Origin: an uncultured Aliarcobacter sp.
GTDB taxonomy: Bacteria > Campylobacterota > Campylobacteria > Campylobacterales > Arcobacteraceae
Length of the DNA stretch: 64,000 nucleotides
Reading direction: 5' to 3'
Assembly (NCBI GenBank): GCA_963664305.2
Contig: CAXXLV010000001.1
Location: 800,001-864,000, forward strand
The translations under genes and the position numbers were made by a program. The notes below the pieces were generated by a model. It did not search any database. It was not told where the DNA came from and saw only the letters and a program-made list of their open reading frames with translations. Below, in pieces: positions 1-64,000 of this stretch (within the stretch, counting starts at the first letter, position 1; every line of letters begins with the position of its first letter).

Positions 1-1221
1 AGCAACATCTTCGATAATAACTGTTGTTCCAGTTACTCTTACAGCTCCAACAGCTGGAAATAACCCTTTTCTAATTTTCCAATAAAGTGTGTACTCCTCA
101 ACATCTTTTGTAAAGTAGATATCTCTTACAACAGTAAACTCTTTTAACAATTCTTCAATTTGATTTATTTGAATATCTAGTTGCTCATCGCTAATTGCTC
201 TTGTTTCAATTAAAAGTGCTGTTACTTCATCATCAAAATCTTTTATAAATTTCGGCATTGCTGGATCTTGTTCAATACTTCTAAGACCTGCTCTATCCAT
301 TAATTCAACAGCATCAACAATAATTTGTTTTGAATCTCGTGCTAGTTTCAATTTTGTAACTGCACTACATGCTTCTTTCATATCTTTAAAATAGATAAGT
401 GCACTTGCTTTATCTTTTAAATCTTCAACTGTGTAATAAGTTACTTCTTCAATAAATGCTAAAGTTCCTTCACTTCCAATGATTAAATGTTGAAGTATTT
501 CAAACTCATCATCAAAGTCAATTAACGCATTTAAAGAGTAACCACAAGTATTTTTGATTTTAAATTTTTTCTCAATTTTTGCTCTTAATTCTTCATTCGA
601 TTTTGTATCATCTGAAAAGCTTTTTAAATCTTTTAGGAAATCGGCATGAGTTTTTCTAAATTCATTTTTACTCTCTTCACAAGCTGTATCAAGTTTAGTT
701 CCATCTGCAAAGATTAATTTCATAGATTTTAAAGTTTTATAAGAGTTTTGAGAAATTCCACAACACATTCCTGATGCATTATTTGCAGCAATTCCACCAA
801 TCATAGCAGCATTTATACTTGCTGGATCTGGACCAATTTTTTTAGAATATCTTGCTAATAATCCATTTGCTTGAGCACCTGTTAGGGCTGGTTCTAATGA
901 AATATAACTTGCATCTGGTGCTATTTTAAAGTTTGAGAAATTTCTAGAAGTTATAACTAAAATAGAATCACTAATTGCTTGACCTGAAAGTGAAGTTCCA
1001 CCTGCTCTAAATGTAATGCTTAAATTCATTGAAGAAGATAATTCAATAATATCTTGAACCTCTTTTGCATTATCTGTTTTGATTACTATTTTTGGAATTA
1101 ATCTATAAAAAGATGCATCCGTTCCATATGCTAAAGTGTGTAGTTTATCTGTGAAGATTTTATCTTTTGAGATTTTTAATGAAATCTCATCAAAAAATTT
1201 TTGGTATTTGCTATCTAACAT
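1..1221 (-). CDS. FAD/Fe-S D-lactate dehydrogenase (Dld-II type), 5' part; runs off the window edge
   Basis: Not in the ORF track. ATG at 1221 reads MLDSKYQKFF...AYGTDASFYRLIPK...FRAGGTSLSGQA...IGPDPAS...GGIAANNASG, typical FAD_binding_4 oxidase motifs; lies next to lutABC. Confidence 0.85.
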   Translation of the reverse strand, partial: MLDSKYQKFFDEISLKISKDKIFTDKLHTLAYGTDASFYRLIPKIVIKTDNAKEVQDIIELSSSMNLSITFRAGGTSLSGQAISDSILVITSRNFSNFKIAPDASYISLEPALTGAQANGLLARYSKKIGPDPASINAAMIGGIAANNASGMCCGISQNSYKTLKSMKLIFADGTKLDTACEESKNEFRKTHADFLKDLKSFSDDTKSNEELRAKIEKKFKIKNTCGYSLNALIDFDDEFEILQHLIIGSEGTLAFIEEVTYYTVEDLKDKASALIYFKDMKEACSAVTKLKLARDSKQIIVDAVELMDRAGLRSIEQDPAMPKFIKDFDDEVTALLIETRAISDEQLDIQINQIEELLKEFTVVRDIYFTKDVEEYTLYWKIRKGLFPAVGAVRVTGTTVIIEDVA

Positions 1222-1406
1222 TTTTTTCCTTTTTTTAATTGTTGTTTTGTTTTGAAAAAAAGATTTAATTATTCAAGCCTTGGTACAGTATAAATTCTTT
1301 GTTGAGGGTCATTAACAAAAGAAAACATTTTATCTTTTGTTTTAAAGATTAGATTTAAAATAAGTATAAAAAAATTTTTAGTTTTCATATCTCTTCTTGA
1401 TTAAAA

Positions 1407-1429
1407 TGTAAGAGGAAAAACCTCTTACA
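1407..1429 (-). terminator. Intrinsic terminator after dctM
   Basis: TGTAAGAGG-AAAAA-CCTCTTACA perfect stem, followed by Ts on the minus strand. Confidence 0.7.
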
Positions 1430-1433
1430 ATGG

Positions 1434-2789
1434 TTATTGTGTTATTCCAAAAAATTCTGGGAAGAATACAAGAGTTAATAAAACAGCTACTTGTATTAGA
1501 ATAAATGGTAAAACACCTTTATAAATATCTATAGTTCTTACACTTGGTGGAACAACCCCTTTTAAATAGAAAAGAGAGAATCCAAACGGTGGCGTTAAGA
1601 AAGATGTTTGTAAATTCATAGCAATTAATATTGCAAACCAAACAGGACTAATTCCTAATGTATCAGCAATTGGAACAAGAATTGGAACAATAATATATGA
1701 AATCTCAACGAAATCAATAAAGAATCCTAAAACAAAAATTGCTAACATTGTAAATAAAATGAAGGCAATTTTTTCATCACCTGGAAGATTTGTCATAAAA
1801 TGTTCAACGATTTCATCTCCACCAGTATATGTAAATACCATTGAGAATGCAGTTGCTCCAATTAAAATACCAAATACCATTGATGTTACTTTTACTGATT
1901 CAAAAGCAGCTTCTTTTACCATGTTTATTGAAAAACTTCTATATAAAACTGCAAGTAATACAGCACCAAGACAACCAACAGCAGATGATTCAGTTGGAGT
2001 TGCAACTCCTGCAAAAATTGAACCTAAAACTAAAACAATTAGAGTTAGTGATGGAATAATTGCAATAAGTGCACCTACAACTTGTTTTGATTTAGAACCT
2101 CTTGCTGGATCCTTTGGAATAGATGGTGCAAAATCTTTTTTAATATAAGAAACAACTAATATAAATAAAATATACGCTCCAACTAATGCTAGACCTGGCC
2201 AAATTGCAGCTTGGAATAAATCACCAACAGGTACTTGGAAAACATCTCCTAAAATAATTAAAACAATTGAAGGAGGAATAATTTGTCCTAAAGTTCCAGA
2301 AGCACAAATCGTTCCCGTTGCAAGTGGTAAGTTATATTTATATTTCATCATAACTGGAAGTGAAATAACTCCCATAGCCACAACAGATGCTCCAACAACT
2401 CCAGTAGAAGCAGCAAGTAATGTTCCTACAAGTACAGTTGAAATTGCAACTCCACCTCTAATTTCTCCAAATAAGAATCCCATAGATTCTAAAAGTTTTT
2501 CAGCAAGTCCAGTTTTTTGTAAAATAATTCCCATAAAAATGAACATTGGAACAGACATCAAAATAGTATTTTGCATGATAGACATAATTCTAAATGGCAT
2601 GAAATCAAACATTCCAAGACCTTCATCTAGTCCATCGACTAATCCTTGCCAAACACCATCATCAAAACCAACTTCAACTATTCCTGCAATTACACCAAAT
2701 AGTAAAGAAACAGCCGCAAAAGTAAATGCTACAGGAAAACCATATAGTAACATTACCAATGAGGCAAAAAACATAATTATACCAATCAT
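1434..2789 (-). CDS. dctM: TRAP transporter large permease
   Basis: Multi-TM protein; GTLGQIIPPS and SFLTPPFG motifs. Confidence 0.92.
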   Translation of the reverse strand: MIGIIMFFASLVMLLYGFPVAFTFAAVSLLFGVIAGIVEVGFDDGVWQGLVDGLDEGLGMFDFMPFRIMSIMQNTILMSVPMFIFMGIILQKTGLAEKLLESMGFLFGEIRGGVAISTVLVGTLLAASTGVVGASVVAMGVISLPVMMKYKYNLPLATGTICASGTLGQIIPPSIVLIILGDVFQVPVGDLFQAAIWPGLALVGAYILFILVVSYIKKDFAPSIPKDPARGSKSKQVVGALIAIIPSLTLIVLVLGSIFAGVATPTESSAVGCLGAVLLAVLYRSFSINMVKEAAFESVKVTSMVFGILIGATAFSMVFTYTGGDEIVEHFMTNLPGDEKIAFILFTMLAIFVLGFFIDFVEISYIIVPILVPIADTLGISPVWFAILIAMNLQTSFLTPPFGFSLFYLKGVVPPSVRTIDIYKGVLPFILIQVAVLLTLVFFPEFFGITQ

Positions 2790-3394
2790 TTGTTTTCCTC
2801 TTTTCCATCAATGTCTACTACATGATGTTTGTGCTCATTTAATTCATTTTTTAAATTTTCAATTTCACCTTTTAGATTATATTCATCCATATCATGTAAA
2901 CCTTTGTATATATTTAGGTTTTTTATAAAAAATCCAATTGATGTAATAATCAATAAGAAAAATGATAAAGGAATTAATGATTTTACAATCCATCTAAAAG
3001 GAAGCCCACCTGGATCTCCACTTTGTTCATGAGATGTGAAAGATTCAACAACAAATGGAATAGATTCAACTGCAATTAGTAAAGCTACAGGAATTATGAA
3101 TAAAACAACTCCAACCATATTAATTTTTGCTTTTTTCTTATTTGTTAATCTATCATATATTAAATCAACTCTTACGTGACCATCTTCTTTTAATGTATAA
3201 GATATACCTAAAAGAATAATTACTGAAAATAAGTGCCATTCCATCTCTTGCATAGCGATACTTCCTGTATGAAAAAAGTATCTCATAATTACGTCATAAG
3301 TTACATTTAAAATCATAAGTACCATTACAAAAGCAGTAATATAGCCTATAATATCAGCAAATTTATCAAAACCTCGTTCTAGTTTTAACAGCAT
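2786..3394 (-). CDS. dctQ: TRAP transporter small permease
   Basis: 4 TM segments; GHVRVD motif; overlaps the dctM start. Confidence 0.9.
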   Translation of the reverse strand: MLLKLERGFDKFADIIGYITAFVMVLMILNVTYDVIMRYFFHTGSIAMQEMEWHLFSVIILLGISYTLKEDGHVRVDLIYDRLTNKKKAKINMVGVVLFIIPVALLIAVESIPFVVESFTSHEQSGDPGGLPFRWIVKSLIPLSFFLLIITSIGFFIKNLNIYKGLHDMDEYNLKGEIENLKNELNEHKHHVVDIDGKEENK

Positions 3395-3485
3395 AATAAT
3401 CCTTTTGAAATTTCTTGATAAGTTAAATAAATATAAACGGTTAATACATTTATTAAACTTATTATATCTATTTTAAGTTAAGTAG

Positions 3486-3507
3486 CTAACTCTCAGAAGA
3501 GAGTTAG
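3486..3507 (-). terminator. Hairpin after dctP (partial terminator or mRNA stabiliser)
   Basis: CTAACTCTC-AGAA-GAGAGTTAG perfect 9-bp stem. Confidence 0.6.
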
Positions 3508-3513
3508 TTAATT

Positions 3514-4578
3514 TTATAAATTGTCTTTTAAGTATAAATAGTCAGACATTTCTGTCCATTTTCTAGATTTTTTTTGATAAGCTTCTTGAGATTCTAAAGT
3601 CTCTTTTAATAATGGAGATTGAGCTTTTAATTCTGTTAATAACTCATCATTAGCTTTTTTCATAGCATCCATAACTGGTTTTGGGAAAGTTTTAACTTTG
3701 ATATTTGGGAACTCAGTTAACATAGTTGACCAAGCTTCACTACTCATGTGGTAGTTTTGAATATACATATCATAAGCACTTACTCTCATTGCTGTTAATA
3801 AAATTTGTTGGTAATCTTTTGGTAATTTATCAAAAGATTTTTGATTTACTAAGAATTGTAATTCTGTTGCTGGTTCATGCCAACCTGTATAGTAATATGG
3901 TGCAATTTTGTGGAATCCCATAGAAATATCCATACCTGGGCCAACCCATTCTAACGCATCAATAGTACCTCTTTCAAGTGAAGTATAAAGTTCACCTGGA
4001 GCAATATTAGTAACTGTTAATCCAAGTTTTGCCATAACTTCTCCAGCAAATCCTGGAATTCTCATTTTTAGACCTTTTAAGTCATCAAGAGAGTTGATTT
4101 CTTTTCTAAACCAACCACCCATTTGGTTTCCAGTATTTCCACCTGGATAAGATAAAACACCATGTTTAGCATATGCTTTTTGCATTAATTCCATTCCACC
4201 ACCATAGTAGAACCATGCATATTGCTCAGGTGCAGTTAATCCAAAAGGCATTGTTGTGAATGGTAATGTTTCAATATCTTTACCTTTCCAGTAATAAGAA
4301 GCAGAGTGACCCATATCATATTGACCACCTTTAACCATATCTAAAATACCTAATGGTGATTTATGTTTATTAGCAGCGTCAATTCTAATTTGGAATTTTC
4401 CATCTGACATCTCTTCAACAAGTTTTGCCATATTTGTTGGTGAATCAATAAATGGACTTAAAGTTGAACCCCAAGTTGTTGCTAGTGTCCATTTTACTTT
4501 TTCTGCAGCATTTGCAACAGTAGCTAAACCTGCAATAAGTGCAGTTGTAACTAGTAATTTCGTAGTTTTTTGTAACAT
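3514..4578 (-). CDS. dctP: TRAP substrate-binding protein (monocarboxylate/lactate type)
   Basis: Signal peptide; QMGGWFRKEI, GLKMRIPG and LERGTIDALEWVGP motifs. Confidence 0.92.
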   Translation of the reverse strand: MLQKTTKLLVTTALIAGLATVANAAEKVKWTLATTWGSTLSPFIDSPTNMAKLVEEMSDGKFQIRIDAANKHKSPLGILDMVKGGQYDMGHSASYYWKGKDIETLPFTTMPFGLTAPEQYAWFYYGGGMELMQKAYAKHGVLSYPGGNTGNQMGGWFRKEINSLDDLKGLKMRIPGFAGEVMAKLGLTVTNIAPGELYTSLERGTIDALEWVGPGMDISMGFHKIAPYYYTGWHEPATELQFLVNQKSFDKLPKDYQQILLTAMRVSAYDMYIQNYHMSSEAWSTMLTEFPNIKVKTFPKPVMDAMKKANDELLTELKAQSPLLKETLESQEAYQKKSRKWTEMSDYLYLKDNL

Positions 4579-4607
4579 TTCATTTCTCCTTAGATTTGTT
4601 ATTTTAA

Positions 4608-4641
4608 ATTCTAACTAGTAGACATGAAAATTATATGATAT
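4608..4641 (-). promoter_or_regulatory. Putative response-regulator direct repeat plus -10 box of dctP
   Basis: Minus strand reads ATATCATATAATTTTCAT (TCAT with 11-bp period), 10 nt, then TAGAAT; same layout upstream of lutA. Confidence 0.55.
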
Positions 4642-4663
4642 TTTTCCAATAAATATGTAATAT

Positions 4664-5308
4664 TTATGTAATTTTAAATATATATCCTGTGTCTACAACA
4701 GTTTGAATATAATCTTTTTCAAGTATTTTTCTAACCCGTCTTATTAGACTTCTAATAGATTCTAAAGAGGCAAAATTACCTTCCCAAACGTAGTTTTCTA
4801 TACTTTCATAAGAGATAACTTGATTTTTTTTAGTTAAAAAAAGATTTATAAGAAGTTTCTCTTTTTTTGTTAATCTTACTTCCACATTATTGATAACAAC
4901 CAAAGCTGATTTAAAATCAAAATAAGAGTTTTCATCAAAATAGATTTTTTCATTTTGTATCTTGCAAAGCTTTTCTATTTTTATCTCTAATTCATCAATA
5001 AAAAAAGGTTTCTTTAAAAAATCATTACAACCAAAGTCATATGCTTCTTTTATCACATCTAGTTCAACACTAGCACTAATGATTATAACTGGAAGTGAAC
5101 TATAGAATTCTCTAATTTTTTTTAATATTTTTATTCCATCAATATTTGGGACATTGATATCTAAAATAAAACATGAAAATCCCTCTGTTATTTTCTCATA
5201 AGCTTCTTTGCCATCAATAAATGACAAAACATTGTAACCTTTGAGTTTTAATCTTTTTGAAATAGCTTCGTTTAATTTTTTATTATCTTCTAAAAGTAAA
5301 ATCTTCAT
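4664..5308 (-). CDS. OmpR-family response regulator
   Basis: Receiver motifs (LLED, ILDINVP, KPF) plus C-terminal winged helix. Confidence 0.92.
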   Translation of the reverse strand: MKILLLEDNKKLNEAISKRLKLKGYNVLSFIDGKEAYEKITEGFSCFILDINVPNIDGIKILKKIREFYSSLPVIIISASVELDVIKEAYDFGCNDFLKKPFFIDELEIKIEKLCKIQNEKIYFDENSYFDFKSALVVINNVEVRLTKKEKLLINLFLTKKNQVISYESIENYVWEGNFASLESIRSLIRRVRKILEKDYIQTVVDTGYIFKIT

Positions 5309-5310
5309 TT

Positions 5311-7503
5311 TTATACCTTTTTATGAGGAAGTTTTATAGTAAAGATAACATTGTCATCTTCATTTCTTACTTTTATACTTCCTCTCATTTTATCTTCAAT
5401 AATAACTTTTGCCATATAAAGCCCAAAACCAGTTCCATTTTCTTTAGTTGTGAAATATGGATCAAAAATAGAATTTATTATTTTGTCGTCGATTTTTCCA
5501 CCATTATCAATAATTTCTATTGTATTATAAGTTGAACATCTTTCTATATTTATATCTATTTTAGCTTGTTTTTCATCATCTTTAAAATTCTCAACTATTT
5601 TGTTTTTTGCGTTGTTAATCAAATTTAATAAAACTTGTTTGAATTCATTTTCGTAACCATATATTAGTAGTTCTTCATTTTTATTTTTATAATTAAAACT
5701 CATTTTTATATTAGAATAGAATATCTGTTTTCCAATAATTTCATTTATTTCATTTAAAGCTTTTGAGATAGAAAAAAGTTTTTTTGTAGTTGAAGGTTTT
5801 AAGAAATTTCTAAAATCACTTAAAGTTTTTGACATATATTTTATTTGTACCATTGAATCATTTACAAAATCTTTTACATCAACATCTTTTAATTCATTTA
5901 AAAGATAAGTAGTTTGAATATCTTGAACAAGCGCAGACAACTCAACTAATGGTTCATTCCATTGATGAGCAATAGCAGCAATCATATCACCCATTTCTGC
6001 TAATTTACTTTGTTGGATTAAAAACTGTTTTTGTTGAACACGTTCAGTAATATCATCCATAATACAAACTATCCCACCAACAGTTCCATCAATATTTTTA
6101 TAAACAGCTTTATTTAAAATGATATGTTTCATCTCTTTAGAAGGTGTATGAAATGTAAATTCAGATGTACTTGTAGAAAATGTTTGAAGTAATTCTTGAT
6201 CTATTTGTGTATTTGCAGAAGCAATTTTATAAGGGAAAAAGTCAAAAGCAGTTTTTCCAATAATTTCATCTCTTGTGCTATCAACTAAATTTTCAAAACT
6301 AGTATTACATCCTAAAAATTTTCCATCAATATTTTTATAATAAATAGGATTTGGAATAGTATCTAGTAGTACTTTATCAAATTCAAGTCTGTTTGAAAGT
6401 GCTAATTCAACTTTTTCTCTTCTTTGAATATTTGCCCTTAAAATTAGAACAATAATACTTAGAGTCAAAATTATTAGAATTGAAATTACAAAAAATTTAT
6501 AATGTTCTTTATATACGGAACTTGGTTCATTTATGATAATTGGGTCATTTACATAATCTGATATATTTATATTAAATTTTTTTAATTCATTATAATCAAA
6601 CATGTAAAGATTTGGTGATTTTTCTAAGATAGGAATATCTTTTGGATTTTTACCATTTAAAATCTCTAAAGCCATTTTAGAAACAGCTTCTCCTTGAGCA
6701 ACTGCTGAAGTTAAAAGACCTCCAACTATCCCATCATTTAGATAAAAATCCCAAAGACCATAAATTGGAACTTGACTAACTTTTTTCACTTCTTGAAAAC
6801 TTTGTTTATATGTAAAATATTTTCCAGTTGTATCTTTAAAAAGTAAAACGAATAAAATTACACTATTCTCTTTATCTAAATTTGAAACTTTATTTTTTAA
6901 ACTATTGATTTCTAAATTATCTGTATATTCAATGTTAAATTTCTTTTGATATTTTTCAATAATAGGATTTAAATCTCTTTTTACAGCATTTCCTGTTGCC
7001 GAACGGTCATTTATAATTAATAAATTTTTTAGATTTGGATGTAGTTTTGAAATTAATTCAATATTCTTTTCAACATCAACTTCTTCTGCAACTCCCGTCA
7101 TAATATCTTTCATATCATTTTCATGAAGTAATACTTTATCAAAATTGTTTATTCCACAAAAAACAACTGGTACATCTTTGAAAAGATATTCGTGATATTT
7201 AATTATAAAATCAAACGCATTATTATCACTTATTATAATTAAATCAAATTTTCTATTTTCAAATTGTTGTTTATAAAGTTTTACTAGATTTGATAGATAC
7301 TCAGGTGTGTCAATTCTTTTGGTATCCATATAAATTGTAGTTAGTTCTACATCTTTTAGTGGTTTGAAATTTTTTTCAATTGTTTTTGATATATCATCGG
7401 TCCAAATATAACCTTTATGATATGAGTGAATTAAAAGTACCTCTTTACTTGAAGCAAAGAGGTAATTAAAAAAAAGTAAGCTAAATAGTAAAATATATTT
7501 CAT
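5311..7503 (-). CDS. Sensor histidine kinase with periplasmic ABC-substrate-binding-like domain and PAS domain
   Basis: Signal peptide, large periplasmic domain, TM, PAS (IPNPIYYKN), H-box IAHQW, HATPase NLINNA/DNGG/GTGFGL. Confidence 0.9.
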   Translation of the reverse strand: MKYILLFSLLFFNYLFASSKEVLLIHSYHKGYIWTDDISKTIEKNFKPLKDVELTTIYMDTKRIDTPEYLSNLVKLYKQQFENRKFDLIIISDNNAFDFIIKYHEYLFKDVPVVFCGINNFDKVLLHENDMKDIMTGVAEEVDVEKNIELISKLHPNLKNLLIINDRSATGNAVKRDLNPIIEKYQKKFNIEYTDNLEINSLKNKVSNLDKENSVILFVLLFKDTTGKYFTYKQSFQEVKKVSQVPIYGLWDFYLNDGIVGGLLTSAVAQGEAVSKMALEILNGKNPKDIPILEKSPNLYMFDYNELKKFNINISDYVNDPIIINEPSSVYKEHYKFFVISILIILTLSIIVLILRANIQRREKVELALSNRLEFDKVLLDTIPNPIYYKNIDGKFLGCNTSFENLVDSTRDEIIGKTAFDFFPYKIASANTQIDQELLQTFSTSTSEFTFHTPSKEMKHIILNKAVYKNIDGTVGGIVCIMDDITERVQQKQFLIQQSKLAEMGDMIAAIAHQWNEPLVELSALVQDIQTTYLLNELKDVDVKDFVNDSMVQIKYMSKTLSDFRNFLKPSTTKKLFSISKALNEINEIIGKQIFYSNIKMSFNYKNKNEELLIYGYENEFKQVLLNLINNAKNKIVENFKDDEKQAKIDINIERCSTYNTIEIIDNGGKIDDKIINSIFDPYFTTKENGTGFGLYMAKVIIEDKMRGSIKVRNEDDNVIFTIKLPHKKV

Positions 7504-7528
7504 TAAAATCCCCTATCTAGCAATTATA

Positions 7529-8116
7529 TCAAGATTTTACGAAAATCACATACCCTGATTTTGGACCATGAGCTCCAATAACTAATGATTGTTCAATATC
7601 TGCAGTTTTAGATGGACCTGAAATAAATACACCATAACCTTGGTTTTCAAAAGAGATTTTTTCATATGCTTCATGCATATTGTTTAAAATATCATTTTCA
7701 TCTATAACAATTACGATATTTTGTGCAATAAAATATAAAGCTCTATGTCTATTTGATGGATTTTTCATCCAAATTGCACCATTTTCTGCAACTGCAAAAT
7801 TTCCTTTTACAACAGCTAAATCAATATCTTTTAAATCATGAGCATCTTCAAAGCTATTTGCATAAAAGTTTCCTAAATTACAAAAATCTACATTTGAAGC
7901 TATTTGTTTTTCTTTTGGATATAAATCTTTTATAGTTTGGTCTAAATCTTTTTTATCAATAATTAAAGCTTTCCCACCAACACTTTCAAGCATTGTAGAA
8001 AATGTTTGAAATTTATCTTCAAATTTTATTCCAAAATTATCATATGAAGGAAGTTTTACATCTTTTACGACATTGTTTTCTCTAATTGCATTTAAAATCT
8101 TTTCTTTACTAGTCAT
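7529..8116 (-). CDS. lutC: Lactate utilisation protein C (LUD domain)
   Basis: ISGPSKTADIEQSLVIGAHGP. Confidence 0.9.
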   Translation of the reverse strand: MTSKEKILNAIRENNVVKDVKLPSYDNFGIKFEDKFQTFSTMLESVGGKALIIDKKDLDQTIKDLYPKEKQIASNVDFCNLGNFYANSFEDAHDLKDIDLAVVKGNFAVAENGAIWMKNPSNRHRALYFIAQNIVIVIDENDILNNMHEAYEKISFENQGYGVFISGPSKTADIEQSLVIGAHGPKSGYVIFVKS

Positions 8117-9488
8117 CTAATTCTCCTTCTTTAAACATCTCTTTAAAGCTTTTTTCTGGGAATTTTGGTAAATCTCTTTGTTTTCCCCATACATTTGCTT
8201 TATTGTAAAGTATGAAATTTGGTAGTTTTGGAACTATTACTCTTGCCATTTTTCCAGCAAAATCAAATAAAGCTGGTTTACTCATAAGCCAAGTGGTTAC
8301 TTTCATAGCCATTTTCTTTTTGCTATCAATTAAATCAGCATTTCCTAAATCTTGTCTTAGACTATAAAGTTGTGAATCTAAATCAATTTTAACTGGACAT
8401 ACATTTGAACATGAACCACATAATGTACATGCAAACGGTAAAGAGTTATGAAGTTCTGGATGTCTTGCACTTCCTAAAATAGAACCAATTGGTCCAGGAA
8501 TTACATACTCATACGAGTGACCACCACTTCTTCTATAAACAGGACATGTATTCATACATGCACCACATCTAATACAATTTAATGCTTTTTTGTTTTTTGT
8601 AGATGATAAAAACTGAGTTCTTTTATTATCAACAATAATTATGTGCATTTTTCCACCTTCAACACTTCCATGGAAATGTGAAGTATAAGATGTAATTGGT
8701 TGTCCAGTTGCACTTCTTGCTAATAATCTTGTAAATACAGATAAATCTTCAAGTCTTGGAATAATTTTTTCAATACCCATTGAAGCAATATGAAGTTTAG
8801 GAACACTTGCTCCCATATCTGCATTTCCTTCATTTGTACAAACTACAACACCACCAGTATTTGCAATTGCAAAATTAACTCCTGTTAATCCAGCATCAGC
8901 AGTTAAAAAATCTTCTCTAAGTGCAGCACGTGCAGCTCTTGTTAAATAAGTTGGGTCATAGTTTCCTTTTTCAGTTCCAAGTTTTTCATGGAATGTATCA
9001 GAAACATCTGATTTTTTTAAGTGAATTGCTGGAAGAACGATATGTGAAGGTGGTTCATTTCTAAGTTGTACAATTCTTTCACCTAAATCTGTATCAATTA
9101 CTTCGATGCCCCTACTTTCTAAGTAAGGATTCAAGTGACACTCTTCTGTTAGCATAGATTTAGATTTAACGATTTTTTTTACGTTATTTTCACTTAAAAT
9201 TTTGTGAACGATTTCATTGTGCTCTTGAGCATCACATGCGAAGTGAACAGTAATTCCTTTTGCTGTCGCATTTTTTTCAAACTCTAATAGATATTTATCT
9301 AAATTAGCCATTGTATGAGTTTTTATTTGATTTGCATATTCTCTTAATTGTTCCCATTCAGGAATAGATTTACTTGCTCTATCTCTTTTTTCTCTTACAA
9401 ACCATAATGCTTGGTCATGCCAATGCATTCTTTCATCATTAGCTACAAACTTTGCTGCATTATCTGAGTGGTTGTGATTTGTACTCAT
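8109..9488 (-). CDS. lutB: Lactate utilisation protein B (Fe-S)
   Basis: VKSKSM, TDLGE, NEGN, CIRCGACMNTCP, CTLCGSCSNVCP. Confidence 0.93.
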   Translation of the reverse strand: MSTNHNHSDNAAKFVANDERMHWHDQALWFVREKRDRASKSIPEWEQLREYANQIKTHTMANLDKYLLEFEKNATAKGITVHFACDAQEHNEIVHKILSENNVKKIVKSKSMLTEECHLNPYLESRGIEVIDTDLGERIVQLRNEPPSHIVLPAIHLKKSDVSDTFHEKLGTEKGNYDPTYLTRAARAALREDFLTADAGLTGVNFAIANTGGVVVCTNEGNADMGASVPKLHIASMGIEKIIPRLEDLSVFTRLLARSATGQPITSYTSHFHGSVEGGKMHIIIVDNKRTQFLSSTKNKKALNCIRCGACMNTCPVYRRSGGHSYEYVIPGPIGSILGSARHPELHNSLPFACTLCGSCSNVCPVKIDLDSQLYSLRQDLGNADLIDSKKKMAMKVTTWLMSKPALFDFAGKMARVIVPKLPNFILYNKANVWGKQRDLPKFPEKSFKEMFKEGELDD

Positions 9489-10234
9489 GGTCTAACTCCT
9501 GCAAGAATTTCAACTATATGCATAACTTTAATTGGTGTTTTATCTCTATTTATAATTCCATCCATGTGCATTAAACATGACATATCTGCACCTGTTATGA
9601 TTTTAGCTTCTGAATCTATATGGTCTTTTATTCTATCTTTCCCCATTGCAACTGAAATCGCTTCTTCTGCAACACTAAATGTTCCTCCAAATCCACAACA
9701 TTCATCTTCTCTTCTTAATGTAACTAATTCAATATCATTTACTTTATTTAATAGGTTTTTTAATTTTGAATTATAAGGAATGTTAAGTTCACTTGCAGTT
9801 GCAAGTTTTAAAACTCTATGTCCGTGACAAGAGTTGTGAACTCCAACTTTATAAGGGAAAGAGTGGTCAAATTTAATATTTTCAAGTTTAATTACATCAT
9901 GTAAAAATTCACAAACTTCATAAATTGAAGTTTTTACTTTATTAAAATCTTTATCATCATTAAAAAATTCTGCATAATGCTCTTTTACCATTGAAACACA
10001 TGAACCACTTGGTGCTACAATGTAATCATAATCTTTAAATGTTTTTACAAAATTTATAGCTAAAGTCTTTACATCTTTTGAACAGCCAGAGTTTGCCATA
10101 GGTTGTCCACAGCAAGTTTGACTTAAAGGGTAATCAATATTTAATCCCTGATTTTTTAGTAGTTTGTATGTTGCTTTACAAATGTCTGGATACAATTCAT
10201 TCATAAAACATGGAATAAATAAACCAATTTTCAT
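9485..10234 (-). CDS. lutA: Lactate utilisation protein A (CCG domains)
   Basis: QTCCGQP and ECCGFGGTF. Confidence 0.92.
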   Translation of the reverse strand: MKIGLFIPCFMNELYPDICKATYKLLKNQGLNIDYPLSQTCCGQPMANSGCSKDVKTLAINFVKTFKDYDYIVAPSGSCVSMVKEHYAEFFNDDKDFNKVKTSIYEVCEFLHDVIKLENIKFDHSFPYKVGVHNSCHGHRVLKLATASELNIPYNSKLKNLLNKVNDIELVTLRREDECCGFGGTFSVAEEAISVAMGKDRIKDHIDSEAKIITGADMSCLMHMDGIINRDKTPIKVMHIVEILAGVRP

Positions 10235-10260
10235 ACTTTCTCCTTATATTTAATAACATA

Positions 10261-10294
10261 ATTTTATATTTAAAGTATGAAATAAATATGATAT
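10261..10294 (-). promoter_or_regulatory. Putative response-regulator direct repeat plus -10 box of lutA
   Basis: Minus strand reads ATATCATATTTATTTCAT, 10 nt, then TAAAAT. Confidence 0.55.
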
Positions 10295-10295
10295 T

Positions 10296-10871
10296 TTATT
10301 TTTCTAAATAAATAGTTATATCATTTTGTAAATAGTGTTCTTTAATTTTTATTTTTTTTGTAAGTGTTAAACAGTAAACTAGTATTTCATCTGTTTTTAT
10401 ATCTGTTAAAGAATCATTTTTTAGAAAATTAAAAACAAATGCAATATTTGATGAGTCAAAACATTTTTTAATAAAAATTTTAATCTCTTCAAAATTTAAT
10501 ATATTCATCGCACCACTACAAATATAATAATCGCAAGTTAGTAATTCATCTTTTATAATATCTTGAATTTTAAAATCAATATTTGTAAATCTTTTTGAAG
10601 CCAAATCAATCATAATTTTTTCACAATCAATTCCAATATAAGATTTAGGTGTTTTTTTATTTTTATTTAAATAATTATAATATTCTCCAAATCCACAACC
10701 TGCATCAATCAATGAGCTATTTTTTATATTTTTAATGAAACTTGTTAATATTTCAAATCTTTTATATTGAGTGTATTTTGAATTCCATTGTACACCTTCT
10801 GCACTTATTCCGTATCTTTTTACAGATTTCTCATAAAATAAGGTGTTTTTATTATTTTGAAATTTGTTCAA
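10296..10871 (-). CDS. Class I SAM-dependent methyltransferase
   Basis: LIDAGCGFG motif I; YIGID. Confidence 0.85.
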   Translation of the reverse strand: MNKFQNNKNTLFYEKSVKRYGISAEGVQWNSKYTQYKRFEILTSFIKNIKNSSLIDAGCGFGEYYNYLNKNKKTPKSYIGIDCEKIMIDLASKRFTNIDFKIQDIIKDELLTCDYYICSGAMNILNFEEIKIFIKKCFDSSNIAFVFNFLKNDSLTDIKTDEILVYCLTLTKKIKIKEHYLQNDITIYLEK

Positions 10872-11289
10872 TTATTACACCATTATCTTTTATAAATTTT
10901 GATATAACTTCTGAATTTGTATGTTCATAAGCTTTTTCGTAAACTATTCTTTTTATTCCACTTGCAATTAAATTTTTTGAACATTCACTACAAGGTTCAA
11001 GTGTTACATAAATTGTTGCACCTTCTATTGAAATACCTTTTCTAGCTGCCCAAATAATCGCATTCATTTCTGCATGAATTTCATAAGTTTTTGACCATTC
11101 ATGATGCTCTTTTGTATATTGTCCATTCCAATGTTCAGTACAATTTTTATAACCAGCTGGTGTTCCATTGTAACCTGTTGATAGGATTCTTCCATCCTTT
11201 ACTATTACTGCACCAACTTGTTTTGATACACATTTTGAAGCCATTGCAATCTCTTTTGCAATGTTTATAAAACTTTGATCATTTAACAT
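10852..11289 (-). CDS. dCMP deaminase family protein
   Basis: GYNG, HAEMNA and PCSEC zinc motifs. Confidence 0.9.
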   Translation of the reverse strand: MLNDQSFINIAKEIAMASKCVSKQVGAVIVKDGRILSTGYNGTPAGYKNCTEHWNGQYTKEHHEWSKTYEIHAEMNAIIWAARKGISIEGATIYVTLEPCSECSKNLIASGIKRIVYEKAYEHTNSEVISKFIKDNGVIIEQISK

Positions 11290-11447
11290 AATATTCCTAA
11301 TTAAATTTTTTTAATTATATCAAAAAGATATTTCAAAGATATTTTATCTCTTAACTTAAATAAAGCTTATTTAATTTAACAAAAATATATTTATCAGAAA
11401 AATTGTGCTATTATGAGAAAAAATTTTACTAAATATAAAGGCTAAGT

Positions 11448-11915
11448 ATGGATTTTAAAGACATCAAAGAATTAATTAGAGTTTTCGACAAAAGCGAACT
11501 TAACAAATTAAAAGTTAAAGAGGGTGAATTCGAAATCTCTATGCAAAGAGGTTTTGAAGGTGTTGTAACTACTGTATCAGCTGCTCCAGCAGTTGCTGCT
11601 CCTGTTGCAGCTGTTAGTGCACCAGTTGCAACTGTAAATGTTGCTTCAACTGAAACAGCAACTACAGCAAAAAGTGGAGATATGATTAACTCTCCAATGG
11701 TTGGAACATTCTACTCTTCACCTTCTCCAGAATCTCCAGCATTCGTAAATGTAGGTGATACTGTTAAAAAAGGTCAAACTCTTTGTATTTTAGAAGCGAT
11801 GAAAATCATGAATGAGGTTGAGGCTGAATTTGATTGTAAAATTTTAGAGATTCTTGTTAAAGATGGTTCTCCTGTTGAGTATGATATGCCAATTTTTGTT
11901 GTTGAAAAATTATAA
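11448..11915 (+). CDS. accB: Biotin carboxyl carrier protein
   Basis: SPMVGTFY; EAMK biotinylation motif. Confidence 0.96.
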   Translation: MDFKDIKELIRVFDKSELNKLKVKEGEFEISMQRGFEGVVTTVSAAPAVAAPVAAVSAPVATVNVASTETATTAKSGDMINSPMVGTFYSSPSPESPAFVNVGDTVKKGQTLCILEAMKIMNEVEAEFDCKILEILVKDGSPVEYDMPIFVVEKL

Positions 11916-11924
11916 GAGTTAAAT

Positions 11925-13277
11925 ATGGCAGAAATTAAAAAAATTTTAATAGCTAACAGAGGAGAAATCGTTCAAAGAGCTGTTAGAACAATAAGAGAAA
12001 TGGGAAAAAAATCAGTTGCTATTTATAGTGCTGGTGATAAAAATGCATCATATTTAAAACATGCTGATGAAGCTGTATGTATTGGTGGTGCAAAATCAAG
12101 TGAATCATACTTAAATATTCCAGCAATTATCACTGCTGCTGAAATGACAGGTTGTGACGCAATTTTCCCAGGATATGGTTTCTTATCTGAAAATCAAGAT
12201 TTTGTTGAAATTTGTAGATTACACAATATCAAATTTATTGGTCCATCTGTTGAAGTTATGGAAAAAATGGCTGATAAATCAAAAGCAAAAGAAGAGATGA
12301 TTAAAGCTGGAGTTCCTGTTGTTCCAGGATCTAAAGGTGCTGTTCACTCTGTAACTGAAGGTAAAAAAGTTGCTGCTGAGATTGGTTACCCAATTATGGC
12401 AAAAGCTGCTGCTGGTGGTGGTGGAAGAGGAATGAGACTTATTAAAGAAGAATCAGAATTCGAACAACTATTCATGGCAGCATCAAGTGAAGCACTTGCC
12501 GCATTTGGTGATGGAACAATGTATCTTGAAAGATTTATTAATAATCCAAGACACATCGAAGTTCAAGTTGTTGGAGATTCTCATGGTAATGCAATTCATA
12601 TTGGTGAAAGAGATTGTTCTTTACAAAGAAGACATCAAAAAGTTATCGAAGAATCACCTGCAATTTTATTAAATGATGAAACAAGAGCTAAACTTCATGA
12701 TGTTGCAGTTAAAGCTACTAAATATTTAAAATATGAAGGTGCTGGAACATTTGAATTCTTAGCAGATGACAAACAAAATATCTATTTTATGGAAATGAAT
12801 ACAAGACTTCAAGTTGAGCATCCAGTTTCTGAAATGGTTTCAGGTATTGATATTGTTGAACTTATGATTAAAGTTGCTGAAGGTGAAAAAGTTCCTCCTC
12901 AAGAAGCAATTAAATTTAGAGGTCATGCTATTGAGTGTAGAATTACAGCTGAAGATCCAAATACTTTCTTACCTTGCCCAGGAAAAATCACACAATGGAT
13001 GGTTCCAGGTGGAAGAAATGTAAGAGTTGATTCTCATATTTATACAAACTATGTAGTTCCTCCATATTATGACTCAATGATTGGGAAACTTATTGTTTGG
13101 GGAAGAGATAGAAATAAAGCTATTAATATCATGAAAAGAGCTTTAGCTGAATTTGAAGTAGAAGGAATTAAAACTACAATTCCATTCCACCAAAAAATGA
13201 TGGAAAATGAAGATTTCATCTCAAATAACTACGATACAAAATACTTAGAAAACTATAAAGGTCTAGGTGATTTATAA
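11925..13277 (+). CDS. accC: Biotin carboxylase
   Basis: ILIANRGEI, GGGGRGMR, EMNTRLQVEHP. Confidence 0.96.
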   Translation: MAEIKKILIANRGEIVQRAVRTIREMGKKSVAIYSAGDKNASYLKHADEAVCIGGAKSSESYLNIPAIITAAEMTGCDAIFPGYGFLSENQDFVEICRLHNIKFIGPSVEVMEKMADKSKAKEEMIKAGVPVVPGSKGAVHSVTEGKKVAAEIGYPIMAKAAAGGGGRGMRLIKEESEFEQLFMAASSEALAAFGDGTMYLERFINNPRHIEVQVVGDSHGNAIHIGERDCSLQRRHQKVIEESPAILLNDETRAKLHDVAVKATKYLKYEGAGTFEFLADDKQNIYFMEMNTRLQVEHPVSEMVSGIDIVELMIKVAEGEKVPPQEAIKFRGHAIECRITAEDPNTFLPCPGKITQWMVPGGRNVRVDSHIYTNYVVPPYYDSMIGKLIVWGRDRNKAINIMKRALAEFEVEGIKTTIPFHQKMMENEDFISNNYDTKYLENYKGLGDL

Positions 13278-13281
13278 GAAT

Positions 13282-13299
13282 AAGAGCTCTGCTCTTTTT
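13282..13299 (+). terminator. Intrinsic terminator after accC
   Basis: AAGAGC-TCT-GCTCTT followed by TTT. Confidence 0.6.
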
Positions 13300-13511
13300 C
13301 TTAAAGCTTAAATTTATCTAAAATTAGCTATACTCCGCAAAATTATACACATTTATATACCCATTAAACTTTGATAAATCAAAGTTTCATTTTCAGAACT
13401 GACACTTGCAAGGCTCAATTTGCGTTTTATATTGTACATCTATGGGAAATAGGCTTAAATCTATATTTATATAACCGTGTATATTTTAATATTTATATAC
13501 AAAGGTAAAAA

Positions 13512-15116
13512 ATGACTTTTAACGAATTCAATTTCAAAGAACAATTACAAAAGGCAATTGACGAAGCAGGTTTCAAAGAACCAAGTCCAATTCAAGAACA
13601 AGCAATTCCTGTTATTTCAACAGGAAAAGATATTGTTGGACAAGCACATACAGGTACAGGAAAAACAGCAGCTTTTGGATTACCAATCTTAAATAGATTA
13701 AAAGGTAAATCAGGTGTAGAAGCAGTTGTTATTGTTCCAACTAGAGAATTAGCAATGCAAGTTTCTGATGAATTATACAGATTTGGAAAATTCTTAGGAA
13801 TTAATACAGCAACTGTTTATGGTGGACAAGCATATGCTAGACAAATTAAATTAATTGAAAATGCAAGTATTATTATTGCAACTCCTGGAAGATTTCTTGA
13901 TTTATTAAGAGGCGATAAAATTGATATAAAACCAGATTATGTTGTTCTTGATGAAGCAGATGAAATGTTAGATATGGGATTCTTAGACGATATTAAAGAA
14001 ATTTTCACATTCTTACCAGAAGATAGACAAACTTTATTATTCTCTGCAACTATGCCAGTAGCAATTAAAAATCTTGCAAAAACAATTTTAAAAGAACCAG
14101 AATTTATTACATTAACAAAAAGTGATGTAACAAATGCAAAAATTACTCAAACTTTTTACGTTGTTGATGAAAAAGAGAGAGATGATGCATTAATCAGACT
14201 TTACGATTTCAAAAATCCAAAAAAATCAATTATTTTTTGTAGAACAAAAAAAGAAGTTGATAGGCTTTCAACTTTCTTAGTTTCTCAAGGATTTATGGCA
14301 AAAGGTCTTCATGGTGATATGGAGCAAAGACAAAGAGAGGAAGCAATTAGAGCATTTAAAACATCTAAACTTGAAATTTTAATTGCAACAGATGTTGCAG
14401 CAAGAGGTTTAGATGTAAATGACGTAACTCACGTATTTAACTACCATTTACCATTTGATTCAGAGTCTTATGTTCACAGAATAGGAAGAACTGGACGTGC
14501 TGGAAAAGAAGGTGTTGCAATTTCAATTGTTACTCCACATGAATTTAGAATGTTACAAAAAATTGAGAAATCAATTGGTACTAAACTTGAGGCAAAAATT
14601 GTTCCAAATATAAATTCAGTAAAAATGAAAAAATTTGCTGATTTAAAACAACAAATTGTTGAACAAGAGATAAAAGATTATGCTTTAGAATTAGTTGAAG
14701 AGTTAAAAGAAGAGTTTGATATCTCAACTATTGCATTTAAATTAGCTTCAATGATTTCTGCATCTACATATGTTCAAGGTAATAATAATATCGGTAAATC
14801 AGAAACTGATATTCAAAGATTAATTGAAAATAGTCAAAGAAATGATAGAGATGATTCTGGAAGAAATTCTAGAGGTAGAGGTGGACGATTTGGTTCAAGA
14901 GGTGGAGATAGAGATAGAAATTCTAGAAGTGGTGACAGAAACTCTAGAGGTGGAGATAGAGATAGAGCACCAAGAGGTGATAGATCGTCAAGACCATCTG
15001 GAGACAGAGATAGAGCACCAAGAGGTGATAGATCATCAAGACCATCTGGAGATAGAAAACCAAGTGGAGATAGATCATCAAGACCATCAGGTGATAGAAA
15101 TAGAAAAAGGGATTAA
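13512..15116 (+). CDS. DEAD-box RNA helicase (CsdA/RhpA-like) with R/D/G/S-rich tail
   Basis: Q motif, TGTGKT, PTRELA, DEAD, SAT, HRIGRTGR. Confidence 0.95.
   Translation: MTFNEFNFKEQLQKAIDEAGFKEPSPIQEQAIPVISTGKDIVGQAHTGTGKTAAFGLPILNRLKGKSGVEAVVIVPTRELAMQVSDELYRFGKFLGINTATVYGGQAYARQIKLIENASIIIATPGRFLDLLRGDKIDIKPDYVVLDEADEMLDMGFLDDIKEIFTFLPEDRQTLLFSATMPVAIKNLAKTILKEPEFITLTKSDVTNAKITQTFYVVDEKERDDALIRLYDFKNPKKSIIFCRTKKEVDRLSTFLVSQGFMAKGLHGDMEQRQREEAIRAFKTSKLEILIATDVAARGLDVNDVTHVFNYHLPFDSESYVHRIGRTGRAGKEGVAISIVTPHEFRMLQKIEKSIGTKLEAKIVPNINSVKMKKFADLKQQIVEQEIKDYALELVEELKEEFDISTIAFKLASMISASTYVQGNNNIGKSETDIQRLIENSQRNDRDDSGRNSRGRGGRFGSRGGDRDRNSRSGDRNSRGGDRDRAPRGDRSSRPSGDRDRAPRGDRSSRPSGDRKPSGDRSSRPSGDRNRKRD
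14952..15056 (+). repeat. 48-bp coding tandem repeat (GDRDRAPRGDRSSRPS x2 plus a partial copy)
   Basis: Near-identical copies start at 14952 and 15000. Confidence 0.85.
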
Positions 15117-15273
15117 TCCTTTTTCTATAAATTTTCTCTATAAAATATATACTTTCTCAAAATAAAATAACTTTTAACTATAATAACTTTAAGGTTTTTT
15201 AAAGCTTTAATAAGAAATATCCTACTATAATATTATCCTACTTACGTTACAAAATAATTACAAAAGGTTTACT

Positions 15274-16860
15274 TTGGATATTAAAACGATTAACAGGTTT
15301 GAAAAAGCGCAAGCTAAAACTCTTCCTGGATTTGCTAAATTATCATTAGCACTTCTATTTATTGTTGTTGTTTTCCTATGGTCTTATGCCTCACACGGAA
15401 ATCTTCCTAATAATATGTTTTTAGTTATTGGAGCAGTATTTGGTGCTTACATGGCTATGAATATTGGTGCTAATGATGTTGCAAATAATGTTGGACCAGC
15501 TGTTGGTTCAAAAGCTCTTACTTTAACAGGTGCAATTATGATTGCTGCTATATTTGAAGCTTTAGGTTCATTTATTGCAGGAGGAGATGTTGTTAAAACA
15601 ATTAAAGATGGGATTATCAATCCTTCGATGATTGAAAATCCAGAAATATTTATTTGGGCAATGACAGCAGCATTACTTGCAGCAGCATTATGGTTAAACT
15701 TTGCAACTTCAATAGGTGCACCTGTTTCAACTACTCACTCTATTGTAGGTGGAGTAATGGGAGCTGGAATTGCAGCAGCTGGATTTGCAATCGTTTCTTG
15801 GGATACAGTTGGAAAAATTGTTGCATCTTGGATTGTTTCTCCATTACTTGGTGGGATTATTGCCGCTGCATTTTTATACTTTATTAAAAAACAAATTGTT
15901 TTCCAAGAAAATATGATTGAAGCTTCTAAAAAGTTTGTTCCAGTTTTAATTGCAATTATGACATGGACTTTTAGTACATATCTTATTTTAAAAGGTTTAA
16001 AACACTTAATTGATTTAAATTTTGTTACTGCATCTATAGTTGGTTTATTGATTAGTATTGGTGCATATTTCTTTGTTAAACCATTAATTGCAAAGGCATC
16101 AAATAAATTAACAAATTCAAGAGCATCTGTAAATACTTTATTTAATATTCCTTTAGTTTTTGCTGCTGCTTTATTATCATTTGCTCATGGTGCAAATGAT
16201 GTTGCAAATGCAATTGGACCACTTGCTGCAATTAATGATGCTATTATCAATACTGAAATTTCAAGTAAAGTATCTATTCCTTTATGGGTAATGGCTGTTG
16301 GAGCTTTTGGTATTGTAATTGGTTTAATGTTATATGGTCCTAAACTTATAAAAACTGTTGGATCTGAAATAACTGAATTAGATCAAATTAGAGCTTACTC
16401 TATTGCAATGTCAGCTGCATTTACTGTTATCGTTGCAAGTCAATTAGGTTTACCTGTTTCTTCAACACATATTGCTGTTGGTGGTGTTTTTGGTGTTGGA
16501 TTTTTAAGAGAAGTTCTTGATAACAATGAAAAAAGATTTTTACAAGAAACAAGAAAAAGATTTAAAAGACATAAAAGAGAATTAGATTTTATGCAAGATG
16601 AGTTAGATAGATTAGAATTAATTAAAGATAAATCAAAAGCTCACTATATGAAAATTGTTGAATTGTATAAAAAAATTGATGACAGAGAAAATCTTGTTAA
16701 ACAAGAAAGAAAAGATGTTAAAGATGCAAAAAGTACTAAATATGTAAAAAGAGATGCAATTAAAAAAATAGTTGCTGCTTGGATTATTACTGTTCCTGCT
16801 GCTGCTATTCTTTCTGCTGCAATATTTTTTATGATTAAGGGTATTATGGTTACTGCATAG
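15274..16860 (+). CDS. Inorganic phosphate transporter (PiT family)
   Basis: Two GANDVAN signatures; PVSTTH and PVSSTH; TTG start. Confidence 0.93.
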   Translation: MDIKTINRFEKAQAKTLPGFAKLSLALLFIVVVFLWSYASHGNLPNNMFLVIGAVFGAYMAMNIGANDVANNVGPAVGSKALTLTGAIMIAAIFEALGSFIAGGDVVKTIKDGIINPSMIENPEIFIWAMTAALLAAALWLNFATSIGAPVSTTHSIVGGVMGAGIAAAGFAIVSWDTVGKIVASWIVSPLLGGIIAAAFLYFIKKQIVFQENMIEASKKFVPVLIAIMTWTFSTYLILKGLKHLIDLNFVTASIVGLLISIGAYFFVKPLIAKASNKLTNSRASVNTLFNIPLVFAAALLSFAHGANDVANAIGPLAAINDAIINTEISSKVSIPLWVMAVGAFGIVIGLMLYGPKLIKTVGSEITELDQIRAYSIAMSAAFTVIVASQLGLPVSSTHIAVGGVFGVGFLREVLDNNEKRFLQETRKRFKRHKRELDFMQDELDRLELIKDKSKAHYMKIVELYKKIDDRENLVKQERKDVKDAKSTKYVKRDAIKKIVAAWIITVPAAAILSAAIFFMIKGIMVTA

Positions 16861-16934
16861 GAACTTTTCCTATGTAGACTTCTTTTTATTTATCTCATTA
16901 ATGTTAAAATTCCTAAAATTTTTTAGGATTTACT

Positions 16935-17849
16935 ATCGAAGCTATATTTTCTGTTTTACCCGTTTATTTTTTTATTTTATTAGGTTTTACTGCAAAAAAG
17001 ATTTTTACTAACCAACTAGATGAGAGAACATTAGTTTTATTATCTCTTTATTTCTTTCAACCTATTCTTATATTTTGGGGATTGACAAAAAGACCTATTG
17101 ATTATGAATTTATTGCTTCCCCAATTTTATATTTTATTATTCTATTAATTTCTCTTGTTATATTAATTTTTGTTAGTAAAAAAATATTTTCAGAAAGACA
17201 AGACCAGTCAATTTATTTAGCAACAGCTTTGATAGGAAATACTGGAAATCTTGGAATTCCATTAGGGATTGCATTATTTGGTATAGAATCTGTTCCTTAC
17301 ACAAGTATTATTAACATTGCAAATACATTGTTTATTTATATTTTTTCAGTTTATTATTTTGCACGAGATAAATTTTCTATTAAGCAAGCAATTATTTCAA
17401 TTATGAAGATTCCTGGTATTTGGTTTGCAATTTTTGCTTTGATAATTAATTCTCAAGGAATTAGTATAAATAAATATGTTTATACTGCACTTGAAATGGG
17501 TGCATATACTTCAATGGTAATTCAACTTTTTATATTTGGTATGTACTTATCTAGTGTAAAAGTCAAAGTTTTACCTTGGTATTCATCTTTACATATTAGT
17601 TTTGTAAAGCATATTTTATTACCTGCAATTGGAATAATTGTTATTGTAAATTTTACAAATTTAAATTCATATGTTGCATCTATTTTAATTATGGAACTTA
17701 TGGTTCCTCTAGCTGTAAATAATGTCAATCTTGCTGCTTTATATCATTGTAAACCTTATGATGTTGCTGCATCTATTTTAATATCAAGTGTAGTATTTGT
17801 TTCTTTTTTATATTTTTATATTCAAATTATTAAATATTTTATTAAGTAG
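16935..17849 (+). CDS. AEC (auxin efflux carrier) family transporter; start probably upstream of the ORF-track TTG
   Basis: GNTGNLGIPL motif; the frame extends 49 codons upstream of 17082 to an ATC preceded by AGGA. Confidence 0.8.
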   Translation: MEAIFSVLPVYFFILLGFTAKKIFTNQLDERTLVLLSLYFFQPILIFWGLTKRPIDYEFIASPILYFIILLISLVILIFVSKKIFSERQDQSIYLATALIGNTGNLGIPLGIALFGIESVPYTSIINIANTLFIYIFSVYYFARDKFSIKQAIISIMKIPGIWFAIFALIINSQGISINKYVYTALEMGAYTSMVIQLFIFGMYLSSVKVKVLPWYSSLHISFVKHILLPAIGIIVIVNFTNLNSYVASILIMELMVPLAVNNVNLAALYHCKPYDVAASILISSVVFVSFLYFYIQIIKYFIK

Positions 17850-17854
17850 TTTAT

Positions 17855-19645
17855 ATGTGTGGAATAATTGGTACAAACTTTATATCAGAAAGATTTGATA
17901 AATCTTTAGAACTTTTACATCATAGAGGTCCAGACTTTCAGAATTCAATTAAAATTGATAACAAACAATTTGGTCATACAAGACTAGCAATTATTGATTT
18001 AGATGAAGAAGCAAATCAACCTATGATATTTGATGATATTTTACTTGTTTTTAATGGAGAGATTTACAACTATAAAGAATTGATTCACGTGGAACATTTA
18101 GAGTGTAAAACAAAAAGTGATAGTGAAGTATTAATAAGACTTTATCAAAAGTATGGATTTGATTTTTTAAATAAACTAAATGGGATGTTTTCTTTTTGTA
18201 TTTATGATATGAAAAAAGATTTATATTTTTGTGCACGTGATAGATATGGTAAAAAACCATTTTTTTACTATTTTAAAGATAATAAGTTTATTTTTTCATC
18301 AAGTGTAAAATCAATTTTAAATCTACTTGATTATAAACCAAATCTAAATAAAGTAGCACTTTCAAAATATATGCAATATTTTGTATCTTTAGGTGAAGAT
18401 TCTTTCTATAATGATATTTTTAAATTAGAAGCTTCATCATATATGATTTATGAGCCAAATAAAAGCACTGAGCTTCAAAAGAAGAAATATTACAAGATAA
18501 ATACCTATAAAGCTATAAAAGACGAAAAACAAGCTTTAAATGACATTGAAGAGCTTTTATTTAAAAGTGTTGAATATAGACTTAATAGTGATGTTGAAGT
18601 TGCTTCACTTTTAAGTGGTGGAATTGATAGTTCATTAATCTCTGCACTTTATACAAAAATTTCTGGAAAGAAAATTAATACCTTTAGTATTGGTTATGAT
18701 GAATATAAAAATTATTGTGAGTTAGATTTTGCACAAATTACTGCAAAGCACATAAACTCAAATCATCATCCAGTAGAGATAAATCAAAAAGAGTATATCA
18801 ATCATTTTGAGCAAACTCTTGATATGCTTGAAGAACCTCATGGAGATAGTGCAGCGATTCCTTTAAATATTTTAACAAAACAAATACATCAAGCTGGAAT
18901 AAAAACTGTATTGTCAGGTGAAGGGAGTGATGAGATATTTTTGGGTTATGATAACTATTCAAAATTTCTAAAGTATTATGAATTTGAAAAGAGTTTATCA
19001 AATGAACAAAATATTTTTTTAAATGACATAATTGGAGCTTTACAAAATAATACAAAAGAGAGTGAATATTTAAGAAGAATTGTAAAAAAACAAAATCTTT
19101 ATAACTCTTTTGGGGAAATATATACAGATATTCAAAGAAAAAGATTATTCAAAAAAGTTCCAACATATAAAGGTGAAACAGCAAAACAAGATCCAGTTGA
19201 TTGGATGAGTTATATTGATTTAAAAATATGGCTAGGAGAATCACTTTTATCAAAAGTAGATAGAATATCTATGGGTAACTCTTTGGAGGTTAGAACACCA
19301 TTTCTGGACGTCAATTTAGTTAATTATATGTTTAGTGTGGAATCAGCCATAAAAGTTGGTGATACAAATAAATATCTATTAAAAAAAATTGCTTCAAAAT
19401 ATATTCCAGAAACTATAATAAACAGAACAAAAAAAGGTTTTAATTCTCCATTTAATGAGTGGCTTAATAAAGAGTATAAAGATAAAGTTCTTGATGTTAT
19501 AGTTGAAGTAAATAATGCAACAAATTTATTTAATCATGAGTATATATTACATATTTATCAATTATCTAAATCAAATAAATTTAAACAACATTTATATTCA
19601 CTTTTTGTTTTCTCTTTATGGTACAAAAAGGAATTTTTATCTTAA
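17855..19645 (+). CDS. asnB: Asparagine synthase (glutamine-hydrolysing) family amidotransferase
   Basis: MCGI Ntn start, HRGPD, RLAIID, LSGGIDSS, SGEGSDE. Confidence 0.92.
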   Translation: MCGIIGTNFISERFDKSLELLHHRGPDFQNSIKIDNKQFGHTRLAIIDLDEEANQPMIFDDILLVFNGEIYNYKELIHVEHLECKTKSDSEVLIRLYQKYGFDFLNKLNGMFSFCIYDMKKDLYFCARDRYGKKPFFYYFKDNKFIFSSSVKSILNLLDYKPNLNKVALSKYMQYFVSLGEDSFYNDIFKLEASSYMIYEPNKSTELQKKKYYKINTYKAIKDEKQALNDIEELLFKSVEYRLNSDVEVASLLSGGIDSSLISALYTKISGKKINTFSIGYDEYKNYCELDFAQITAKHINSNHHPVEINQKEYINHFEQTLDMLEEPHGDSAAIPLNILTKQIHQAGIKTVLSGEGSDEIFLGYDNYSKFLKYYEFEKSLSNEQNIFLNDIIGALQNNTKESEYLRRIVKKQNLYNSFGEIYTDIQRKRLFKKVPTYKGETAKQDPVDWMSYIDLKIWLGESLLSKVDRISMGNSLEVRTPFLDVNLVNYMFSVESAIKVGDTNKYLLKKIASKYIPETIINRTKKGFNSPFNEWLNKEYKDKVLDVIVEVNNATNLFNHEYILHIYQLSKSNKFKQHLYSLFVFSLWYKKEFLS

Positions 19646-19696
19646 GATAAAAGATTGTAAAATCAAAAAAATTTAAACAAATATAAAAGAGAAATT

Positions 19697-19999
19697 ATGA
19701 CTATATTAATTCCTGTTAATTCAAAAGATAGACATCAATGTGTTATTTCTTCAATTGAAGAGAATAAAGCTTGGGCATTTATAACTTTAGATGAAGGAAA
19801 AATATCAAAAGTAGAATTTTTTGATAGACGTGAAGATATTTCATGTTGGATTGATGCCGTTGTTGTTATAAACAATTTAGAATATGTTTGGCCATTTATG
19901 GATGAAGGTATTATTGCTTTAGTTGCTCCAACACAAAAAAGTATAGATGAAATTGTTGAAGCATTTTTATTCAAAGATTTACACGATTTTTCAATTTAA
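19697..19999 (+). CDS. Hypothetical protein, possibly NifB/NifX-like fold
   Basis: 100-aa ORF coupled to the next gene (TAATG); loose resemblance only (ILIPV start, SIDEIVEAFL end). Confidence 0.6.
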   Translation: MTILIPVNSKDRHQCVISSIEENKAWAFITLDEGKISKVEFFDRREDISCWIDAVVVINNLEYVWPFMDEGIIALVAPTQKSIDEIVEAFLFKDLHDFSI

Positions 20000-20619
20000 T
20001 GAAATTTACTAAAAAAGATTTAGACACACTTACAAATATTATTGCCTCAAGACGTGATGTTAGAGGCAATAACTTCATAAATAAAAAAATATCAAGTAAA
20101 AAATTAAATATGATATTGGAGTCTGCACTTCATGCTCCTTCTGTTGGTTATTCTCAGCCTTGGAGATTTATTATAGTTGATGAAGAAAAACGTGATATTG
20201 TTTATAAACACTTTAGTAAATCATTTGAAAAGAGTAAAGATAAATTTAAAGATAGACCTTTATATAACAATTTAAAACTTGAAGGTATTAAAGAATCAAA
20301 TATTAATATTGCTGTTTATTATAAAAAAAGTTCTAATAACATTTTAGGACAAACTTATATGAAAAGAACAGGTGAATATTCTGTTGTTTGTGCAATACTT
20401 AATATGTGGCTTACTGCTCGAGCTTTAAATATTGGAATGGGATGGGTTTCTATTTTAAAACCAAAAAAAATTAATAAAATATTTAATATAAATAAAGATG
20501 AATATAAATTTATTGCATATCTTTGTTTTGGTTATACAAAAGAGTTTTATGATGAACCAGAATTAAAGAAACTAAAATGGGATAAAGAAAAAAAACTCAA
20601 AGATTGTATACTCAATTAA
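19999..20619 (+). CDS. bluB: 5,6-dimethylbenzimidazole synthase (nitroreductase fold)
   Basis: RRDVR, APSVGYSQPWRF, LKLEGI, GMGWVSIL. Confidence 0.85.
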   Translation: MKFTKKDLDTLTNIIASRRDVRGNNFINKKISSKKLNMILESALHAPSVGYSQPWRFIIVDEEKRDIVYKHFSKSFEKSKDKFKDRPLYNNLKLEGIKESNINIAVYYKKSSNNILGQTYMKRTGEYSVVCAILNMWLTARALNIGMGWVSILKPKKINKIFNINKDEYKFIAYLCFGYTKEFYDEPELKKLKWDKEKKLKDCILN

Positions 20620-20674
20620 GCCTTTTAATATTCTCCTACTAATATAATGCCTTTTTATTAAAAAAGGAGTACAA

Positions 20675-21742
20675 ATGAAAAAAATCTTTGTTAAATTATC
20701 CTTTTTATTTGTTTGTTCAAGTTTAATTACTTTAGCACAAGCAGATGATAAAGTATATAAATTAACAATGGCAACTACATGGACTGAAACTACTTCACCT
20801 TTGTATGACACTGCTGAAAATATGGCTAAATTAGCTCATTCTATGTCTAATGGTAGACTTGAAATTAGAATTGATAGTGCAAATAAACACAAATCACCTT
20901 TTGGTGTTTTAGATATGGTTAAAGGTGGTCAATATGATATGGCACACACAACATCATATTATTGGAAAGGAAAAGATATAAATACTTTACCTTTTACATC
21001 AATGCCATTTGGTCTAACTTCACCTGAGCAATATGCATGGTTTTACTACGGTGGTGGTTTAGAATTAATGCAAAAAGTTTATTCTAAACATGGACTATAT
21101 TCTTTCCCTGGTGGAAGTACAGGTGTTCAAATGGGGGGATGGTTTAGAAAAGAGATCAACTCTCTTGATGACTTGAAAGGTCTAAAAATGAGAATCCCAG
21201 GTTTTGCTGGTGAGATTATGGCAAAACTTGGTGTTCAAGTTACAAATAATGCTCCAGGAGAACTTTATACTTCATTAGAAAGAAATACAATTGATGCATT
21301 AGAATGGGTTGGTCCATCGATGGATATTAGTATGGGATTCCATAAAATTGCTCCTTATTATTATACTGGTTGGCATGAACCTGCATCTGAAATGCAATAT
21401 ATTATTAACATAAAAAAGTTTGAAAAATTACCTGCAGATTTAAAAGAGATTTTAATTGTTGCTATGAGAGTAAGTGCATATGATATGTATATTCAAAATT
21501 ACGATATGAATGCAAATGCATGGCAAAAAATGAAAAATGAGTATCCTAATATCAAGGTAAAAACTTTTCCAAAACCTGTAATGGATGCAATGAAAAAAGC
21601 GAATCTTGAATTAAGAACTGAAATGTCAAAAGATAATCCATTATTAAAAGAAGTTTTGGATTCACAAGATGCATATATGAAAAAAGTTAGAGAATGGACT
21701 AAAATGTCAGATTATCTATACTTAAAAGATAATTTAGAATAG
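20675..21742 (+). CDS. dctP: Stand-alone TRAP substrate-binding protein, paralog of 3514..4578
   Basis: Long identical stretches shared with the first DctP. Confidence 0.9.
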   Translation: MKKIFVKLSFLFVCSSLITLAQADDKVYKLTMATTWTETTSPLYDTAENMAKLAHSMSNGRLEIRIDSANKHKSPFGVLDMVKGGQYDMAHTTSYYWKGKDINTLPFTSMPFGLTSPEQYAWFYYGGGLELMQKVYSKHGLYSFPGGSTGVQMGGWFRKEINSLDDLKGLKMRIPGFAGEIMAKLGVQVTNNAPGELYTSLERNTIDALEWVGPSMDISMGFHKIAPYYYTGWHEPASEMQYIINIKKFEKLPADLKEILIVAMRVSAYDMYIQNYDMNANAWQKMKNEYPNIKVKTFPKPVMDAMKKANLELRTEMSKDNPLLKEVLDSQDAYMKKVREWTKMSDYLYLKDNLE

Positions 21743-21760
21743 AGATTTCCTCTATTCTAA
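21734..21760. terminator. Bidirectional terminator overlapping both stop codons
   Basis: TTAGAATAGAG-ATTTC-CTCTATTCTAA. Confidence 0.7.
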
Positions 21761-22488
21761 AATCCATTCGGATTAAATCCTCCTCCAAAATCATCATTAA
21801 AATCAAAAGAAAAATTCTGAAAGTTAGGATTTGAATAACCTTTTTGTACAGATATATTTTGTAATTGCATTATATCTGCTTTTGGGTCAATTCCTTGAGG
21901 ACAAACCAATGTACAAGCACTACATAATGTACAATCCCAAATTCCATCAGTTTGTATATTTGAAATAATATTATCGTTAGATTCTAATCTCTCATCATTT
22001 ACATATCTTAATGCCCTACTCAATGCAAATGGGCCAATGAAACTATCTTTTACATCATAAACTGGACAAGAACTAAAACATGAATTACATAAAATACAAT
22101 TACTTTGTAAATCTATTTTATCTATATTTTCTTGCTTTATTTCTTTATTAGAATTTTTATCTATAAAGCTTTTTGTTTTGTTGATTAGTAATGTTTCATG
22201 TGAAACATTTACTACTAAATCCTTTATTACTTCAATATTCTTTAATGGTTCAATTAAATCATCTTCTTTAATAAAGACTTTACATGCTAATTTTTCTATA
22301 CCATTAACTTTTACTGCACATGAACCACAAACTCCACTTTTGCATCCACATCTAAAAGATAAAGTTGAATCAATATCTTCTTTTATCTCAATTAGTGCTT
22401 TTAGTAAATTTGTATTATTAACTTCATAAGTTTTAATATTTGAATCAACAGATATTTCTGGATTAAATCTTTTAATTCTAATTTTCAT
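21757..22488 (-). CDS. Succinate dehydrogenase/fumarate reductase Fe-S subunit
   Basis: CKSGVCGSC, CILCNSCFSSCP, CTLCSACTLVCP; start placed at ATG 22488 (MKIRIKRF). Confidence 0.88.
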   Translation of the reverse strand: MKIRIKRFNPEISVDSNIKTYEVNNTNLLKALIEIKEDIDSTLSFRCGCKSGVCGSCAVKVNGIEKLACKVFIKEDDLIEPLKNIEVIKDLVVNVSHETLLINKTKSFIDKNSNKEIKQENIDKIDLQSNCILCNSCFSSCPVYDVKDSFIGPFALSRALRYVNDERLESNDNIISNIQTDGIWDCTLCSACTLVCPQGIDPKADIMQLQNISVQKGYSNPNFQNFSFDFNDDFGGGFNPNGF

Positions 22489-24088
22489 TTTGTGCCTCAA
22501 ATCTAAAAGCTATTTCATTATCTATTAATTGAATTGTTGATGATTTATTATAATCTTCTTTCTTTTCTGGAAAATCTATTCTATAATGCGAACCTCTGCT
22601 TTCTTCTCTAGTAAGAGCACTTATAACAACTAGTTTAGATACCTCTAAAATGTTTTTAAATTCAAGTAAATCTATTAAATTCTTATTGTAAATTTTTGAT
22701 TTATCATCTATACCAAATTTATTTATATTGATAGAAATCTCGTCAATAATATTTACTATTTCATCAAGCTTTTTCTTTTCTTTAAATATCCCTGCATCTT
22801 CAAAAAGTTTATTTGTTAAATACTCTTTAGTTTTGTAGAAATTTATATCACTATTATTTGTAAATATTTCATCAATTTTTGTTTTAGTATTTTTTATTTG
22901 TTTAGAATCACTTTCTTCAAAATCTGCTAAAGTTTTTGCTTTATTTGATGCATATATTCCTATATGTTTACCTAAAGTGATTATTTCAAGTAAAGAGTTT
23001 CCTCCTAATCTATTTGCACCATGTATTGATGCATTTGCACATTCACCAACTGCGTAAAGATTTGTTATATTAGTTTCACCATTGATATTTGTTTTTATAC
23101 CACCCATAGTATAATGGGCTGAAGGTATTATAGGTAAAAGTTCTTCTTCTATTTTTATATTTGAAAACTCAAATGCAAGCTTTCTTTCTTGAGGGATTAA
23201 TTCATTAATTTTATCAAGACCTAGATGTCTTAAATCAAGAAATATATCTTCTTTATTTAGTATTCTTTCATAAATAGCCTTTGTTACTTCATCTCTTGAT
23301 TTTAATTCATCAATAAATCTATTTCCATCTTTATCTACTAAATACGCACCCTCACCTCTAGCACTTTCACTTATTAAAATATTTGAATTGAGTAAAGTTG
23401 TAGGATGAAATTGTACAAATTCCATATTAGAAAGTGTTACACCTGCTTTAAATGCAACAGCAATACCATCTGCACTATTTGAATAAGAATTAGTTGTATT
23501 ATTTGAATAAATACCAGCATATCCACCAGTAGCTAAAATAGTAGTTTTAGCAGATACAGAGATAATATTGCCATTTTTTATATCAAAAAATATTGCACCT
23601 TTACATTGATCGTTTTCTATTATTAAATCTAATAAAAAATGTTCGTTATAAAATTCTATATTCTCTTTTATACATTGATCAAACAATGTATGCATTATTT
23701 TTAAGCCAGTATAATCACTAGAATAACAAGTTCTTAGATATTTTGTTCCACCAAATTTTCTTTGTGAAAATTTGCCATCATCTGTTCGATTAAAAGGAAC
23801 ACCTATTGAATCAAGCCACAAAATTGTATCTTTTGCATTGTTACATAAAAAAGAGATATTGTTTTTATTAGCAAGGAAATGAGCTGCATTATATGTATCG
23901 TTTATATGATTTTCAATTGAATCAAAATCTTCATATAAAACAGTATTTATACCACCTTGAGCTTGTACGGTTTGAGAGTGAGTAGGAAAAGTTTTTGAAA
24001 CAACTAAAACAGTTGAATTGTTCTTTTTTGCATTAAGTGCAGCAGTTAACCCTGCTCCACCTGAACCAATAATTAATACATCAATCAT
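22478..24088 (-). CDS. Succinate dehydrogenase/fumarate reductase flavoprotein subunit
   Basis: GSGGAG, AQGG, QFHPT, RGEG, HYTMGG, HGANRLGGNSL, REESRGSHYR; start placed at ATG 24088. Confidence 0.88.
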   Translation of the reverse strand: MIDVLIIGSGGAGLTAALNAKKNNSTVLVVSKTFPTHSQTVQAQGGINTVLYEDFDSIENHINDTYNAAHFLANKNNISFLCNNAKDTILWLDSIGVPFNRTDDGKFSQRKFGGTKYLRTCYSSDYTGLKIMHTLFDQCIKENIEFYNEHFLLDLIIENDQCKGAIFFDIKNGNIISVSAKTTILATGGYAGIYSNNTTNSYSNSADGIAVAFKAGVTLSNMEFVQFHPTTLLNSNILISESARGEGAYLVDKDGNRFIDELKSRDEVTKAIYERILNKEDIFLDLRHLGLDKINELIPQERKLAFEFSNIKIEEELLPIIPSAHYTMGGIKTNINGETNITNLYAVGECANASIHGANRLGGNSLLEIITLGKHIGIYASNKAKTLADFEESDSKQIKNTKTKIDEIFTNNSDINFYKTKEYLTNKLFEDAGIFKEKKKLDEIVNIIDEISININKFGIDDKSKIYNKNLIDLLEFKNILEVSKLVVISALTREESRGSHYRIDFPEKKEDYNKSSTIQLIDNEIAFRFEAQNEN

Positions 24089-24090
24089 TT

Positions 24091-24465
24091 TTAATCCCAA
24101 AATTCTTTTAATGGCTCAGTTGTTTTAGAACTACTGTTTATTTCTAATTCTAATTTTTCTATGTCATCTAACACTATGCTAAAATCATTTTCTACTCTTT
24201 TGTCTTCTTCTTGAAATTCTTTTTTAACAATTTCATTTTCACTCTTTTCTTTAAGAGTACTACTTTTCTCTTTCAATTTTAAATAATCATTCATGATTTT
24301 TTCATATTCATTAAAATCTAACAATATTATTCCAGGTTTTCCATCTCTTAATACTATTGCTTTTTCTATCTCTTTTTTATTTAATTTATCAAAGATATTC
24401 TTACTTTTTCTTACTAATTCAGTAGAAGAAAACATCTCTTTAGATGTATATTGTAATAGTGGCAT
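24091..24465 (-). CDS. Phd/YefM antitoxin-like protein
   Basis: SSTELVRKSKNIFDKL...AIVLRDGKPGIILLDFNEYE matches the Phd/YefM pattern; acidic C-terminal tail. Confidence 0.65.
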   Translation of the reverse strand: MPLLQYTSKEMFSSTELVRKSKNIFDKLNKKEIEKAIVLRDGKPGIILLDFNEYEKIMNDYLKLKEKSSTLKEKSENEIVKKEFQEEDKRVENDFSIVLDDIEKLELEINSSSKTTEPLKEFWD

Positions 24466-24754
24466 TCTAATCCTTTTACGTATTATAATATGTATTATAA
24501 CACATCTTTTAATAACTTTATTTATTAAAAATTTATAAATATTATAAAAAATTGTACAAAAAATATATAAGATAAATATCTATAATAAGGCAATTTATAA
24601 AAATGTAGAATATTTATAATAAGTAATATAATGATAATCTTGATAAATTAAGAACTAAAAAATTGATATGATTTTTCAATAAATATGTGAACTAATTTTT
24701 GAGTTTAAAATAGAGTGAAAATTTGATTTAAATGATGAATTATATAAAGCGTTT

Positions 24755-24788
24755 AAAACAACTAGAATCAATATATTCTAGTTGTTTT
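24755..24788 (-). terminator. Intrinsic terminator after the phoH-like gene
   Basis: AAAACAACTAGAAT-caatat-ATTCTAGTTGTTTT. Confidence 0.7.
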
Positions 24789-26195
24789 TTATTTTGAGAA
24801 GATTTGTTCAGCCCACTCTGTTATCGGTCCTCTAAGAACTTTTTGTAATTTAATTGCGAATATATTTACAATATTATCTTCGTTTTTAGTTGATTTAAGT
24901 AAGGTAGTTAATGCATTTGTATATTTATTTACATAGAAATTATCAATTTGTTTATTTGAACCTAAAATTACAACTTTACAACTACTATCAATTCTTGATA
25001 ATACCATTTGCATTGTTTTATTTGACATATTTTGTGCTTCGTCAATTATTATAAAAGAATTTGATAGTGTTCGTCCTCTCATTTCCCCTACCCACATAGT
25101 TTCAATTCCATAGTTACTTATCATCTGTTCAATTCTTTCAGTAACTTCTCTATCATCTAATTCAGATATCACAGTATCAGGATTTTTTTTACTTCTTTTT
25201 CTTTTATGTTCACTTCTAATAATATAATCAAGACTATCCATTAAAGGATGATTATATATTTTAAATTTTTCTTCTAAGCCTGGAAGATATCCAACATCTT
25301 CACCTTTATCTAAAGATTCAATAGAATTTCTGATGTAGATGATTTTTTGAAAGAATTTTTGACGTACTAGTTTTAATGCTCCACTTAATGCTAAAAGAGT
25401 TTTTCCTGAACCAGCTTTTGCTTCAACAATTAGAACATTGTAAAAATGACTTAAGATTGCATCACTAAAGAATAATTGCTCTTTGTTTAAAGGTGTAATT
25501 ACTTGATCTCTAATTTCTACTTCATCAAGTAATTTGATTCTTTTATTTTGAATATTTGCTAATAAAACTTGATCAGATGATTTAACTTTAAAACAGTATG
25601 AGAAATTATAAGGTTTGTATTCAGTGTCGTATTTATCAATATTTTGATTGTCAATAAATTCTAAATCATTAAAATCAATATCAATTTCTCTAATAAAATC
25701 AAAATCAAATACATCTTTATCTTTACCAACTAATGCATCAGTTTTTATATCAAGAGATATAGCTCTAGTTCTTGCCATAATATCTAAAGATAAAAATTCA
25801 ACTTGATTTTTATAATAACTATTTGCAAATGTTGCTATTTCTAAGATTTTTCTATCATTTATAATGTTTAAAGATATGTTTTTGATATTAACTTCATATT
25901 CATCTTTTGAGATGATATCAATGATAGTGTTCTTTTCATTTTCTATTTTAACTCTAATTATTTTATACGAATCTTTTTTTATGCTATTGATAATTGATGA
26001 GTTTTCTAATATTCTTGCAAATTCCCTAGCTTGAAAATTTATTTCATCAAAACCACTCTTTTTTGTATCAATTTCATCAAGAACTGTTTCAGGAAGAATT
26101 ATTAAGTTTCTGCCCTCTTGTGAAAGTTTATAGACATTTGAAGCATCTTCAAGAAGGATATTTGTATCTAATACATAGTATTTATCAAAATTCAT
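24789..26195 (-). CDS. PIN-PhoH fusion protein (PhoH2/YlaK-like)
   Basis: N-terminal PIN (VLDTNILL, NDRKIL), P-loop AGSGKT, GYLPG, RGRTL, DEAQN. Confidence 0.9.
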   Translation of the reverse strand: MNFDKYYVLDTNILLEDASNVYKLSQEGRNLIILPETVLDEIDTKKSGFDEINFQAREFARILENSSIINSIKKDSYKIIRVKIENEKNTIIDIISKDEYEVNIKNISLNIINDRKILEIATFANSYYKNQVEFLSLDIMARTRAISLDIKTDALVGKDKDVFDFDFIREIDIDFNDLEFIDNQNIDKYDTEYKPYNFSYCFKVKSSDQVLLANIQNKRIKLLDEVEIRDQVITPLNKEQLFFSDAILSHFYNVLIVEAKAGSGKTLLALSGALKLVRQKFFQKIIYIRNSIESLDKGEDVGYLPGLEEKFKIYNHPLMDSLDYIIRSEHKRKRSKKNPDTVISELDDREVTERIEQMISNYGIETMWVGEMRGRTLSNSFIIIDEAQNMSNKTMQMVLSRIDSSCKVVILGSNKQIDNFYVNKYTNALTTLLKSTKNEDNIVNIFAIKLQKVLRGPITEWAEQIFSK

Positions 26196-26713
26196 TATTT
26201 AGCCTTTTTAGGTTTCATTATTACATAAGAAATATATGCAAATAGTATAACAATAATTGATGTAAATAAGATAGAAAAAGATTTTGTAATTACATATCCC
26301 ACAATTAGAATTGATAACATTGTTGGCATTTCATTGTACATTCTAAAAAATTTACCACTTTTTTGACATGTGTCATTTTCTAATTCTTTTCTATATTTAT
26401 TTAATGATAAAGAATAAGTAATCAATAAAACTAAAGTTATCAGTTTTGCTAACATCCAAGGATTTTGAGTAAAATCTAATAAAATAGGATTTAATGCAAG
26501 CATTGTAATACCACTAAAAATAGTAGCCCACATCGCAGGAGCACCAATATATTTATAAATCTTGTACTCTTGAATTTTAACTACTTCTACAAACTCTTTT
26601 TTTTCTATATTTTCTACGTGATATACAAAAAGTCTTGGTAAATAAAACAGCATCGCCATCCATGACATAAAAGCAACAACGTGAAAAGTTAAAACCCAAG
26701 TGTAGTATTCCAT
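26195..26713 (-). CDS. hemJ: Protoporphyrinogen oxidase HemJ
   Basis: WMAMLFYLPRLFVYH and RMYNEMPT. Confidence 0.92.
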   Translation of the reverse strand: MEYYTWVLTFHVVAFMSWMAMLFYLPRLFVYHVENIEKKEFVEVVKIQEYKIYKYIGAPAMWATIFSGITMLALNPILLDFTQNPWMLAKLITLVLLITYSLSLNKYRKELENDTCQKSGKFFRMYNEMPTMLSILIVGYVITKSFSILFTSIIVILFAYISYVIMKPKKAK

Positions 26714-26716
26714 TCT

Positions 26717-27913
26717 TTAATCCTCTTTTTTATTTTTAATTTTATCTAACCAATCATTTAAAGTTTTTTCAAAACCTATATTTGAATTGTTATATAAATT
26801 TAGATTTTCTTTTAAATATTCTTGTTCAACATATCCACCAAAATCATGGGGGTATAAATAGCCTATATGTTGTGAATCAAGATGTTTTGGTATATCAAGT
26901 ATCTTTCCATCTTTTATTTGTTGTAGGGCTTTATTTACAGCTTTATATGCACTATTTGATTTAGGACTTGATGCAAGATATATAACACACTGAGAAAGAA
27001 TGATTCTTGACTCTGGATAACCAATTTTATTACATGCAATCATAGTATTAACTGCAAGATTTAGAGCATTTGGATTTGCATTTCCTATATCTTCACTTGC
27101 AAAGATTACTAATCTTCTTGTAATAAAATCTACACTTTCTCCACCATTTATTAATCTACTCATATAATATAAAGCTGCATCAATATTTGTACCTCTTAAT
27201 GACTTAATCATAGCACTTGCTAAATCATAATGAGTATCAGAAGATGAAACTCCATCCCCTATTACATTTTCCCTTAACTCTTTTAATAAAGTTAAGTCTA
27301 TATCTTTTGATACTTTATATGCAAAATTTAGAAGTGTAAGCATAGCTCTTGCATCACCAGAACTAGATGTTATCAAATACTCTTTTGCTTCATTTGTAAG
27401 AGTTATATCAATATCTTTTAAAGCAATATAAAGAATCTTATTCATTTCTTCTTTTGTAAAAGCTTTAAATTCATAAAGAAAAGCTCTTGAACGAATTGCA
27501 GATGTTAGTGTAAAAAAAGGATTTTCTGTACTTGCTCCAATAATAATTGCATCATAATTTTCCATTATAGGGAGTAAAACTTCTTGTTGATTTTTTGATA
27601 ATCTATGTACTTCATCAATAAAAATAAGAGGTTTAATTAAACTTCCTTTATATTTATCAAATATTTTTCGCAAATCTTCTACTTTGATACTTGTTGCATT
27701 AAAATAGTAATAATCTGTATTTATTTCACGAGCTATTATTTTGGCTAAAGTAGTTTTTCCAGTTCCTGGTTTTCCATAAAAAAATAGATGAGGAATCTCT
27801 TTTTGTTTGATTAGTTTATATAGTGCTTTTTCTTTGCCAATAATGTGAGATTGACCAACAAATGTATCTAAACTTGTTGGTCTTAATTTATTAGATAGAT
27901 CTATCATCTTCAT
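26717..27913 (-). CDS. rarA: Replication-associated recombination protein A (AAA+)
   Basis: LRP...VGQSH, GKPGTGKT, DEVHR, ASEDIGNA. Confidence 0.92.
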   Translation of the reverse strand: MKMIDLSNKLRPTSLDTFVGQSHIIGKEKALYKLIKQKEIPHLFFYGKPGTGKTTLAKIIAREINTDYYYFNATSIKVEDLRKIFDKYKGSLIKPLIFIDEVHRLSKNQQEVLLPIMENYDAIIIGASTENPFFTLTSAIRSRAFLYEFKAFTKEEMNKILYIALKDIDITLTNEAKEYLITSSSGDARAMLTLLNFAYKVSKDIDLTLLKELRENVIGDGVSSSDTHYDLASAMIKSLRGTNIDAALYYMSRLINGGESVDFITRRLVIFASEDIGNANPNALNLAVNTMIACNKIGYPESRIILSQCVIYLASSPKSNSAYKAVNKALQQIKDGKILDIPKHLDSQHIGYLYPHDFGGYVEQEYLKENLNLYNNSNIGFEKTLNDWLDKIKNKKED

Positions 27914-28718
27914 TCATAAAGATTCTTAGATTTTTGTACTCTTCTTTTGTTAAAAATCTTGATTTTCCAGTTGGTAGATTATTTAAAGAGATTCCACCAT
28001 ACTCTAATCTTTTTAAATCAAGTACATCAAGACCAAAGTGAGCGAAAAATCTTCTTAATTCTCTATTTTTCCCCTCAGAAATCACAACTTTAATTTTAGA
28101 GTATTTTTCTCCATTAGTTTGAATATCATAAGCTAAAAAAGGTGCAAAAGACATAGATTTTATTTTACTATTTTTATGTGCACCTGTTCTTGCATCTTCA
28201 ATTGTAATTCCATTTTGCATAGCTTCTTCAACTGATTTAGATATTACACCATTAACTTTGATTTTATAAACTCTTTCTAAATCAGAGTGCATTAAAGCAT
28301 CAACAACTTCAACATTATCAGATAATAGTAATAATCCTTCACTTGCGTAGTCAAGTCTTCCTACACTTAAAAAATGTTTATATTTTTTTTCAAGTGAATC
28401 ATAGATTGTTTTTCTTCCTTGAGGGTCTTTTTTTGAAACTATTTCACCCTTTGGTTTGTTATAAACAATCACAGTATAAATTTTATTTTTATCTTCTTTG
28501 ATATTCTTTTTACCAATCTGTACTTCATCTTTTGATGAAACTTTTGTTGCAAGATTAGTAACAACTTTACCATTTATTTTTACTCTACCCTCTTCTATAA
28601 GCTTGTCAGCTTCTCTTCTTGAGTAGTTACTGTTATGTGATAAAAATTTATTTAATCTAACTAATTCCTCTTTTATTTCTTCTTTTTTATTTTTAGAAGA
28701 TGTTTCGTTTTTTTTCAT
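27891..28718 (-). CDS. rluB: rRNA pseudouridine synthase (RsuA/RluB family)
   Basis: S4 domain (SRREAD), GRLD, EGKNRELRR. Confidence 0.85.
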   Translation of the reverse strand: MKKNETSSKNKKEEIKEELVRLNKFLSHNSNYSRREADKLIEEGRVKINGKVVTNLATKVSSKDEVQIGKKNIKEDKNKIYTVIVYNKPKGEIVSKKDPQGRKTIYDSLEKKYKHFLSVGRLDYASEGLLLLSDNVEVVDALMHSDLERVYKIKVNGVISKSVEEAMQNGITIEDARTGAHKNSKIKSMSFAPFLAYDIQTNGEKYSKIKVVISEGKNRELRRFFAHFGLDVLDLKRLEYGGISLNNLPTGKSRFLTKEEYKNLRIFMNEDDRSI

Positions 28719-29680
28719 TATTTTATTCCAGCTTCAATTAAATCGTGAATATGTAAAACTCCAACTAATTTATCATTCTCATCAGTAACAATTAATAGTT
28801 GTATCTTATAATTTTCTATTACTTGTAAAGCATCACTAGCTAAAAGTTCTTTATTTTTTAAAGTTTTTGGATTTAATGTTGCAATTTCTTCAACTTTACA
28901 TTCTAAAGAGAATTTCTCATTCATTAATGCTCTTCTTAAATCTCCATCACTTAACAGTCCAAATACTTTGTTGTCTTTATCTGTAATTATAACGCTACCA
29001 AGTCTTCCTTCACTCATTATTAAAATAGCGTCTTTAAGTCGAGTTTCACGTGAAACGACAGGAAGATTCTCTTTTCTTAGTAAGTCATCAACTTTAATAA
29101 ACAGTTTTTTACCTAAACTTCCACCTGGATGGAATGAAGCAAAATCTTCTTTTTTAAAATCTCTTTTTTTCATCAAACAAACTGCTAGTGCATCACCCAT
29201 AGCCATTGTTAAAGTAGTAGATGATGTTGGTGCAGTATCAAGAGGACAAGCCTCTTTCTCAACATAAATATTGATAAATACATCTGAATATTTAGCTAAT
29301 GTAGAGTTTTCACTTCTTGCCATACCAATAAGAGGAATGTTTAATCTTTTTAAATGAGGTAAAATTTGTACTAATTCTTCACTTTCGCCACTATATGAAA
29401 TACCAAGAACAATATCATCTTTACCAATCATTCCTAAATCGCCATGCATAGCTTCTGTAGGATGTAAAAAGAATGAGCTAGTTCCTGTACTTGCTAATGT
29501 TGCAGCAATTTTAGTACCTACAAGTCCAGATTTACCAACACCAGAAATGATTAATTTCCCTTTGCAATTGATGATTAAATCAATTGCTTTTTCAATATCA
29601 AAAGATATGTTTTGTGCAGCTCTTTCTAATTCATTTGCTTCAGTTAATAAAACATCCCTAACAATTTGTTTGAAATCCAT
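28718..29680 (-). CDS. kdsD: Arabinose-5-phosphate isomerase (KpsF/GutQ, SIS plus CBS domains)
   Basis: GVGKSG, EAMHGDLG, APTSST, FHPGGSLG. Confidence 0.92.
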   Translation of the reverse strand: MDFKQIVRDVLLTEANELERAAQNISFDIEKAIDLIINCKGKLIISGVGKSGLVGTKIAATLASTGTSSFFLHPTEAMHGDLGMIGKDDIVLGISYSGESEELVQILPHLKRLNIPLIGMARSENSTLAKYSDVFINIYVEKEACPLDTAPTSSTTLTMAMGDALAVCLMKKRDFKKEDFASFHPGGSLGKKLFIKVDDLLRKENLPVVSRETRLKDAILIMSEGRLGSVIITDKDNKVFGLLSDGDLRRALMNEKFSLECKVEEIATLNPKTLKNKELLASDALQVIENYKIQLLIVTDENDKLVGVLHIHDLIEAGIK

Positions 29681-29691
29681 ATAACTATTCC

Positions 29692-31614
29692 TTATTGTAC
29701 AAATATAGTTGGTACTATCATTGGGTATTTTTTATATTTTCTTGTACAGTGTTTTCTTACAACTTTTCTTAATTCATCTTCTAAAATTTTATTATTCTTT
29801 AGAATACCTGGTTTTACATTTTCTAAGAATACAGATAATAAGTCTTCAATCTCTTTTGCAAAGTATTTATCTTGTTTGTCTGGAACTAATCCAAATGAAG
29901 TAACTTTAGGTCTTTGAGCAAGAGTTCTATCACTTTCATTGATTTGTGCAACAATCATAACAATACCTTCTTTAGCCATTGTTTGTCTATCTAAAATTAC
30001 ATCATCAGAGATTTTGTTGTTTAATTGGTTGTCAATATAAACTTTTCCTGATTTTACTGCTCTAACTTTCTTTAAATATTTTGGTGTAACTTCAATTTGT
30101 TCACCATCACTCATGATATAAACATTTCTTTCTAATACACCACAATCAATTCCTGTTTGACCATGTTTTAATGCATGATTATACTCTCCATGAACTGGTA
30201 AAAAGAATTTAGGTTTAACAAGTCTTAACATAAGTTTTTGTTCTTCTTGCGCAGCATGTCCAGAAACATGAATATCTGGATAATCTTGGTATGCAACTTT
30301 TGCACCTGCTTTTAAAAGGTGATTAATAATTTCAGAAACACTTGCTTCATTTCCAGGAATTGCTTTTGAAGATAAAATAATTTGATCATCAGGTTTTATT
30401 TTAATATGTCTATGTTCATGAATAGCCATTCTATAAAGAGCTGACATTGATTCACCTTGAGAACCAGTTGTAACAATTAAAACTTCTTTATCATTATATT
30501 TATTTACTTCATGCGCTTCAATAAATTGGTCTTTAGGGAATTTAATATAACCTAAATTCATAGCTATTTCTAAATTTTTTTCCATAGATCTACCAATAAC
30601 ACAGATTTTTCTGTTGTATTGTAAAGCTTTCTCGATAGCTTGAGCAACTCTATGAATATTTGAAGAGAAAGTTGACATTACAACTCTTCCTTTTGCCGTA
30701 GAGAAAATTCTATCAAACGTTGGTCCAACAGTTTTTTCTGTTCTTGTAAATCCAGGAGCATGTGAATTTGTTGAATCAGAAGTTAAAACTAAAACACCCT
30801 CTTCTCCATAATGTGCAAGTCTATGTAAATCTGTAGGGAAACCATCAATTGGTGTGTGGTCAATTTTAAAGTCACCTGTATGAATCATTGTTCCTGCTTC
30901 AGTTTTTATTGCAACTGCAGATGAATCAATAATTGAGTGAGTGATATGCATCCATTCTACTTCGAATTCACCAATTTTAATAGGAGTTCTTTTTTGAATA
31001 GCTCTAAAATATCCTCTATGTTCTCTCATTTTATGTTCATCAAATTTTGAACCAATCATTTCAAGTGGTAAAGAAGTACCATAAACTGGGAATTGCATCT
31101 CTTTAAATAGATATGGCATAGCACCTATGTGATCTTCATGACCATGTGTGATAATAACTGCAACAATTTTATCTTTGATTTCTCTAATATAAGTAAAATC
31201 AGGAATTAAAATATCAACACCATGCATTTCACCATCAGGAAAACTCATACCAACATCAATAATTAATGCTTGATTTTCAGTTTCAACAACCATCATGTTT
31301 CCACCGATTTCACCAAGACCACCAAGTGGAGTAATTCTAAGTTTAGCAGTTGTATTTAGATTTAGTTTATAGTGCGGATTTAATCTATCTCTATGAATTT
31401 TTTCATTGATTATATATGCTTTTTTTAAATCAGTAACCCAACCCTCTCCTCTATTTTGAGCAGGTTGTGCATCTTTAGCAACTTTTGGTTTAGGTTTTCT
31501 TTTTTTAAATGGAGGTTTCTTTCCCTCAACTGTTTCAACTGAATTTGTGTTTGTTTCTACAGTAGTTTCTTGCGAACTAGTTGTAGTTTGTTCTTCTTTG
31601 TTAATTTCTTCCAT
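29692..31614 (-). CDS. rnj: Ribonuclease J
   Basis: GGLGEIG, THGHEDHIG, HVSGH; disordered N-terminal extension. Confidence 0.95.
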   Translation of the reverse strand: MEEINKEEQTTTSSQETTVETNTNSVETVEGKKPPFKKRKPKPKVAKDAQPAQNRGEGWVTDLKKAYIINEKIHRDRLNPHYKLNLNTTAKLRITPLGGLGEIGGNMMVVETENQALIIDVGMSFPDGEMHGVDILIPDFTYIREIKDKIVAVIITHGHEDHIGAMPYLFKEMQFPVYGTSLPLEMIGSKFDEHKMREHRGYFRAIQKRTPIKIGEFEVEWMHITHSIIDSSAVAIKTEAGTMIHTGDFKIDHTPIDGFPTDLHRLAHYGEEGVLVLTSDSTNSHAPGFTRTEKTVGPTFDRIFSTAKGRVVMSTFSSNIHRVAQAIEKALQYNRKICVIGRSMEKNLEIAMNLGYIKFPKDQFIEAHEVNKYNDKEVLIVTTGSQGESMSALYRMAIHEHRHIKIKPDDQIILSSKAIPGNEASVSEIINHLLKAGAKVAYQDYPDIHVSGHAAQEEQKLMLRLVKPKFFLPVHGEYNHALKHGQTGIDCGVLERNVYIMSDGEQIEVTPKYLKKVRAVKSGKVYIDNQLNNKISDDVILDRQTMAKEGIVMIVAQINESDRTLAQRPKVTSFGLVPDKQDKYFAKEIEDLLSVFLENVKPGILKNNKILEDELRKVVRKHCTRKYKKYPMIVPTIFVQ

Positions 31615-32395
31615 TCTTTACCTTTGTATACATTTGGCTATACAAAGATGAACTTACTTCATGAGGTCTAACATTATCATCTACATTTAATTCTTTATAA
31701 ATTTCAGATATAGACTCTTTAGTTAAAAGTGATGTAAGATTTTTTGAAAGTTTTTTTCTTGGCTGAATAAAACAGGCCTTAAGAAACTTATTAAAATCTT
31801 TATCGAAACTTTTAGACATATCTTTTTTTATATAAAGAATTGAAGATATTACTTTTGGTGGAGGATCAAATGATTCAGGTGGAACATCAAAAAGTATTTT
31901 AGAATCAATAGAAATTAATTCTGTAATAATACCTAACGATGAATATTCCTTATCATTTACAGATGCAGTAAATTTTTCTGCAACCTCTTTTTGTACCATA
32001 ACAATAATATGTTCACAAGAAACATCTTCAAATGCTCTTAATATAATGTTTGTTGCAATATAGTATGGTAAGTTTGCTATCAAGTCATATTTACCATCAT
32101 GCAGGCTTTTTTGCTTATCCCAAGCCTCTAAAACATCAGTGTGGATCAGTTTTAGTTTACCCTCTTCTATCTCTATTGCAAATTTAGACTTTAAAATACC
32201 GATTAAATCAGTATCAACCTCATAAGCAGTTAAATCTTTGTACTTGACTAAATTTTTGGTCAAATCACCTAATCCAGGCCCAATTTCAACCACATAATTA
32301 TTGTTCATGGGCATCGATTGGATGATTTTATCCAAAATAGTCGTATCTTTTAAAAAGTTTTGTCCGTATTGTTTTTTTGCTTTTACTTTTTCCAT
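31601..32395 (-). CDS. rsmA: 16S rRNA dimethyladenosine transferase
   Basis: GQNFL, EIGPGLG, ANLPY. Confidence 0.95.
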   Translation of the reverse strand: MEKVKAKKQYGQNFLKDTTILDKIIQSMPMNNNYVVEIGPGLGDLTKNLVKYKDLTAYEVDTDLIGILKSKFAIEIEEGKLKLIHTDVLEAWDKQKSLHDGKYDLIANLPYYIATNIILRAFEDVSCEHIIVMVQKEVAEKFTASVNDKEYSSLGIITELISIDSKILFDVPPESFDPPPKVISSILYIKKDMSKSFDKDFNKFLKACFIQPRKKLSKNLTSLLTKESISEIYKELNVDDNVRPHEVSSSLYSQMYTKVKNGRN

Positions 32396-32468
32396 AATTG
32401 GGAAGAGTATATCTGCTTTTAACTTATAATTAGATAAGATAATTTTTAGTTATTACGAAGGATTTTAT

Positions 32469-33230
32469 TTGAGTAGTTTTGCAAAAAGAATAATACCATG
32501 TCTAGATGTTGATAATGGAAGAGTTGTAAAAGGCGTGAATTTTGTAGGTTTAAGAGATGCAGGAGATCCTGTAGAAGTTGCAAAAAGATATAACGCAGAA
32601 GGTGCAGATGAAATAACTTTTTTAGATATTACTGCAAGTCATCAAAATAGAGGAACGATTGTTGATATAGTAAAACAAGTTGCAAAAGAAGTTTTTATTC
32701 CTTTAACAGTTGGTGGGGGAATTAGAAAACTTGAAGATATTTATGCACTTTTAAATGTAGGTTGTGACAAAGTTTCAATTAACTCATCAGCAGTTTCAAA
32801 TCCAGATTTAATAAATGAAAGTTCAAAAAGATTTGGAAGTCAATGTATTGTTGTTGCAATTGATGTTAAAAGAGTTGCTGATGGTTCATACCATGTTTTT
32901 GTAAAAGGAGGACGTGAAGATACTGGACTTGACGCACTTGCTTGGGCAAAAGAAGTTTATGATAGAGGTGCTGGTGAAATACTTCTTACTTCTATGGATA
33001 CAGATGGTGCAAAAACAGGATTTGAATTAAATATTACTGAACAAATTTCAAAATTAGTTGATATTCCAGTAATTGCAAGTGGAGGAGCTGGATCTATGGA
33101 ACATATAAAAGAAGCATTTGAACATGGTGCTAGTGCTGCACTTGCTGCTTCAATTTTTCACTTTAAAGAAATTGATATTATGGATTTAAAGAGATATTTA
33201 AGAGCAAACAACATTCCTGTAAGGATATAA
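32469..33230 (+). CDS. hisF: Imidazole glycerol phosphate synthase subunit
   Basis: KRIIPCLDV...VVKGVNF; TTG start. Confidence 0.96.
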
Positions 33231-33231
33231 A

Positions 33232-33918
33232 ATGAAAATGAAATTATTTATGGGATTATTACTACCAATATTGGCATTTTCGTATGAAATAGAATTTAAT
33301 AAAAGTTTTTCAAAAGTAGTAAACCCAGATTTATTAACTACAAATGTAAATATAAGTGTTGAAAAAAAAGATGAAGTTAGAGTAAATAGTGAAATTGAAA
33401 AATTTAACGATTTTATTAAAAACAATAAAGAAGTGACTATAAAAAATGGAAGTTTTACTTTAAGTCCAAAATACAAATATTATGATAATAAACAAGAATT
33501 TATAGGATATATTGGAAATTTAAGATATTCAGTTGAGTCGAAAGATGCAAAAGAGTTAAACAGTTTTATGGATGAATTAATTGCTATAAAAGAAAGAATA
33601 AAGTCTGATGATATAAAACTTAATATTTCAAATGTTTCTTGGAAAGTAAGTGATGAATTACAAAATAAAAGTTTTGACAATTTAAGATTTGAATCAATAA
33701 CTTGGATTGAAAATTATGCAAATGTTTTATCTTCAAAATTATCAAAAAAATGTGAAGTTAAAAAAATAAATATAAATGAATTTAACAGTGGAAATATAGT
33801 GTATGCAAGAAGTGAAATGGCATTATCAAGTATGTCAAAATCTGTTGCAGATGTAGCTCCAATAAGTAGTGAACAAAATATTACAGTAAATCCAAACTTT
33901 ATTTTGGAGTGCAGATGA
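33232..33918 (+). CDS. SIMPL (DUF541)-like periplasmic protein
   Basis: Signal peptide; LSPKYKY...FIGY and C-terminal pattern typical of SIMPL. Confidence 0.65.
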   Translation: MKMKLFMGLLLPILAFSYEIEFNKSFSKVVNPDLLTTNVNISVEKKDEVRVNSEIEKFNDFIKNNKEVTIKNGSFTLSPKYKYYDNKQEFIGYIGNLRYSVESKDAKELNSFMDELIAIKERIKSDDIKLNISNVSWKVSDELQNKSFDNLRFESITWIENYANVLSSKLSKKCEVKKININEFNSGNIVYARSEMALSSMSKSVADVAPISSEQNITVNPNFILECR

Positions 33919-34451
33919 TTGTATGTGCAGGAAGAAATGAAACTTTCCCATTTGCTCATCCAATTGGTGTTGGATTAATTGAAAGTTCAATAAATCTTAC
34001 AAGAATGTGTCTATTTGATAAGCCTGACTTTTTACTTTTTGTTGGAAGTGCAGGAAGTTATGGTGAACATAAAATTTTTGATATAGTTGAGTCAAAAAGA
34101 GCATCAAATATTGAGTTAGGATTTTTAACAGAAAGTGCATATACACCTCTTGATAATGTCTTAGAATCAGAAAATAAATTTGCAAGAAATGATACCATCG
34201 TAAACTCTTCAAACTATATATCAACAAATGAAAAACTTTGTAAAGAGTTTTTAGAATATGGTGTTGGAATTGAAAATATGGAATTTTTTTCAGTTCTTAG
34301 TGTTGCAAAAGAGTTTGAAATTCCAGTTGCTGGAATTTTTGTAGTAACAAATTATACAAATGAAAATGCCCATGAAGATTTTATAAAAAATCACAAAGAG
34401 GCAATGGAAAAATTAACAAATTATTTAATAGAAAAAAATATAATAAAATAG
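33909..34451 (+). CDS. Nucleoside phosphorylase family protein
   Basis: IGVG, FVGSAGSY, ENME. Confidence 0.75.
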   Translation: MQMIVCAGRNETFPFAHPIGVGLIESSINLTRMCLFDKPDFLLFVGSAGSYGEHKIFDIVESKRASNIELGFLTESAYTPLDNVLESENKFARNDTIVNSSNYISTNEKLCKEFLEYGVGIENMEFFSVLSVAKEFEIPVAGIFVVTNYTNENAHEDFIKNHKEAMEKLTNYLIEKNIIK

Positions 34452-34470
34452 AAAATTGGAATAAATTATA

Positions 34471-35553
34471 ATGGCAAAAGAAGAATTATCATCAATTTAT
34501 GATTACACATTAGATGAATTAAAAGAAAAATTAAAACCATCATTTAGAGCAAAGCAAGTTTATAATTGGCTTTATAAAAAATATGCTAGTTCGTATGATG
34601 ATATGAAAAACTTACCAAATGAATTAAAAGAAGATTTAAAAGCAAACTATCCAATAGATATTATGCAAATTGTAAAAAAAGAACAAAGTAGAGATGGAAG
34701 TATAAAATATCTTTTTAAATTAAGAGATAATCATACAGTTGAAGCTGTACTTCTTTTAATGAAAGATAAAAAGATAGATGAAGATGGACAAATTGTAAGA
34801 AGTGAAAAATATACTGTTTGTATTTCTTCTCAAGTTGGCTGTAAAGTTGGCTGTAGTTTTTGTTTAACTGCAAAAGGTGGATTTGTAAGAAATCTTACAG
34901 TTGGAGAGTATATCGCTCAAATTGTAAATATAAAAAGAGATAATCAAATAGCTGAAAATAAAGCTTTAAATATCGTTTATATGGGAATGGGTGAACCTCT
35001 TGATAACTTTGACAATTTTACAAAAGCAGTTGAGATTTTCTCTGAACTTGATGGTTTAGCAATTAGTAGAAGAAGACAAACAGTTTCAACTTCAGGAATT
35101 GCAAGTAAAATCAAAAAACTTGGCGAAAAAGATTTAGGTATGCAATTAGCTATTTCTCTTCATGCAGTTGATGATGAGTTAAGAAGTGAATTAATTCCTA
35201 TGAATAAAGCTTATAATATTGCATCTATTATCGAAGCTGTTAAAGGCTTTCCTGTTGATACAAGAAAAAAAGTTATGTTTGAATATCTTGTAATAAAAGA
35301 TAAAAATGATTCAATAGATGCTGCTAGAAAATTGGTTACTTTATTAAATGGAATTCAAGCAAAAGTAAATTTAATTTACTTTAATCCATATCCTGGAACT
35401 ACATATCAGCGACCTGTTGAAGAAGATATGTTAAGATTCAAAGATTTTTTAAACCAAAAAGGTGTAATCTGTACAATCAGAGAATCAAAAGGACTTGATA
35501 TATCTGCTGCTTGTGGACAATTAAAAGAAAAGGAAGCAAATGGGAATTCTTGA
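34471..35553 (+). CDS. rlmN: 23S rRNA/tRNA m2A radical SAM methyltransferase
   Basis: [27 protein letters not shown]. Confidence 0.96.
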
Positions 35554-35638
35554 AATTTCTTTATTGATGTTTATAGCAATAGTGGTGATTGTAACGGGTG
35601 TAGGATTTTACATACAAAATAAAAAAGAGGAGAAATAA
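35540..35638 (+). CDS. 32-aa single-pass membrane microprotein
   Basis: [40 protein letters not shown]; fills the rlmN-gltX gap. Confidence 0.7.
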
Positions 35639-35643
35639 TTTAA

Positions 35644-37053
35644 ATGGCAGTAACAAGATTTGCTCCAAGTCCAACTGGATATTTACATATTGGGGGATTA
35701 AGAACTTCATTATATAGTTATTTATGGGCTAGAAAAACTGGCGGAGAATTTAGATTAAGAATCGAAGATACAGACTTAGCAAGAAATAGTGAAGAAGCTA
35801 TGAAAGCAATTATAAATGCTTTTGAATGGGTTGGATTGAACTATGATGGTGAAGTATTTTATCAATCAAAAAGAACAGATATTTATAAACAATATATTGA
35901 TAAATTATTAGAAAGTGGAAATGCTTATAAATGTTATATGAGTAAAGATGAACTGGATGCTTTAAGAGCAGCTCAAGAAGCAGCAAAACAAACACCAAGA
36001 TATGATGGAACTTGGAGACCAGAAATTGGAAAAGTTTTACCTGAAATTCCAGCAGGTGTTGAACCAGTAATAAGAATAAAAGCTCCAACAACTGGAACAA
36101 TTGAGTTTGATGATGGTGTAAAAGGACATATGAAATTTGATGCAAATCAGGTTGATGATTATGTAATTGCAAGAAGTAATGGAATGCCTACTTATAACTT
36201 TGTAGTTGCTATTGATGATGCCTTAATGGGTATGACAGATGTAATTAGAGGAGATGACCACCTATCTAATACTCCAAAACAAATTGTAGTTTATAATGCT
36301 TTAGGATTTAAAGTTCCAAAATTTTATCATGTGCCAATGATAAATAATCCACAAGGGAAAAAACTATCTAAAAGAGATGGTGCAATGGATGTTATGGATT
36401 ACAAAAGAGAAGGATATTTAGCTGAAGCTTTACTAAACTTTTTAGTAAGACTTGGTTGGTCAAATGGTGACCAAGAGATTTTCTCTATGGAAGAAATGTT
36501 AGAACTATTTGACCCATCAAATATTAATAAATCTGCATCATCTTATAATGCTGAAAAACTTTTATGGTTAAATAGTGAATACATTAAAGCTGTTTCAAAT
36601 GATAGATTAATTGAAGAGTTAAAATTCTTTGATTTAGATTTATCAACTCATCCAAAAAGAACAGAACTTTTAGATTTATCTAAACAAAGAGCACAAACAT
36701 TAATTGAATTAAAAAAATCTATAACTGATATTTTAGATGTCCCAACATCTTATGAAGAAGCTGGAGTTAAAAAATTTGTAAAAGAAGATACAAAAGAATT
36801 TTTAGAAAAATATCTTGTTTTATTAGAAAAAAATAGAGAAATTTTATATGATGTTGCAAAAATTGAAGAGATAACTAAACCATTTATTTCTGAATTAGGA
36901 TTAAAATTTCCACAATTATTCCAACCAATAAGAATTGCATTAACTGGTGGAACGCAGGCTCCATCGGTATATGACATAATTTCTATACTTGGATTTGATG
37001 AAGTTTCTGCAAGATTAAATGAGGCTTTAAAAAGAAATTTTCAAAACTCTTGA
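35644..37053 (+). CDS. gltX: Glutamate--tRNA ligase
   Basis: RFAPSPTG, HIGG, KLSKR. Confidence 0.96.
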   Translation: MAVTRFAPSPTGYLHIGGLRTSLYSYLWARKTGGEFRLRIEDTDLARNSEEAMKAIINAFEWVGLNYDGEVFYQSKRTDIYKQYIDKLLESGNAYKCYMSKDELDALRAAQEAAKQTPRYDGTWRPEIGKVLPEIPAGVEPVIRIKAPTTGTIEFDDGVKGHMKFDANQVDDYVIARSNGMPTYNFVVAIDDALMGMTDVIRGDDHLSNTPKQIVVYNALGFKVPKFYHVPMINNPQGKKLSKRDGAMDVMDYKREGYLAEALLNFLVRLGWSNGDQEIFSMEEMLELFDPSNINKSASSYNAEKLLWLNSEYIKAVSNDRLIEELKFFDLDLSTHPKRTELLDLSKQRAQTLIELKKSITDILDVPTSYEEAGVKKFVKEDTKEFLEKYLVLLEKNREILYDVAKIEEITKPFISELGLKFPQLFQPIRIALTGGTQAPSVYDIISILGFDEVSARLNEALKRNFQNS

Positions 37054-37106
37054 TTATTTGAAAATAATCAGGCATAATGTTCTAACTTTTAAAAAGGATA
37101 GAATAG

Positions 37107-37373
37107 ATGAATATTTACGTAGGTAATTTATCATACAAAATGAATGATAAAGAGTTAGAAGGAATCTTCTCAAAGTTTGGTGCAGTGAAAAGTGCAAAAG
37201 TTATTATGGATAGAGAAACTGGAAAATCAAAAGGTTTCGGTTTTGTTGAAATGGCAGAAGCATCAGCTGGAAATCAAGCGATCGAAGCTTTAAATGGTAA
37301 TGAGTGCGAAGGTAGAACTTTAAGAGTTAACGAAGCAAAACCAAGAGAAGAAAGACCAAGAAGACAATTCTAA
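37107..37373 (+). CDS. RRM RNA-binding protein
   Basis: RNP2 IYVGNL and RNP1 KGFGFVEM. Confidence 0.93.
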   Translation: MNIYVGNLSYKMNDKELEGIFSKFGAVKSAKVIMDRETGKSKGFGFVEMAEASAGNQAIEALNGNECEGRTLRVNEAKPREERPRRQF

Positions 37374-37595
37374 TTAAGTTTATGTAGTGCTTTAGCACTA
37401 CAAACTTTACAGCCTAAAATTAACTTTTATAAAAAGTTAATCATCCAAATCTATAAATTTAAGACTAAAGCTCCTATTTAAAGAAGAATTTTATATTTGT
37501 AGATACTAATAGATTAGTTATTTGTAGGAGTTTTAGTATCCCTACTTTCTAAATTTTTATTGAAATTTATAATACAATTCATATTGAGGATTTGT

Positions 37596-38258
37596 ATGAA
37601 AATTTTGTTGCTTGAAGATGATTTTATTTTAAATGAGATAATAGAAGAACACTTAGTTTCACAAAACTATGAAGTTGTTACAGCTTACAATGGAAATGAA
37701 GCCCAAGAACTTTTGTATTCTCAAACTTTTGACTTATTACTTTTAGATGTAAATGTTCCAGATATAAATGGTTTTGAACTTTTAAGTGATTTAAGAGTTC
37801 AAAACATTAAAACGCCAGCTATTTTTATTACGTCATTAAATATGGCAGATGATATGCAAAAAGGTTTTGATAGTGGTTGTGATGACTATATTAAAAAACC
37901 CTTTGAATTAAAAGAATTAGACTTACGAATAAACAATATTAAAAGACTTTTTAATATTTCTCCTATAAATTTAATAAATATTTCTCCAAATATAAACCTT
38001 GATACACAAAATCTTTTAATTATTAGAGATAAAGAAAAAATTCATATTGCAAAAAAAGAGTCTGAAGTTTTACAATATTTGATAAATAACTCAATAAAAA
38101 CAGTAAGTATTGATGAACTAAGTATGAATATTTGGGCATATGAAGAAACACCAAACGCATCAACAGTTAGAACCTATATAAAAAATTTACGTAAAATTTT
38201 AGGAGAAGAACAAATCTTAAATATACGAGGAGTTGGTTATAGATTTAACAAAAAGTGA
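37596..38258 (+). CDS. OmpR-family response regulator (CrdR-like)
   Basis: ATG 37596 after GAGGA reads MKILLLEDD; receiver plus winged helix (IRGVGY). Confidence 0.9.
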   Translation: MKILLLEDDFILNEIIEEHLVSQNYEVVTAYNGNEAQELLYSQTFDLLLLDVNVPDINGFELLSDLRVQNIKTPAIFITSLNMADDMQKGFDSGCDDYIKKPFELKELDLRINNIKRLFNISPINLINISPNINLDTQNLLIIRDKEKIHIAKKESEVLQYLINNSIKTVSIDELSMNIWAYEETPNASTVRTYIKNLRKILGEEQILNIRGVGYRFNKK

Positions 38259-39387
38259 AAAAATCACACTATTTAGATTTCTATTTTTGTATTTAGGCTC
38301 TTCGTTAATTTTGATGTTAATAACTATATTTTTTTATTATCAAAATGAAAAGACTTTATTTATTGATTTAATAAAATCAAATATGCAAAATATTACTTCA
38401 AAAATTTCAAATGAAGTAATTGTTTCTCATATGATGGGCACAAACTTTGATAAAGATAAATACTTAAATTCAAAAGAGTACAAAATATCTTTTTATAATA
38501 AGAATAAAGAGCTAATTTATGGTAATTTTGATGAAAAAGTAGATTTTAGTCAGAAGTTTATCTTTGATGAAAAATCATTAATTTTAGTAGATAATTCAAC
38601 AGTAGGACATTTAGGTATTGAATATATTGTTTTAAAAGATATTAGTTTAGAAGTGAAGATTTATGAGTTGAAAATATCTATAATTTTGATTTTTTTAGCT
38701 TTTTATTCTTTAGTTACAATAATTGGTTTTTATCTTGCTAAGTTATTTTTAAAACCAATAAAAGATGAAAGAATAAAGTTAAATAATTTTATAAAAGATA
38801 CAACCCATGAACTAAATACTCCAATAAGTGCAATTATGATGTCAACAGAGAGTGAAAACTTATCTTCAAAACAAATAGAAAGAATAAAACTAAGTGCTAA
38901 AAGAATAAGTGAAATTTATAAAGATTTAACTTATATATTTTTAGAGAATAAAGAGATAAAAAAAGATAAAAAAGAGTTAGATTTATCTTTACTTATTAAA
39001 GAACAAATTGATAATTTTGAACCTCTATTTTTAAAAAAGAAGATAGAAGTTTTAACACAATTAGAATCGACTTCTTATAAGATTGATAAAGATGATTTTA
39101 TTAGATTATTTAACAATCTTTTTTCAAATGCAATAAAATATAATAAAATTAATGGAAAAATAGAAATATCACTAAAAAATAGAGTTTTAAGTATTAAAGA
39201 TAGTGGAATAGGAATAAAAAAAGATAAATTAAAAGATATTTACAAAAGATATTATAGAGCAACAACACAAAATGGTGGTTTTGGTTTAGGATTAAACATT
39301 GTAAATATGATATGCAAAAGTTATAATATAAATATTGAAGTTGAATCCATAGAAAATGAAGGGACAATTTTTAAGTTATATTTTTAA
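38233..39387 (+). CDS. Sensor histidine kinase (CrdS-like)
   Basis: 2 TM segments; THELNTP, NAIKY, GFGLGL. Confidence 0.9.
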   Translation: MVIDLTKSEKITLFRFLFLYLGSSLILMLITIFFYYQNEKTLFIDLIKSNMQNITSKISNEVIVSHMMGTNFDKDKYLNSKEYKISFYNKNKELIYGNFDEKVDFSQKFIFDEKSLILVDNSTVGHLGIEYIVLKDISLEVKIYELKISIILIFLAFYSLVTIIGFYLAKLFLKPIKDERIKLNNFIKDTTHELNTPISAIMMSTESENLSSKQIERIKLSAKRISEIYKDLTYIFLENKEIKKDKKELDLSLLIKEQIDNFEPLFLKKKIEVLTQLESTSYKIDKDDFIRLFNNLFSNAIKYNKINGKIEISLKNRVLSIKDSGIGIKKDKLKDIYKRYYRATTQNGGFGLGLNIVNMICKSYNINIEVESIENEGTIFKLYF

Positions 39388-39421
39388 CTCCACACAAACT
39401 GCACATAGTATTTGATAAAAT
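39388..39421 (+). promoter_or_regulatory. Putative response-regulator direct repeat plus extended -10 of the copper efflux operon
   Basis: CTCCACA-caaa-CTGCACA (11-bp period), 10 nt, then TAAAAT preceded by TGa. Confidence 0.6.
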
Positions 39422-39449
39422 TTTTTCATAAATATTTCAAGGAGAAATT

Positions 39450-39833
39450 ATGAAAAACCTTTTCAAAATAATTCTAACTTTAGTTCTTGCATTAAATTTT
39501 TTAAATGCAGAGCCAATAAATCAAAATGGTGAAAAAGATGGTTACAATGTTACATTGATGAGTGAAAAATCACTTGTTGTTGGAGATAATGAATTTGTAA
39601 TCAAGTTAGCTAAAGATGAAAAAAATGTAACAACAGCAAAAGTTAAAATAAAATTCTTTATGCCTGAAATGCCAGGAATGCCATATATGGAACATGAAGA
39701 AAAAGCTGAGTTAGTTGATGGTGTTTATAAAACAAAAGTTAATTTCTCAATGGCTGGTACATGGCAATATCAACTTAAATTCAAAACAGATGATGATGTT
39801 GTTCATACAATTAGAGGAAGCGTAAATATCTAA
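39450..39833 (+). CDS. Periplasmic YtkA/FixH-like copper resistance protein (CrdA-like)
   Basis: Signal peptide; Met-rich MPEMPGMPYM; FSMAGTW. Confidence 0.8.
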   Translation: MKNLFKIILTLVLALNFLNAEPINQNGEKDGYNVTLMSEKSLVVGDNEFVIKLAKDEKNVTTAKVKIKFFMPEMPGMPYMEHEEKAELVDGVYKTKVNFSMAGTWQYQLKFKTDDDVVHTIRGSVNI

Positions 39834-41029
39834 TGTTAAAAATAGTTTTAGCTTCATCATTAACTTTATCACTTTTAAGTGCAATATCAATTGATGAATT
39901 GGTTAATTCTACATTTGAAAATAGTTATGATTTAAAAAGTGTAGAAAAATCTATTGAAGTTGCAAATCAACAAATATCAATTGCAAAAAAGTGGCAAAAT
40001 CCAGTATTGTCTATGGGAATAAATGATGTATGGATAAATGATTTTAGTTCACGAAATAAAGAGGCGATGCAAGCCTCTTTTATAGGAATTTCTCAAGTAA
40101 TTCCAACAGGAGATAAACTTGATATAAAAGAAAAAATTGCTTCTAAAGAGAAAAATATAAAGCTTTATGATTTTGAAGATAAGAAGTTAGAACTTACATC
40201 AAAAATAAATGAGTTGGTTTATAATATCTTGTTATCAGAGGAAAAATATAAACTTTTAGAAGAGTACGAAAAAAACTTGGAAAAATTAGAGAGTTTATAT
40301 GGTTCTTTATATAAATATCAAAAAGCAACTCAAAATGAGATAATAAATTCTCAAATCTCAACAGTTGAATTAAAAATACAAAAACAAAATCTAAAGAATT
40401 TAATAGATAATTCATACTTAAAATTAGAACAAATAACATATACAAAAATAGACAAAATTGATGAAAAAATAGATATAAAAAAAGTTGATTTGTTGATTGA
40501 AAATTCTTCTCATCCAAAATTTAAAAGTTTAGAAGAGAGTTCATCAAAACAGCAAAGTATAGCTGAATTAGAAAGAGCAAAAAAGATTCCAGATGTTCAA
40601 GTAAGTTTGGCATATTTCCAAAGGGATGATAAATTTAATGATTATGTAAATATGGCTGTTTCTATTCCTCTACCAATTTATGACACAGAAAATGTTACAA
40701 GAGTTCAAGCAAAAATGAGTGCGAATGAAACAAATGATAAATTGGAACAACTAAAACACAATTTTGAAATTCAATCAAAAATATTAAAGAATAATTTAAA
40801 TAATGCTTATGAAAATTATAATTTAATAGGTCAAAAGATAATTCCATTAAAAGAAAAGATACAAAAAAATATTGAAACATATAATAGTTTTGATGATGTT
40901 AAACCACAAGAAAGTATTAAAAACCTAAATGATTTAATCACTTATCAAATGAAAGCAATTGATGAGCAACAAAAATATTATGAAGCCTATTCAGGATTAA
41001 TTTACTATGCAAATAAAGGTATCAAATGA
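39833..41029 (+). CDS. TolC-family outer membrane efflux protein (CrdB-like)
   Basis: Signal peptide; NPVLS, IPD and SIPLP motifs; operon context. Confidence 0.85.
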   Translation: MLKIVLASSLTLSLLSAISIDELVNSTFENSYDLKSVEKSIEVANQQISIAKKWQNPVLSMGINDVWINDFSSRNKEAMQASFIGISQVIPTGDKLDIKEKIASKEKNIKLYDFEDKKLELTSKINELVYNILLSEEKYKLLEEYEKNLEKLESLYGSLYKYQKATQNEIINSQISTVELKIQKQNLKNLIDNSYLKLEQITYTKIDKIDEKIDIKKVDLLIENSSHPKFKSLEESSSKQQSIAELERAKKIPDVQVSLAYFQRDDKFNDYVNMAVSIPLPIYDTENVTRVQAKMSANETNDKLEQLKHNFEIQSKILKNNLNNAYENYNLIGQKIIPLKEKIQKNIETYNSFDDVKPQESIKNLNDLITYQMKAIDEQQKYYEAYSGLIYYANKGIK

Positions 41030-42030
41030 TTAAAAAACTACTTATAATCACCCTATTTTTAAGTGCTGTATTAAATGCAGAGATTATAAATGCAAAACAA
41101 CTGTTTAATAAAAAAATAGTAAAAGTAAAAAAAGAAGAAGTTATTGAGAATAAAAGTTTTTATGGAGTAACAAAGATTGATGAATCATCAATTGTTGATA
41201 TTGTAAGTAGATTTGATGGTTATATAACAAATTTAAATGCAAATAAGATTTATATGAATATCAAAAAAGGTGAAACTTTATATTCAATTTATTCTGATGA
41301 TATTTTATCTATTCAAAATGAACTTCAAATTGCAAAAGATATAAATAAAAATATCTATTCTTCAACACTTTTAAAACTTGAAAATTTAGATATATCAAAA
41401 GAAAATCAACAAAAAATTAAAGATGGGAAGTTAAATAATAGTGGACTAGTGGTTACTTCAAATTTTAATGGTATTTTACTTCAAAAAAACATAAATAATA
41501 AAAGTGCAGTTAAAAAAGGAACTACCCTACTTCAGTTAGGAAATCTAGATAAAATGTGGTTTATTGCTTCAATTTATCAAGATGATTTATCTTTTGTTAA
41601 AAAAGATAAAGAAGCAATGATTCATATTGATGGATTAAACAAAATGATTAACTCAAAAGTTGATTTTATCTACCCTATTTTTGATGAAAAAAGTAAAACA
41701 GTAAATGTTAGATTTATCATTGATAATGAAAATAATGAATTAATACCAAGTATGTTTGGTAAGGTTGATATAAATATCAAAAAAGAGATACTTTTAACTC
41801 TTCCAAAAACAGCTGTGTTAAAAAAAGCAAATAGTTTTTATGTATTTAAACCAACGTCAAATGATGAGTTTGAACCTGTAAAAATAAACGCAAAAAGAGT
41901 TGCTTCAAATAAATATCAAATAGTAAGTGGGCTTGAAGAAAATGATGAAGTTATTAATAATGCCCTATTCTTATTAGATTCAGATGCCGTAACAAATAAC
42001 TTATATGAATCAGACAATGAAGATTGGTAA
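41026..42030 (+). CDS. RND periplasmic adaptor (CusB/CzcB-like)
   Basis: RFDGYI, DFIYP, LLDSDA. Confidence 0.88.
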   Translation: MIKKLLIITLFLSAVLNAEIINAKQLFNKKIVKVKKEEVIENKSFYGVTKIDESSIVDIVSRFDGYITNLNANKIYMNIKKGETLYSIYSDDILSIQNELQIAKDINKNIYSSTLLKLENLDISKENQQKIKDGKLNNSGLVVTSNFNGILLQKNINNKSAVKKGTTLLQLGNLDKMWFIASIYQDDLSFVKKDKEAMIHIDGLNKMINSKVDFIYPIFDEKSKTVNVRFIIDNENNELIPSMFGKVDINIKKEILLTLPKTAVLKKANSFYVFKPTSNDEFEPVKINAKRVASNKYQIVSGLEENDEVINNALFLLDSDAVTNNLYESDNEDW

Positions 42031-42036
42031 AAAATT

Positions 42037-45000
42037 ATGGTAGAAAATATAATTTCATATAGTGTAAGAAATAAATTTTTAATTTTATTTTTTATTTTTA
42101 TATTAACACTTGGTTCTTTTTGGGCTGTAAAAAATACAAGTTTAGATGCATTACCAGATTTATCACCTCCTCAAGTAATAGTTCAAGTTGAATGGAGTGG
42201 ACAAAGTCCAAAAACAATTGAAGAACAAATCTCTTATCCATTAATTTCAAGTTTGATGAGTTTACCAAATATTCAAACTGTTCGTGCAATGAGTTCATTT
42301 TCAAATGCAATGATATATATTATTTTTAAAGATGGAACAGATTTATATGACTCAAGAAGTAGAATATTAGAACAACTTTCAACACTTCAAGGAACATTCC
42401 CTGAAGGTGCATCTGTTCAAATAGGTCCAGATGCAACTGGTGTTGGTTGGGCTTATGAATATGCGTTAAAATCAAAAACAAAAAGTTTAGAAGAACTTAG
42501 AACTTTACAAGATTATTATTATAAATTTGCCCTACTTGGAGTTGATGGAGTTAGTGAAATCGCAACAATTGGTGGTTATATAAAAAATTATGAAATAACT
42601 CTAAATCAGGATAAATTAGTTCAGTATGATTTGAGTATTGATGAAATTAAAAAAGTATTACAAGCGAACAATAGCGATACTGGTGGAAGAATAATTTTAG
42701 AAAATGGATATGAACATATTATAACTGCTCGTGGTTACTTAAAATCTGTTGTGGATATTGAAAATATCACAATTAAAACTTTAAATAATACACCACTAAA
42801 AATAAAAGATATTGCAACTGTTAATATCACTTCAACAAATAGAAGAGGAATGGCTGATTTAGATGGTGAAGGTGAAACTGTTGGAGGAATAGTTGTTGTT
42901 AGATTTGGTGAAAATCCATATAAAGTAATAAATGCAGTAAAAGAAAAACTAAAAACTCTAAATGTTCCAGATGTAGAAGTTGTCGAAGTTTATGATAGAA
43001 GTTCATTGATTGATAAAGCTATAGATACATTAAAAAGAACATTAGTAGAAGAATCAATTATTGTTATGATAATAGCTGGATTATTTTTATTTCATTTTAG
43101 AAGTGCATTAATTATTATTATAACTTTACCAATTACTGTTTTAATTAGTTTTTTACTAATGAAAGCATTTAATATAGGTTCAAATATTATGAGTTTAGGT
43201 GGAATTGCTATTGCAATTGGAGCAATGGTTGATGCAACGATTGTAATGGTTGAAAATGCACATAAACATTTACAAGGAAAAGAGAATATTACAAAAGAAG
43301 AAAGAGTAAGTATTATAATTGAATCAGCAAAACAAGTTGGTCGTCCAATATTTTTTGCATTGATACTTGTTGTAGTCTCTTTTTTACCAATCTTTGCTTT
43401 AAGTGGACAAGAAGGAAGGCTATTTTCTCCTTTAGCATTTACAAAATCATTTGCAATGATGACAGGTGCAATCTTATCAATAACATTAGTACCAATTTTG
43501 ATGATATTTTTGATAAAAGGAAAAATATTAAAAGAGGAAGAAAATTTATTAAATAGATTTTTTATAAAACTTTATTCACCGCTTTTACATCTTTCTTTAA
43601 AATTGAAATATTTAATAGTAGCAATATTTATAGGAACTTTAGTTTTTGCTGTAACAGTTTATGAAAAGCAAAAATGGGAATTTATGCCTATGATGAATGA
43701 ACAAACTTTTATGTATATGCCTGTAACTCCATATGGAATTGGGATTGATTTAGCAAAAGAGTTAGCACAAAAAACAAATATGGTAATCAAATCATTTCCT
43801 GAAGTTGAAAGTTCATTTGCAAAAGTAGGGCGTGCTCAAACTGCAACAGATCCAGCACCACTTGCAATGATTGAAACAATAATTACTTTTAAACCACAAA
43901 GTGAGTGGAGAGAAGGTATAACATATAAAAAATTAATGGAGGAAATGGATAAAAATCTTCAAGTTAATGGACTTATTAATTCATGGACATATCCAATTCG
44001 TGGACGTATAGATATGCTTTTAACAGGAATTAGAACGCCATTAGGTATAAAACTATATGGAAATAATCATGAATTACTTGAAACAACTGCTTCAAAGATA
44101 GAACAAGCATTAAAAAAATATGAAGGAACTTTATCTGTTTCAGCTGATAAAATGAATTCTGGATATTATTTGAATATTGAGATTAATGATGAAATGATTT
44201 CAAGATATGGAATAAGTAAAAAAGATGTATTAGAAGTAGTTTCTTTAGGAGTAGGGGGAAGTCAAATCTCTACTTATTTAGATAAATTAGAACGATATCC
44301 AATAAGTCTAAGATTTGAAATAACTCAAAGAGAAGATATAAAAGCTTTAGAAAATTTACAAATAAAAACAAAATTAGGTTATCAACCTCTAAGACTTTTT
44401 GCAGATTTAAAATATGAAGAAGGACCATCAGTTATAAAATCTGAAAAAGCATTAAATGTTAATTTTATATATATTACACCAAAAGATGGCTTTTCAGCAA
44501 AACAATATAAAGATGAAGCAAATAAGATTTTAAAAGAGATAAAGTTACCAGATGGTTACTATTTTGAATGGGCAGGACAAAGTGAATATTTAGAATCAGC
44601 AATGAAAAAATTATCATATATCATACCAATTACATTTATGATTATATTTATTTTAATCTATTTAGCTTTGAAAAATTTAACTTATACTTTTGTAATATTT
44701 TTTACATTACCTTTTGCTTTAACTGGAGGAATATTTTATTTAGAATATCTAAATTTTAATATCTCAATTGCAGTTATCGTAGGATTTTTAGCTTTATTGG
44801 GAGTTGCTGCTGAAACTTCTATTGTAATGTTAGTATATTTAGATGAAGCTATGAAAGAATTTTATAAAAATAAAGAAGAGTTTACAAATAAAAATATTGT
44901 TGAAACAATCTATAAAGGAGCAGTTTTAAGGCTTCGTCCAAAACTTATGACTCTATTTAGTATTTTAGGAGGTTTAATTCCAATTATGTATATAAATGGC

Positions 45001-45138
45001 GTAGGAAGTGAAGTTATGCAAAGAATTGCAGCACCAATGATTGGAGGAATGGTAAGTTCAACATTTTTGACACTTATAATAATTCCATCAATTTTTTATA
45101 TTATAATTTTAAAAAGAAATAATGTATCTACACATTAA
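42037..45138 (+). CDS. cusA: Cu/Ag RND efflux permease
   Basis: LDALPDLS, GPDATGVGW, GAMVDA; Met triad equivalents in YMP, PLAMIET and RIDML. Confidence 0.92.
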   Translation: MVENIISYSVRNKFLILFFIFILTLGSFWAVKNTSLDALPDLSPPQVIVQVEWSGQSPKTIEEQISYPLISSLMSLPNIQTVRAMSSFSNAMIYIIFKDGTDLYDSRSRILEQLSTLQGTFPEGASVQIGPDATGVGWAYEYALKSKTKSLEELRTLQDYYYKFALLGVDGVSEIATIGGYIKNYEITLNQDKLVQYDLSIDEIKKVLQANNSDTGGRIILENGYEHIITARGYLKSVVDIENITIKTLNNTPLKIKDIATVNITSTNRRGMADLDGEGETVGGIVVVRFGENPYKVINAVKEKLKTLNVPDVEVVEVYDRSSLIDKAIDTLKRTLVEESIIVMIIAGLFLFHFRSALIIIITLPITVLISFLLMKAFNIGSNIMSLGGIAIAIGAMVDATIVMVENAHKHLQGKENITKEERVSIIIESAKQVGRPIFFALILVVVSFLPIFALSGQEGRLFSPLAFTKSFAMMTGAILSITLVPILMIFLIKGKILKEEENLLNRFFIKLYSPLLHLSLKLKYLIVAIFIGTLVFAVTVYEKQKWEFMPMMNEQTFMYMPVTPYGIGIDLAKELAQKTNMVIKSFPEVESSFAKVGRAQTATDPAPLAMIETIITFKPQSEWREGITYKKLMEEMDKNLQVNGLINSWTYPIRGRIDMLLTGIRTPLGIKLYGNNHELLETTASKIEQALKKYEGTLSVSADKMNSGYYLNIEINDEMISRYGISKKDVLEVVSLGVGGSQISTYLDKLERYPISLRFEITQREDIKALENLQIKTKLGYQPLRLFADLKYEEGPSVIKSEKALNVNFIYITPKDGFSAKQYKDEANKILKEIKLPDGYYFEWAGQSEYLESAMKKLSYIIPITFMIIFILIYLALKNLTYTFVIFFTLPFALTGGIFYLEYLNFNISIAVIVGFLALLGVAAETSIVMLVYLDEAMKEFYKNKEEFTNKNIVETIYKGAVLRLRPKLMTLFSILGGLIPIMYINGVGSEVMQRIAAPMIGGMVSSTFLTLIIIPSIFYIIILKRNNVSTH

Positions 45139-45187
45139 ATAAACAATTATAATATAAAATTGTTCATCAATAAAATAAGGAGATAAT

Positions 45188-45766
45188 ATGAATTTCGTAA
45201 CAAAAGTGACAAGTGCATTGATTTTAAGTATGGGGTTAGCAAATGCTGCTATATACGATGTTGATACATCACATACAAATGTAGGTTTTACAGTAAAGCA
45301 TATGATGATTACAAATGTTAATGGAAATTTTGGTACTTATGATGCAAATATAGATTTTGATCCAGCAACAAAAACTTTTAAAACTTTTAGTGCAACAGTT
45401 GAAACAAACTCAATTAATACAGGAATAGAAAAAAGAGACGACCATTTAAGAAGTGAAGACTTTTTTGCTTCACAAAAATTCCCTAAAATGACTTTTGAAA
45501 TGACATCATATAAAGCAGATGGAACTGATGGAGAAATGAAAGGTAATCTAACAATTAGAGGAATTACTAAACCTGTAACTTTCAAAGTTGAAGACATTGG
45601 AACTATTAAAGATTTTAAAAATCAAAATAGGGTAGGGTTTGCTTTAAAAGGTAAAATAAACAGAATGGATTATGATTTAAAATGGAATAAAGCTTTAGAG
45701 TTAGGTGGTGTTGCTGTAGCTGAAGAAGTAAAAATTACTGTAGAAGTTGAAGCAGTAGAGAAATAG
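45188..45766 (+). CDS. yceI: YceI-family periplasmic protein
   Basis: HTNVGFTVKHM, RDDHLRSEDFF, LTIRGITK. Confidence 0.92.
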   Translation: MNFVTKVTSALILSMGLANAAIYDVDTSHTNVGFTVKHMMITNVNGNFGTYDANIDFDPATKTFKTFSATVETNSINTGIEKRDDHLRSEDFFASQKFPKMTFEMTSYKADGTDGEMKGNLTIRGITKPVTFKVEDIGTIKDFKNQNRVGFALKGKINRMDYDLKWNKALELGGVAVAEEVKITVEVEAVEK

Positions 45767-45809
45767 TATATTATAATTAGAGAATTAAATTTAAAAAAGA
45801 GGAAAAAGA

Positions 45810-46133
45810 ATGAAAATTAAATTAGCAGGGTTATTATTTGGAGCATTATTAGCAACTACATCGTTATTTGCAGCAAGTTCTTGTGGAGCAGGTAAATGTG
45901 GTGGAGAAATGAAAAAAGAGATGATTGAGAAAAAAAGCTCTTCTTGTGGTACTGGTAAATGTGGTGCAAATATGAAAGAAGAAGTAAAATCAGGTTCTTG
46001 TGGTGTTGGTAAATGTGGTGGCCCAATGAAAAATGACATGTCTAAAATGAATAATGAAATGAAAGATACAAAAAAAGAGATGAAAGAAGAAGTTAAAGGT
46101 TCTTGTGGTTCAGGAAAATGTGGTTCTAAATAA
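45810..46133 (+). CDS. Secreted Cys/Met-rich peptide with four SCGxGKCG repeats (HvfA-like)
   Basis: Signal peptide; SCGAGKCG, SCGTGKCG, SCGVGKCG, SCGSGKCG; GAGGA RBS. Confidence 0.8.
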   Translation: MKIKLAGLLFGALLATTSLFAASSCGAGKCGGEMKKEMIEKKSSSCGTGKCGANMKEEVKSGSCGVGKCGGPMKNDMSKMNNEMKDTKKEMKEEVKGSCGSGKCGSK

Positions 46134-46141
46134 TCATTTAT

Positions 46142-46165
46142 AAAAAGCCTCTTTTGAGGTTTTTT
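46142..46165. terminator. Bidirectional terminator
   Basis: AAAAAGCCTC-TTTT-GAGGTTTTTT between convergent genes. Confidence 0.7.
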
Positions 46166-47522
46166 ATATGGTCTTGTTGCAGATAGTTTTTAAAAGATTA
46201 TTTGTATAAAAATATGCAAAAATAGCTGCACTATAAATCATAACTAATATACCAACCCAAAGATATATAAAATCCAATTCAAAAAGTTTTACTATTACAA
46301 ATGCAATTAAAAGTTTTGCAATAATTTGTCTATATAAAGCAATATATAAAATCATTTTAGGTTGTTTAATCGCTTGTAAAGTAGATACACAAATAAATAA
46401 AACTACATAAGCGTAAAATATCCATATCTCAACTAATAAATATTTTATTCCAAAATCAATAACTATTGGTGTAGAATCAAATAAAGATATTAAAAATTTG
46501 CCAAAAATAGTAAGAACAATAATTCCAACCGTTGATAAAATAAATCCATATTTAATAGAAACTCTTAATGTTTCAATAACTCTATCATATTTTTTTGCTC
46601 CAAAGTTATTTGAAACTATTGTTAAAACAGCAGTGCTTAGTCCCAAAATTGGTAAAAGCATAAGTTGTTCAACTCTAAAAGCAATTCCATATCCTGCAAC
46701 TGCCATTACTCCATATTGAGCAACAAAATAAGTAAGTATAACTGAACCAATAGACATAATAAGCATATTTAAACTAGAAGGAATACCTTGTGTTAGAAAT
46801 AGTTTATAGACTCTAAAATCTGGCAAGAAATAAGAGAGTTTTTCAAAATGAATAACTTTTGTTTGTAAAACTTTATAAAACATATAAATCATATTTATTA
46901 TTTGAATTAAAACTGTTGCAAATGAAATACCAGATAGTCCCATTGCTGGAATAAATAAAAAACCAAACATAAACAGTGGATTTAGAACTAAGTTAGCAAA
47001 GAAACCAAAAATCAAAGTATTTCTATATGTTTTTGTATCTCCAAGTGCTACTAATATAGAATTTAGCGAGAAATTAAACATAAAAAATATTGTTCCAAAT
47101 AAAATAGGATTTATATATGTTATAGCATCTTGTAAGTATTCATCACGTGCACCAAGTAATACAAACATAGAAGGAGCAAAAATATAACCTAATATAGTAA
47201 GAAAAACACCAAGTATAGGAATAAATAGTAAACCTTTATGTGCATGAATTGATGCTAGTTTATTTTTTCTTTTACCAAATGAATTCCCAAGTATTGCAGT
47301 AATTGCTGAACTAAATCCATATCCTAAACCAATAATTAGGAAAAATACCATAAATGATATTGTTAAAGCAGAAACAGCTTGTGTTGAAATAAATCCTGCA
47401 TAATAAGTATCTATGACATTATATAGAGTATTAAAAAGCATTCCTGTACTTGCAGGAATGGCTAATTGTTTTAGTAAAGATGAAATATTTTCGTTTAGTA
47501 AGTTTTTTGAGTTAGTTTTCAA
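46164..47522 (-). CDS. MATE-family efflux transporter
   Basis: ~12 TM segments; LAIP...LYNVIDTYY; NLVLNPLFMFG. Confidence 0.9.
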   Translation of the reverse strand: MKTNSKNLLNENISSLLKQLAIPASTGMLFNTLYNVIDTYYAGFISTQAVSALTISFMVFFLIIGLGYGFSSAITAILGNSFGKRKNKLASIHAHKGLLFIPILGVFLTILGYIFAPSMFVLLGARDEYLQDAITYINPILFGTIFFMFNFSLNSILVALGDTKTYRNTLIFGFFANLVLNPLFMFGFLFIPAMGLSGISFATVLIQIINMIYMFYKVLQTKVIHFEKLSYFLPDFRVYKLFLTQGIPSSLNMLIMSIGSVILTYFVAQYGVMAVAGYGIAFRVEQLMLLPILGLSTAVLTIVSNNFGAKKYDRVIETLRVSIKYGFILSTVGIIVLTIFGKFLISLFDSTPIVIDFGIKYLLVEIWIFYAYVVLFICVSTLQAIKQPKMILYIALYRQIIAKLLIAFVIVKLFELDFIYLWVGILVMIYSAAIFAYFYTNNLLKTICNKTI

Positions 47523-47537
47523 GAGAAGATAAAAGAG

Positions 47538-48800
47538 TTACTCTTCTATTCTTATCATTGCTGGTTTTGCAAGAACAACACCAGAATTTTCTAGCTCATT
47601 GATAGCTTTTAAAATATCTTTTTCAACACAAGTGTGTGTTGTTAAAAGAAGATTTGCATTTTGTGTTTTTAATGGTTTTTGCATCATTGCTTCAATAGAA
47701 ATAGAATTATCTCCAAAGATTGTTGCCACTTTTGCTAAAGTACCAGATTTATCAGCTACTTCAAGTCTTAGATAATATTTTGTTTGAATATTTTCTTTAG
47801 ACATTAAAGATATTTTTTCACCTGGTTGATTTTCAAAACCAAGCATTGGTGAACCTTTTCCTTTTCTTGCAATATCTATAATATTTGCAACAACTGCTGA
47901 TGCTGTTGCATCTCCACCTGCTCCTGCTCCATAGAACATTGTTTCACCAACTTTATCTCCAACAACAGAGATACCGTTCATTACACCATCAACTTTTGCA
48001 ATCATTTTATCTTGTGGAATTAAAACTGGATGAACTCTTAATTCAATTTCACTACCAACTTTTTTTGCAATTCCTAAAAGTTTAATAGAGTATTCAAACT
48101 CTTTTGCAAAATCGATATCTGCTTTTGTGATATTTTGAATACCTTCTATTAAGATATCTTCTGGTTTAACATCAATTCCATATGCAATAGAACCAAGAAT
48201 TAGAAGTTTATGCGCAGCATCAAAACCACCAACATCAAACGTTGGGTCAGCTTCTGCATATCCTAATTCTTGAGCTTCTTTTAATATCTCATTATAATTA
48301 ACACCATCATTAATCATACGAGTTAGCATATAGTTACAAGTTCCATTCATAATACCTTGAATAGATTTAATGTGATTTGCACTTAATCCATCTCTTAAAG
48401 CATTAATGATTGGAATTCCTCCTGCAACTGCTGCTTCAAATTCAAATGGAATATCTCCAGCTAATTCTTGAAGTTCATATCTATGATAAGCTAATAAAGC
48501 CTTATTTGCTGTAACAACAGCTTTACCTTTTAATAAAGCTTTTTTTACGATTTCGTAAGGTTTCTCTATTCCACCCATTAATTCAACAACAATGTCAATT
48601 GAATCATCTTCTAATATTTCATCAGCATTAGTAGTTAATTTAATACTAACATCTCTTTTTTTATCTAAGTTTGAAACTACACCAATGGTTGGTACAATTT
48701 CTTTTCCCGCACGTGCAGTGATAATATTTTTATTTTCTAATAAAATATTCGCAACGCTTGTTCCAACTGTACCAACACCTATAATTCCAACTTTTAACAT
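47538..48800 (-). CDS. hom: Homoserine dehydrogenase (with ACT domain)
   Basis: GVGTVG, VTANKA, EAAVAGGIP, GYAEADP. Confidence 0.95.
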   Translation of the reverse strand: MLKVGIIGVGTVGTSVANILLENKNIITARAGKEIVPTIGVVSNLDKKRDVSIKLTTNADEILEDDSIDIVVELMGGIEKPYEIVKKALLKGKAVVTANKALLAYHRYELQELAGDIPFEFEAAVAGGIPIINALRDGLSANHIKSIQGIMNGTCNYMLTRMINDGVNYNEILKEAQELGYAEADPTFDVGGFDAAHKLLILGSIAYGIDVKPEDILIEGIQNITKADIDFAKEFEYSIKLLGIAKKVGSEIELRVHPVLIPQDKMIAKVDGVMNGISVVGDKVGETMFYGAGAGGDATASAVVANIIDIARKGKGSPMLGFENQPGEKISLMSKENIQTKYYLRLEVADKSGTLAKVATIFGDNSISIEAMMQKPLKTQNANLLLTTHTCVEKDILKAINELENSGVVLAKPAMIRIEE

Positions 48801-48809
48801 ACTAATTTC

Positions 48810-50024
48810 CTATTTTTCTAATGATTTTAAATATTTTTTTATATTTTTTGCAGCTTGTCTAATTCTTTTTTCATTTTCAATTAATGCAATTCTCACATAT
48901 TGGTCACCATAATGTCCAAATCCAATTCCAGGACTTACTGCAACTTGTGCTTGAGTTAATAATTGTTTAGAAAATTCCATACTTCCTAAGTGAGCTGCAA
49001 CTTCTGGGATTTTTGCCCAAATAAACATCGATGCATTAGGTTTATTCATAACCCATCCAGCATCTGCAAATGTTTCAAGCATTAAATCTCTTCTTTTTCT
49101 ATATTTTTCAACATGCTCATCAACACACTCTTGTGGACCATCAAGTGCAACAGTAGCAGCAATTTGAATAGGAGTAAACATACCATAGTCAAGCCATGAT
49201 TTAATTCTTTTTAATGCACCGATTAATCTTTCATTTCCAACGATACATCCAACTCTCCATCCTGCCATATTATATGATTTACTTAATGTAAAACATTCCA
49301 CTGCAACATCAAGTGCACCTTCTGCTTGGAAAATAGAAGGAGTTTTATATCCATCAAATGTAATATCAGCATATGCAATATCAGAGATGATATAGAATCT
49401 CTCTTTTTTTGCCATAGCTACTAATTTTGTGTAAAATTCTGGAGTAACTGTTGCACAAGAAGGATTGTGAGGAAAGTTAACAACAACAAATTTTACTTTT
49501 GGAATTGATTCATTAATTGTTTTTTGTAATCTTTCAAAGAATAAATCTTCATCAACTTTAAATGTATCATCAAATGATAATTCAAATTTATGAACAGCTG
49601 CCCCATTTAACATAAATGCATATGAGTGGATTGGATAAGTTGGGTCTGGAACAACAGCAACATCACCAACATTTACAACAGCTTGAACTAAATGAACATA
49701 ACCCTCTTTTGAACCCATAGTTGCACAAGCATGTTTATTAGGGTCTAAGAAATCTACATTATATTTTCTTTTATACCAATTACAAATAGCAAGTCTTAAT
49801 TTATAAATTCCAGCACTTGCACTATAACCATGATTTTTTGGTTTTGCAGCAGCTTCGATTAATTTATCTGTAATGTGTTGTGGTGCAGGACCATCTGGAT
49901 TTCCCATTGAAAAGTCAATTACATCTTCACCAGCACGTCTAGCTTCCATTTTAATATTATTTACTTCTGCAAACACATAGTTTGGAAGTCTTTTCATTCT
50001 TTCAAATTCAAATTCGTGGAACAT
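48810..50024 (-). CDS. Class I PLP aminotransferase (AlaC/LL-DAP aminotransferase-like)
   Basis: MGNPD, NFPHNP, SKSYNMAGWRVG. Confidence 0.88.
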   Translation of the reverse strand: MFHEFEFERMKRLPNYVFAEVNNIKMEARRAGEDVIDFSMGNPDGPAPQHITDKLIEAAAKPKNHGYSASAGIYKLRLAICNWYKRKYNVDFLDPNKHACATMGSKEGYVHLVQAVVNVGDVAVVPDPTYPIHSYAFMLNGAAVHKFELSFDDTFKVDEDLFFERLQKTINESIPKVKFVVVNFPHNPSCATVTPEFYTKLVAMAKKERFYIISDIAYADITFDGYKTPSIFQAEGALDVAVECFTLSKSYNMAGWRVGCIVGNERLIGALKRIKSWLDYGMFTPIQIAATVALDGPQECVDEHVEKYRKRRDLMLETFADAGWVMNKPNASMFIWAKIPEVAAHLGSMEFSKQLLTQAQVAVSPGIGFGHYGDQYVRIALIENEKRIRQAAKNIKKYLKSLEK

Positions 50025-50030
50025 TTTATA

Positions 50031-50840
50031 CTACTCCTTAGTAATGTTAAGCCCATATTTTAAATTAGTTAGGCTATAAAAATCATCAATTTTGATATAT
50101 TTTGTATTATTCGGTACATCAAGTTTTAAACTTTTGTACAAACTATCTTTTTCAACAACTTCTATAATATTGAAATCATTGTCATAGAAGATTATACTTG
50201 GATACCAACTATTACCAGCATTTGGGTTTATTGTTATACTTGAAATATTTGCCACTTGAACAATATAAGGTTTAAGTGGTTTTCTTAACGATAATTGGTT
50301 TGTATTTATTAAATCTTCTGCTTTATAAATTGTAGAATTACTTGAATCTATATAGTAACTCCATTTATAATTTCCCTCTCTTTTAATATCAACAATATTG
50401 CAGTTTACACCCTGTAACTCTTGAGATAATCTGAGAGGGCTTATGGCGGCTGCGGTTTTTAATTTTATCATCCATTTAAGTTGATTATCTACAACAACTT
50501 CACCTTGTGTGATAAAATCTTGATAACCTAATACTCTTAATATATCATTTATATTTTTCATTGATTTTTTAGGATTTGAATTGAAGTAAAATGTTGCTTC
50601 AATATTTTGAACAGAATCTAAATTTAATTTTAATATCCCATTATTTGATAGTTCTTGACTAATTTTTGTGTAATCAAGTTGACCATTTTTATAGAAATTA
50701 CTAGAGTTTCTAAATATATGATTAATCAAATTTCTATGTGTATTATAATCTGCATTTCCAAGCAGATTTAAAACAGCATCATTTACACTTGCATAAGAAC
50801 TTATATATAATGAAATGATTAAAATTAATTTTTTTATCAT
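50031..50840 (-). CDS. Hypothetical periplasmic protein
   Basis: Signal peptide; lies within the operon. Confidence 0.75.
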   Translation of the reverse strand: MIKKLILIISLYISSYASVNDAVLNLLGNADYNTHRNLINHIFRNSSNFYKNGQLDYTKISQELSNNGILKLNLDSVQNIEATFYFNSNPKKSMKNINDILRVLGYQDFITQGEVVVDNQLKWMIKLKTAAAISPLRLSQELQGVNCNIVDIKREGNYKWSYYIDSSNSTIYKAEDLINTNQLSLRKPLKPYIVQVANISSITINPNAGNSWYPSIIFYDNDFNIIEVVEKDSLYKSLKLDVPNNTKYIKIDDFYSLTNLKYGLNITKE

Positions 50841-50852
50841 GATATTCTTCTT

Positions 50853-51542
50853 TTATCTTTTTAGATTGTAAATTAAAATCCCAGCTGCTACAGAAACATT
50901 TAAAGAATCAAATTCGTGTTCCATTCCAATAGAAACTTTTAAATCAAGTTTTTTTGCAACTTTTGGAGAAATTCCTTCTCCTTCACTTCCTAAAAATAGA
51001 GCAACTTTATCAGTTTTTTCTATTTTTCCATATTTTTTTAAATCTACTCCATCCATTGTTGCACCAATTAGTGTGAATCCACAATCGATTAATTCACTAG
51101 CTAAATCAGCACTTCTTGGATGAACTAAAAATGGTAAATCAAGTAAAGCACCAGAACTAGTTCTTATAACTCCAGAATCATTTACAGTTTTAATATTTGA
51201 AGCAATTAATCCTTCAATTCCTAAAGAGTATGCAGTTCTTGCAATTGCTCCAATGTTTCCAACATCTGTTACACCATCTAATACTAAAATAAAATTCATT
51301 TTTTTGAATTCTTTAATATCTGTATAACCAACTGGAGATAGTTTTAAAAAGAAACCTTGATGGTTTCCACCTTTTGCTAATGCTTGAGCTTTTTGATTAT
51401 CCACTTTATGGATTTTTTTATCAAGTTTTGCAAATCTTGTGAAAAGTTTTTTATCAATTTCTTTTGAAAGAAAAACTTCTTCTATTAAATGAGGGTGATT
51501 GTCAAGTACGTAAAGTACGATTTGTTTTCCATATATTATCAT
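50853..51542 (-). CDS. rlmB: 23S rRNA Gm2251 methyltransferase (SpoU family)
   Basis: NHQG, GNIGAIAR, GSEGEG, SLNVSVA. Confidence 0.92.
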   Translation of the reverse strand: MIIYGKQIVLYVLDNHPHLIEEVFLSKEIDKKLFTRFAKLDKKIHKVDNQKAQALAKGGNHQGFFLKLSPVGYTDIKEFKKMNFILVLDGVTDVGNIGAIARTAYSLGIEGLIASNIKTVNDSGVIRTSSGALLDLPFLVHPRSADLASELIDCGFTLIGATMDGVDLKKYGKIEKTDKVALFLGSEGEGISPKVAKKLDLKVSIGMEHEFDSLNVSVAAGILIYNLKR

Positions 51543-52360
51543 GACGGCATGTTATCCAAAATTTGTTGATAAACCTCTTTGATTGATTGTCCAGTCATTT
51601 TAGCAATAAGTTTTGCTTTTACTTTTGGTGCTAAATCTAAAGGTAGTATGTCATTTAGTTCAAGATTAAAACCAATTTTTTCTTTTGGTTCAATTACTAC
51701 AACCCATTCACCTTTTATATTTATATTTTTAAACTCTTCAAATATTTTTGAAGCGCTGTTTTTATAAATTGTTTGGTGAAGTTTTGTTATCTCTTTTGCT
51801 AAAAATATTGTTCTATTTGGTTCTTTTTCATTTAACTCTTCAAGAAGTTTTAAAAGTCTATGAGGTGATTCATAAAGTATTGATAATTTATCATCATTTA
51901 AAATTTCATCAAGTTTTGAAGCACGACTAGCTCCTTTATGGTCTAAAAATCCATAAAAAGAAAATGATGTATGTGAAAATCCACTCATAGCATAAGCAGT
52001 TAAAATAGCATTTGCTCCAGGAAGTACATCATAAGGAATTTGATTTTTTATACAAAAATCTACAAGTGTTGCACCAGGGTCACTAACACAAGGCATTCCA
52101 GCATCGCTTACATAAACAACATTTTTAGAAAAAGTCTCTTTATCTAAAGTTTTTAAAATTTGATTTTCATTGTGAGAGTGAAAAGATTTGTATTCTTTAT
52201 TTGAAAAGTCTAGGTTATATTTTTCACCTAAAAGATGTAGAAGTTTTTTTGTAACTCTTGTATCTTCACAAAAAATTAATTCCGATTCTTCTAGGACTTT
52301 TAAGGACCTATTCGAGATATCTTCCAAATTTCCTATTGGAGTCGGAACTAAGCACAACAT
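51539..52360 (-). CDS. rsmI: 16S rRNA Cm1402 methyltransferase
   Basis: PTPIGNLED, CEDTR, SDAGMP, YESPHR. Confidence 0.95.
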   Translation of the reverse strand: MLCLVPTPIGNLEDISNRSLKVLEESELIFCEDTRVTKKLLHLLGEKYNLDFSNKEYKSFHSHNENQILKTLDKETFSKNVVYVSDAGMPCVSDPGATLVDFCIKNQIPYDVLPGANAILTAYAMSGFSHTSFSFYGFLDHKGASRASKLDEILNDDKLSILYESPHRLLKLLEELNEKEPNRTIFLAKEITKLHQTIYKNSASKIFEEFKNINIKGEWVVVIEPKEKIGFNLELNDILPLDLAPKVKAKLIAKMTGQSIKEVYQQILDNMPS

Positions 52361-52369
52361 AGTATTGTA

Positions 52370-52573
52370 CTATTTAGCCATATTATATTTAGCTTTGAAT
52401 TTCTCAACTCTACCAGCAGCATCAACGATTTTTTGCTCACCAGTGAAGAATGGGTGGCAAGATGAACAAATGTCAATTCTTAAAGACTCAACATTTGATT
52501 TTGTTTCGAAAGAATTACCACACGCACAAGAAACTGTACAAACTTTGTAATCTGGATGAATATTTTTTTTCAT
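52370..52573 (-). CDS. rpmE: 50S ribosomal protein L31 (Zn-binding form)
   Basis: ATG 52573 reads MKKNIHP...CACG...[10 protein letters not shown]...GRVEKF. Confidence 0.96.
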
Positions 52574-52654
52574 TCCAATTTTCCTTAATTTAATTATTGT
52601 TAGACAAAAGGTCAAGTCTTCGCAGGCCCTTTATCAAACTCTTTAGGGACGTGA

Positions 52655-53530
52655 TTATATCGAGAAATACTTAATAATATCTGAATTTAAGTTTTCTATT
52701 ATATTTGAAGTTTTATTTAAAAATTGACTTTTATTAAACGTATTTTGTCTTTTTGCAAGTTTAGCTGTATTTAATGAAATCTTTTCTTCAAGTTCAACTT
52801 TTGATAATTTACCATCTAAATACTCTAAAGTTTCAATTATTCCAATTGATGACATACAATTTGGTGCCCTTGTATATTTTTTTTCTAAATAAATAATCTC
52901 ATCAATTAATCCAGCTTTTATCATCTGATTTGTTCTTAAATTTATTCTTTTTTTTAGTTCTTCTTTATCCCATAAAATTTCAAATATTTTTAAATCTTTT
53001 GCTACAGCAATTTTAGGATTTTTTTCAAAATAAATAGAAGGAGTTAGACCAGTTTCTTTATAAATTGCATAAGCTTTTTCTATTCTATATCTATCATTTT
53101 TTTCAATTTTCTGCATATACTCTTTATCTAATGAATATAAAAGTTCATATGCTTCATTTTGAGGTAAATCAAGCTTTATTTTTGATTCAATACCTAAAGA
53201 TAAACCTTCTGTTAGAGCTTTTAGATAAAAACCTGTTCCACCAACGATAATTAAATTTTTAGCATTGTCTAAAGCATAATTTTTTGCAGTTTTGTAAAGT
53301 TCAATAAATTTTATAACATCAAAATCAACATTGGGATAAACTTCATCTATACCAAAATGAATAATATCACCTCTTTCTTCAACAGTTGGTTTTGCAGAAA
53401 CAATATCTATTTCTTTATAAACACAAAGAGAATCAAGAGATAAAATAATCGAATTTGTTTTTGATGCAATTTCTAAAGATAAAGCAGTTTTCCCTGAGGC
53501 TGTAGAGCCAATAATTGCAATTTCTTTCAT
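52655..53530 (-). CDS. miaA: tRNA dimethylallyltransferase
   Basis: GSTASGKT, VGGTGFY, AKRQ. Confidence 0.94.
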   Translation of the reverse strand: MKEIAIIGSTASGKTALSLEIASKTNSIILSLDSLCVYKEIDIVSAKPTVEERGDIIHFGIDEVYPNVDFDVIKFIELYKTAKNYALDNAKNLIIVGGTGFYLKALTEGLSLGIESKIKLDLPQNEAYELLYSLDKEYMQKIEKNDRYRIEKAYAIYKETGLTPSIYFEKNPKIAVAKDLKIFEILWDKEELKKRINLRTNQMIKAGLIDEIIYLEKKYTRAPNCMSSIGIIETLEYLDGKLSKVELEEKISLNTAKLAKRQNTFNKSQFLNKTSNIIENLNSDIIKYFSI

Positions 53531-53731
53531 TTATTTTGTTTTCGATTCTTTACAATCTTCAAGTTTTTTATTAAGTTCATTTATCTCTTTTTCTTTTTGA
53601 ATTAAAGTTCTTAATAATTCTGATACATCATTTGTACTTGAATTTGAAACTTCATTTTCAGTTTTTGTAGCACAAGCTGTAAAATTGAATAAAAACAGTA
53701 AACTTAAAATTAATAACAAATATTTTTTCAT
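53531..53731 (-). CDS. Small lipoprotein with coiled coil
   Basis: Signal peptide with FTAC lipobox. Confidence 0.75.
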   Translation of the reverse strand: MKKYLLLILSLLFLFNFTACATKTENEVSNSSTNDVSELLRTLIQKEKEINELNKKLEDCKESKTK

Positions 53732-53822
53732 GAAACTCTTTTTTGTATAAAATATACTAGATTATAACTAGAAAAAGTTTAATTTTTATTTTTTTAATAA
53801 TATCTTCGATAAAATCCCAAAC

Positions 53823-54683
53823 ATGAATAAACTGATAAAAAAACTTAATGATTTCAATGAACTAGTGATGTTCAAACACTCAATTTTTTCACTACCTTTT
53901 ATTTTTATTGCAATGGTAGTTGGTGCCAAAGGTTGGTTTGGTTTTAAACTTTTAATTCTTGGTGTAATGGCAGCTTTAACAGCTAGAAATTTTGCAATGG
54001 GATTTAATAGATTTATGGATAGAGATATAGATGCTTTAAATCCAAGAACTATAAACAGACCAAATGTTGATGGAAGAATCAGTCCCACTTCAATGTTTAT
54101 TTTTGTATTATTAAATGCAATTGGATTTATTGTTGTTGCCTATTTTGTAAATGATTTAGCTTTATATTTATCTATACCTATTTTGATTATCATTGGCTCA
54201 TACTCTTATTTTAAAAGATTTTCATTTTTAGCTCATATTATTTTAGGAATATCTTTAGGTTTAGCTCCTATTGCAGGAGTTGTTGCTGTTACTGAAACAA
54301 TTCCTTTTTGGGCAATAATTTTAAGTCTTGGTGTAATGTTTTGGGTTGCTGGATTTGATTTACTTTATTCTTTACAAGATATAGAAGTTGATAAAAAACT
54401 TGGACTTCACTCTATCCCATCAAAATTTGGTGTTGAAAAAACTATGTTCATTTCAAAAGTTTTTCATGCTTTAACTGTATTTTTTTGGCTTTTATTTGTT
54501 GTGTTATCTGATAGTTCTTATTTTGCTTACGTGGCAGTTGTTTTAAGTGCATTGATGCTTGGTTATGAACACTATTTAGTAAATAAAGATTTCAAAAAAA
54601 TTGATAAAGCATTCTTCACTGTAAATGGATATTTAGGGATTATATTTTTTATTTTAATTGTACTTGATAATATCTTTTTTTAA
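53823..54683 (+). CDS. mqnP: UbiA-family prenyltransferase of futalosine-pathway menaquinone synthesis
   Basis: HSIFSLPF, NRFMDRDIDALNPRT, YSLQD. Confidence 0.88.
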   Translation: MNKLIKKLNDFNELVMFKHSIFSLPFIFIAMVVGAKGWFGFKLLILGVMAALTARNFAMGFNRFMDRDIDALNPRTINRPNVDGRISPTSMFIFVLLNAIGFIVVAYFVNDLALYLSIPILIIIGSYSYFKRFSFLAHIILGISLGLAPIAGVVAVTETIPFWAIILSLGVMFWVAGFDLLYSLQDIEVDKKLGLHSIPSKFGVEKTMFISKVFHALTVFFWLLFVVLSDSSYFAYVAVVLSALMLGYEHYLVNKDFKKIDKAFFTVNGYLGIIFFILIVLDNIFF

Positions 54684-54739
54684 ATCATTACAAAAAATTT
54701 AAGTATAGCTATGCTAATATTCCAGCCTATTTTTTAGGT

Positions 54740-54816
54740 GCGTCTGTAGTTCAACTGGATAGAATGGCCGGTTTCGACCCGGTAGGTTGTGGGTTCGAAT
54801 CCTACCAGGCGTGCCA
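54740..54816 (+). tRNA. tRNA-Arg (anticodon TCG)
   Basis: Full cloverleaf: acceptor GCGTCTG/CAGGCGT, anticodon stem GCCGG/CCGGT with loop TTTCGAC, T-loop TTCGAAT, CCA end. Confidence 0.95.
54798..54816 (+). repeat. att core at the tRNA end
   Basis: AATCCTACCAGGCGTGCCA. Confidence 0.93.
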
Positions 54817-54830
54817 CTATTCCTTAAAAA

Positions 54831-54845
54831 CCCTTAAAATAAGGG
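54831..54845. terminator. Hairpin between the tRNA and the integrase stop
   Basis: CCCTTA-AAA-TAAGGG. Confidence 0.5.
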
Positions 54846-54848
54846 CTT

Positions 54849-56012
54849 TCAAATACTCTCATTTTTTTTAGGTGTCAATTCGGTGTCTAATGGTGTCAGA
54901 ATTTTTTTAAAACAATTTCCGAAATTCATATTCTGAATTGGTATATATTGTGAATATTTTTCAAGAGTTATTTTTACATTTTCGTGTCCAGCAATTTTAC
55001 TCACATAGTTTATATCTTCCCCATTACTAATTAGAGTTGATATAAATGTTCCTCTTGTTTGATGTAGATTTCTATATTCTACATTTGCTTTTTCTATTAT
55101 TGGTATCCAAATTTGTTCTCTTATTTTTCCAGCTGAATGAAAATGTTTATTTGTTCTTGTTGTTAAAAATACAAATGAATTATGATTCCCCGTTATTATT
55201 TTTTGATTTTCTAAAAAAGGAATTAAAGGTTCTATTATTGGAATAATTCTCTTGCTTTTAGTCGTTTTCAAAATATCTTTTATTTGCCCGTTTACAATTT
55301 GTCTCTTTACTGTGATAGTTCTATTTTCAAAATCTATACAATCCCAAGTTAGACCTATACATTCTCCTATCCTTAATCCAGTCATAAAAAGAACGGCTAT
55401 TAAGTTTTTATCTTGATTGGTAGCCACTGATAAAATTTGAATTATTTCTTCCGTTTTAAAAGGTGTTAGTTCTATTCTTTTAACTTTTGATTGTTCAGTT
55501 TGTTTTATTGTTTTTACCTTTTTAATAGGATTTATTTTAATAATTTCATTTTCAATAGCATCTTCAAACATTGTATATAACAATCCCCTAATTTTTAAAA
55601 TATAGCTTTTAGATAATTTATACTCTTTTTGAAGATTGTTTTGCCATAAAGTAATTTCAGAAGGTTTTACTTTATCTAATGTTTTATGCCCAAATGTTTC
55701 CTTTATATATTTATCATAATTCTTTTGGTGTCCATATATAGTGCTTTGACATCTACCACCTTTGTGTAATTCAAAAGAAAAATTCATATATTCTTCAACA
55801 GTTGGAATTTTTTTGTTTTGGTTTAATTCTCCATTCATTAGTTTGTATTGTAATATAGGAAGAATTTCATTTTCTGCTTTTTTATAATTAGCTTTTGTAT
55901 TTTCCATTTCAAGAGGTTTTCTGAATCTTTTTCCATTAATTGTATAGTTTACCCATAACCATTCTTTTGTTTGCCCTTTTTTATTTTTTACTTGTTTTAT
56001 ATAGATATTCAT
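54849..56012 (-). CDS. int: Tyrosine recombinase (phage-type integrase)
   Basis: N-terminal arm-binding-like domain; TGLRIGE, LKT, HQTR, GH and catalytic Tyr in KYSQY. Confidence 0.95.
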   Translation of the reverse strand: MNIYIKQVKNKKGQTKEWLWVNYTINGKRFRKPLEMENTKANYKKAENEILPILQYKLMNGELNQNKKIPTVEEYMNFSFELHKGGRCQSTIYGHQKNYDKYIKETFGHKTLDKVKPSEITLWQNNLQKEYKLSKSYILKIRGLLYTMFEDAIENEIIKINPIKKVKTIKQTEQSKVKRIELTPFKTEEIIQILSVATNQDKNLIAVLFMTGLRIGECIGLTWDCIDFENRTITVKRQIVNGQIKDILKTTKSKRIIPIIEPLIPFLENQKIITGNHNSFVFLTTRTNKHFHSAGKIREQIWIPIIEKANVEYRNLHQTRGTFISTLISNGEDINYVSKIAGHENVKITLEKYSQYIPIQNMNFGNCFKKILTPLDTELTPKKNESI

Positions 56013-56021
56013 TTTTTCTCC

Positions 56022-56342
56022 TTATGCTACATTTTCTAATATTCTATTTGCTAATAATTCATAATTTTTATTAGTTGTTTTATCTGAACACATTATCCAT
56101 TTATCAATTTCTGTTTTATCAAATATATTTTTCCTATGTTTTTTGTAATAGTGTAAGTCAATTACAAATTCTTCATCCTTAATCATATTTTTTATGCTCT
56201 CTTTGCTATATCCAATATATTCACTTAGTTCCTCTGTTGTTAACCATCGTTTTTCAATTTTATTCATTTCTCTATCTCTTAACAAAACTAATATGTTATA
56301 AATTTCTTGTATTTTTTCTAAATTTTCTAATGCTATATTCAT
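56022..56342 (-). CDS. Excisionase-like winged-helix protein
   Basis: WLTTEELSEYIGYSKESIKNM...IFDKTEIDKW; directly upstream of int. Confidence 0.8.
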   Translation of the reverse strand: MNIALENLEKIQEIYNILVLLRDREMNKIEKRWLTTEELSEYIGYSKESIKNMIKDEEFVIDLHYYKKHRKNIFDKTEIDKWIMCSDKTTNKNYELLANRILENVA

Positions 56343-56367
56343 TATATTTCCTTTTTATATTGATTTA

Positions 56368-56530
56368 GTGTACAAAAATCTACACATTGCAAATAAAAAA
56401 TATATGTCAATAAAAGTGTAGAAAAATGTACATTGAAATTCTATAACGAATTTACTTAAGTGTACATTAAAGTACACAAAAAATAAATCTTTAAACATTA
56501 TTAATATAAAATGTGTACAAAAAAATACAC
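56368..56530. promoter_or_regulatory. Four 18-bp imperfect palindromes GTGTA-N8-TACAC (putative operators)
   Basis: Copies at 56368-56385, 56416-56433, 56460-56477 and 56513-56530. Confidence 0.75.
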
Positions 56531-56542
56531 AAAGTTTATAGA

Positions 56543-56947
56543 ATGATTAAAAAGAAAAAAGAAAGAAAAAAAGTTTTATTGAATGATTTTGATAGTGACT
56601 TATTAAATAAAAAAGAAATTAATGAACTATTTGGAATTTTAAAAGAATTAAAAGAAAAATTAAAATTTTACATAGAAAAAAATGAATTAGATAATAAAAT
56701 AAAAAATATTGATAATTTATATTCAATTACAATACAAGAAACTGAAAGAAATATTAGACTACTAGCAACCATTTTAGAATTAAAAGATAATGAAGAAGTT
56801 GAAAAAAAGATTTCATTGGTTACATTAGCATTAAGCGATAAAAAAACTGATAAATATTCAGAAATTATAAATCTAAAAAGAGCATTTTATTCTTATAGAC
56901 ATTTATTAATCACATTAGAATTTTTAAATCCAAATTTAAATGAATAA
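56543..56947 (+). CDS. Hypothetical helical protein, divergent from xis-int
   Basis: Open frame; the track's GTG (56513) lies inside operator 4, so the in-frame ATG 56543 is preferred. Confidence 0.6.
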   Translation: MIKKKKERKKVLLNDFDSDLLNKKEINELFGILKELKEKLKFYIEKNELDNKIKNIDNLYSITIQETERNIRLLATILELKDNEEVEKKISLVTLALSDKKTDKYSEIINLKRAFYSYRHLLITLEFLNPNLNE

Positions 56948-57022
56948 TTAAACCTGACACTTTTAATTAAATAGGTCAAGAGTAAGCTTACAACTCACTT
57001 GCGTGAGTTTTCAGCTTACGAA

Positions 57023-58312
57023 CTATATATTTTTTGAGTAAATTTTAAGAATTGTATTTAAAAAATTGTCTGAAATAAAAGGTATTTGAAAAAGATTTTT
57101 ATCACTTGTAAAACCATTTTTAATAATTGCTCTACCTTTTGTAAAATCTTGAATTTCTTTCGTAGAGATTCTTTCTCGAATATTATCTTTTAAATCTATA
57201 ATATTTATATTATTATCGTTTGCAGTTTTTAATAATACTCTTGATTGAATATTATTTGTAATTGCAGTTGGTAGAATGGTACTATCAATTTTTTGACCAA
57301 ATAAAAATAATAAGATTCCTGAGGCTCTTCCTTGCATAGCTATCAAAGAAAGCTTATTAAATATAGATTCACGAATTTTTTTATCAGGATAAACACTAAC
57401 AGCACCTATCTCGTCAAATATTAGTAATGTATATGTATCTATTTTTCTAATATTATTTTCTAACATATATTTTTGAGTAGATTCCAATTCTTTTAAAACA
57501 CTATCTAGTAATATATCTAGTTTTTCAATACTTGAAACAAACTCTACATTATCAATTTTTTCATATTGTTTTAATTCAACTCCACCTTTGAGGTCAATCA
57601 TATACATTTTATTAAATCTATTAGAATTATGTAAAAAGTTTATGTTAAAAAGTTGCATTAAATTTGATTTTCCACTCCCTGATTCACCTACAATTAGGTG
57701 GTGGTCTAAAGAATTTATATCTCGATAATAAAAGCCTTTTTCATATATTCCTAGGAATAAGTAATCTTTTTTAAATAAAGAAAAATCAATAGAATAAAAA
57801 TTGGGTAACTTATAAAATGATAGAACTACACTTTTATTTTTTTTTGCTTTTATACTTACTTCATAATCATTTGAAATAATCCCCAAATAATGCAGGATTT
57901 TTTCTTTATTTTTTCTATAAGTTTCTAAATCAATTGAAACTAAATTTGCATATTCAAGCTCAAACCTTTTTAAATCCTTTGTAAAAATTTCTTCCAGAAC
58001 ATTTTTTGATTTAATATTTTTTTTAGATATAAAGAAATCCAAAAATAGTGTTCTTTTATTTCGTATCTCAATTAAAGTGTTATGTGAAAACAAGCTATGA
58101 AAGTTAAGAGAATAAGGCATTAAAATATATTTCCAGTTCCACATATAATATATAGAAACCAATAAAGAAGATATAGTAATCATGATGTATAAAGAATCTA
58201 ATTCCTCTTTAAAATCTTTTGTTGATAAACTTATTGCTGTAACATACATTATAAAACAAAAGAAGCCCATTATTAATAGGCTTCGGAAATAACTTATGAT
58301 TCCGTATATCAT
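57023..58312 (-). CDS. Membrane-anchored FtsK/SpoIIIE-family ATPase (TcpA/ConQ-like)
   Basis: 2 N-terminal TM segments; HLIVGESGSGKS, IDLKGG, LLIFDE, QGRASGI, LFGQK, GRAI. Confidence 0.88.
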   Translation of the reverse strand: MIYGIISYFRSLLIMGFFCFIMYVTAISLSTKDFKEELDSLYIMITISSLLVSIYYMWNWKYILMPYSLNFHSLFSHNTLIEIRNKRTLFLDFFISKKNIKSKNVLEEIFTKDLKRFELEYANLVSIDLETYRKNKEKILHYLGIISNDYEVSIKAKKNKSVVLSFYKLPNFYSIDFSLFKKDYLFLGIYEKGFYYRDINSLDHHLIVGESGSGKSNLMQLFNINFLHNSNRFNKMYMIDLKGGVELKQYEKIDNVEFVSSIEKLDILLDSVLKELESTQKYMLENNIRKIDTYTLLIFDEIGAVSVYPDKKIRESIFNKLSLIAMQGRASGILLFLFGQKIDSTILPTAITNNIQSRVLLKTANDNNINIIDLKDNIRERISTKEIQDFTKGRAIIKNGFTSDKNLFQIPFISDNFLNTILKIYSKNI

Positions 58313-58572
58313 TTTAACATAGGCTCACTTTGTGTAAAAAAAAGTTTGTTTTCAAAACTTGAAACTTTAACTGGGATTTTTACTGTTAAACCTTCTTTAA
58401 TAGATAAAGTATCATTTTTATCAGTTAATTTTATTTGTTGAATTTCAACACCACCGTTATCATTTTTATTAAGGAATTGTACATATATAACTTCTTCTTC
58501 CTTATACATTTTCTTTGCCATTGCAAAAACTTGACCTGTTATAATTATTTTTGAATTCATTTTTTTCTCCAA
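58309..58572 (-). CDS. Small beta-rich protein, putative ssDNA-binding/OB fold
   Basis: 87 aa with an alternating beta-strand pattern (IIITGQV, VIYVQF, VKIPVKV); between rep and the ATPase; the fold is inferred. Confidence 0.6.
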   Translation of the reverse strand: MEKKMNSKIIITGQVFAMAKKMYKEEEVIYVQFLNKNDNGGVEIQQIKLTDKNDTLSIKEGLTVKIPVKVSSFENKLFFTQSEPMLK

Positions 58573-58575
58573 TAT

Positions 58576-59754
58576 TTAAATTTTTATTTTTATATATTTT
58601 TCTTTTTTATAAACTAATTCTTTATTTATAAAAATTTCTAACTTGTCAATATAATTGTGACAAGCACCTTTAACTGAAAATTGTGTGATATATTTAAAAA
58701 GAATTATGGAAGAATTTTTATTCACTAAAAATTGATTTATGTTAGTTTGCCCTTTTTGTTTAACAAACTTTATAATAGATATATTTTTTAAAATATAATA
58801 AAAAATACTTTTACCAGTTGATGAAGCTTTTTTTAATAGCTTATCTTTTTCATTCCTATCTATACTGTGATAAATAGTCCTATAATCACCTAAAGATAAA
58901 TCTAAGTTCGATGAAGTGATTATTTTAATTTTATTAACTCTTTTCCAGCCGTCAAGTAGTCGAGCTAAATAATAGTCTGAACCCGTTTTTAGAGACTTAG
59001 TTATATATTTCATTAAATATAATGCAGGTCTACTAATACCAGATTTAAATCTGATTTTTTCTAATTCTTTCTTATCAAAATGAACTAAGTTAAAATCGTT
59101 TTGATTCAACTCAAATTCATCTATAATTTTATCAAATTTTTCTCTTACTTTTTCACTTATGCTACTTTTTTTGTTTGTTATTTTTGAATTCTTTTTTTTA
59201 CTTTTTTTAACAATAGTTTCATCTTTTACATAAAGTAAAATGTGAACATGTGGAATTAAAGTTTTATGTATTTCAAATACTTTAATATAATAAAGTTTTT
59301 TTGAAATATTTTTTATTCTTTTATAAAAAACTCTAAATACATTATTTAAAAATTTGTAACCTTGCAATATTGATTCTTCTATACTTTTAAAATCAAAATT
59401 TTTATTTATGCTAGTGTATAATCTTCTATTTTTATAATTTATAGAAGAAAAAGGATGAAAATTTGAAGGTAAAGTAAAAGTAATAAATATAGGCATTAAA
59501 CCTTCTTCTTTTGCCAAATCTTCAATGCAAAAAATTTTTTGTTCTATTGATTTTATATATTTTTTATAATTATTATCAAAGGAATAATTAATATTTAGGC
59601 ATTCACCAGTTTTTTCGTTACTAAACAAATATTTTTTTAAATAATTTTGTTGATTTAACTCCTTCCGTAAAGATGTTTTATAGTAAGAATCTTTTAAAAA
59701 TTCATATTGACTGAATAAAGGTTCTTCTTGCAATTCTTTAGTTGCATATATCAT
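58576..59754 (-). CDS. Rolling-circle replication endonuclease (HUH, two-Tyr, phage gpA-like)
   Basis: Motif I FITFTLPS, motif II PHVHILLY, motif III YLMKYITK. Confidence 0.88.
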   Translation of the reverse strand: MIYATKELQEEPLFSQYEFLKDSYYKTSLRKELNQQNYLKKYLFSNEKTGECLNINYSFDNNYKKYIKSIEQKIFCIEDLAKEEGLMPIFITFTLPSNFHPFSSINYKNRRLYTSINKNFDFKSIEESILQGYKFLNNVFRVFYKRIKNISKKLYYIKVFEIHKTLIPHVHILLYVKDETIVKKSKKKNSKITNKKSSISEKVREKFDKIIDEFELNQNDFNLVHFDKKELEKIRFKSGISRPALYLMKYITKSLKTGSDYYLARLLDGWKRVNKIKIITSSNLDLSLGDYRTIYHSIDRNEKDKLLKKASSTGKSIFYYILKNISIIKFVKQKGQTNINQFLVNKNSSIILFKYITQFSVKGACHNYIDKLEIFINKELVYKKEKYIKIKI

Positions 59755-60015
59755 TTAATTTTCTCTCTGAAACTCTTTCATGAAAATCATGAAGAGCCTA
59801 GAAGGAAAGAAGAGTTTTATTTTAAATTTTTAGTTTATTTTGCACCTTTATTTTAGATGTTATATATAGTTGTAAAAAAAAATATAAGTTTTTCTCTATT
59901 TATTTTATAAATAGGAATAAAAAAATTATGAAATAATAATTTTCATTGGAACTTTTAATATAATAATTGTTAGTATTGTAAAATATTAACGATATTAACC
60001 TAAGGAAATAAAAGC

Positions 60016-62481
60016 ATGATAAAAGCATTTTTATCTCATTCTTCATCGGATAAAGACAAATTTGTTAGAATAGTTGCCGATAAGCTAAAAAACAAACATG
60101 GAATTCACTATGATGAATATACTTTTGAAATAGGAAATAAAACAATTGATGAAATTTTAGAAGGTTTAGATAAAACTGATTTATTTGTTTTTTTTATTTC
60201 AGAAAATTCATTAGAATCAGAGTGGGTAAAAAAAGAAGTTTTAGTTGCAACAAATAATTTAGGAAATAGGACAAAACAGTTTTATCCAATTATTATTGAT
60301 AAAAACATTACATATAAAGATGAAAGAATTCCTGAGTGGTTAGTAAGTGAATATAATATTAAATTTGTAAGTAAGCCAACAGTTGTAGCTAAACGAATTG
60401 AACAAAAATTAAGAGAAATATCTCTTAAAAAACATCCAAAATTAATGAAAAAAAATAATTTATGTATAGGTAGAAATAAAATTCTTGAAAATTTTGAGGA
60501 AAGATTAGATAATTTTGAGAAAGCTCAACCTAAATGTATAATTGCAACGGGACTAGAATCAATTGGAAGAAGAACATTTTTAAAATATGCTCTTGTTAAA
60601 ACGGATATTATCAATCAATACTACACCCCAAATTCTATTTATCTTGATACAAATGATAGTATAGAAGATTTTATTTTAAAAATAAATGATTTTGGATTTT
60701 TAGATATTGATTCAGATTTATCAGATTTATTATCTAAAAATCAAGACTATAAAATAAATTTAGCAATTAATATTTTAAAAGAAATACAATCAAACAATGA
60801 AATTATTTTGATATTAGATAATGGTTGTATTGTAAATTATGAAAGAAAATTTTCTAATTGGTTTAGAAAAATAATTGAGTCTAGTGAATTAGATAATAAA
60901 GTTCTTATTTGTACTGCTTCAAAATATAAAGTTCATTATACTGAAATTAATAATGATGCCTTTTATTCGGAGCATGTTGATGATTTAACTCCATCTGAAA
61001 GAAAAAGATTATTTAAAAGATTATTAGAAATATATGATATTGAAATGGTAGTAGATGATTTTAACTATATAAGTGATACTTTCAAAGGTCTTCCTGAACA
61101 AATTTTATATTGTGTAGATTATATTGATAGAACTAATATAGAAACTGTGAAAAAAAATATTCATGAAATTAGAGAGTTTAATGATGAAAAAGCTTCAGCG
61201 CTTATTAAACATTATCAAGAAGATGAGTACATATTGTCTTTAATAAGATTAATTGCTCAATTTGAGATAATAAGCATAGAGTTTTTAAATGAGATAATAT
61301 CTGATGAAACAATTAATGAAATATTAGAAATATTAGTTACAGAAAATATTTGTGAATATTTTGGTTATGATGGACAATTTATCAGAGTAAATGATTCCAT
61401 TAGAGATTATATAATTAGGAATAGATTAAAAATAAAAGAAGAATATTTAACTAAAATAAAAACACATGTTTCAGCATTTATTCGTTCTGATGAGAAAATT
61501 GAAAAGGATTCTAGTGATTATTTGTTTTCTTTAAAACAAGCATTATTAGAAGGTGAAGAAATTGATGAAAATTTATTATTACCATCCCATTTTTTAAGAA
61601 CAATGAAAGATTTATATCATAATGGAAGTTTACAGAAAGTAATCGATTTAGCATATAAAGTTTTAGAGAAAGAAGAGTACATTGATTATTATTTAGCAAA
61701 TGATATAAAATACTATTTGTGTTTAGCTTTGGCAAAAAAAAGAGATAAAAGAGTTTTAGATGAAGTTCAAAGAATTAATGGTGATCAACATAATTTTGTT
61801 TTAGGATATTATTACAGATTAATAGGAGAATATACAAAAGCAATAGATAGATTGAAATCTATAGTTGATTCACAATATATAAAAGCAAGAGCAAAGCGAG
61901 AAATTGTACATTGTTATATTCAAACAGAAGGATATTCAAAAGCCCTTAGTTTTGCTAAAGATAATTATATAGAGAATAGAAATTATATATATCATGTTCA
62001 ATTATATTTTTATTGTCTAATTTATAGTGATAAAAGTTTTGAAAATAAAGAAGAACTTAGAAGAATTACTATTGAGTTAAAGAGATTGAGTGTGGAATCT
62101 AATATGGATATGGGAGACAGAGCAGAGGCTCTTTATCTAGCAAAGTGTGAGAATAAAGAAGAAGAATCATTAAGATTAATAAATGATGCAATTGCAAAAT
62201 ATCCAGATAGTTATTACCCGTTATTAACTAAATTTGATATTGCACTTAAATTTTATAATATAAATGAAATGGAAGATTGTATTTTAAAACTTGAAAAATT
62301 TAATGGTAAAACTTTATCTAAAAAAACATATACTAAACAAAAAGCATATTTTATTGCATTAAAAGAGAAAAATGCAACGAAAGCTAAACAGTTAATTATT
62401 GATGATTTAAATAAATATCCTCAGGAAGCAAAAGATTTGATTTTAGAAAAAATTGATTATTTAGCAAATAAATTAAAATAA
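60016..62481 (+). CDS. TIR domain-STAND-like NTPase-TPR protein, candidate anti-phage defence
   Basis: TIR: AFLSHSSSDK...SEWVKKE; then IGRN, variant P-loop GLESIGRRT, ILILD; helical-repeat C-terminus. Confidence 0.82.
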   Translation: MIKAFLSHSSSDKDKFVRIVADKLKNKHGIHYDEYTFEIGNKTIDEILEGLDKTDLFVFFISENSLESEWVKKEVLVATNNLGNRTKQFYPIIIDKNITYKDERIPEWLVSEYNIKFVSKPTVVAKRIEQKLREISLKKHPKLMKKNNLCIGRNKILENFEERLDNFEKAQPKCIIATGLESIGRRTFLKYALVKTDIINQYYTPNSIYLDTNDSIEDFILKINDFGFLDIDSDLSDLLSKNQDYKINLAINILKEIQSNNEIILILDNGCIVNYERKFSNWFRKIIESSELDNKVLICTASKYKVHYTEINNDAFYSEHVDDLTPSERKRLFKRLLEIYDIEMVVDDFNYISDTFKGLPEQILYCVDYIDRTNIETVKKNIHEIREFNDEKASALIKHYQEDEYILSLIRLIAQFEIISIEFLNEIISDETINEILEILVTENICEYFGYDGQFIRVNDSIRDYIIRNRLKIKEEYLTKIKTHVSAFIRSDEKIEKDSSDYLFSLKQALLEGEEIDENLLLPSHFLRTMKDLYHNGSLQKVIDLAYKVLEKEEYIDYYLANDIKYYLCLALAKKRDKRVLDEVQRINGDQHNFVLGYYYRLIGEYTKAIDRLKSIVDSQYIKARAKREIVHCYIQTEGYSKALSFAKDNYIENRNYIYHVQLYFYCLIYSDKSFENKEELRRITIELKRLSVESNMDMGDRAEALYLAKCENKEEESLRLINDAIAKYPDSYYPLLTKFDIALKFYNINEMEDCILKLEKFNGKTLSKKTYTKQKAYFIALKEKNATKAKQLIIDDLNKYPQEAKDLILEKIDYLANKLK

Positions 62482-62609
62482 AAATCTATAATTCAATTGG
62501 TGTCAAATTGGTGCCTTTAAATACCATTTATTAGCTTCATAAAATATAATTAATATTTTAGGAGTAATGACTAAATGGTATTTATTAGTTAAGAGTTCGA
62601 TTCCTATAA

Positions 62610-62628
62610 AATCCTACCAGGCGTGCCA
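62610..62628 (+). repeat. Distal att core (copy of the tRNA 3' end)
   Basis: AATCCTACCAGGCGTGCCA, identical to 54798-54816. Confidence 0.93.
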
Positions 62629-63070
62629 TTTTTAAATCTAACACAATCCAAGATAGTCTATAAAATCCCGATAAAATCAAGCTTCTTGTTAAATATTAAT
62701 CTAACTTATGCTAATGTAATCTAATTAAATATAGAAAAAATTAGGGCGTTTGTTAGGGCGTAAGCCAAAAATATTGAAATTATCAAAAATTTATGCCCAG
62801 ATATTTTAATAGAACATTGTAAATACAGAAGTTAAGAGGATATTCAAAAATCTTCAAACTATTTCTATTTATTTTTTTATTTATATTATTCTAAAAAATG
62901 AAAATTTATGAATATTTAATTATTAATTGTAATATTAGATTATTTAATTATTTTTGAATAAATAAGCATTCAAAAATGTATTTAAAAATAATTAGTTTTA
63001 AGTTTTTCTTTAGTGTATCTTGTGTTAGAATATATCCCAAGTTAGAAAAACTCTAATTCAAGGATAATAT

Positions 63071-63619
63071 TTGCCATATCTTGTTTCATCAATAATTGCA
63101 ATTGTTTCAGCTTTAATAATTTTACTTACTAGATATGAAGCTGATGACAGTACAATAACAAGTGAACTTGATAGAATGAAATCTATGTTTATAACAATGG
63201 ATGGATTTGTAAATACTTATATTCAATCTGGTGGAACTTTATCAAGTATAAATTTTGAGGAATTGGATAAAGCGGGTATTTTATTATCAAATATGGAAAT
63301 AACTCCAGTAGCAGATACAAATTCTAGTACTGGTGAAAATAAAACTACAACAAAATTTCCAAATAGTGAAGTGATTTGGCAAATTATACCAAATATAAAT
63401 GACACTAGTTCATATAAACTTTTAGTAGATATGTCAAAAGCTAGTGCATTGATGAGTAAGGCTATTTTCTCAGAAAGTTTCTCAGGTCGAGAATTTTGTG
63501 AAAAGATGCTTTTTGGTACATTTGATCAAAATGGAAGTGCATATGTTGAGGGAACAAAAGATTTTGGAACAACAGGCACAACAAAAGACGGAATTTTTGT
63601 TTGTATAGTTTTTAAGTGA
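63071..63619 (+). CDS. Hypothetical protein with N-terminal hydrophobic helix (pilin-like)
   Basis: TTG start after AAGGA; TM helix, amphipathic helix, two C-terminal Cys. Confidence 0.7.
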   Translation: MPYLVSSIIAIVSALIILLTRYEADDSTITSELDRMKSMFITMDGFVNTYIQSGGTLSSINFEELDKAGILLSNMEITPVADTNSSTGENKTTTKFPNSEVIWQIIPNINDTSSYKLLVDMSKASALMSKAIFSESFSGREFCEKMLFGTFDQNGSAYVEGTKDFGTTGTTKDGIFVCIVFK

Positions 63620-63700
63620 TTTTTGGTGCAACTAAAATAATAGTTGTTGTATAATAGGGCGGTTGGTAGGTAAACTTAAATTTAATAAAGGGGAAAGAAA

Positions 63701-64000
63701 ATGCCACAGTTGATAGCTATGATTATCGTAGTAGTTGGAGCAATGATTTATATGTTCCAAACATTTGGAGGAACTGGAGATAAAATCGAAGGTATTGCAC
63801 AAAAAACAAGTATTATTACTGAAATTAATAATATAAAAGATGGGGTTAAAATCGCAGCTAAATCAGAGCAAATTGCAAGTACAGCATCAGGTGATAAAGT
63901 TAACACTTTAGAGGGATTAGCAGCTCTTTCATATTTTGCAGAACAAATTAATACACAATTAACTGATACAAATAATAATGCAAATAATGCAAATATATAT
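63701..64000 (+). CDS. Hypothetical pilin-like protein, truncated by the window end
   Basis: Not in the ORF track; MPQLIAMIIVVVGAMIYMFQTFGGTGDKIEGIAQKTSIITEINNIKDG..., open to the edge; purine-rich RBS. Confidence 0.75.
   Translation, partial: MPQLIAMIIVVVGAMIYMFQTFGGTGDKIEGIAQKTSIITEINNIKDGVKIAAKSEQIASTASGDKVNTLEGLAALSYFAEQINTQLTDTNNNANNANIY

Follow-up and report, generated by a model that had tools for sequence, protein, structure and literature searches.

The relaxase of ICEBs1/Tn916-type elements (NicK or Orf20, PF02486) is of the rolling-circle replication (RCR) type and replicates the element, and it belongs to a module which also contains the ATPase ConQ or Orf21 and the small OB-fold protein HelP, alongside a full MPF_FA type IV secretion system. 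TcpA homologues occur in elements of this type, as stated in the accessible part of PMC3548315. The mobilisable elements of streptococci are portrayed in the available sections of Coluzzi 2017 (PMC5357655) and Guedon 2017 (PMC5704250) as compact, tRNA-integrated units with a tyrosine integrase and an excisionase in a tcpA-relaxase-xis-int layout, which use an RCR initiator (Rep_trans, Rep_2 or Viral_Rep) in place of a canonical relaxase, possess an FtsK-branch membrane ATPase of their own and carry no pore genes; among 118 elements that have an RCR-type relaxase, TcpA is additionally encoded in 83. The pSAM2-type elements of actinomycetes combine int and xis with an RCR Rep and a single FtsK-like translocase within about 10 kb at a tRNA gene, and their transfer needs no type IV secretion system according to the accessible parts of te Poele 2008 (PMC2440964) and Bordeleau 2012 (PMC3429521). 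Finally, in the 'transjugation' of Thermus thermophilus, excerpts of two reports describe how an ATPase (TdtA of ICETh1) pushes DNA out of the donor, while the competence system of the recipient takes it up (PMC5365140, PMC7767461).

The locus described here lies in a 64,000-nucleotide stretch of DNA (the window) from an uncultured Aliarcobacter species. As far as the available sections on the streptococcal elements go, it shares their compactness, tRNA integration, tyrosine integrase and excisionase, own FtsK-branch membrane ATPase and absence of pore genes, as well as (by prediction) the replacement of a canonical relaxase by an RCR initiator. However, its host is a diderm member of the Campylobacterota instead of a Firmicute, its Rep is gpA-like (PF05840), an OB-fold gene is part of its core, and the gene order is rep, OB gene and ATPase gene rather than tcpA followed by the relaxase. 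The combination of RCR-type initiator, FtsK/TcpA-like ATPase and small OB-fold protein also resembles that of ICEBs1/Tn916, with HelP likened by description only. The element matches the described composition of the pSAM2 type in int, xis, RCR Rep and a single FtsK-like translocase at a tRNA gene, but has no spread genes, and TraB of pSAM2 moves double-stranded DNA between mycelial monoderm cells. ICETh1 is similarly portrayed as integrated, and its host likewise possesses an outer layer (TdtA being likened by description only), but is larger, and we know of no Rep/SSB core in it. As judged from the sequence, we put the probability at roughly 55% that the locus represents an integrative element which replicates by the rolling-circle mode and exports its DNA through its own translocase.

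Integration into a tRNA-Arg gene

The mobile element resides in a tRNA-Arg(TCG) gene (54740..54816, + strand, identified by ARAGORN). It encodes both a tyrosine integrase and an excisionase, and candidate arm repeats are located near either end. A perfect 19-bp direct repeat, AATCCTACCAGGCGTGCCA, is read in the window at 54798-54816 (attL core) and 62610-62628 (attR core), which defines a unit of 7812 bp. The attL copy constitutes the 3' 19 nt of the tRNA gene, a point on which the preliminary description of this locus had been silent. Two congeneric genomes (G010 and G033) have no insertion at this tRNA; in them, the left flank stops at the tRNA gene and the right flank is picked up 82 and 173 bp later, respectively. 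Integrase, flanking direct repeats, tRNA site and empty-site genomes are all present as features of site-specific integration. Two related elements at the same tRNA (L055 and L056) are bracketed by the same att core over 20-22 bp, and five relatives of 5.5-9.9 kb are delimited by 18-22 bp repeats at tRNA-Arg, -Leu, -Cys and -Met genes.

The int gene (54849..56012, - strand) codes for a tyrosine integrase of 387 aa (PF00589, 1.6e-21; phrog_1, 3.8e-59), in which Pfam also recognises SAM-like and arm-binding domains and the catalytic residues were judged by eye; it shares 82-84% identity with its counterparts at this tRNA in two other loci (L043 and L044). The neighbouring xis gene (56022..56342, - strand) encodes an excisionase-type HTH protein of 106 aa (HTH_17, 4.8e-7; excisionase PHROGs), whose match to TIGR01764 falls below the cut-off of that model. 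Candidate arm-type integrase sites are seen as three GGTGTC repeats with 10-11-nt spacing (54871..54897, + strand) and two GGTGYC repeats on the attR side (62499..62515, + strand). Including these, the 64 kb contain just eight GGTGYC sites, and the same layout recurs in L055 and L056.

On the attR side of rep, beyond a divergent intergenic region (59755..60015), the cargo gene (60016..62481, + strand) encodes a TIR-NLR type anti-phage protein of 821 aa (TIR_2, 5.6e-15). As judged from its match to the PADLOC model PDLC03015 (E 2.4e-232, residues 1-818 on 1-822 of 824), the protein is a predicted full-length TIR-NLR, the product of a known type of defence gene. The region between xis and the core is a variable spacer (56355..56950), and a 144-aa ORF within it (56513-56947, + strand) appears doubtful as a gene; its atlas recognition score of 1716 lies below the usual 2300, Pfam, PHROGs and further profile searches returned no family match, and none of the fetched loci contained a counterpart of spacer or ORF at the DNA or protein level. 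The att repeats with their 7812-bp spacing, the integrase and excisionase, and the defence cargo had all been claimed in the preliminary description, and each is borne out by these data.

Predicted replication and translocation genes

The rep gene (58576..59754, - strand) codes for a protein of 392 aa which is predicted to be a gpA-like two-Tyr HUH rolling-circle initiator, matching PF05840 above the model cut-off (9.7e-13) and PF23343 (1.8e-5). Residues T92/T94, H169/H171 and Y246/K249/Y250 are invariant in an alignment of 24 homologues, and include the HUH motif (H169-V-H171) and the two-Tyr pair (Y246-LMK-Y250, YxxKY). The match to PF20199 (RepSA) is weak (E 0.0062, 16.2 bits with a cut-off of 34), and none of the element's seven ORFs matched the MobT relaxase family PF02486 in Pfam. 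No conserved motif emerged when the 400 nt preceding rep were compared between loci.

The small gene following rep (58309..58560, - strand) encodes 83 aa if read from ATG, or 87 aa from a TTG at 58572; its alignment comprised 16 homologues. The protein has no family match in Pfam or PHROGs, but its AlphaFold2 model (pLDDT 90.7) consists of five strands and one short helix, and the top Foldseek matches are SSB, PriB and Rim1, together with phage SSBs. Its modelled fold is that of an OB-fold SSB. The ATG is preceded by GGAG and located 15 nt past the rep stop codon, and the gene shares an ATGA overlap with the ATPase gene.

The ATPase gene (57023..58312, - strand) codes for a predicted membrane-anchored, FtsK/TcpA-like DNA translocase of 429 aa (PF01580, 2.9e-13; phrog_1358, 1.4e-37). 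Its model (pLDDT 88.6) shows two long N-terminal helices (2-30 and 34-68) followed by the motor, and a hydropathy scan detected one or two hydrophobic segments above threshold in the homologues. TcpA occupies Foldseek ranks 1-6 (best TcpA of pCW3, 4.7e-22), followed by FtsK, and neither VirD4 nor TrwB is among the matches listed, which extend to rank 50. A single-sequence search of the PDB likewise returned TcpA (6e-9), but a profile search of solved structures placed FtsK (2.1e-14) just ahead of TcpA (1.5e-12), so membership in TcpA proper is not established. As judged from sequence and model, the closest affinity of the ATPase is with TcpA/FtsK rather than VirD4, and this type is so far known only on mobile elements of Gram-positive bacteria. 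All 141 plasmid records it matched are from Firmicutes, including the gene adjoining tcpM in pCPF4969 (H43). Translocases of the TraB type possess a C-terminal DNA-recognition domain, whereas in the ATPase model the motor domain (final helix 415-425) comes last, with no extra DNA-reading domain behind it.

None of the seven ORFs matched a capsid, VirB4 or MOB relaxase family in Pfam and PHROGs, pore genes of MPF_FA type IV secretion are not found among them, and the single 'terminase' entry reflects a weak match to the P-loop of the ATPase (7.5e-5). Together with these absences, the gpA-like character of Rep, the tight operon coupling, the membrane anchor and the TcpA/FtsK affinity of the ATPase agree with what had been proposed before, and the 'beta protein' of that proposal is the one modelled here with an OB fold.

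Directly 3' of the ATPase stop codon lies an imperfect hairpin (56981..57022, - strand), the sequence of which varies while the stem is kept, with compensatory changes in six of seven predicted pairs across 12 sequences. It is followed by a conserved motif of about 27 nt, CTTGACCTATTTAATTAAAAGTGTCAG (56954..56980, - strand), which has one match in the window versus 0.05 expected and is single-copy and equally positioned in relatives. DNA homology of the core stops at 56951-56955. Hairpin and motif mark the end of the 2.8-kb core, and they are a candidate replication/transfer origin with a candidate nick site in the motif. Alternatively, the hairpin could be a transcription terminator alone, at least in the clade with a T-rich stretch after it. 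The motif shows little likeness to the phiX174 origin beyond CTTGA, whose G is not fully conserved. This cis site is a new observation of the present analysis.

The closest relatives of Rep outside the element family are Reps of inoviruses and resident filamentous prophages, including one (28% identity) from a Zot-secretin-Rep-int prophage of the same genome; this kinship is absent from the preliminary description. Zot is clearly present in five of nine IMG/VR contigs that have distant Reps, and four of the five also contain a secretin. In inoviruses, rep is directly followed by a small ssDNA-binding gene, the packaging signal of Ff is a hairpin beside the origin, and Rep-only satellites of filamentous phages are represented by RS1 and TLC-phi of Vibrio. 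The locus might therefore be a derivative or satellite of a filamentous phage, having obtained its rep and ssDNA-binding pair from inoviruses and using the hairpin for packaging, with the ATPase replacing the pI/Zot motor in extruding ssDNA and a resident inovirus lending coat and secretin. We regard this as distinctly improbable, because the likeness of the replication module (a gpA/gpII-like Rep adjoining a small ssDNA-binding gene) is accompanied by an FtsK/TcpA-like ATPase instead of Zot, coat genes and secretin. Neither the ATPase nor any other ORF of the element matches PF05707, a model which does find the Zot of the resident prophage, the anchor is located at the N-terminus like those of TcpA and FtsK, and the OB protein finds its best fold matches in cellular and phage SSBs rather than specifically in gene V protein of filamentous phages. 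Moreover, a true Zot gene occurs in only 2 of 12 element-bearing genomes, which is no enrichment over the bacterial family as a whole (about 30/184).

Distribution of the element family

The order rep, OB gene, ATPase gene is found in Arcobacteraceae, Sulfurimonas and other Campylobacterota, and within the phylum sample the triad occurs in four GTDB families. It was recovered in 10 of 11 fetched family loci, in nine of 11 named genome contigs (in the remaining two, the contig end cuts it off), and in 40/44 and 29/32 metagenome loci with room for it. The members of the family contain two integrase types and variable cargo, mostly for defence, and the core of 2.8 kb (rep, OB gene, ATPase gene, hairpin and motif) recurs as a unit beside these differing integrases and cargo genes. 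One genome contains the core twice, with 90.5% identity between the copies over 2864 bp and unrelated flanks, and a copy from another genus shows 87.9% identity along 2814 bp. Homology blocks in the window comprise 54798-56354 (int-xis) and 56951-59597 (core). The 57 metagenome contigs show no terminal overlap, and hence none was seen as a circle. The module is absent from the phage, plasmid and IMG/VR records searched, its absence from IMG/VR also weighing against a filamentous-phage origin, and full-text literature searches retrieved no description of the family. The element belongs to an undescribed, uncatalogued family of the Campylobacterota. Conserved synteny with variable cargo and an undescribed class had both been anticipated, and those parts of the earlier interpretation open to in silico testing all turned out as proposed.

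Upstream of rep, larger members have genes for small membrane proteins, for lipoproteins and for small outer-membrane barrels, which would suit a phage-derived element, but the smallest members, at 5.5-5.8 kb, could not accommodate coat genes, and small membrane proteins of the coat type are found neither in the window element nor in the 5.5-kb member L036. The lack of the accessory genes of larger members in the window element, and the break of the long integrase of another locus (L039) into two ORFs, might also suggest an inert island in decay, with genes that have ceased to function. This is very improbable, given six supported genes that are intact with their catalytic motifs, perfect att repeats, and repeat sets on both att sides.

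Proposed DNA export and possible routes between cells

In the reading as an integrative element with its own translocase, Rep would nick at the conserved hairpin/motif after excision and drive rolling-circle replication, the small OB-fold protein would bind the displaced single strand, and a hexamer of the inner-membrane ATPase would pump the element DNA from the cytoplasm toward another cell. With nicking and replication by Rep and export by the ATPase, Rep would combine the roles of replicase and relaxase, the ATPase would be a coupling protein or translocase belonging to the element itself, and the TIR-NLR cargo would pay for carriage. Potential helpers are scarce, which speaks against this reading: the host genome (99.96% complete; 8000 bases left out) contains no VirB4 and no VirD4, and VirB4 of any MPF class is present in 2 of 12 element-bearing family genomes, compared to 12/184 overall. 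ComEC and DprA are encoded in the host, as in most control genomes.

The lack of a resident pore would also fit an ATPase without any role in transfer, which may act in circle maintenance (segregation or membrane anchoring of replication) or in defence/exclusion, leaving the element to spread by transformation or transduction only. FtsK-like domains indeed occur in Firmicutes prophages beside replication-relaxation genes and in defence proteins, some of which the ATPase resembles (SspH, 1.9e-14; mad8, 3.4e-11), and ComEC and DprA could provide for uptake, common as they are. We nevertheless consider this alternative unlikely, because a two-helix anchor with a hexameric dsDNA/ssDNA motor is, in the sources available, the layout of the membrane DNA movers FtsK, SpoIIIE, TraB and TcpA, the ATPase gene is retained even in 5.5-kb members and translationally coupled to the OB gene, and the cores are near-identical across genera.

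If the DNA is exported by the element's translocase, the envelope may be crossed via a conjugative pore lent by a co-resident element, in analogy to the streptococcal mobilisable elements, a route which we regard as possible but somewhat unlikely. Docking of TcpA-type proteins is known, in the accessible literature, only on Firmicutes MPF_FA systems, and we know of no MPF_FA helper in Campylobacterota. A pore-independent push combined with uptake by the competence system of the recipient is a more tentative option. It is more doubtful still that the core represents a self-sufficient export module, which would move islands between diderm cells without type IV secretion and rely on recipient competence for uptake. 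If true, the ATPases of this family would constitute a third clade of FtsK-branch translocases of mobile elements, beside TcpA in Firmicutes and TraB in Actinobacteria.

The integrated unit and its genes

The 19-mer AATCCTACCAGGCGTGCCA occurs in two copies in the window (54798-54816 and 62610-62628), in agreement with the perfect 19-bp att repeats and the 7812-bp unit claimed in the preliminary description. Because the first copy coincides with the 3' end of tRNA-Arg(TCG) (54740-54816), the 7812-bp unit represents an insertion into a tRNA gene. G010 and G033, both from the genus of the window's genome, have this tRNA site empty. The left flank of G010 follows the window from 53393 to 54818 (87% identity), stopping at the tRNA, and its right flank (76% identity to window 62913-63852) picks up 82 bp further on; in G033, a gap of 173 bp lies between the flanks. 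Related elements reside at this tRNA in Malaciobacter canalis and in Aliarcobacter cryaerophilus, the latter belonging to the genus of the window's genome; they are bounded by repeats of 22 and 20 bp enclosing 9.85 and 6.67 kb, respectively, and their integrases are 82-84% identical to that of the window, whereas Rep and ATPase share only approximately 35%. The element thus shows presence/absence polymorphism, and the site is used repeatedly. Three more members are bracketed by 18-bp repeats at tRNA-Leu (9.0 kb), tRNA-Cys (5.5 kb), and tRNA-Met (5.76 kb). Terminal overlaps indicative of circularity were found in none of the 57 metagenome contigs examined.

The ends carry further features. The sequence GGTGYC occurs only eight times in the 64-kb window. 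Three of these sites, spaced 10-11 nt apart, lie close to attL within the element and two likewise close to attR, an arrangement retained in the two relatives that share this integrase; these repeats are read as candidate arm-type integrase sites. An earlier arm-site pattern was dropped in favor of this count, as its 3 matches versus 1.26 expected were not significant. The tRNA T-arm is repeated in degenerate form just inside attR (62573-62609, GTTCGATTCCTATAA), as is also the case in another fetched locus (L056). Neither empty site, in G010 or in G033, has a counterpart to the approximately 285 bp past attR (62629-62912), which may be the remnant of an earlier insertion or a fast-evolving spacer; the 82 bp of the G010 site contain a palindrome.

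The minus strand holds five supported genes: rep (58576-59754; PF05840, 9.7e-13), a small gene without a sequence family (58309-58560, counted from its ATG), an ATPase gene of the FtsK/SpoIIIE family (57023-58312; PF01580, 2.9e-13), xis (56022-56342; HTH_17), and int (54849-56012; PF00589, 1.6e-21). The small gene and the ATPase gene are joined by an ATGA overlap, and 15 nt including a GGAG separate the stop codon of rep from the ATG of the small gene, which fits the tightly coupled operon proposed before. The plus strand codes for an 821-aa TIR protein (60016-62481), which matches the PADLOC TIR-NLR model over its full length (E 2.4e-232), and contains a doubtful 144-aa ORF (56513-56947) with no family, no atlas match, a low recognition score, and no homologue among all fetched loci. 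A promoter and terminator scan was uninformative in this AT-rich DNA (75 promoter-like sites versus 67.5 expected).

Core proteins and the site behind the ATPase gene

As judged from the residues invariant across 24 homologues (T92/T94, H169-x-H171, and Y246-x-x-K249-Y250), Rep is a two-tyrosine HUH initiator. The AlphaFold2 model of the small protein (16 homologues, pLDDT 90.7) consists of a five-strand barrel and one helix, and its top Foldseek matches are SSB, PriB, and Rim1 among PDB structures (TM at most 0.70) and, in BFVD, phage SSBs, so that the beta protein of the preliminary description, taken there for an SSB, is modeled as an OB-type fold. The model of the ATPase (30 homologues, pLDDT 88.6) starts with long helices (residues 2-30 and 34-68), followed by a disordered linker, an alpha/beta domain, and a RecA-like motor reaching the C-terminus. 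Its Foldseek ranks 1-6 are all TcpA of plasmid pCW3 (best 4.7e-22, 21% identity), followed by FtsK motor domains (1.8e-18) and then EssC and HerA, with VirD4 and TrwB absent among the best 50 matches listed. A single-sequence search of structure chains recovered TcpA (6e-9) and no FtsK chain, and the family profile search gave FtsK (2.1e-14) and TcpA (1.5e-12). All 141 matching plasmid records are from Firmicutes, the match in pCPF4969 being the gene adjoining tcpM, and all 31 matching phage records are Bacillus, Staphylococcus, or Listeria phages (22-27% identity); the host's own FtsK is a far weaker match (8.6e-4). The ATPase therefore belongs to the FtsK/TcpA branch, an assignment that is not narrowed to the TcpA clade proper.

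Two observations extend beyond the element. ORFs of approximately 1720 aa in four other genomes (L026, L028, L030, and L021 from G006, G100, G022, and G009) match the ATPase with their C-termini (E 1e-9 to 1e-15), and the PADLOC match of the element's ATPase to SspH suggests that they are SspH-like defence proteins. An IMG/VR contig representing a tailed-prophage fragment with baseplate and holin genes (L160, 5667-7231) contains an FtsK-like gene with a Replic_Relax gene directly behind it, a further case of a translocase paired with a replication/relaxation protein.

Directly past the stop codon of the ATPase gene lies an imperfect hairpin of approximately 35-40 nt, followed by a conserved AT-rich motif (window copy CTTGACCTATTTAATTAAAAGTGTCAG, 56954-56980, minus strand), and the DNA homology of the core ends 0-4 nt past this motif. 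The stem of the hairpin is kept although its sequence varies between clades, with compensatory changes in six of seven predicted pairs among 12 aligned loci. When searched as a degenerate pattern, the motif has one match in the window (0.05 expected) and is found as a single copy at the same position in 36 of 159 loci, several of which are copies of one place. Of 49 metagenome loci having sequence past the ATPase gene, 25 contain the motif by a strict regular expression and all but four by eye, the exceptions being L102, where it is degenerate, and L128, L130, and L135, which are of a variant type. In this variant module, also seen in L045 (G012), the ATPase gene comes first and is followed by a different, more distant Rep gene with no intervening OB gene, and the conserved motif is absent. 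This conserved cis site behind the ATPase gene is new in this analysis. It is the best candidate for the Rep nick site, i.e., a replication origin, and possibly also serves as transfer origin. Alternatively, the hairpin may be a terminator accompanied by some other protein-binding site; the window's clade shows no T-run behind the stem, and a simple scan calls no terminator there. Across clades, no conserved motif was found upstream of rep. The likeness of the motif to the phiX174 origin is slight, comprising little more than CTTGA, and was kept as a lead only.

Distribution, mosaicism, and cargo of the family

Strong homologues of the ATPase (approximately 420 aa) are present in 12 of 184 genomes of the host family, G000 (the window's own genome) included. 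The preliminary description had proposed testing Campylobacterota for a conserved synteny with variable cargo, and this is what was found: the order rep, small gene, ATPase gene is kept in 10 of 11 fetched host-family loci, and an even phylum sample of 401 genomes confirmed the triad in seven genomes besides the window's, from four GTDB families. The triad also occurs in 9 of 11 named genome contigs, a contig end cutting the remaining two; these are assigned to Arcobacter, Sulfurimonas, Campylobacterales, Malaciobacter, and Aliarcobacter, with one binned as Bacteroidales. Among metagenome loci with sufficient room, the small gene lies upstream in 40 of 44 and rep in 29 of 32. Rep matches 83 clusters (E up to 1e-30) in a library of 1.84 billion representatives, and further host names are Sulfurospirillum and Halarcobacter, plus Nitratiruptor for a more distant Rep.

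The two core copies of G010 share 2864 bp at 90.5% identity between unrelated flanks. The core copy of G161, from another genus, reaches 87.9% over 2814 bp, which matches the level seen for the housekeeping flank between the window's genome and G010, two genomes of one genus (87%). Judged by these identities, the core apparently moves as a block. It is also mosaic: in L090, ATPase and small protein are 82 and 80% identical to those of the window, but Rep only 47%, and together with L104 (approximately 80% for ATPase and OB protein versus 47-48% for Rep) this indicates recombination between rep and the OB gene. The integrases are of two types, either P4-like as in the window or tyrosine recombinases of approximately 600 aa with DUF6538. 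One of the latter is broken into ORFs of 388 and 215 aa in G010 (L039, 11514-13347), and this copy is probably immobilised, although the core shares 90.5% identity with that genome's other copy.

The cargo of the members includes AbiTii, GmrSD, a BsuBI/PstI restriction-modification pair, SocA/Panacea, an MmeI-like enzyme, Sel1 proteins, and a mercury/ArsR set. Further genes appear in larger members: those for an XRE-like repressor, for lipoproteins and membrane proteins of small size, and for outer-membrane barrels of the 8-strand type. The regions upstream of rep in L043 (6453-7178), L041 (6753-7382), L038 (11935-13371), L040 (12083-13079), and L042 (6068-7694) code for a 72-77-aa glycine-rich lipoprotein, small membrane proteins with one or two helices, lipoproteins of 300-370 aa, and barrels of 172-175 aa. 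These accessory products could be exclusion or envelope-crossing factors.

Possible routes of transfer and relation to known elements

The element possesses an intact site-specific integration module and a conserved core that includes a cis site, and its three core proteins have recognizable folds and motifs. In the mechanism proposed here, Int and Xis would excise the element, Rep would nick at the motif and initiate rolling-circle synthesis, the OB protein would coat the strand or act as a HelP-like helicase accessory, and the ATPase would export the DNA through the inner membrane. The further path may depend on a conjugative pore lent by another element, which we regard as possible but doubtful. 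It is favored by a close parallel to streptococcal mobilisable elements, of which 83 of 118 with an RCR-type relaxase also encode TcpA (PMC5704250, PMC5357655). However, TcpA is described as partnering with MPF_FA systems of Firmicutes, and few of the element's Campylobacterota hosts have a type IV system. Neither VirB4 nor VirD4 was detected in the host genome (99.96% complete, all but 8000 bases searched), and VirB4 is encoded in 12 of the 184 family genomes, with only G010 and G040 among the 12 bearing the element.

The rarity of pores in the hosts is in line with transfer without any pore, the DNA being taken up by the competence system of the recipient, as are the minimal members of 5.5 kb. 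Precedents are TraB in actinomycetes and the TdtA-driven "transjugation" of Thermus with uptake reported to proceed by the recipient's competence system (PMC5365140, PMC7767461 for Thermus). The host encodes ComEC and DprA, like most bacteria, and we consider this route rather unlikely.

A satellite of filamentous phages would account for where rep and the OB gene come from, but would leave unexplained the type of the ATPase, the lack of coat genes, and the lack of co-occurrence, and appears improbable. A filamentous prophage is indeed resident in the host (G000:C2, approximately 1568670-1575965; L068, 4670-11965), with ORFs of 486 and 137 aa, Zot (363 aa), a secretin (431 aa), a gpA-like Rep (437 aa), and an integrase (338 aa); its Rep is 28% identical to that of the element. 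All nine IMG/VR contigs with distant Reps match this prophage Rep, with Zot clear in five and a secretin in four. True Zot (E at most 1e-7) occurs in approximately 30 of the 184 family genomes, of which only G000 and G056 bear the element. A mini element in the same host (G000:C2, approximately 1254310-1257717; L067, 8310-11717) comprises genes for an integrase (353 aa) and a gpA-like Rep (348 aa) along with a 94-aa ORF and two small ORFs. It lacks an ATPase and might represent a Rep-only satellite of that prophage. With VirB4 and Zot each in 2 of the 12 element-bearing genomes, neither candidate helper travels with the element; these counts, coming from 12 related and not independent genomes, speak neither for nor against helper dependence.

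Functionally, the element comes closest to those mobilisable elements of Firmicutes that combine an RCR relaxase with TcpA; its layout is closest to that of the pSAM2-type elements of actinomycetes. It departs from both in the family of its Rep, in having an additional OB gene, in gene order, and in its diderm host. Since, moreover, no compatible helper pore was found (VirB4 or VirD4 in the host, VirB4 beyond two of the 12 element-bearing genomes), it is a member of neither class. Full-text searches, covering the main text of papers outside subscription journals, yielded no account of an element of this kind in Campylobacterota or in other diderms, though a description may have been published elsewhere.

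These islands of 5.5-10 kb in diderm Campylobacterota pair a predicted membrane DNA pump with a rolling-circle Rep, usually without a resident type IV system, and point either to elements that ride on Gram-negative conjugation in a novel way or to pore-independent gene transfer. The small core and the defined cis site would ease bench testing of the transfer route. The family apparently moves anti-phage systems (TIR-NLR, AbiTii, GmrSD, restriction-modification, and the Panacea toxin-antitoxin) as well as metal-resistance genes, and it has hosts in both environmental and food-borne lineages.

Follow-up and report, generated by a model that had tools for sequence, protein, structure and literature searches.

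A stretch of 64,000 nucleotides from an Arcobacter-like bacterium (in its entirety, the window) carries, at one end of a small integrated element, a long open reading frame (60016..62481, + strand) that a first-pass annotation had read as encoding a TIR-STAND-TPR protein with a variant P-loop, perhaps of an uncharacterised STAND subfamily. Does this gene represent a new kind of immune sensor, or is it one more member of a known family, and what does its unusual P-loop imply for the way such a protein might be switched on? The frame itself is real: it encodes a protein of 821 aa, all the motifs listed for it translate exactly as annotated, and an AAGGA motif resembling a ribosome-binding site is located ~11 nt upstream of its ATG. 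The gene is present as a single copy in the host genome.

Comparison with the PADLOC collection of defence systems returned a match to the model PDLC03015, named 'TIR-NLR', with an E-value of 2.4e-232 (772 bits; residues 1-818 of 821 against model positions 1-822 of 824). Likewise, the 824 aa-long chain 9m0n_A from the PDB is collinear with the window protein along its full length (E 4e-215; 1-818 against 1-822). This chain corresponds to the TIR-NLR of Klebsiella pneumoniae SB5442 (Rousset et al. 2022, Table S2A) over the approximately 400 first residues that were compared, and the identity between the window protein and the tested Klebsiella protein is ~45%, a value estimated via a close Klebsiella relative (P0080) and not from the 9m0n chain. 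Judging from these alignments, the gene is an intact member of the TIR-NLR family, orthologous over its full length to the validated protein of K. pneumoniae. The proposal of an uncharacterised subfamily is thus unsupported, because the family has a name, a profile in a defence database, a tested member and deposited structures. Novelty has to be given up as well: a strong match to a characterised system was the very outcome that the first-pass annotation had named as removing it. Since the PADLOC profile already matches the gene end to end, the locus carries little weight as a discovery; it is a routine example of a catalogued family and not a new kind of sensor.

All three folds of the proposed layout were found in an AF2 model of the protein (pLDDT 87.4, pTM 0.85). 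The TIR effector domain (aa 1-135; 60016..60420, + strand), with E74 in a WxxxE motif, is recognized by the Pfam family TIR_2 (aa 5-97, E 5.6e-15); residues 1-133 superpose on the TIR domain of AbTir (7uxu) with a Z-score of 12.8 and an rmsd of 2.5 (126 aligned residues, 23% identity), and phmmer matches this part of the protein to PDB entries 7uxr, 7uwg and 8g83. The only segment modelled with low confidence is the region of the BB loop (aa 34-41). BB loops are expected to become ordered upon TIR assembly, and the low confidence of this segment agrees with that.

The STAND module (aa 140-472; 60433..61431, + strand), delimited by superposition, Foldseek matches and invariant columns, comprises a GR motif (G152-R153), a nucleotide-binding domain (NBD), a helical domain with G358-x-P360, and a winged helix with R457, N459 and D460. 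The STAND fold predicted for the centre of the protein is indeed present in the model, which superposes on Apaf-1 (3sfz; Z 18.6, aa 114-532), MalT (8bob; Z 18.5, aa 143-547) and the NB-ARC of NRC1 (8bv0; Z 17.4, aa 144-473), and Foldseek matches of the model include the STAND-TPR protein 6mfv, Avs3, Avs5, RPP1, Apaf-1 and CED-4. No Pfam STAND family (NACHT, NB-ARC or AAA_16) matched the central region at E<=0.1, and the resemblance of this region to NACHT and other STAND proteins is, as modelled, one of fold alone. The presumed sensor is a C-terminal TPR-like solenoid (aa 475-818; 61438..62469, + strand), which is all-helical in the model, residues 474-821 superposing on the TPR chains of APC3 (Z ~18), Rap and others with Z-scores of 15 to 18.6.

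In order to evaluate the motifs, conservation was counted in an alignment of 40 homologous sequences of 39-100% identity. The WVKKE motif occupies positions 60223-60237 (E74 codon, 60235-60237), the 'IGR' motif corresponds to C150-I-G152-R153, the variant Walker A sequence GLESIGRRT (60550..60576, + strand) reads G179-x4-G184-R185-R186-T187, with an Arg in place of the canonical Lys, and the Walker B strand ILILD, ending at D268, is followed by N269-G270 (60805..60825, + strand). Residues E74, G152, R153, G184, R185, D268, G358, P360, R457 and D460 are invariant in all 40 sequences, G179 is kept in 39 and R186 in 38. With such conservation the listed motifs do not appear to be chance matches. 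A separate idea, that the TPR sensor would be hypervariable when set against the other parts of the protein, was discarded: identity to the window protein averages 47% for the TPR region, 46% for the NBD, 41% for the helical domain and 57% for the TIR domain, and higher variability is confined to the last ~60 residues.

The P-loop deserves closer attention. The canonical pattern GxxxxGK[ST] is replaced family-wide, R185-R186 taking the places of Lys and Ser/Thr under the Gx4G spacing; in the model, the variant loop sits between a strand (174-178) and a helix (185-195). G179, G184 and R185 are also kept in three homologues from Bacteroidota, Alphaproteobacteria and Bacillota (20-26% identity), and the validated K. 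pneumoniae protein has GVGRRS at this place. The variant loop picked out by the first-pass annotation is therefore genuine, but not peculiar to this gene: GxxxxGRR[TS] is a hallmark of the whole family, validated protein included. The residue following the Walker B aspartate is in turn variable (Asp in 20 homologues, Asn in 11, Glu in 6, Ser in 2 and Ala in 1), an acidic residue being found at position 269 in 26 of the 40 sequences and absent from 14, the window protein having Asn. Because of the Arg-Arg pair at Walker A and the missing second acid of Walker B, canonical switching by ATP hydrolysis seems doubtful.

It is conceivable, albeit unlikely, that the protein belongs to the same family and serves the same defence role with a STAND module that is not an ATP-hydrolysing switch, ligand binding alone driving assembly. 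The Arg-Arg loop would then bind a nucleotide without Mg2+ or hydrolysis, bind some other phosphate-bearing ligand, or form part of a nucleotide-free scaffold. The near-strict presence of both arginines under an unaltered spacing, the recurrence of the pair in distant homologues from three phyla, the laxity of position 269 and the GRR loop of an experimentally active protein all fit this alternative. Conversely, the strict conservation of G179, G184, D268, the GxP motif and the ND motif of the winged helix suggests that the pocket is still used; an Arg is able to contact phosphates, and a shift by one residue is possible by sequence, R186 acting as the Lys and T187 as the Thr. A bolder version, to which we give a somewhat lower chance still, is that the TIR-NLR clade as a whole, which spans at least four phyla, lacks the Walker A lysine as well as the Mg-coordinating Ser/Thr and tolerates loss of the second Walker B acid, consists of STAND receptors that assemble without NTP hydrolysis or respond to some other ligand with a phosphate, perhaps a product of NAD providing feed-forward activation. 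If true, NLR-type immune receptors would have a mode of regulation that has not been described for them, and the window copy, on account of N269, would exemplify a naturally hydrolysis-null form. In either case the strictly conserved Arg-Arg P-loop, of which we found no discussion in the literature searched, poses a mechanistic question at the level of the family, and one that the deposited structures may already answer.

Could the Asn at position 269, in place of the usual Asp after D268, instead mark the gene as an inactive relic? We consider this highly improbable: the frame is full-length and free of stops, every family-invariant residue is kept, the model is confident, and N269 recurs in 11 of the 40 homologues, the nine closest among them.

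The genomic setting is that of a mobile element of 7.8 kb, encoding an integrase, an excisionase, an FtsK-like protein and a Rep, inserted at a tRNA-Arg(TCG) gene. The tRNA gene was located by ARAGORN at 54740..54816 (+ strand), and its last 19 nt constitute attL (54798-54816), of which attR (62610..62628, + strand), 128 nt past the TIR-NLR stop codon, is a perfect 19-bp copy in direct orientation. The description of the gene as cargo of an element was thus borne out, as the two repeats bracket int, xis, the ftsK-like gene and rep together with the TIR-NLR gene. From left to right, the element encodes a tyrosine integrase (54849..56012, - strand; Pfam Phage_integrase 1.6e-21, phrog_1 3.8e-59), an excisionase-like HTH_17 protein (56022..56342, - strand; Pfam HTH_17 4.8e-07, phrog_66 excisionase 3.7e-06), an ORF of 144 aa (56513..56947, + strand) with no Pfam match above the cut-off and no PHROG match, an FtsK/SpoIIIE-like ATPase (57023..58312, - strand; Pfam FtsK_SpoIIIE 2.9e-13, phrog_1358 1.4e-37), which has a membrane segment at its N terminus and is likely a DNA-transfer protein, an ORF of 87 aa (58309..58572, - strand), and a rolling-circle-type Rep resembling phage GPA (58576..59754, - strand; Pfam Phage_GPA 9.7e-13, phrog_91 1.7e-12, the latter annotated as nicking at the origin), which is divergently oriented relative to the TIR-NLR gene. 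The position of the small ORF between rep and ftsK is kept in related elements, ORFs of 84-103 aa being found there in loci L034, L035, L036, L037, L039 and L040. Empty tRNA-Arg sites were detected in 3 of the 7 relatives' loci scanned; in an alignment of an empty site with attL and attR the tRNA side aligned well and attR was misaligned, so that the junction is not defined to the base. Promoter-like sites upstream of the TIR-NLR gene showed no excess (31, against 26.8 +/- 4.8 in shuffled sequences), and the promoter/terminator scan returned no terminator-like sites.

The TIR-NLR gene is the sole accessory gene of the element, and no other ORF of 60 aa or more lies between rep and attR, save one that is nested in antisense. 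This arrangement bears on how the TIR domain might act. The domain could make a signalling nucleotide that activates a separate effector encoded elsewhere, as ThsB does in Thoeris, NAD+ depletion not being the killing step; both modes of action occur among bacterial TIRs (Rousset et al. 2022, section 8). The window protein does match ThsB, albeit weakly and over the TIR domain only (PADLOC PDLC00436, 3e-07; Pfam ThsB_TIR, 0.019). Such signalling is nonetheless improbable, given that the cargo slot holds no second gene and the K. pneumoniae homologue works in E. coli as a single cloned gene; furthermore, the single homologue found in a related genome has different neighbours (two contexts compared), which argues against a conserved partner. 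Nothing suggests that the window protein has one.

Being the only cargo of an apparently self-replicating and transferable element, the gene might also mainly serve its carrier, through exclusion of competing mobile elements or post-segregational killing, with protection of the host against lytic phages not being its main task. The TIR-NLR system also reduced the titres of P2 and P4 (P420) in E. coli, and so acts on temperate elements too. Such a primary role is improbable, as no antitoxin-like partner is present; serving the element and protecting the host are not mutually exclusive.

Homologues of the TIR-NLR protein have a patchy distribution: of 150 other genomes in the host's family a single one has a homologue, and of the 21 genomes in its genus none does. 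Relatives of the Rep are present in 27 of 150 family genomes. A tblastn search of a phage collection yielded no TIR-NLR homologue; in a plasmid collection, 4 records matched, none of which is mobilizable by PLSDB typing. In two of the five related Rep/orf87/FtsK elements scanned, the accessory genes encode Pfam domains of defence type, namely a type II restriction-modification pair in one and AbiTii with a Panacea-domain protein in the other, and this family of elements may for that reason be a shuttle for defence genes in the host's bacterial family.

Taken together, we regard the gene as probably a copy of the known TIR-NLR anti-phage system, in which sensing by the TPRs would lead to oligomerisation of the STAND module and to NAD+ consumption by the TIR domains; abortive-infection defence is, by homology, its most likely function. 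The C-terminal solenoid would recognize a phage-derived ligand, and this recognition would release the NBD, helical domain and winged helix from autoinhibition. The ensuing oligomerisation would gather the N-terminal TIRs into composite active sites around E74; these would then consume NAD+, and the infected cell would cease to support phage growth. For the Arg-Arg P-loop, a requirement for nucleotide is in this scheme a matter of inference. The K. pneumoniae TIR-NLR, cloned alone, protected E. coli from several phages; NADase activity was put forward as a hypothesis in the same study, in which the TPRs 'may sense' infection (Rousset et al. 2022). The earlier reading of a single-gene anti-phage sensor-effector is accordingly supported, solely through homology to this validated protein, and its trigger does lack a description, a literature search on TIR-NLR mechanism or trigger, or on 9m0n and 9umd, having returned only Rousset et al. 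2022 and survey papers, and none on the trigger. What the locus adds is a new setting for the defence family: its validation was in P4 satellites of enterobacteria, and the range now extends to a host resembling Arcobacter and to a quite different small element.

Among known systems, ThsB, AbTir and TcpB share with the window protein the TIR fold and the position of the catalytic Glu, but are devoid of STAND and TPR modules, and ThsB works with its partner ThsA. Plant TIR-NLRs such as RPP1 have the same succession of a TIR domain and an NB-ARC-type STAND (Foldseek matches to 7dfv and 7crc, E ~1e-06), and Apaf-1 and CED-4 are alike in their STAND core, as are, by superposition, Apaf-1 and the NRC1 NB-ARC noted above. 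The ND motif of the window protein occupies the place of the MHD motif of these NB-ARC proteins. Identity to the plant and animal proteins is only 10-15%, however, their sensors are LRR or WD40 and not TPR, and the Arg-Arg P-loop sets the window protein apart.

The Avs (AVAST) systems, comprising Avs1-5 and later types, are closer in organization, combining an N-terminal effector, a STAND NTPase and a C-terminal TPR-like sensor, and fold-level matches were obtained to Avs3 (8dgc) and Avs5 (9jap, 9nc9). The logic to be expected (PMC12803255, PMC11897194) runs likewise from sensing of a phage protein through oligomerisation to activation of the effector. No Avs model is among the five PADLOC families at E<=1, the window protein is much smaller than Avs3 (~2000 aa), and the P-loop of Avs proteins, as in SeAvs7 (Thr291/Lys292), has the canonical Lys and Thr in contrast to Arg-Arg.

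The closest counterpart of the window gene is the K. pneumoniae SB5442 TIR-NLR (plasmid pFR90; PDB 9m0n/9umd), described in Rousset et al. 2022 and listed by surveys as Rst_TIR-NLR. The two differ in their hosts, an AT-rich Arcobacter-like bacterium versus an enterobacterium, in their carriers, a tRNA-Arg Int/Xis/FtsK/Rep element versus a P4-like satellite with its psu-int hotspot, and at position 269, where the tested protein has Asp. They have in common nearly equal lengths (821 and 824 aa), collinearity throughout, the order TIR-STAND-TPR, the WxxxE Glu, the FVGR/IGR motif, the GxxxxGRR[ST] loop and the GLP motif, all encoded by a single gene on a mobile element.

The open reading frame at 60016-62481 (+ strand, 821 codons) is preceded by an AAGGA motif about 11 nt before its ATG and lies in a region as AT-rich as its surroundings (GC 0.22-0.24). 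The motifs listed in the first-pass annotation, namely WVKKE with E74 (60223-60237, +), GLESIGRRT at the Walker A position (60550-60576, +), the Walker B ILILD followed by NG (60805-60825, +) and the IGR motif (I151-G152-R153), all translate exactly as they were given there. Pfam recognises only the TIR domain in the product (TIR_2, E 5.6e-15, aa 5-97), with neither a STAND nor a TPR family reaching E<=0.1, and the NCBIfam match is likewise restricted to the TIR domain. The PADLOC model PDLC03015 'TIR-NLR' covers the whole protein (E 2.4e-232, 772 bits), aligning residues 1-818 with model positions 1-822 of 824. This end-to-end match places the gene in a known and validated family, and the proposal of an uncharacterised STAND subfamily, which by its own terms could not outlive such a match, has to be abandoned; the underlying observations stood, and the interpretation did so in part.

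A sequence search of the PDB retrieved chain 9m0n_A (824 aa, entitled 'Tetratricopeptide repeat protein', with an identical sequence in entry 9umd) as a full-length match (E 4e-215, 1-818 against 1-822). In Rousset et al. 2022 (PMC9122126), TIR-NLR is a validated system of one gene, found in a P4-like satellite at the psu-int hotspot, and its protein combines a TIR domain with a STAND NTPase domain in the centre and TPRs at the C terminus; Table S2A attributes the tested protein to one gene of K. pneumoniae SB5442 (plasmid pFR90), and Table S3 reports its HHpred matches to TPR_MalT (528-809) and AAA_35 (148-470). The name is also credited to Rousset 2022 in a review table (PMC10952713). Over approximately the first 400 residues, the span compared with Table S2A (PMC9122126), the 9m0n chain equals the SB5442 sequence, and the deposited structure is therefore taken to be that of the tested protein.

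Of 7999 candidates scored in a word-index search, 600 proteins were homologous at E<=0.001. The 120 homologues that were listed share 39-100% identity with the query, and coverage of it is 94% or more in nearly every case, the exception being one 701-aa protein (81%); they include proteins from Arcobacter porcinus (70%), Halarcobacter bivalviorum (66%) and Klebsiella pneumoniae (45%), as well as from Acinetobacter, Vibrio, Pseudomonas and one cyanobacterium. We built an AlphaFold2 model from an alignment of 40 of these 120, picked to span the identity range (mean pLDDT 87.4, pTM 0.85; below 50 only at aa 34-41). Foldseek returned 147 PDB matches at E<=0.001, headed by an archaeal STAND-TPR protein (6mfv, 6e-09) and including among the leading ones Avs3 (8dgc), SAMD9, the plant TIR-NLR RPP1 (7dfv, 7crc), CED-4, Apaf-1 and Avs5. 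When these candidates were superposed with VIA-align 2, aa 1-133 matched the AbTir TIR domain (7uxu; Z 12.8, rmsd 2.5, 126 aligned), the central region matched Apaf-1 (3sfz, aa 114-532; Z 18.6, rmsd 4.0, 339 aligned), MalT (8bob, aa 143-547; Z 18.5) and the NRC1 NB-ARC (8bv0, aa 144-473; Z 17.4), and aa 474-821 matched APC3 and other TPR chains (Z 15-18.6). The predicted model thus bears out all three domains called from the sequence: TIR, STAND and TPR.

Residues invariant in the 40-sequence alignment include E74, G152, R153, G184, R185, D268, G358, P360, R457 and D460; G179 is found in 39 sequences and R186 in 38, and position 187 is occupied by T (33), S (5), R (1) or A (1). Given the conservation of G179, G184, R185 and R186, the 'variant P-loop' described at first is real, but it is the family consensus GxxxxGRR[TS] rather than a peculiarity of this gene. 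The tested Klebsiella protein reads GLIGVGRRS here, and G179, G184 and R185 are retained in three distant plasmid-borne homologues from Phocaeicola, Zymomonas and Enterococcus (alignment identity 26%, 21% and 20%, respectively). The latter two (L042, plasmid pZMOB03, and L043) are TIR-STAND-TPR proteins encoded on small plasmids; both keep the Gx4GR loop, and one adjoins a replication initiator and ParA. The position following D268 is variable (D 20, N 11, E 6, S 2, A 1), with Asn in the window protein and all nine of its closest relatives. In the model, the Walker A loop is located between strand 174-178 and helix 185-195; canonical Gx4GK[ST] spacing puts R185 at the Lys and R186 at the Ser/Thr position, and a one-residue shift of this register is possible.

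The gene is carried between two 19-nt repeats: the last 19 nt of tRNA-Arg(TCG) (54740-54816) recur perfectly at 62610-62628 (attR), 128 nt past the stop codon of the TIR-NLR gene, and the element so bounded spans 54798-62628. The repeats also enclose a tyrosine integrase (54849-56012, -), an HTH_17 excisionase-like gene (56022-56342, -), a 144-aa ORF (+), an FtsK/SpoIIIE-like ATPase (57023-58312, -), an 87-aa ORF (-) and a GPA-like replication initiator, rep (58576-59754, -), from which the TIR-NLR gene diverges. The intergenic stretch separating the excisionase-like gene from the 144-aa ORF contains two copies, 145 nt apart, of a 19-nt motif that has internal dyad symmetry (GTGTA...TACAC; 56368-56386 and 56513-56531) and may serve the element as an operator or origin.

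The 2.78-Mb genome has no second copy of the TIR-NLR gene. A search of 150 further genomes from its taxonomic family found a homologue in one at E<=1e-20, and in none of 21 same-genus genomes. The flank to the right of the element has homologues in 33/40 same-genus genomes. A tRNA scan covered seven of the nine right-flank loci returned: in three (G161, G130 and G163) tRNA-Arg(TCG) directly adjoins the flank homologue without an insert, and these are therefore empty sites; the other four had no tRNA within the stretch scanned. Just outside attR, this flank, conserved beside tRNA-Arg in same-genus genomes, holds two ORFs (63071-63619 and 63701-64000), each starting with a short hydrophobic segment; the former has no Pfam match at E<=0.1.

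Of 150 genomes from this bacterial family, 27 contain a relative of Rep. Seven such regions were fetched and five searched with Pfam (81 of 123 ORFs; L037 and L038 set aside). A core of GPA-like Rep, small ORF (84-103 aa) and FtsK-like protein recurs across the related elements, and in three of the five the genes upstream of rep are identifiable and differ from TIR-NLR: a type II restriction-modification pair (BsuBI/PstI-type endonuclease and C5 methylase; L035), a SocA/Panacea-domain protein (L034, which encodes AbiTii elsewhere) and Sel1-repeat proteins (L040). The ORFs neighbouring rep in L036 and L039 had no Pfam match. This family of small integrative elements may act as a defence-gene shuttle. 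The one TIR-NLR homologue found in the taxonomic family (G071, 66% identity) lies in a 20-kb stretch (L003, G071:C1:1414000-1433900) that also contains a GPA-like Rep gene, some 7 kb from it; the intervening genes encode an AAA ATPase (386 aa), an S8 subtilase (727 aa) and an esterase-like DUF676 protein (637 aa) with a beta-propeller match. This part of L003 (2822-8586) may represent an island of several defence systems within a related element. Two weaker Rep-like matches on the second contig of the window's own genome (G000:C2:1573301-1573774, E 2.1e-14; G000:C2:1256250-1256738, E 6.7e-11) suggest additional related elements.

In bacterial TIR NADases, catalysis depends on the Glu of a WxxxE motif, and the alignment of E74 with a Glu of chain 7uxr in the PDB sequence search agrees with such a role. 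It also fits the loss of defence upon active-site TIR mutation in 12 E. coli TIR systems (PMC11350192). As far as residue patterns indicate, two features speak against hydrolysis of the canonical kind: the Arg-Arg loop, and a second Walker B acid that the family can do without. The pocket itself would still be in use, to judge from its glycines, D268, GxP and the ND motif of the winged helix, all of them strictly conserved. Nucleotide handling at this loop is a question for the family rather than for this gene; a literature search found no text addressing it for TIR-NLR, and entries 9m0n and 9umd may already contain the answer.

Of the readings considered, the mechanism put forward for the family is best supported; the authors of that proposal hypothesise TPR sensing, ATP- or GTP-dependent oligomerisation and NAD+ degradation by TIR, in this order (PMC9122126). 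A phage product would be sensed by the TPR solenoid, the STAND core would then oligomerise, and the clustered TIR domains would hydrolyse NAD+ via the E74 site and thereby abort infection; beyond family membership, folds, residue conservation, mobility context and the protection seen with a relative, we infer these steps. Protection by the gene alone has been demonstrated (PMC9122126) for a relative about 45% identical to the window protein, and the gene described here is a further member of this known, validated TIR-NLR defence family, with a putative anti-phage function assigned by homology.
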